DNA from: Elusimicrobiota bacterium
Lineage (GTDB): Bacteria > Elusimicrobiota > Elusimicrobia > UBA1565
Direction of reading: 5' to 3'
DNA length: 15,638 nucleotides
Assembly: GCA_043819795.1 (NCBI GenBank)
Contig: JBDREN010000006.1
Coordinates: 1 to 15,638, forward strand
The notes below the pieces were generated by a model. That model did no database searches. It had not been told where the DNA came from and saw only the letters and a program-made list of their open reading frames with translations. Of this stretch, positions 1 to 15,638 are shown piece by piece (the first letter of the stretch is position 1; every line of letters starts with the position of its first letter). The position numbers and the translations under genes were made by a program.

Positions 1-1581
1 CGCTCCTCTGACCCGCAGATCGCCCAGCCCCTGCCCGCGTTTGAGTTCGCTGTTAGTCGCTTCGATCCCCGCGCGCGGGGCGTAGCGCTCGCGAAATGCC
101 TCCGTCTGCTCCGCCGCCCGCCGCCGGGACGGCAGGTTGGCCTTGAGCGCGATGAGCGCCAGCGTCGTTCGACCCAGAGGCTCTCGACGGGTCTTGCCGC
201 TCTCCACCGTCAGCGCCGGGCACCAGCTCCGCCGGCGGCAGCGCACGCAGCAGGCCGTCGGCAGCTGGAGCAGCGCCACCGGCCCGTCTTGCGGGTCATC
301 GCGCAGCACGGTCTGCAGCGCCGTCACCCCGCAAGGGCAAGTGGACGGCGGCTGGGACGGCACGAGTTGCACGGTGAACTCGGCATCCCGCACGCACAGC
401 GTCGGTGCCGCCGCCTCGGTTCCCGCGCTCCCCGGTTGCGGGGCGATCAACTCCACCCCCTGCCGGGCGCACCCCGCCACGTTCTCCACCGAGCCGAATG
501 CCGTGTCGGCGAGCAGTTCCTCCGGCGCGATCTCCCGCGCGGCCAGCGCCTCCACCGTGGGGGCCACCCGCTCGGCATCGCCCTCGCACGACCGCTCCAG
601 GCTGGCGTGGGTTATTAACTGCACGGCATTGTCGGGATCGCACGTTTCGGCGATCAGCGCCTCGTAGCCCTGGCCCTTGTGCCCGGAATAGGTCACCTCT
701 GGATCGTGCGGCGTCTGCAGGCTGTTGCCCCCGATCTCCTTGGGGTCCTTCAAGTCCACGGGCGCGTCCCCGTCATCCCGGTCATCGTCGTCATCGCGCG
801 GCTTGACCGCGCGCGCCCCGATCGTGCACTGCTCCGACAGCAGCCGCTCCAGCAGCTTGAACTCCTCCATCTTGCTGATCGCCCGATGGCCGCTGAAGCG
901 CTCGACCAGCCGATACAGGTCCCGCGCCACGACGCGAAGCCTGCGCGGTCCCTCCTCCCGCCGTGCGTCCCGATACCAGCTTTGTTCCCCGTGCCGCTTC
1001 AAGAGCCCCGCTGGCAGCCGGTCGTGCAAGTCGCGGTGCCCCTTATAAAGCGCGTGCAGGAACACCCGGATCGTCTCGCAAAACAGCCCCAGTCGATTGA
1101 GCCTCGCGAAATTCGACAGGATGTGCGTCGAGTCCAGCCGTTGGCGGTCGATCCGAACGCCCAGCGCCGCAATCAGCTCGTCGGTGATCCGACGAAACGC
1201 CAGCTTCCCCTTGCCGCTCGCCATCAGTTTCGCCCGGAAGTTGTGCAGCGTCTTCTGGCAGAGGTCTGCCTCGTCAGGATCCAGTTCGAAGGCGCACCAC
1301 CATCGCGTGTCGAAACGCAACGCATCCAGAGCTTCCTCGTCGGTCAGGTCGTTGGCCTCTTTCAGGATCAGCGTCCCCATCACCAAAGCCACCGGCCGAT
1401 TTGGACGCCCCGCCCCCTCGTCGTAGAACTCGGCGAACTCGGGCTCCGCGCGGACAAGAATCGGCAAGGCCTTCTCGCGGAACGGTCCCGCCCAACTCTT
1501 CTCGCACGCCACTCGCTTCTTCGGCGGCAGGAGCCCGGCCGCTCCGAACATATCCTGCTGTGGGTCCGTGGGTCGAAACAT
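1..1581 (-). CDS. DDE transposase, IS1182-family-like (3' end beyond window)
   Basis: Not in the ORF track because there is no stop in the window. Translated by hand from ATG at 1581 (SD GGAGAG upstream): MFRPTDPQQDMFG...GRPNRPVALVMGTLILKEANDLTDEEAL...KTLHNFR...RLDSTHILSN...SLQTPHDPEVTY...GYEALIAET...LLADTAFGS...CPCG...CCVRC...FRERYAPRAGIEATNSELKRGQGLGDLRVRGA. Open for 527 codons, with candidate D/D/E residues in RLDST, LADTA and GIEAT. Family assignment is from motif recognition. Confidence 0.9.
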   Translation of the reverse strand, partial: MFRPTDPQQDMFGAAGLLPPKKRVACEKSWAGPFREKALPILVRAEPEFAEFYDEGAGRPNRPVALVMGTLILKEANDLTDEEALDALRFDTRWWCAFELDPDEADLCQKTLHNFRAKLMASGKGKLAFRRITDELIAALGVRIDRQRLDSTHILSNFARLNRLGLFCETIRVFLHALYKGHRDLHDRLPAGLLKRHGEQSWYRDARREEGPRRLRVVARDLYRLVERFSGHRAISKMEEFKLLERLLSEQCTIGARAVKPRDDDDDRDDGDAPVDLKDPKEIGGNSLQTPHDPEVTYSGHKGQGYEALIAETCDPDNAVQLITHASLERSCEGDAERVAPTVEALAAREIAPEELLADTAFGSVENVAGCARQGVELIAPQPGSAGTEAAAPTLCVRDAEFTVQLVPSQPPSTCPCGVTALQTVLRDDPQDGPVALLQLPTACCVRCRRRSWCPALTVESGKTRREPLGRTTLALIALKANLPSRRRAAEQTEAFRERYAPRAGIEATNSELKRGQGLGDLRVRGA

Positions 1582-1585
1582 GGTC

Positions 1586-1611
1586 TCTCCGTACGCGCGC
1601 GCGTACGGAGA
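1586..1611. promoter_or_regulatory. Perfect 26-bp palindrome covering the transposase Shine-Dalgarno
   Basis: TCTCCGTACGCGCGCGCGTACGGAGA is self-complementary over all 26 nt. On the minus strand its 3' arm contains GGAGA just before ATG 1581. Confidence 0.8.
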
Positions 1612-1639
1612 AGTTAGCTTTTCCCGTCGATAACTACAA
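1611..1639 (-). promoter_or_regulatory. Putative sigma-70 promoter of the transposase
   Basis: Minus strand TTGTAG (1639-1634), 17-nt spacer, TAACTT (1616-1611). Confidence 0.5.
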
Positions 1640-1693
1640 GCGCCCTTCTCCACCCGAAACCTCAGCCGTCGGCGCCCGTCCTGCTGGGACTTT

Positions 1694-1783
1694 TCAGAGT
1701 AGGGGAGGCCCGATTTCGTCCATGACGAAACCGGGTCCTCCCCCCTCACAGACCCGTGCGTGCAGAATTACCGCACACGGTTC
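1694..1783 (-). ncRNA. Group II intron domains V and VI
   Basis: DV is GAACCGTGTGCGGTAATTCTGCACGCACGGGTC (33 nt, AC bulge). DVI is GAGGGGGGAGGA-CCCGGTTTCGTC-ATG-GACGAAATCGGG-CCTCCCCT-A-CTC followed by TGA. Confidence 0.9.
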
Positions 1784-1795
1784 CTCAAGCATGAC

Positions 1796-3115
1796 TCACC
1801 TCGCTGTCATCGGGTGAGTGATCCATGGGGGCAGCAGCGGGTTTTTGCTGAGGATGGCCTCGTACTTGGGCCAGTTTACGGTCTTGCCTCGAGTTCGTCG
1901 GTTTAGCCATTTCTTCCACATACAGCGAACACCCCGGTAGAACCCCCACATACGTTGGTAGTTCGTTGGGCGTCCGTAGTATTGGTAATGGCCCCGCAAC
2001 TTCCGGTTGAGGGCTTCGCATTGCTTCGGCACAGGATCATGCCTATGCTTTTGGCACCATTCCGAAATCCCCCGCAAGCTCCGTCTAATTCGCTTGCGCA
2101 TCGTTCGGACATGGACTATGAAACGCCCCCGTCGGCTCCACGCGCATTTATGCGTGAAACCAAGGAAGTCGAAGGTGTCTGGCTTTCTCCCTCCAGGCCG
2201 CTCCGCCTTTTGTAGGGCGAAACGCCCGAACTCAATGAGTCGGGTCTTTTCCGGATGGAGAGTCAGGCCATACTCCGCGAACCTCTTGGTTAGGACCATC
2301 AGCATCCCTTCCGCATCCTTCCGGTACTGAAAACAGAGAATGAAGTCGTCGGCGTATCTCACCAGGTGTGCTTCCCCTCGCGTTCGGGGCTTGACCACCT
2401 CCTCAAACCACGTGTCCAGCACATAGTGGAGGTAGATGTTCGCGAGCAAAGGGCTGATGATCTGCCCTTGTCCCGTGCCCGTCTTTGTGATGAGAAGCCG
2501 CCCCTTATCGATAACCCCGACGTTAATCCATTTCCCGATCAGTCGTAGAATGCTTCCGTCTACTACTCTCCTCTTGATTATCTCAATGAGTTGCCTTCTC
2601 ACGATCGAGTCGAAGTAGCTCTGGATATCGGCTTCCAGTACGTAGGACACCGGGTGGCGGCATATAAGCCTACCCACCTGGTCCAGTGCGTCATGTGGGC
2701 TGCGCCCAGGACGGAATCCGTGCGAACATTCCAGGAAGTCAACCTCATAGATCGCGTTCAGCGGTTCGAGCGTCGCCTTCTGCACGATCTTATCCTCCAG
2801 GGATGGAATCGATAGCGGACGACGCTTATCGCTGCCATCTCCCTTCGGAATATAGACCCTGCGCAAAGGTTGCGCCCGGTACCGCCAATTCTTTACGCGA
2901 TCATGAAGCCCCCGGATGTTCGCTCGGACGTCCTTCACATACTCCCGATACGTGACGCCATCCACACCCGCACTTGCGTCCTTCCGTAGGCCCTTAAAGG
3001 CCCGATACAACGCCTCCTCCGTGAGCAGGTGAGCGATCGAGAGGAACTGCCGCTCCCTGTCTCCCTTTGCCAACTCGGCTATTCGGCTGAGTTTCGTTGA
3101 CACGGACTCAGGCAT
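1796..3115 (-). CDS. ltrA: Group II intron reverse transcriptase/maturase, no endonuclease domain
   Basis: ASAGVDG (RT0), RRVYIPK, RPLSIPSLEDKIVQ, SHGFRPGRS, ADIQSYFD, GTGQGQIISPLLANIYLH, catalytic YADD, FDFLGF, domain X (LRGHYQYYG). No C-terminal HNH. SD GGAGG upstream. Confidence 0.96.
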   Translation of the reverse strand: MPESVSTKLSRIAELAKGDRERQFLSIAHLLTEEALYRAFKGLRKDASAGVDGVTYREYVKDVRANIRGLHDRVKNWRYRAQPLRRVYIPKGDGSDKRRPLSIPSLEDKIVQKATLEPLNAIYEVDFLECSHGFRPGRSPHDALDQVGRLICRHPVSYVLEADIQSYFDSIVRRQLIEIIKRRVVDGSILRLIGKWINVGVIDKGRLLITKTGTGQGQIISPLLANIYLHYVLDTWFEEVVKPRTRGEAHLVRYADDFILCFQYRKDAEGMLMVLTKRFAEYGLTLHPEKTRLIEFGRFALQKAERPGGRKPDTFDFLGFTHKCAWSRRGRFIVHVRTMRKRIRRSLRGISEWCQKHRHDPVPKQCEALNRKLRGHYQYYGRPTNYQRMWGFYRGVRCMWKKWLNRRTRGKTVNWPKYEAILSKNPLLPPWITHPMTAR

Positions 3116-3850
3116 CTGGGTGCCTCCGTGTTTCCCGCAGCCGGCACGTCCGCTTGTTCGCCCCTTCCCTCCAGCGGGTCCCGGAGCCGGGTAAGAAATC
3201 GACGCGAACCATTAGGATCGAGCCTATCCGTTGTCCACCCCTTTCGCGACGGTGGTGCCTCACTAGCCCTTCCATAGGTCGCTACCGATTCCTCCCCTCA
3301 TCCCGGTTCCCCGCCTTCCTCGGTACTATTGGGTTCGTAAGACTCCTCCTCGCCCATCCCAACGGCCTCTGGTCTCCCTTGGCCAACTGGTACCCTCGCT
3401 GGACGCTTCCTTCGCTCCTTGATCCGGCGCGTCCTGCCAACCAAGGCCAGGTCCGTTGCTGTCGGGTGGACCACACCCGTTTTCTGCGTGGAGGCGAGGA
3501 GGCCTCCCAGGTTCCTGGGGAATCACTTTGAAAGCGTGCCCCGGGCTAGAGACTCCGGCGGCTCCCAGCGACCTCGCATATCGGTCACCCGGATTCTGCC
3601 TTCCGCCTCGTAAATAGCGTCGGCTTCCGCAACTGCATTCGATTTCGGAGCTGAATCCTCACGGCCCGCTTCCTTGCTGTCTACGCTTCACCCTGCCGGA
3701 GCAGCCACTGGCCACCCGACAAAGTGCAAGACTCGCTACCAGTCTGCCCGCTACGGCCTTGACCGGGCTGGATTTTCACCAGCTGGATTCCATCGCAAGG
3801 TTTCACACGCTCATTCGCGATCCTCCTCGCCCAAGCTTTTCCTGGCGCGA

Positions 3851-3863
3851 TTACGAGGGAATC
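3851..3863 (-). repeat. Outer part of the IS left terminal inverted repeat (inner part at ~1686-1693)
   Basis: GATTCCCTCGTAA on the minus strand directly abuts the intron 5' end and continues as AAAGTCCC after the intron 3' end. Confidence 0.65.
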
Positions 3864-3893
3864 AACTTTGTTAACTAAGTTAACACTTGACGC
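3864..3893. repeat. REP-like palindromic repeat, copy A (truncated on the left by the IS)
   Basis: AACTTTGTTAACTAAGTTAACACTTGACGC contains the palindrome TGTTAACT-A-AGTTAACA. 3862-3880 is identical to 6127-6145 over 19 nt. Confidence 0.75.
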
Positions 3894-4028
3894 CCTAGAC
3901 GCCGGGGGCTTTGCCCCCGGCCAATATGGTAAAGTTACCAGAAGTGTCGCCGTAATGCCGCGAAATAGGATTACGGGCTCCCGCGACGCCGTTGGGTCAC
4001 GGGGACCTCGTCGTCGCGCGGCTCCTGC

Positions 4029-4568
4029 ATGAAGCGCCTTGTTTCGCCTTTCTCGAGGGCCATGGTCTCTCTGGGCATCGTGGCGGCCGTCTTTCCCCTG
4101 GCCGCCTACACTTCGGTCGAGCTCACCTCCACGCCTTGGTTCTGCGGCTCCTGCCATGAGATGGAGCCGGTGAAGGAGGGCTGGATGGCCTCCGAGCATT
4201 ATCCCCGCCCGGACAGGCCCAAGGGGAGGCGCGGGGCCTCGTGCCGGGATTGCCACTTGCCGGGCTGGCATCATCCCGCGTCCGTGTTGGCGCAGAAGAT
4301 CCGGCACGGCCTCAAGGACGGCTACCGACATTTCTTGCCGGCCCGGGATCACGAAGCCAAGGACTTCTATTTTGCGCTGAAACAGGTGTACCTCAGCCAG
4401 ACGACCGACGCCATGTGCCTGCGGTGCCATGCCACAGTGCGGGATCCCGCTGAAGACGTCATCGAGACGGGCCTGGGAGAGATCCGCGGCCTGCACTCCT
4501 CGAAGGAAGCGACGGTCCTGCGCTGCGTGACCTGCCACAAGAACATGGGCCATGGGATCTACGAATGA
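4029..4568 (+). CDS. NapC/NirT-family membrane-anchored tetraheme cytochrome c
   Basis: N-terminal hydrophobic helix followed by TSTPWFCGSCHEM. Four CxxCH motifs (CGSCH, CRDCH, CLRCH, CVTCH) and C-terminal CHKNMGH. The start could instead be ATG 4062. Confidence 0.88.
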   Translation: MKRLVSPFSRAMVSLGIVAAVFPLAAYTSVELTSTPWFCGSCHEMEPVKEGWMASEHYPRPDRPKGRRGASCRDCHLPGWHHPASVLAQKIRHGLKDGYRHFLPARDHEAKDFYFALKQVYLSQTTDAMCLRCHATVRDPAEDVIETGLGEIRGLHSSKEATVLRCVTCHKNMGHGIYE

Positions 4569-6110
4569 CACGGCTGACCCGCCGCGAGTTCCTGGGCGCC
4601 GGGGCCTTATCAACCCTGGGCGCCATCCTGCTGCCTGAGACGGTCTGGGCCAAGCTCGGCAAGACGGCCCCGCCGCGGGGTTATGCCGTGACGGGTTGGT
4701 CCGGGAACGAGTTCGAGCTCCCCCACAAGTTCCGCGACGGTTTCTCCCCGCCCGAGGCGAGCCCCTCGGAGACCCGCGAGGTCGTGGTGGTCGGATCGGG
4801 GATAGCGGGCCTGGCCGCCGGGTTCAGGCTGCGGCATACCGACCTTCTCGTTCTCGAGACCGCGCGGGACAGCGGCGGCAACTCCCAGGCCGGCCGATGG
4901 CGCGACATCCCCCTTCAACATCGGCGCGGCATATTTCGTCCAGAACGACGACGAGATCGGCGCTCTGCTTGCGGAGGCGGGCCTCAAGCTCGCCTCGGTC
5001 AGGAAGCCCTTGGATCGCTGGTACATCGGTGGGAAGTGGGTTGTCGAACCGTGGGACGAGCCCGTGATGGCCGGCCTGCCGCCGGGCCTGCGCCGAGCCA
5101 TGCGAGGCCTGAAGAAGGCCCTGGAGGACGTATCGGAGGGGCCGGATTACCCGCACATCCCCTACCGGAGAAGCTCCCGCAGAGCCCTGGAGCTGGACCG
5201 GATCTCGTTCGCCGAATGGCTCAAGCCGTACGCCCACCCCGACCTGATGCCGTTCCTGATCTCGTACTGCTATTCGGCGATGGGAGCCCCCCCGGAAATG
5301 GTGTCCGCTTACGGCGGCGTCAATTTCTACTCGGAGATCCTCGCCGACATCCACGCCCCCCCCATCGGCAACGCGGCCATCGTCAAGAGCCTCGTCCAGG
5401 GCATCGAGTCCGCGGGCGCCGGCAGGATCCGCAACGGGTGCCACGTCCATAAGGTCTCGCCGGCCCCCGACGGCTCGGCCATCGTGCGATATGTCAGGGG
5501 CGGGGACAGTCTCGCCGTGAAGGCCAAGCGCGTCGTCCTTGCGGTCCCGTATTTCGCCGCGAGCGCCCTTCTGGACCCCCTCCCGGACGGTCAGCGCTAC
5601 GCGCTGAAAGCGCAGCAATACGCCTCGTACGTGGTCGCCAATCTCTGCTTCGACCGGCGGGTCAGCCTCGAAAGCTACGCCAGCTCCACGGGGGGGAAGG
5701 TCGCATTCGAGGATTTCATCCCGGCAGACTGGGTGGCCGGGACGCCGCGGCCGGGCGGGGCCGGCGGGCCTCAAGTCATCACCGTGTTCGCGCCCCTGCG
5801 CGAGTCCCTAGCCGGCCGCTGGCGCCTGCTGTCCGCCGCGCCCGAGGAGTTCGCGGCGCCGTTCGTCCAGGCCTTCGAGAAGCTTGTTCCCGGCGCCTCC
5901 AGGCACCTCAGAGAAGCGCACATGACGCGGTGGGGGCACGCGATCCTCGTGAACAGGCCGGGCATGTTCACCCGGTGGCTCCCCAGCATCCAGAAGAGGA
6001 TCGGCCCGGTCCTGCTGGCCCACAGCGACGGGCAGGGGCTTCCCGCGTTCGAATCCGCGGTCTACGAGGGGCTGGCCGCAGCACGACACGTCCTCGAGGC
6101 CTGGAGATAG
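4565..6110 (+). pseudogene. Tat-exported FAD-dependent oxidoreductase (flavin amine-oxidase/HemY-like superfamily) with +1 frameshift at C5 run 4909-4913
   Basis: Twin-arginine signal TRREFLG...VWA, Rossmann VVVVGSGIAGLAAG, and GGNS. Deleting one C from ATCCCCCTTC gives DIPFNIGAAYF in frame with ORF 5010-6110 (RWGHA, AHSDGQGLPAFESAVYEG), for 514 aa in total. May be a sequencing error rather than a true pseudogene. Confidence 0.85.
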
Positions 6111-6115
6111 TAGGC

Positions 6116-6212
6116 AGCGTCAGGTGTCAACTTTGTTAACTAAGTGAGGCCGGGGCTAGTCTTGGACCGCCATATGCGCTAAAGTTAGTTGACAGAGTTA
6201 ACAGCTGACGCT
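6116..6212. repeat. REP-like/REPIN-like inverted-repeat element, copy B
   Basis: Arms GCGTCAGGTGTCAACTTTGTTAACTAA (6117-6143) and TTAGTTGACAGAGTTAACAGCTGACGC (6185-6211) give 23/27 Watson-Crick pairs plus 2 G-T, around a 41-nt spacer. It fills the intergenic gap. Confidence 0.85.
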
Positions 6213-6214
6213 CC

Positions 6215-6517
6215 ATGAAACGCACGCTCTTGGCGTTCCTTCTCGGCCTCAGCGCCGTATTCTACCCGCCCCGCCTTCGGGCCGATGAGGAACAACCGGC
6301 GGAGCTCAGCCGGCGAGGCGAGGAGCTGCTCAACGCGGGCAAGGACAAGGAGGCGGAGCCGCTGATCCGGCGCGCCAAGGAGATCCGGGAGAAGTCCTTG
6401 GACCCCCGCCAACCGAAAGGGGACGAGCCGCCTCCGCCGCATAAGTTCTGCATGCCTCGTTTCGGTCCCGAAGCTTTCCCGCTGCGCCACATGCCGGCTA
6501 AAGGGATGGCGCCCTAA
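6215..6517 (+). CDS. Small secreted protein with one TPR-like repeat
   Basis: Signal-peptide-like MKRTLLAFLLGLSAVF. AEPLIRRAKEIREKSLDP resembles the AEPLYxRALxIREKxLGP TPR pattern. Pro-rich tail; no clear SD. Confidence 0.6.
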   Translation: MKRTLLAFLLGLSAVFYPPRLRADEEQPAELSRRGEELLNAGKDKEAEPLIRRAKEIREKSLDPRQPKGDEPPPPHKFCMPRFGPEAFPLRHMPAKGMAP

Positions 6518-6522
6518 CGCCC

Positions 6523-7248
6523 ATGGTGAATCTGTCTTTGCCCCGCAGAAGGAGGATCGGGCCGCTCGACGTCATCGAGTTCGCGGCGGGGCCGGAGGCG
6601 CCCACGATCGTCTGCTTCCACGGCTACGGGGCCAACGCGGCGGACCTGGCCCCCTTGGCCGGGGAGGTCCCCCTGGAGCGCCCGGCCCGCTGGATATTCC
6701 CCGAAGCCCCGCTCGAGATGGAGATGCTGCCCTCGGGCCGGATGTGGTTCCCCCTCGACGAGGAGAGGCTCGAACGCGCGCAGGTCATGGGCAAGCCTTT
6801 GGACTTCTCCGGCTCCAGGCCGCCCGGCCTCGACGAAGCGCATGAAACGGCCCGCGGCCTTGTCGACGCTTTGGAGACGCCCTGGAACCGCCTGATCCTG
6901 GGGGGCTTCAGCCAGGGCTCCTCGCTGGCTCTGGAGCTCGCGCTCAACGCGCCGGAGTCCCCGCTGGGGCTGTATATCCTGTCCGGCAATATCATGGATG
7001 AAGAATCCCTGCGCCGCCTCGCGCCGGCGCGCGCCGGCACGCCCTTTTTCCAGTCCCACGGCACGATGGACCCGCTCCTCGGCTACGAGGGCGCCAAGCG
7101 GCTCGAAGAAGCGCTCAAGGAGGCCGGGCTCAAGGGCGAGCTGCGCAGCTTCAACGACGGCCACACCATCCCGATGGACGTGCTCGTGGGCCTGGGCGGC
7201 TTCCTGGACGAGCGCATCGCCGAGGCGGGAAAGGAGGCGACGGAATGA
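6523..7248 (+). CDS. Phospholipase/carboxylesterase (alpha/beta hydrolase)
   Basis: FHGYGAN oxyanion motif, GFSQG nucleophile elbow, HGTMD (Asp) and GHTI (His) triad. Confidence 0.92.
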   Translation: MVNLSLPRRRRIGPLDVIEFAAGPEAPTIVCFHGYGANAADLAPLAGEVPLERPARWIFPEAPLEMEMLPSGRMWFPLDEERLERAQVMGKPLDFSGSRPPGLDEAHETARGLVDALETPWNRLILGGFSQGSSLALELALNAPESPLGLYILSGNIMDEESLRRLAPARAGTPFFQSHGTMDPLLGYEGAKRLEEALKEAGLKGELRSFNDGHTIPMDVLVGLGGFLDERIAEAGKEATE

Positions 7249-8636
7249 ACAGCGCACGTTTCGCGGGCATCGCCATGACCGGCCTTCTGCTGGCGGGATG
7301 CATGCCCATCCCCAAGGCTCCCTCGCGCCGCGACCCCTTCGCGGGCATCGACATCCGCACCGCCCCCCCGGCCTATCCCGGATTGACCCTGGCCCTGATC
7401 CTATCCGAGAACACCAAGGCCGCGATCGAGTACGGGCACCAGGGAAGCGCGATGGCGGGCTTCGACGTCAACCGGTTCATCGAGGAGGATATCGAAGTCT
7501 ATAAACGGAACTTCAAGACGGTCGTCAAGGTGGAGAAAATGGAGGAGGCCCGGGCGATCAACGCGGACCTGATCGCGCTCCTCGACACCTTCGTCGAGGC
7601 GAAGAGAATCTTCAAGATGGACTCCAGCGTGGTATTCTTCTCGCCGGACCAGCGCCAGATCGAGAAGATCGGCGCGCAAGGCGAAAGGAGCTTCTTTACC
7701 GCCAGCCCGGCGACGGTCGTTTCCGGGGTGGCGGAGGAAGTCAGGAGAGAGATCGAAAGCTCGCTGCGCGCGTCCGCGAAGCTGGCGGCATACGCGAAGA
7801 CCCGGGGGGGCTCGGCCCCTCGGAAGCCCACGCCCCCCGAGCCGGCGGCGAGGGCGATCCGTTCCGACGTGGACACGCCGGGCTACAAGCTCAACGAGCG
7901 TCCGGACGACTTCGCCCTCGTCATCGGCGTCGAGAAGTACTCCGACCTCCCCCCGGCCGAGTTCGCCAAGCGAGACGCCGAGGCGGTCAAGGAGCACCTG
8001 CTCGCCCTGGGCTTCCCCCGCCGCAACGTGATCCACCTCTCCGGGTCGCAGGCCGTGCGCTCGGCTCTGGCGAAATACCTTGAGGAGTGGCTGCCGAGGA
8101 ACGTCAAGCCCGAGAGCAGGGTGTTCTTCTACTTCTCCGGCCACGGCGCCCCGGACGCGCGGACGGGCGGGGCCTATCTCGTGCCCTGGGGCGGGGACGC
8201 GAACTTCCTGAAGAGCACCGGATACCCGTTGAAGGAGCTCTACCGGAGGCTGGACGCGCTCAAGGCCAAGGAGGTGGTCGTGGCCCTGGACGCCTGCTTC
8301 TCGGGAGCGGGCGGGCGCTCGGTCCTGGCCAAGGGCGCGCGGCCCCTGGTCCTCAAGGTGGACACCGGCAGTCCCTCCGGCGGCAAGATCACGCTGTTTA
8401 CCGCGGCCTCGGGGACCGAGATCACCTCCGCCCTGGACGACCAGGGCCACGGGATCTTCACCTACTTCTTCCTGAAGGGGCTCAACGGGGAGGCACGGGA
8501 CCGCTCGGGACGCGTGACCTCGAAGGGGCTTTACCGCTACCTGAAGCCGAAGGTCCAGGACGAGGCCCGCCGCCAAAACCGGGAGCAGACGCCCGGAGTA
8601 TTCTATCCCTCCGGCGCCGGCCCGGTCCTGCGATAG
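7245..8636 (+). CDS. Lipoprotein with C-terminal caspase-like (peptidase C14) domain
   Basis: Lipobox LLAGC, Pro-rich linker, FALVIGVEKY, YFSGHG (His), LDACFSG (Cys), HGIFTYFFLKGL, QTP. ATGA overlap with the upstream gene. Confidence 0.9.
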   Translation: MNSARFAGIAMTGLLLAGCMPIPKAPSRRDPFAGIDIRTAPPAYPGLTLALILSENTKAAIEYGHQGSAMAGFDVNRFIEEDIEVYKRNFKTVVKVEKMEEARAINADLIALLDTFVEAKRIFKMDSSVVFFSPDQRQIEKIGAQGERSFFTASPATVVSGVAEEVRREIESSLRASAKLAAYAKTRGGSAPRKPTPPEPAARAIRSDVDTPGYKLNERPDDFALVIGVEKYSDLPPAEFAKRDAEAVKEHLLALGFPRRNVIHLSGSQAVRSALAKYLEEWLPRNVKPESRVFFYFSGHGAPDARTGGAYLVPWGGDANFLKSTGYPLKELYRRLDALKAKEVVVALDACFSGAGGRSVLAKGARPLVLKVDTGSPSGGKITLFTAASGTEITSALDDQGHGIFTYFFLKGLNGEARDRSGRVTSKGLYRYLKPKVQDEARRQNREQTPGVFYPSGAGPVLR

Positions 8637-8645
8637 AAACGCGAA

Positions 8646-8699
8646 CGGCCCGAGATCCGAGTCACGGATCCCAGGCCGCCGCGGGACCTCACGCCCGCG
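8646..8699. terminator. Two GC-rich hairpins between convergent genes (possible terminator or stabiliser)
   Basis: CGGCC..GATCCG-AGTCA-CGGATC..GGCCG (8646-8678) and CGCGGG-N8-CCCGCG (8680-8699). No U-tract. Confidence 0.35.
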
Positions 8700-8708
8700 T
8701 CGCGCGGA

Positions 8709-10292
8709 TCAGCCTTCGATGATCTCCTCGGCCAGCTCCCGGTCGACGTTCGACACGTACTCGATGCCGCTGATCCGAGCGGCCTCCTCGGTCAAGGCGC
8801 AGAGGTCGTCGCGGGTGATGTGCTCGAGCGAGAACTTCCTGGCCCCGCACATGAGCTGCCGCATCCCCTGGGCGCAGCGCTGCAGGTAGGAATAGACCCC
8901 GATCGCGCCCGTGGGGAGCTTGGCGAAGTCCTTCCCGTACTGCTCCTTGAGCGAATGCGCCTCGACGAAGATCTCCTCCACGGAATTCCCGAAGCGCTCC
9001 ACGAAGACCGGAGCCTTGCCCGAGGCGATCTTGTTGCCGATCGTCTTGCCGACCATCGCGGCCGTGAGCGGGGCCCGGGCCATGGTGATGATCTTGAAGT
9101 ACGGCGCCCCGAAGGCCAGGCCCTTGAATATCTGGTCCTCGAACACGAAGCCGCTCGCCACGGCGATGGGCGGGACGTACTCGCCCTTCTTGGCCAGGGT
9201 GTCGCAATACTGGTAGAGCAGGCTAAAAAGCTCGACGGGCGGCATGCCCCACTCGTTCATCATCTTCCAGGGGCTCATGCCCGTGCCGCCGCCGGCCGCG
9301 TCCACGGTCAGCATATCGATCTTGGCCTTCGAGGAGAATTTCACCGCGCGGGCGAGGTCCGCCGGGCGGTACGCGCCCGTCTTCAGGGTCACGTACCGGG
9401 CGCCGGCCTTGCGCAGCTGGTCCACCCGCTCCATGAAGCCCTCCTCGGTCACCATCCCCACCCGGGAATGGCGCTCGAACTCGGTGAAGCTGCCCTTCTC
9501 GAAGGCCTGGATGACGCCCTTGTCGTGGGGGTCGGGCAGGACGACGTAGCCCCTATCCTTGAGCATCTGGGCCTTTTTCAGGCTCTTGATCTTGACCTCT
9601 CCCCCGATGTTCTTGGCGCCCTGGCCCCACTTGAGCTCCACGGCCTTCACGCCCAGTTTCTGGAGCGCGTACTCCTGCACGCCCAGGCGGGTGTCCTCCA
9701 CGTTCGCCTGGACGATCACCGCGCCGTAGCCGCCCCTCTGCCATTGCCTGAAGAGCTTGACCCGGCGGGCCAGCTCGGGGGAGTCCGTCACCTTCCCTCT
9801 GGAAATGGTGGTCTCCGGGTCCATCCCGCAGACGTTCTCCCCCACGGTGAGGCCCACGCCGGAGATCGCGGCTCCCGCGGCGAGCCCCTCCCAGTTGTTC
9901 GACGCCACGTTCGTGGAGCCCATGCCCCCGAACACGATGGGGAGCTTCAGCTTGATGCCCGGGAACGCGCGGCCGATCTTGGTCTCGAGGTTCACGTTGG
10001 GGAAGATGGCCTTGTCCGAGTCGGCCTCGATCCCGTGCGCGCCGACCGCGGTCCCCATGATGTTGAAATGCGACAGGTCGACGGGATAGGCCTTCTCCCC
10101 GGCCGTGGTGATGATGCCGAAGGGTTGGGGATAGATGACCTCGTGGGCCCTAAGGGCGGACCTGCCCACCTCGCACATGCCGATGCACCCGTCCACGCAG
10201 GTGGAGCACAGCCCGCTCAAGGGGCTTACGGAATCCACGGTCCTGTTCTTCGTAAGAGTCGCCGCGCTGGCGTTCAATTTGATCGGAGCCAT
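8709..10292 (-). CDS. Stand-alone FMN-binding glutamate synthase family protein (GltB FMN-domain-like)
   Basis: ELKWGQGAKNIGGE, LKTGAY, TVDAAGGGTG, GGMGS, GENVCG and N-terminal CSTCVDGCIGMC. No glutamine amidotransferase domain. Confidence 0.9.
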   Translation of the reverse strand: MAPIKLNASAATLTKNRTVDSVSPLSGLCSTCVDGCIGMCEVGRSALRAHEVIYPQPFGIITTAGEKAYPVDLSHFNIMGTAVGAHGIEADSDKAIFPNVNLETKIGRAFPGIKLKLPIVFGGMGSTNVASNNWEGLAAGAAISGVGLTVGENVCGMDPETTISRGKVTDSPELARRVKLFRQWQRGGYGAVIVQANVEDTRLGVQEYALQKLGVKAVELKWGQGAKNIGGEVKIKSLKKAQMLKDRGYVVLPDPHDKGVIQAFEKGSFTEFERHSRVGMVTEEGFMERVDQLRKAGARYVTLKTGAYRPADLARAVKFSSKAKIDMLTVDAAGGGTGMSPWKMMNEWGMPPVELFSLLYQYCDTLAKKGEYVPPIAVASGFVFEDQIFKGLAFGAPYFKIITMARAPLTAAMVGKTIGNKIASGKAPVFVERFGNSVEEIFVEAHSLKEQYGKDFAKLPTGAIGVYSYLQRCAQGMRQLMCGARKFSLEHITRDDLCALTEEAARISGIEYVSNVDRELAEEIIEG

Positions 10293-10293
10293 A

Positions 10294-11052
10294 CTATCCT
10301 CCCGAGATCACTTCTTCTTTTTGTTCCTTCCCGGACGTCTTGCCCGGAGGCGTCGTCTCTTTCTGCCTCCCCCCTTCCTTCTCCCGGACGCAGGTCCCGC
10401 AGGAGCCGGTGGGACCCATGTAGCATTGATAGTCTTCGTGAAGATCGGCGCAGGTAGGCTGAAGGGGCGCGCAGTTGCCGCAGACCGCGTTGGCCGCCTC
10501 CGGACCCTGGCAGCGCGAGTTGCAGACGGGGCAGATGTACATGCAGCCGCCGCAGTGGCGGCACACGTCCGACTTGGCGCCGAAGGGCGTGGTGATCCTG
10601 CGCTCTTGGCCCCGGCCCACGAATCCGATGGCGCCCGCCATCATCTGCTCTTCGCACATGCGCACGCAGAGCCCGCAGAGGATGCAGTCCTCGTGCTTCT
10701 GCCTGAACCGCACCTCCTGGACGCCGAACTTCGCCGCCAGGTCCTGGATCGTCTTGGAGCTCGGGCACACGGAGAGCAGGAGCTCGACGATCATCCGGCG
10801 CGTGCGGAGCACCCACCGCGAGTTCGTCCGGACGTTCAGCCCTTCCTCGACGGGGTAGGTGCAGGCGGTGACCAGGCGGGCCCTTTTGCCGACGCCGGTC
10901 TCGACCACGCAGAGCCGGCATCCTCCGAACGGGGAAAGGCCGTCCTCATGGCACAGCGTGGGGATCTCGAGCCCCAGGAAGCGGGCCGCGTCCAGCACGG
11001 TCCAATGGCGCTCGGCGTCCAGGTCGATCCCGTCTATGGTTACGCGGGGCAT
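10294..11052 (-). CDS. NuoG/HydA N-terminal-like [2Fe-2S]+2x[4Fe-4S] subunit with Cys-rich tail
   Basis: Likely true start is ATG 11052 (SD AAGGAG; MPRVTIDG), not 11358. IPTLC..GGCRLCVVE..LVTAC, CILCGLCVRMC, CRHCGGCMYICP. 252 aa, with no H-cluster or molybdopterin domain. Confidence 0.9.
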   Translation of the reverse strand: MPRVTIDGIDLDAERHWTVLDAARFLGLEIPTLCHEDGLSPFGGCRLCVVETGVGKRARLVTACTYPVEEGLNVRTNSRWVLRTRRMIVELLLSVCPSSKTIQDLAAKFGVQEVRFRQKHEDCILCGLCVRMCEEQMMAGAIGFVGRGQERRITTPFGAKSDVCRHCGGCMYICPVCNSRCQGPEAANAVCGNCAPLQPTCADLHEDYQCYMGPTGSCGTCVREKEGGRQKETTPPGKTSGKEQKEEVISGG

Positions 11053-12932
11053 GACTCCTTCGCCTTCCCGGTCTTCACTGCGTCGAGGCGGCAGACGTTG
11101 AAGCACATCCCGCACTTGATGCATTTCGCGGCATCGATCGCGTGCGGCTTCTTGAGCTCGCCGGAGATGGCCTCCTGGGGGCAGGCCTTCAGGCACAGCA
11201 AGCAGCCCACGCACTTCTCCGGATCGATCCGGTATTCCACCAAGCTCTTGCACACGCCCGCCGAGCAGGTCTTCTCCCTGATGTGCTCCTCGTACTCCTT
11301 GCGGAAATAGCGCAGCGTACTCAGGACCGGATTGCCCGCGGTCTGTCCCAGCCCGCACAGCGAGCTATCCTTCACCGCGTTGGCCAACTCCTCGATAAGA
11401 TCAATATGCCCCTCTTTCCCCCTCCCCTCGCAGATGTCCGTCAAAAGCTCCCATAGCCGCTGCGTGCCCTCGCGGCAGGAGAGGCACTTGCCGCAGGACT
11501 CGTGCCTGAGGAAGTTCATGAAGTACTTGGCCACGTCCACCATGCAGGTCCGGTCGTCCATCACGATCATGCCGCCGGAACCCATGATGGAGCCCGCCCG
11601 GTAGAGGCTCTCGTAGTCCACCATCAAGCCCAGATGCTCCGCCGGGATGCAGCCGCCCGAGGGGCCCCCCGTCTGCACGGCCTTGAAGGGCCTGTCGTTG
11701 ATGATGCCGCCGCCGATGTCGTAGATGATCTCCCGGAAGGTCGAGCCCATGGGGACCTCGACCAGGCCGGTATTCCTCACCTTGCCGACCAGCGAGAATA
11801 TCTTCGCCCCCTTGCTGTTCCTGGTCCCGAAATGGGAGTACCAGCTCGCGCCCCGGCTGATGATGAGGGGGACGTTCGCCCAGGTCTCGACGTTGTTGAT
11901 GTTCGTGGGCTTGCCCCACAAACCCTTGGTCGCGGGGAAAGGCGGCCGCTGCCTCGGCTCGCCCCTTGCGCCCTCGATGGAAGCGATGAGAGCGGTCTCC
12001 TCGCCGCACACGAAAGCCCCCGCGCCCCTTTCCATGTGGACGTCGAAATCGAATCCGGAGCCGAGGATGTTCTTCCCCAGCAGCCCGTACTCCCTGGCTT
12101 GCTCGATCGCGATCCGCACGTGCTCCACGGCCACGGGATACTCGTTCCGTACGTAGACGTAGCCCTCTCCGGCGCCGATCGCGTAGGCCCCGAGGATCAT
12201 GCCTTCCAGGACGCCGTGCGGGTTGCTCTCCAGCAGGCTCCGGTCCATGTAGGCGCCCGGGTCTCCCTCGTCCGCGTTGCAGATGACGTATTTCGGCCTC
12301 CCCGGAGCCTTCCGGCAGAACTCCCACTTGAACCCGGTCGGGAATCCCGCCCCCCCCCTTCCGCGGAGCCCCGCGTTCTTGATCTCCAGGATCACGTCCT
12401 CCGGGGACATCCGGCTCAGCGCTTTGGTCAGGGCCTCATAGCCGTCGATGGCGATGTAGTCCCGTATCCTGGTGGGGGAGATCCGCTTGTTGTAGTCCAT
12501 GAGCAGGCGGAGCTGCCTCTTGTAGAAAGGAATCCTGCGCTCGTATTGGAACCGCTCTCCCGTCTTGGGGTCGCGGTAGAGGAGCCGGCGAACGACGTTG
12601 TTCTTGAGGATGGTCTCTTCGATGACCTGCTTGGCGTCCTCGGGCTTCACCTTTACGTAGCAGATCCCCTCGGGGATCAGGACGACCAGGGGCCCGTTCG
12701 CGCAGAAGCCGTGGCAGCCGGAGATCCTGATATGCACCTTGGACTGCAGTCCATTGTCGGCGACCGCCTTCTTAAACGCCTTCTCCAGCGCCGCGGCGTC
12801 GGCCGCGGAGCAGCTTGTGCATCCGATGCTGACGCGGACCTCGAACGCGTTCCGCTCGGCGTTGGCCGCCTTCCTCAGCCTGTCGTATTCCGCCACTCCG
12901 CGCAGCTTGTTCGTCGGCGCCATGGCTCTCAC
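11040..12932 (-). CDS. nuoF: NuoF/HydB-like NADH- and FMN-binding Fe-S subunit (not part of a complex I operon)
   Basis: GLRGRGGAGFPTG, NADEGDPGAYMDR, GAGAFVCGEETAL, GGPSGGC, ESCGKCLSCREG, SLCGLG, HIREKTCSAGVC, two C-terminal ferredoxin motifs, and an N-terminal thioredoxin-like Fe-S domain (GCHGFC). Start is GTG 12932 or ATG 12923. Confidence 0.93.
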   Translation of the reverse strand: MRAMAPTNKLRGVAEYDRLRKAANAERNAFEVRVSIGCTSCSAADAAALEKAFKKAVADNGLQSKVHIRISGCHGFCANGPLVVLIPEGICYVKVKPEDAKQVIEETILKNNVVRRLLYRDPKTGERFQYERRIPFYKRQLRLLMDYNKRISPTRIRDYIAIDGYEALTKALSRMSPEDVILEIKNAGLRGRGGAGFPTGFKWEFCRKAPGRPKYVICNADEGDPGAYMDRSLLESNPHGVLEGMILGAYAIGAGEGYVYVRNEYPVAVEHVRIAIEQAREYGLLGKNILGSGFDFDVHMERGAGAFVCGEETALIASIEGARGEPRQRPPFPATKGLWGKPTNINNVETWANVPLIISRGASWYSHFGTRNSKGAKIFSLVGKVRNTGLVEVPMGSTFREIIYDIGGGIINDRPFKAVQTGGPSGGCIPAEHLGLMVDYESLYRAGSIMGSGGMIVMDDRTCMVDVAKYFMNFLRHESCGKCLSCREGTQRLWELLTDICEGRGKEGHIDLIEELANAVKDSSLCGLGQTAGNPVLSTLRYFRKEYEEHIREKTCSAGVCKSLVEYRIDPEKCVGCLLCLKACPQEAISGELKKPHAIDAAKCIKCGMCFNVCRLDAVKTGKAKESCPA

Positions 12933-13330
12933 TTAAAGAACGTCGAGTACTTGGCGTAAAAAGCCCTGATCTCCGCTTCCGGGTCCTCGAATTCGACGAT
13001 ATGCTTCTTGCAGCCCATGCGCGCGCAGACCTGCACCATCCCGCCCTCCTGAAGGGCGATGGGGATCATCGGGGCGCGGCATGCCTCGCACACCCGGGTT
13101 CCCGACATCTCCTTGCTGCAGTGCGGACAGAAGAAGCTCAAGATCTTCCCCTTGGGGATCGCGAACGGTATCCTGATGGTATAGCTGCCGTACAGGCCGC
13201 TCACGAACATGTCGCCCTTCTTCTTGCCGTACTTAATGGCGAACCTGATGGAAGGCTTCGAATCGATCCTGTTCTCGCGGTCCATCAGGGACTTGCGGCA
13301 ATACCTGCACATCAACCTAAGCTTGATCAT
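12929..13330 (-). CDS. Cys-rich hypothetical protein (four Cys pairs; putative metal binding)
   Basis: CRYC, CPHC, CEAC, CARMGC. Coupled to both neighbours (1-nt gap upstream, GTGA overlap or short gap downstream). Confidence 0.85.
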   Translation of the reverse strand: MIKLRLMCRYCRKSLMDRENRIDSKPSIRFAIKYGKKKGDMFVSGLYGSYTIRIPFAIPKGKILSFFCPHCSKEMSGTRVCEACRAPMIPIALQEGGMVQVCARMGCKKHIVEFEDPEAEIRAFYAKYSTFFK

Positions 13331-13331
13331 C

Positions 13332-13832
13332 TCAGCCCCTGCGCTTGCTCTTATGTCCGCCGATCAGCGGCTCCACGTCCTTGATGCTGACTTGGCCATG
13401 GTACTGCCCGTCCTTGACCACCACGGGACCGATGGCGCAACATCCGAGGCAGTTCACGGTTTCCAGCGTGAACTCGCCGTCGCTCGACGTCTCGCCGGGC
13501 TCGACGCCGAGTTTCTTGCACAATTCCTCCGCCACGTGAGCCCCGCCCCGTACATGGCAGGCGGTCCCCAGGCACACCGAAAGAAGATGCTTCCCCTTTG
13601 GCTTGAAACGGAACGAATGATAGAACGACGCGACGCCGTATATGTCGATCAGCGAACGGCCCGTGCCTTTGGAAACGGCCCTGAGGGCGTCTTCGGGAAG
13701 GTAGCCGAGCTCAGCCTGGATATCCTGGAGAATAGCGATAAGGCTCAAACGCCCGCCGTCGCGGCTCTTGAGGATCCTTTCAACGACCTTGGAAGCCGTT
13801 TCAGCGTTCCCGCAAACGGTGCGTGCAGTCAT
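13332..13832 (-). CDS. nuoE: NuoE/HydC-like [2Fe-2S] subunit
   Basis: LIAILQDIQAELGYLP, GVASFY, VCLGTACHVRG, VNCLGCCAIGP. Confidence 0.93.
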   Translation of the reverse strand: MTARTVCGNAETASKVVERILKSRDGGRLSLIAILQDIQAELGYLPEDALRAVSKGTGRSLIDIYGVASFYHSFRFKPKGKHLLSVCLGTACHVRGGAHVAEELCKKLGVEPGETSSDGEFTLETVNCLGCCAIGPVVVKDGQYHGQVSIKDVEPLIGGHKSKRRG

Positions 13833-13960
13833 ACGCCCGTCACCCCGTATCTACGGCTTCACGGCTGACGGCACTGGCTTCTGCTCCCTCCGCTTCGCGC
13901 GCGTTTCGCGCATCTTGACGTCGAAGTGGGCTGTTCAGGAACAGTCTTATTCTTCTGGAA

Positions 13961-13976
13961 TGCAACATTCCAGCCA
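13961..13976 (-). promoter_or_regulatory. Putative sigma-54 (-24/-12) promoter of the nuoE-like operon
   Basis: Minus strand TGGCTGGAATGTTGCA matches TGGC-N7-TTGCA (GG-N10-GC), about 130 nt upstream of ATG 13832. It overlaps the perfect IR CTGGAATG-N3-CATTCCAG (13955-13973). Confidence 0.6.
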
Positions 13977-14122
13977 TCCATACTCTGCGGCATACCTGAG
14001 CCGCCCCCTCGGTCGCGACACGCGGCCGCCAACGGCAAAAATCCAATCAAATCCTGGATATCCCGGTTGGCAACCCCGGGCTGCGACGTTTCCGGAAGGA
14101 CTGCGGTTGGATGGGGCGGCAG

Positions 14123-14161
14123 GCCTCGGTTTCAACGATCTGATGATCGCCGATCCGAGGC
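14123..14161 (-). terminator. Hairpin immediately after pfkA stop
   Basis: GCCTCGG-A-TCGGCGATC-ATCA-GATCGTTGA-AA-CCGAGGC. No U-tract, so its function is uncertain. Confidence 0.45.
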
Positions 14162-15262
14162 TCAATCCCCGAACGAGGTGCCGACCGCGCGGGCGGCCTG
14201 GATCAGTGGGTGATTGCGGGGGACAAGACGCTGCCGGCCTTCTCCGTGGTCGAGCGCGACGTCCGTCACGCGGCGACCCTTCATCACCACGAGCCTGTTC
14301 CGCTTTCCCGCCATGAGGGCCGTTACGGCCGCGTGGCCGAAGAGGGTGCCGAGCACCCGGTCCTCATGCACGGGAGCGCCGCCCCGCTGCACGTGGCCCA
14401 GGACGGTGCAGCGCGTCTCCACACCGGTCCGCGCCTCGATCTCCCGGGACACATGCCGGCCGATCCCGCCAAGCCGCACAGGCTCCGGGCTCGCCGGGTC
14501 GTAGCGGTCCACGACCTGCTCGCCGCCCACGGCCCGCGCGCCCTCGGCCACGCACAAGATGGTGAAGCGCTTGCCGTGATGGGAGCGCCATACGACCTTC
14601 CGGCACACCTTGTCCATATCGAAGGGCATCTCCGGGAGCAGGATGACGTCGGCCCCGCCGGCCACGCCCGCATAGAGGGCGATCCAGCCCGCGTTGCGCC
14701 CCATGACCTCCACGGCCATCGCCCGGTGATGGCTGGCGGCGGTCGTGTGCACGCGATCGATGGCGTCGGTGGCCACGGCCGTGGCGCTGGAGAAGCCGAA
14801 GGTCACGTCCGTGCCGGGAATATCGTTGTCGATGGTCTTGGGCACGCCGACGCAGTTGACGCCCTTTCGGACGAACCGCGAGGCCACGGCCATGGAGCCG
14901 TCCCCGCCGATAACGACGAGCGCGTCGATCCGGCGGCGGCGCAGGCGCGCCACGCAGCGATCGGTCCGGTCTTCGTAATGGACCTTGCCGCCCTTGCGCA
15001 CGGGATACCTCCCCGGATCGCACTTATTGTTCGTCCCGAGGATGGTCCCCCCGACCGTCAGGATGTTCGAGGTCTCCATCTCGCCCAGGGTGCGGAAGCG
15101 GTCCTCAATGAGCCCCAGGAACCCGTCCTCGATGCCCACGACCCGCAGGCCGTGCTCCATGATGGCGCTCTTGGTGACGGCCCGGATCACGGCGTTGAGC
15201 CCGGGACAGTCGCCGCCGCTCGTCAGCACGCCGATGCGCCGGATGGGTATTCGCTTGGCCAT
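14162..15262 (-). CDS. pfkA: 6-phosphofructokinase (PfkA family, group III type, probably ATP-dependent)
   Basis: TSGGDCPGLN, GGTILGT, IGGDGS (Gly at the ATP/PPi-discriminating position), PKTIDND, EVMGRNAG, LGHVQRGG. Start is ATG 15262 or 15277. Confidence 0.93.
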   Translation of the reverse strand: MAKRIPIRRIGVLTSGGDCPGLNAVIRAVTKSAIMEHGLRVVGIEDGFLGLIEDRFRTLGEMETSNILTVGGTILGTNNKCDPGRYPVRKGGKVHYEDRTDRCVARLRRRRIDALVVIGGDGSMAVASRFVRKGVNCVGVPKTIDNDIPGTDVTFGFSSATAVATDAIDRVHTTAASHHRAMAVEVMGRNAGWIALYAGVAGGADVILLPEMPFDMDKVCRKVVWRSHHGKRFTILCVAEGARAVGGEQVVDRYDPASPEPVRLGGIGRHVSREIEARTGVETRCTVLGHVQRGGAPVHEDRVLGTLFGHAAVTALMAGKRNRLVVMKGRRVTDVALDHGEGRQRLVPRNHPLIQAARAVGTSFGD

Positions 15263-15525
15263 GCGCCTATTTAACATCTATCCCGAACGAAAATCCAGGG
15301 AGGGCACGCCGGCTCGGGCATGGATCGGGGATACCGCCCGGGGCATGCGGCATCCAGTCAAGCGCGCGGCAAGGCTTCGCGCGATGCGCCAAGAAGATGG
15401 TGAATCGGCGCCAGTCGCCGCGCTTTGTCGGTTGAAGCGGATGCGGCGCTCGAGCCGCCCCCTGTCGATGGGGACTCCGACCCTAGCTCCCGCGGTCGCA
15501 GCGCCGGCAATATCCGCTGCGGCGA

Positions 15526-15636
15526 TCACTCGGGTCCCGGAGCCTGCTGCCGCAGCCCGGGCACCGTCCGCGGCGCCAGCTCCTTCGTTCCTCGGAGGTG
15601 CCCCGGCGGTCCCGGAGGCGATCGCGCCGCCAGTCG
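15526..15636 (-). CDS. Possible 3' end of an upstream gene
   Basis: Frame RLAARSPPGPPGHLRGTKELAPRTVPGLRQQAPGPE* has partly host-like codons and is followed by a short stem. No motif recognised. Confidence 0.25.
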   Translation of the reverse strand, partial: RLAARSPPGPPGHLRGTKELAPRTVPGLRQQAPGPE

Positions 15637-15638
15637 TC

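Follow-up and report, generated by a model that had tools for sequence, protein, structure and literature searches.

A Class E-Like Group II Intron Within the Left Terminal Inverted Repeat of an IS1182-Like Element in an Elusimicrobiota Genome

Introduction

The group II intron RmInt1 interrupts the transposase open reading frame (ORF) of ISRm2011-2, where splicing could restore the mRNA. RmInt1 has a multicopy insertion sequence (IS) as its target, and it is said to limit the spread of that IS (PMC5894124). Another described system is RmInt2 of Sinorhizobium meliloti GR4, all copies of which lie inside the terminal inverted repeats (IRs) of ISRm17 and for which retrohoming has been shown (PMC4615759; repeated in PMC5894124). 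Those experiments demonstrate that an endonuclease-less intron is able to home to IS IRs, and the same paper argues that IR targeting doubles the number of sites, secures one of them on the lagging-strand template, and bears on IS mobility. The idea of intron homing into IS IRs is already published for RmInt2, which uses both IRs of ISRm17 (PMC4615759).

Here, we analyze a 15,638-nt stretch of DNA (the window), contig C6 of a 4.99-Mb, 241-contig assembly (G000) of Elusimicrobiota bacterium GCA_043819795.1, in which a group II intron interrupts a DNA end of an IS, unlike RmInt1, which interrupts a transposase ORF. Like RmInt2, the window intron is endonuclease-less and IIB-like, lies inside the terminal IR of an IS, recognizes its target through EBS1, EBS2, and EBS3, and has a short EBS2 pairing; this comparison is made at the level of the IR. 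RmInt2 belongs to class D, is present in seven copies, and has been shown to home, whereas the window intron is class E-like, single-copy, located in the left IR of an IS1182-like element, and carries UCGCG...GA ends and an AAC triad. A disrupted intron on pRmeGR4b is assigned to class E (PMC5894124). An S. meliloti intron nearly identical to it resembles that of the window in its protein (46% amino acid identity), its 5-nt domain V (DV) loop, and the lack of an endonuclease (En) domain, but has an AGC triad and the end ACUCGAC, in contrast to the AAC and GA of the window clade. In the literature searched, IR homing is known for one rhizobial class D intron; the present case, a three-layer nest of genome repeat, IS, and intron, would extend it to another intron class and another IS family. 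The locus alone will not surprise a specialist, and it is the pattern across the clade that deserves further attention.

Results and Discussion

The split inverted repeat

The IS, the intron within it, and the flanking repeat are arranged as follows.

1..1581, minus strand: IS1182-like transposase gene, 527 codons without a stop, truncated where the contig begins; the protein has DUF772 and DDE_Tnp_1_6 domains (Pfam)
1586..1611, minus strand: perfect hairpin that masks the ribosome-binding site (RBS) of the transposase gene, also present in L003 and, in a shorter form, in L191
1611..1639, minus strand: predicted transposase promoter (TTGTAG, 17 nt, TAACTT), found by eye against L003 and L191 and below the promoter-scan threshold
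1693-1686, minus strand: 3' exon AAAGTCCC, the inner left IR from IR position 14 onward, with the +1 A as IBS3
3850-1694, minus strand: group II intron of 2,157 nt, 5' UCGCG, 3' GA, the sole copy in the assembly
3863-3851, minus strand: 5' exon GATTCCCTCGTAA, the outermost 13 bp of the left IR, holding IBS2 and IBS1
3864..3894, unstranded: what is left of a REP-like palindromic repeat of the genome, the IS being inserted at its hexamer AACTTT

The domain content of the transposase, the short terminal IRs, and the best NCBIfam match, NF033551, liken the element to the IS1182 family; it differs in that the transposase, which is C-terminally cut, scores 125.9 bits, under the family cut-off of 270. 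A gap of 112 nt separates the intron from the transposase gene.

In a related genome, G012, left ends without an intron (GATTCCCTCGTAAAAAGTC) stand ahead of homologous transposases (L003 and L009; the L009 transposase is 74% identical to that of the window over 392 aa), and the rejoined window halves have the sequence of these ends. In the window's own genome, a related IS has a downstream end (C108:3665) with the sequence GATTCCCTCGTAAGAACCCC, which matches the joined halves at 17/20 positions; its copy of the 13-mer that forms the 5' exon lies 339 nt past the last aligned transposase codon and continues with GAACCCC. This right-end comparison is with a related element, whose transposase is 50% and 80% identical to that of the window over two stretches, the window's own right IR being off the contig start. 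A preliminary description of the locus had proposed both a search for intron-free copies of the rejoined junction and a comparison with the right IR, and each returned a match. Because intron-free left ends exist in G012 and the same IR stands at the C108 end, comparison at the sequence level confirms that the split sequence is the left IR of an IS1182-like element, with the intron after base 13.

The 13-mer, expected 0.05 times in the genome, was found twice, each time at an IS end, and the 13-mer pattern matched 7/101 genomes against 2/101 for backwards controls. Both end types occur together on one 505-bp element in G012, which identifies AAAAG as left and GAACC as right. The terminal IRs are about 16 bp long, with both ends found on single elements in G012 and L199, and in all 11 distinct ends IR positions 9-13, 15, and 16 were invariant and position 14 was A or G. 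The intron replaces positions 14-16 (A/G-A-A) with TCG and keeps the outer 13 bp; the notion that its 3' tail rebuilds an IR was rejected, with 3/13 positions matching by eye. A 6-bp target duplication fits two cross-contig pairs in G091, and the three complete copies with both flanks all mismatch.

The repeat into which the IS is inserted consists of ~28-nt arms with variable spacers. There are 28 arms genome-wide (at most 4 mismatches in 28 nt), and the repeat recurs at window positions 6116-6212. The C108 IS end lies at the same AACTTT hexamer of the same repeat, so that the IS family is present there in two places. At three contig ends (C26:162, C42:141, and C111:2507), the end of a different element, GGATCTTCTCGG..., stands next to the same repeat arm, which suggests that the repeat is a target of more than one mobile element. 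Its identification as an integron attC site was discarded, since the box sequences misfit (by eye, against the known consensus). Elsewhere on the plus strand of the window, a flavin oxidoreductase gene at 4565-6110 is apparently frameshifted, with NAD_binding_8 in the ORF at 4565 and Amino_oxidase in the overlapping ORF at 5010; positions 7245-8636 encode a protein with a Peptidase_C14 domain, and positions 8709-10292 hold an ORF of 527 aa without a Pfam match (E 0.001).

The intron and its protein

Two regions of the intron bear on its classification.

1796..3115, minus strand: RT/maturase of 439 aa in domain IV, with YADD at residue 254; En domain not detected (Pfam)
1694..1783, minus strand: domains V and VI, with the AAC triad at 1782-1780, a 5-nt DV loop, and a bulged A at 1700, the seventh base from the 3' end

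A match to RF02005 (Rfam) at 3543-3776 (133.5 bits, E 2.3e-38) and the DV/DVI fold (z = -6.58) together provide the DI and DV/DVI parts that mark a six-domain group II ribozyme. The DV/DVI region scored 33.2 bits against RF00029 (E 1.9e-4), below the cut-off of 40, and the RT ORF scored 328.7 bits against TIGR04416, above the cut-off of 300. The GC content of the intron is 58%, against 67% for the genome. For comparison, 79 related loci were drawn from a genome collection, 57 of which form the group at 60 to 75% identity that we call the clade.

From the window alone, the 3' boundary has a one-A ambiguity, which is settled by the sister termini: CGGA is the end of 48/50 scored introns, and the next base is G in 27, A in 15, T in 4, and C in 2. 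Among 54 clade loci scored at the other end, 50 start with TCGCG. These ends, UCGCG...GA in the window intron, depart from GUGYG...AY, which is a consensus and not a strict rule, UUGCG...GU having been reported (PMC7923331). The DV triad is AAC, not AGC or CGC, in the window and in 50/57 clade loci (7 were unscored, and AGC was seen in none), and the combination of AAC with a GGA end also occurs in some more distant relatives. Near-identical sister introns with these unusual ends (99.7 to 100%) sit at different sites of one genome, in sets of which four and three copies were compared. Judged from these sister copies at several sites, the intron lineage is mobile, and the same copies argue that the UCGCG/GA ends and the AAC triad are working features. 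The literature searched did not describe the clade, its ends, or the AAC triad, which Simon et al. 2008 or Toro et al. 2002 may cover. Strict gamma-gamma' covariation with the GA end was ruled out, J2/3 being GGA in 29 and UGA in 10 of 49 loci. The clade offers many natural EBS/target pairs and what appears to be a mobile ribozyme with a non-consensus triad and ends, which would be useful for studies of catalytic-core tolerance.

In a quick tree that included the window, 20 clade loci, and a single reference for class E, with none for classes F and g and no row for the class C-like intron on C179, the window and the 20 loci formed a clade with support of 100, and the window protein fell within a 98-support group with an S.me.I4-like protein, apart from RmInt1. 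Among the best plasmid relatives of the window protein is the S. meliloti intron mentioned above, which has 99.1% identity to the disrupted intron of pRmeGR4b. The 419-aa intron protein on the same plasmid, taken as RmInt1 (class D), is 31.5% identical to the window protein, which lies outside the RmInt1 group. The absence of an En domain together with the 5-nt DV loop, which is described for IIE/IIF, fits class E and occurs in class F as well (PMC3753933). From these predicted features, an intact, class E-like intron is a fair label. The assembly holds five further group II intron DV/DVI matches, on C179, C95, C231, C108, and C122; the intron on C179 is class C-like at its 5' end, and the window RT shares 32% identity with the RTs on C95 and C179.

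Target recognition

Three elements of the intron face the exons.

3607..3613, minus strand: EBS1, UUACGAG, in a loop of the predicted fold, covarying with the targets across sisters
3637..3640, minus strand: probable core of EBS2 (GAAU), located in an 8-nt loop, pairing with ATTC at -12 to -9 and weaker than EBS1
3550..3550, minus strand: EBS3, U, intron nt 301, in a column that complements the +1 exon base in 40/43 loci; here U:A

EBS1 (TTACGAG, 3613-3607) is the exact complement of the 5' exon end CTCGTAA. The preliminary description had reported this 7/7 complementarity along with the intron coordinates and the exon split, all of which hold (3863-3851, 3850-1694, and 1693-1686). It had also taken the target to be a cis-acting IS end, and the analysis bears this out; the end also fits all three exon-binding elements (EBS1 at 7/7, EBS3 as U:A, and the 4-bp EBS2 core). 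Across the clade, the mean EBS1 6-mer pairing was 5.6/6 with an intron's own exons and 3.2 with swapped exons, and pairing of at least 5.5 was reached by 31/40 distinct loci with their own exons but by 1.1% of 1,360 swapped combinations; 45 loci were reduced to the 40 distinct ones, loci without a clean 5' junction being left out. EBS2 pairing was 4.7/6 for own and 4.1/6 for swapped exons, and the candidate EBS2 loop stands where several sisters pair with IBS2. The IIB-like EBS1-IBS1 and EBS3-IBS3 pairings are clear; EBS2-IBS2 is weak across the clade. Intron nt 256, the first guess for EBS3, fitted 81% and was beaten by nt 301 at 93%.

Perfect IBS1 sites number 175 in the genome, and ATTC is found at -12 to -9 in two of them, both of which are ends of this IS family, a filter that is partly circular because the EBS2 core was picked after the target was known. 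In all seven closely matching right-type ends (7/7), the +1 base is G, which would pair with EBS3 as a U:G wobble; two more distant right ends have A. Two targets per IS are consequently possible, but would be unequal, the left being better than the right. The preliminary description had envisaged a multicopy target with potentially two sites per IS, which goes beyond the single copy found, the intron-free right end on C108, and the wobble at EBS3 in the right ends.

No second intron copy was found in the assembly, which is fragmented into 241 contigs, and none of 93 metagenome matches to the 5' junction resembled the intron or the IS. A DNA search of 400 other genomes of the phylum gave no close intron, with matches of 31 to 190 nt in two of them; an order-wide protein search gave relatives in 4/100 genomes, at 45 to 50% identity only; and viral contigs contributed three loci at 42 to 44%. 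The closest protein found was P0001, at 85%.

Origin of the insertion and its consequences

Sequence-specific transposase contacts are usually located in the inner IR bases of DDE elements. We consider it probable that the intron came to lie between left IR bases 13 and 14 by ordinary retrohoming into its cognate target, leaving an IS end that is likely poorly usable next to an open transposase gene. Homing into the IR is our inference: by analogy with other group II introns, the excised intron RNA and the RT would have reverse-spliced into a strand of the target DNA and, the endonuclease being absent, copying would have been primed from the replication fork. The part of the IR that binds transposase would then be broken at the DNA level, beyond repair by splicing. 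Since splicing cannot mend DNA and the inner IR bases usually contact transposase, loss of the left end, and with it immobilization of this IS end, is likely. Were the split end dead, the intron would cap its own target supply at the DNA level.

The transposase is intact, as the preliminary description had proposed, insofar as its ORF is open for 527 codons to the contig edge. Directly ahead of the RBS hairpin, and downstream of the intron, stands a promoter-like sequence that the window shares with L003 and L191; it suggests that transposase expression is unaffected and that the intron depends on a promoter outside the IS. Transposase produced from this predicted promoter could move other copies, and new IS copies would provide new targets, left ends being better than right ones. 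The preliminary description had the intron depend on read-in transcription from the host flank. The surroundings lend this no support: the neighboring gene at 4029 (plus strand) is divergent and points away from the intron, no co-oriented host gene lies upstream of it, and a promoter scan of 1500-4600 gave no promoter-like sites. As a guess, an extended -10-like sequence, TGTTAACTT, in the repeat arm (3885-3877) may give a short 5' exon that still contains IBS1 and IBS2. Two 151-nt contigs from an RNA run, identical to the transposase gene, were not accepted as transcription. In public runs, 5 to 7% of words were present, and neither intron junction was covered.

The intron could instead be cargo, if the outer 13 bp suffice for transposase and the IS still moves with the intron inside. 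In its favor, the true tip retains positions 1-13 unbroken, and no longer stretch is identical in left and right ends; however, positions 14-16, conserved at both ends in 11/11 distinct ends, are changed here, and a second IS-plus-intron copy was not found in the assembly or among the metagenome junction matches, so that we regard cargo as unlikely. An off-target landing, with the real home being some other sequence that ends in CTCGTAA, would account for the single copy and for an EBS2 pairing of just 4 bp, and off-target copies do exist in the clade (L051 pairs 3.5/6). Against it, EBS1 (7/7) and EBS3 both fit, and the sole two genome sites with IBS1 and the IBS2 core are IS ends; we think such a landing quite unlikely. 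Finally, a misjoin that fused an intron to an IS end might be suspected in an assembly of 241 contigs, with neither junction covered by the public runs examined, but both junctions fall at the very base predicted by the intron-free ends, the sister termini, EBS1, and EBS3, which makes this explanation highly improbable. Retrohoming into the cognate IR end is the reading we prefer.

Sister introns and their sites

The EBS1s of the sister introns differ from that of the window. Readable 5' flanks were available for 53/57 clade loci (L045, L057, L062, and L074 were left out), and sites were assigned by flank comparison, inspection, and Pfam searches of 145/163 chosen flank ORFs. IS110, IS1380/MITE, or IS1182-type ends accounted for 27 of the 53, 16 of them with an adjoining transposase or MITE; this count covers clade loci alone. 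In seven loci, the intron borders the right subterminal IR of an IS110-family element on its outer side and the transposase is present; nine more have the same motif with no transposase seen. The CTAG that adjoins an IS1380 IR is occupied at two loci, one at a left and one at a right end, with one more at a similar motif; five loci, all in one genome, adjoin a MITE with an IS1380 IR, both ends of which are occupied. A CTAG beside a different IS1182-type left IR holds two loci, and a similar motif holds one. The other readable loci comprise two in IS1380 ORFs, five in other introns (by eye), eight at a short motif, and 11 that were unassigned or too short. The nearest sister found (75% aa identity) has IS1380-type ends as its target. 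Most sisters at IS ends occupy the edge of the end and are oriented outward; the window intron, by contrast, lies inside the IR and reads inward. The preliminary description had set sister introns in unrelated targets against its reading; at 60 to 75% identity other targets are indeed used, but these are often other IS ends.

The clade loci are kin and not independent, and by EBS1 type about 4/12 types, the window included and grouped by eye, aim at IS ends. These types are scattered in the tree. It is conceivable, if still rather doubtful, that an abundant class E-like clade with a rewired ribozyme (UCGCG, GA, and AAC) has been repeatedly and independently retargeted to the ends of unrelated ISs, acting as a specialist parasite and a brake; its targets would be the interior of an IS1182-like IR, the edge of the IS110/IS1111 subterminal IR, and the target sites of IS1380 and IS1182 elements.

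IS110-type elements have a circle-junction promoter. Five introns (L014, L020, L026, L043, and L072) are inserted just 3' of a TTGACA box at an IS110-family right end and could break such a promoter. Eight sisters (L034-L036, L039, L042, L049, L050, and L053) lie in a short dispersed motif, GGCGAAC...GGCGCA, followed by AGCTGG...CTAACGCC. Five others (L028, L029, L075, L040, and L047) are nested in other group II introns, one of them in domain VI of a close relative.

Follow-up and report, generated by a model that had tools for sequence, protein, structure and literature searches.

The window, by which we mean the whole 15,638-nt stretch of DNA that was analysed, contains five co-directional ORFs on the minus strand between positions 8709 and 13832, in the order bfuC, X, bfuB, bfuA, and G (Table 1). 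They are as tightly packed as had been claimed from the sequence: the bfuC/X and bfuA/G junctions are 1-nt gaps, X and bfuB overlap by 4 nt, and bfuB and bfuA overlap by 13 nt. A Pfam scan of 12 proteins of the window gave no match to an H-cluster, NiFe, or Mo/W domain and none to GATase or GltD, and the earlier note was right that no such catalytic subunit, amidotransferase, or GltD is encoded there. A promoter scan of positions 8550 to 14250 gave 0 sigma-70 sites, and no convincing terminator was found. A sigma-54-like site upstream of bfuC, a loose match in the window, was discarded; among relatives, strict matches numbered 1 of 65 and loose ones 0 of 65. A search of sequencing runs listed no RNA data set holding the operon. 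The upstream pfk gene was ruled out as an operon member, as it occurs in 0 of 80 related loci.

Table 1. Genes of the Bfu-type operon and the evidence for their assignment
Feature	Coordinates	Strand	Length	Evidence
BfuC / NuoE-like	13332..13832	-	166 aa	PF01257, E 9.5e-44; in 68/80 related loci
X, Cys-rich, zinc-ribbon-like	12929..13330	-	133 aa	No Pfam family over cut-off; in 18/80 loci
BfuB / HydB-type FMN subunit	11040..12932	-	630 aa	Pfam; PDB matches; conservation
BfuA, short Type-2	10294..11052	-	252 aa	Closest structure WorA 9mqx_A; Cys conservation
G, glutamate-synthase-like FMN TIM-barrel	8709..10292	-	527 aa	PF01645 over cut-off; folds; invariants

BfuB (with Nuo51 FMN, SLBB, NADH-4Fe-4S, and 4Fe-4S ferredoxin domains) and BfuC together show the domain composition of the Bfu family, as judged by the Pfam counterparts of the InterPro domains that the family survey gives (Schut et al. 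2022, PMC9304861). In the PDB, the best matches of BfuB are without exception B subunits of bifurcating enzymes: 7t2r_B (E 4e-243), 9mqx_B, and 7q4v_B. The ligands of cluster B1 (C480/C483/C486/C526) and of the B3/B4 tail (C574-584 and C604-614) are present, as are the C1 [2Fe-2S] ligands of BfuC (C87, C92, C128, and C132). Alignment to A. mobile HydB (7t2r_B), read with the published ligand list (PMC9304861), places the B2/Zn ligands at C463, C501, H550, C556, and C561, equivalent to C438, C476, H525, C531, and C536. The NuoF-like motifs noticed earlier, GAYM (226), IFSL (378), GGPSG (422-426), H550-x5-C556-x4-C561, and two C-terminal [4Fe-4S] motifs, are all there, but the GGC cysteine (Cys428) was rejected as a B2/Zn metal ligand: it is conserved (74 of 75), yet absent from that list. 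The Losey signatures of bifurcation (A/E232, M234, F367, and GGPSG) correspond to A227, M229, F379, and GGPSG (422-426) in BfuB, and these signatures and the B1-B4 ligands are all conserved among relatives. The N-terminal Trx-like (B5) site has four Cys at a shifted spacing (C38-x2-C41...C73-x3-C77) and varies among relatives; a [2Fe-2S] cluster at B5 is dispensable (PMC11829005). The other cofactor ligands and the Losey signatures support the assignment of a Bfu/HydABC-type module.

BfuA has the A1, A2, and A4 ligands, no A3 motif, and no catalytic domain of its own, the pattern of Type 2 Bfu enzymes, in which the catalytic site lies in an added subunit. Among known structures, WorA (9mqx_A) is closest to it by sequence (E 1e-37) and by fold, and the A3 region of BfuA aligns to it without gaps and without the His/Cys A3 motif. 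The Type 2 Bfu enzyme WorABCSL, a tungsten aldehyde oxidoreductase from Acetomicrobium mobile (9MQX, PMC12318220), is similar in its BfuBC core, its short BfuA without A3 (247 aa, versus 252 aa here), its catalysis in a separate subunit, and the Cys/Zn finger in the A tail, which in Wor supports the helix that docks the catalytic module. It differs in that the partner here is a single FMN TIM-barrel in place of WorSL, a counterpart of the WorS nanowire subunit is missing, the C-terminal tail of BfuA carries 8 further conserved Cys (C177-C221), and the predicted third couple is of high potential. X, when present, lies between C and B, and its sparse occurrence (Table 1) rules it out as a core subunit. 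Its look-alikes in the Atlas occur as fusions with NuoE or histidine kinases, and a paralogue (42%) precedes gdh on contig C133 of the same genome; the HK-RR-X cassette before that gdh is homologous to the cassette before this operon in loci L001 and L017. X is a zinc-ribbon-like accessory protein with a possible regulatory role.

G is only distantly related to glutamate synthase (GltS). It matches PF01645 at 53.9 bits, with the best stretch at residues 281-405, and hhalign against GltB2/YerD-type proteins gave 96.9%, at ~18% identity to GltB2-type profiles; PDB sequence searches with G or its profile as the query returned nothing relevant. In a fold search with G, for which the AF2 model has pLDDT 86 and pTM 0.89, lactate oxidase, flavocytochrome b2, and IDI-2 tied at Z ~26 and GltS was not singled out, and Foldseek placed GltS at rank 5. 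The IDI-2 match (Z 26.5, rmsd 3.5, 315 aligned, 14% identity) is one of fold similarity only. However, the active-site residues are those of GltS when a GltB2 bridge to 1EA0 is used: K221/Q224/K227/R247/K304/T337/G338 of G correspond to K931/Q934/K937/R957/K999/T1030/G1031 of the A. brasilense enzyme, its FMN- and 2-oxoglutarate-binding residues. Across 94 sequences, six of the seven never vary and R247 is R in 91 and K in 3, and both putative carboxylate anchors, K227 and R247 (K+20), keep the GltS spacing. The His-Gly-Gly-Arg loop, the catalytic motif of FMN alpha-hydroxy-acid oxidases, is absent from G, which has an invariant D331-x3-GGTG there and shares only the fold with those enzymes.

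Other features set G apart. The beta-1 loop has an invariant G-S-T at 125-127 versus MS[FY]G in GltS-type proteins, a C29-x2-C32-x3-C36-x3-C40 motif is invariant near the N terminus, and a loop at 272-277 is invariant and specific to the G family. The three [3Fe-4S] cysteines after strand 8 that are invariant in the GltB2/YerD-type alignment and present in 1EA0 have no counterpart, as the stretch of G from 363 to 473 is free of Cys. Compared with the glutamate synthase domain of GltB, Fd-GltS, and archaeal-type GltB2 (1EA0 and 1OFD; PMC8097209), G shares the FMN (beta/alpha)8 barrel, E-x-K-x-x-Q-G-A-K, the K+20 Arg, the beta-6 Lys, and the GGTG loop, but lacks the glutaminase, central, and beta-helix domains and has its own N-terminal four-Cys motif and an invariant loop-4 insert; its electrons are predicted to come from Bfu rather than from GltD or free ferredoxin.

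Linkage was counted in the best 80 of 588 confirmed GTDB matches. These closest loci span many bacterial phyla and archaea, many of the hosts being anaerobes, and hold BfuA in 78, BfuB in 73, and BfuC in 68 cases, in the order C-(X)-B-A-G. Wherever BfuA is present, it comes immediately before G; in the two loci without it, G lies within 300 nt of the contig start. The linkage of the glutamate-synthase-like gene with the module is indeed conserved. Over 67 loci, the distances of B and G are correlated (Mantel test, rho 0.41; 0 of 999 permutations); B and G have matching nearest neighbours in only 31 of the 67. A weak search found no fused longer form of G, including an A-G fusion. Stand-alone relatives (G2/G3) with no adjoining Bfu module are common; one lies directly behind nfnAB (L207), and L206 has both G and a complete GltB1-B2-B3 cluster.

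The ferredoxin-docking tail of BfuB appears to be swappable. A GltD-like domain takes its place in 28 "long" loci, an exchange that occurred at least 7 times (the BfuB tree is a quick one), and the same A-G pair is preceded by a long tail at some loci and by a short one at others. Both tail clusters are kept in 44 of 44 short forms, and the tail is exchanged for another low-potential domain, its outright loss not having been observed. Archaeal hybrid [FeFe]/[NiFe] hydrogenases share the long B architecture in their HydB-GltA (GltD-like) fusion (PMC11216029), whose partner is a hydrogenase. The short and long forms of BfuB offer a natural experiment on the low-potential branch.

The gene neighbours support the link to nitrogen and glutamate metabolism that had been suspected. 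One or more of glnA, gdh, and nrpR lie near 21 of the 80 loci, although none is within 8 kb at the other 59 and many loci are kin; by gene, gdh occurs near 8, GS near 9, and an orphan hisF-like gene near 11. Around 80 loci of the sister clade G2 (long branches call for caution with the FastTree of G), the counts were nrpR 23, hisF 14, glnA 9, gdh 8, PII 6, and amt 5. No other catabolic pathway recurs among the clustered neighbours. NrpR-like operators (consensus GGAA-N6-TTCC) were not found in the window, and of 65 loci only 2, both from Methanoperedens, have one ahead of bfuC; upstream of G2 they were found in 11 of 74 regions versus a shuffled mean of 0.27, with 8 of the 11 being near-copies (89-93% identical).

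The genome itself (90.3% complete) has a type III GS and two GDHs, and searches of it found no GltB1, GltB2, GltB3, or GATase_2; its class II GATase domains belong to other enzymes. The class II glutamine amidotransferase and beta-helix domains of GOGAT, fused or as GltB1/GltB3, are absent from the operon and the 80 loci (no match to GltB1 or GltB3) and were not found in this genome; the absence of an amidotransferase claimed for the window is supported in cis and genome-wide. PF01493 was found in only 20 of 57 genome handles. A GDH-family gene occurs in 48 of these 57, and another PF01645 gene (E<1e-30) in 23 of 50 operon-bearing genomes; the enzyme is therefore not needed by default. Mutual exclusion of G and canonical GOGAT was rejected on the same 23 of 50 and on 6 of 18 G-bearing genomes in a phylum sample that have another strong PF01645 gene.

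From these sequence features, we propose with a probability of roughly 45% that BfuABC and G form one complex in which NADH and reduced ferredoxin confurcate onto G, which aminates 2-oxoglutarate with free ammonium. Electrons would pass from the FMN-B1-C1 site through A1-A2-A4 to the Cys-rich tail of BfuA (a Zn finger and/or an extra cluster), and from there through the N-terminal four-Cys cluster of G to its FMN. K227, R247, and T337 of G would hold 2-oxoglutarate, ammonium would convert it to 2-iminoglutarate, and this imine would then be reduced by FMNH2; loop 272-277 may stand in for the glutaminase tunnel. The benefit would be ATP-free ammonium assimilation where NADH alone is insufficient, together with disposal of fermentative reductant. 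Thermodynamic calculations, which depend on the glutamate potential assumed, are consistent with this: at a Glu/2-OG ratio of 100 and 0.1 mM NH4+, the reaction is uphill with NADH alone, whereas with NADH plus ferredoxin it is downhill even at 1 uM. Against the proposal, NADPH alone is thermodynamically almost as good as NADH plus ferredoxin. Glutamate oxidation with NAD+ and ferredoxin both as acceptors was calculated at +48 to +52 kJ/mol, and therefore, of the two directions suggested in the earlier note, only the reductive, confurcating one is plausible in the known Bfu wiring. Also against it, the characterised Bfu third substrates all lie at or below about -380 mV (Table 1 of PMC9304861).

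Other explanations have to be weighed against confurcation onto 2-oxoglutarate. The complex and confurcation may be real and the substrate of G another 2-oxo acid, amine donor (as in N-methylglutamate synthase), or imine. We consider this unlikely but worth taking seriously: the low identity to GltB2-type profiles, the differing beta-1 loop and loop 4, the fold tie with alpha-hydroxy-acid oxidases and IDI-2, and the GltB1-B2-B3 cluster in L206 speak for it, but the carboxylate anchors keep their GltS spacing, GGGTG replaces the His-Gly-Gly-Arg motif of hydroxy-acid oxidases, and the recurring neighbours are ammonium-assimilation genes. It seems improbable that the module is an NADH input only, with no energetic coupling to ferredoxin, or that G is merely co-transcribed and works apart, served by NfnAB or free ferredoxin. 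The stand-alone G2/G3 relatives (one behind nfnAB), the 28 loci with a GltD-like domain, and, weakly, the lack of an A-G fusion speak for this; against it, BfuA lacks a catalytic domain and adjoins G in 78 of 80 loci, the bifurcation signatures and B1-B4 ligands are conserved, and the tail is exchanged rather than lost.

A catabolic role with non-canonical wiring would have reduced ferredoxin drive the conversion of glutamate to 2-oxoglutarate and NH4+ with two NADH (in reverse, NADH would bifurcate to ferredoxin and 2-iminoglutarate). The gdh genes near 8 loci, the HK-RR-X cassette common to gdh and the operon, and the many hosts from lineages of peptide fermenters would fit, as would a glutamate couple that lies well above NAD, as in the Etf-type arrangement. 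However, this is distinctly improbable, as the nrpR/amt/PII neighbours and the NrpR-like operators argue for assimilation, and in the Bfu structures consulted (PMC9304861, PMC11829005, PMC12318220) the third substrate is reached by way of BfuA while NAD and ferredoxin share one side, where the cost is the one calculated above. An ordinary glutamine-dependent split glutamate synthase, with the amidotransferase in trans and Bfu replacing GltD, is highly unlikely: the type III GS in the genome, GS beside 9 loci, the orphan hisF-like gene, and the GATase domains of other enzymes would allow it, but GltB1, GltB3, and GATase_2 were not found in the genome, the 80 loci lack GltB1/B3 matches, PF01493 is infrequent, and no longer fused form of G turned up in the weak search.

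The Bfu family is similar in its BfuB/BfuC domains, cluster ligands, and modular third-substrate subunit, and its survey (PMC9304861) lists FeFe, NiFe, Fdh, Nfn, F420, Wor, Bam, Codh, Por, Mbh, Nuo, and Rub classes and leaves many clades without assignment. This defining survey lists no class whose reaction involves amino acids or nitrogen; "glutamate" and "Glt" occur 0 times in its main text and one supplement. Our literature searches found no description of this Bfu plus glutamate-synthase-like operon. Somewhat more tentatively than the complex itself, and again from sequence comparisons, the operon may stand for a third way to assimilate ammonium, widespread and additional to GS/GOGAT and GDH. 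Its enzyme would be a glutamate synthase that is flavin-based, needs no glutamine, and is powered by electron confurcation, and it would be the first Bfu enzyme to form a C-N bond. Its swappable low-potential arm (2x[4Fe-4S] or an NADP(H)-type GltD), with its repeated exchanges, would provide natural variants for dissecting the Bfu mechanism. If true, energy-limited anaerobes across many phyla would assimilate ammonium without ATP by means of the low potential of ferredoxin, and a function would be given to a very large family, with 7,980 or more clusters at E<=1e-100. The predicted cofactor needs are FMN, Fe-S, and Zn only, which makes heterologous expression a direct test. Sources name the G family only "FMN-binding glutamate synthase family protein".

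The five packed, co-directional genes described in the earlier note were confirmed, neighboring genes being 1 nt apart or overlapping by 4 or 13 nt. Among the best 80 of at least 588 confirmed GTDB matches to G, the glutamate-synthase-like FMN protein, the conservation check gave BfuA (short NuoG-like) at 78 of 80 loci, BfuB (HydB-type) at 73, BfuC (NuoE-like) at 68, and the Cys-rich protein X at 18; the gene order is C-(X)-B-A-G. In the two loci lacking BfuA, G lies <300 nt from the contig start. A pfk gene 330 nt upstream of the operon was kept with the unit in none of the 80 loci. Record titles among these loci include bacteria (Elusimicrobiota, Planctomycetota, Acidobacteriota, Aminicenantes, Chloroflexota, Bacteroidota, Bacillota, Actinomycetota, Zixiibacteriota, and Omnitrophota) and archaea (Methanoperedens, Methanophagales, Thermoplasmatota, and Altiarchaeales), the nearest relatives of G in this set being Elusimicrobiota records with 76 to 80% identity, so that the host probably belongs to this phylum. 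The spread is patchy: any G-family gene was present in 8 of 41 relatives and 18 of 201 genomes of the phylum. Two loci (L040:439-9581 and L046) carry tandem bfuC-bfuB pairs before A-G, one with a long B and one with a short B and its own A.

Features of the operon and its surroundings in the window
Feature	Coordinates	Strand	Description
bfuC	13832-13332	minus	ORF in five-gene unit
X	13330-12929	minus	ORF in five-gene unit
bfuB	12932-11040	minus	ORF in five-gene unit
bfuA	11052-10294	minus	ORF in five-gene unit
G	10292-8709	minus	ORF in five-gene unit
Caspase-domain gene	7245-8636	plus	Probable lipoprotein, C-terminal caspase (C14) domain; behind carboxylesterase, convergent with G
Amine-oxidase-like gene	4565-6110	plus	Tat signal, flavin type; apparently split over two frames near 4960-5010
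NapC/NirT gene	4029-4568		Cytochrome c; directly before the split gene
Reverse transcriptase	1796-3115	minus	PF00078, resembles group II intron maturase; lower-GC stretch

The operon is a real, conserved Type 2 variant of the HydABC-like Bfu family, and it is apparently undescribed. No description of the Bfu-G pairing was found in the openly accessible full-text literature, most matches being judged from their listings. In the excerpts of PMC12018979, PMC5736913, PMC6037941, and PMC11216029 that mention glutamate, the passages concern GltD-like domains or structure lists, and the covered text and one supplement (8,449 characters) of the Bfu survey PMC9304861, whose Supplementary Table 1 was perhaps only partly covered, do not contain the word.

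The long HydB architecture of bifurcating enzymes, as claimed previously, was borne out. BfuB carries all four BfuB-defining domains of Schut et al. and the ligands for metal sites B1, B3, and B4, and its A227, M229, F379, and GGPSG agree with the criteria of Losey et al. (excerpts of PMC9304861 and PMC7311640). Each of its nine top PDB matches, among them 7t2r_B (E = 4e-243), is the B subunit of a HydABC-type, Wor (Type 2 tungsten enzyme), or Nfn/Stn-type complex, and complex I NuoF (E = 1e-121) ranked behind all nine. Of the proposed GGC plus H-x5-C-x4-C site, the latter part stood, since H550, C556, and C561 are among the B2/Zn ligands with C463 and C501; the GGC Cys is conserved but absent from the published ligand list. 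At B5, the Cys are unusually spaced, but an Fe-S cluster there is dispensable (excerpts of PMC11829005). The short BfuA has no A3 and most resembles WorA by sequence and by fold; therefore, the arrangement is Type 2 and requires a separate catalytic subunit. The BfuA tail has eight further conserved Cys (C177-C221), each kept in 63 to 80 of 81 relatives. WorA has a C-terminal Zn finger that props the helix docking the catalytic module (excerpts of PMC12318220). By analogy with this finger, the BfuA tail may bind Zn besides or in place of Fe-S. Contig C131 of the own genome encodes a candidate small ferredoxin scoring under the family cut-off. The genes on the flanks of a second Bfu set (G000:C202:3772-14229, L102) encode 2-oxoacid oxidoreductase-like subunits, a GltD-like protein, and an NfnA-like protein.

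The AF2 model of G, a confident one, is an FMN TIM barrel (pLDDT 86, pTM 0.89; residues 1-26 and 55-67 poor). Fold searches tied lactate oxidase, flavocytochrome b2, and IDI-2 at Z ~26; GltS 1OFD was Foldseek rank 5 (17% identity), and the nearest other Atlas cluster was glutamate-synthase-related (TM 0.66). Sequence favors a putative affinity with GltS because PF01645 exceeds the family cut-off and hhalign against ten GltB2/YerD-type proteins gave 96.9%. When bridged via these proteins, K221, Q224, K227, R247, K304, T337, and G338 of G correspond to K931, Q934, K937, R957, K999, T1030, and G1031 of 1EA0, which we take to bind FMN and 2-oxoglutarate carboxylates in GltS. They are invariant in 94 sequences of operon-type G and its sister clade G2, except R247 (91 R, 3 K). 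G lacks the [3Fe-4S] Cys and has four invariant N-terminal Cys, an altered beta-1 loop, and an invariant six-residue insert in loop 4. In anatomy and predicted function, G is like the GltS synthase domain, and it is outside glutamate synthase membership as defined in the excerpts of PMC8097209.

In Bfu structures, the third substrate is on the BfuA side, and NAD and ferredoxin are together on the opposite side. The glutamate couple was assumed to lie at -0.12 to -0.14 V; the other potentials are from PMC9304861, Table 1. Of the two directions proposed earlier, only reduction held up as downhill: NADH plus ferredoxin computes to -6.5 to -2.6 kJ/mol at 1 uM NH4+ and Glu/2-OG = 100, and glutamate oxidation to NAD+ plus ferredoxin to +48 to +52 kJ/mol. 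At this ratio, NADH alone is already uphill at ~0.1 mM NH4+; NADPH alone nearly matches NADH plus ferredoxin. Because of the Bfu wiring and these energetics, the predicted role is confurcating, ammonium-dependent glutamate synthesis (probability about 0.45), which NADH and ferredoxin together would drive.

That G works on another substrate is unlikely, if the least so of the alternatives. The GltS-like residues of G speak against it. It is improbable that the module and G are uncoupled or separate. The conserved linkage does have exceptions: at L204 a 65%-identical G adjoins glnA and NAD synthetase in a neighborhood that lacks Bfu genes, at L210 G is upstream of C-B-A, and sister clades G2 (~50% identity) and G3 (~42%) are mostly stand-alone, with B close by in 12 of 80. 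Distances of B and G correlate (rho 0.41; nearest neighbors concordant in 31 of 67), which can be explained by shared descent alone. Ferredoxin-driven glutamate oxidation appears slightly more doubtful still. The least probable reading is glutamine-dependent synthesis with a partner in trans.

Both tail clusters were kept in 44 of 44 short BfuB, and at 28 of 80 loci a GltD/NfnL-like FAD domain replaces the two [4Fe-4S] motifs, with a motif in 23 of the 28 that is presumably of the NADP(H) type. In a quick tree of the B core with 85 rows, the well-supported branches require no fewer than 7 tail changes. Genome G003, of the same family and 84% identical in the B core, has a long BfuB, and the window has a short one. 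The tail was exchanged repeatedly with no loss observed, which suggests that the low-potential arm is in use. The fusion itself is known from archaeal hybrid hydrogenases (excerpts of PMC11216029).

A role of the operon in nitrogen assimilation is predicted and probable. One or more of glnA (9), gdh (8), and nrpR (9) lie within 8 kb at 21 of 80 loci; for gdh alone, the rough expectation is <1 in ~0.6 Mb of flanking DNA, an estimate only, and the loci are partly kin. In the own genome (4.99 Mb, 90.3% complete, the window being its entire contig C6), which encodes a type III GS and two GDHs, the queries used found no GltB1, GltB2, GltB3, Amt, or PII. Speaking against a nitrogen role are a second strong PF01645 gene in 23 of 50 operon-bearing genomes (taken from the 80) and a GDH-family gene in 48 of 57 handles, two of which duplicate others. 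In two Methanoperedens loci (L018:3015-9581 and L050), G2 and the operon are divergent, and between them, nearer G2, are two GGAA-N6-TTCC sites 41 nt apart, which we take to be the NrpR-like operator consensus. NrpR is a 2-oxoglutarate-responsive repressor of nif and glnA (excerpts of PMC9765008). In the own genome (G000:C133:27509-31317, L101), a three-gene cassette lies upstream of gdh and encodes a histidine kinase, a regulator of the LuxR type, and a paralogue of X; in L001 and L017, homologues of this cassette (44%, 60-65%, and 50-56% identity) sit ahead of the Bfu-G operon. X belongs to an unnamed Cys-rich family, and members fused to NuoE or histidine kinases also occur.

Stand-alone G relatives in the phylum adjoin NAD synthetase, CTP synthase, GAF-ANTAR genes, a complete GltB1-B2-B3 cluster, or nfnAB. 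The third G clade (~42% identity; L197-L202, genomes of 1.4-1.6 Mb) adjoins a gene for NAD synthetase of the NH3 type and a GAF-ANTAR gene. Genome G044 encodes a short BfuA with a Cys-rich tail (G044:C57:9414-10073) on another contig than its stand-alone G2, of which it is a possible partner in trans. In 80 metagenome loci, G2 neighbors were nrpR (23), hisF (14), glnA (9), gdh (8), PII (6), and amt (5). An extra hisF-like gene accompanies the G family at L010, L027, L045, L056, L080, and 14 G2 loci, usually directly behind nrpR and mostly without hisH.
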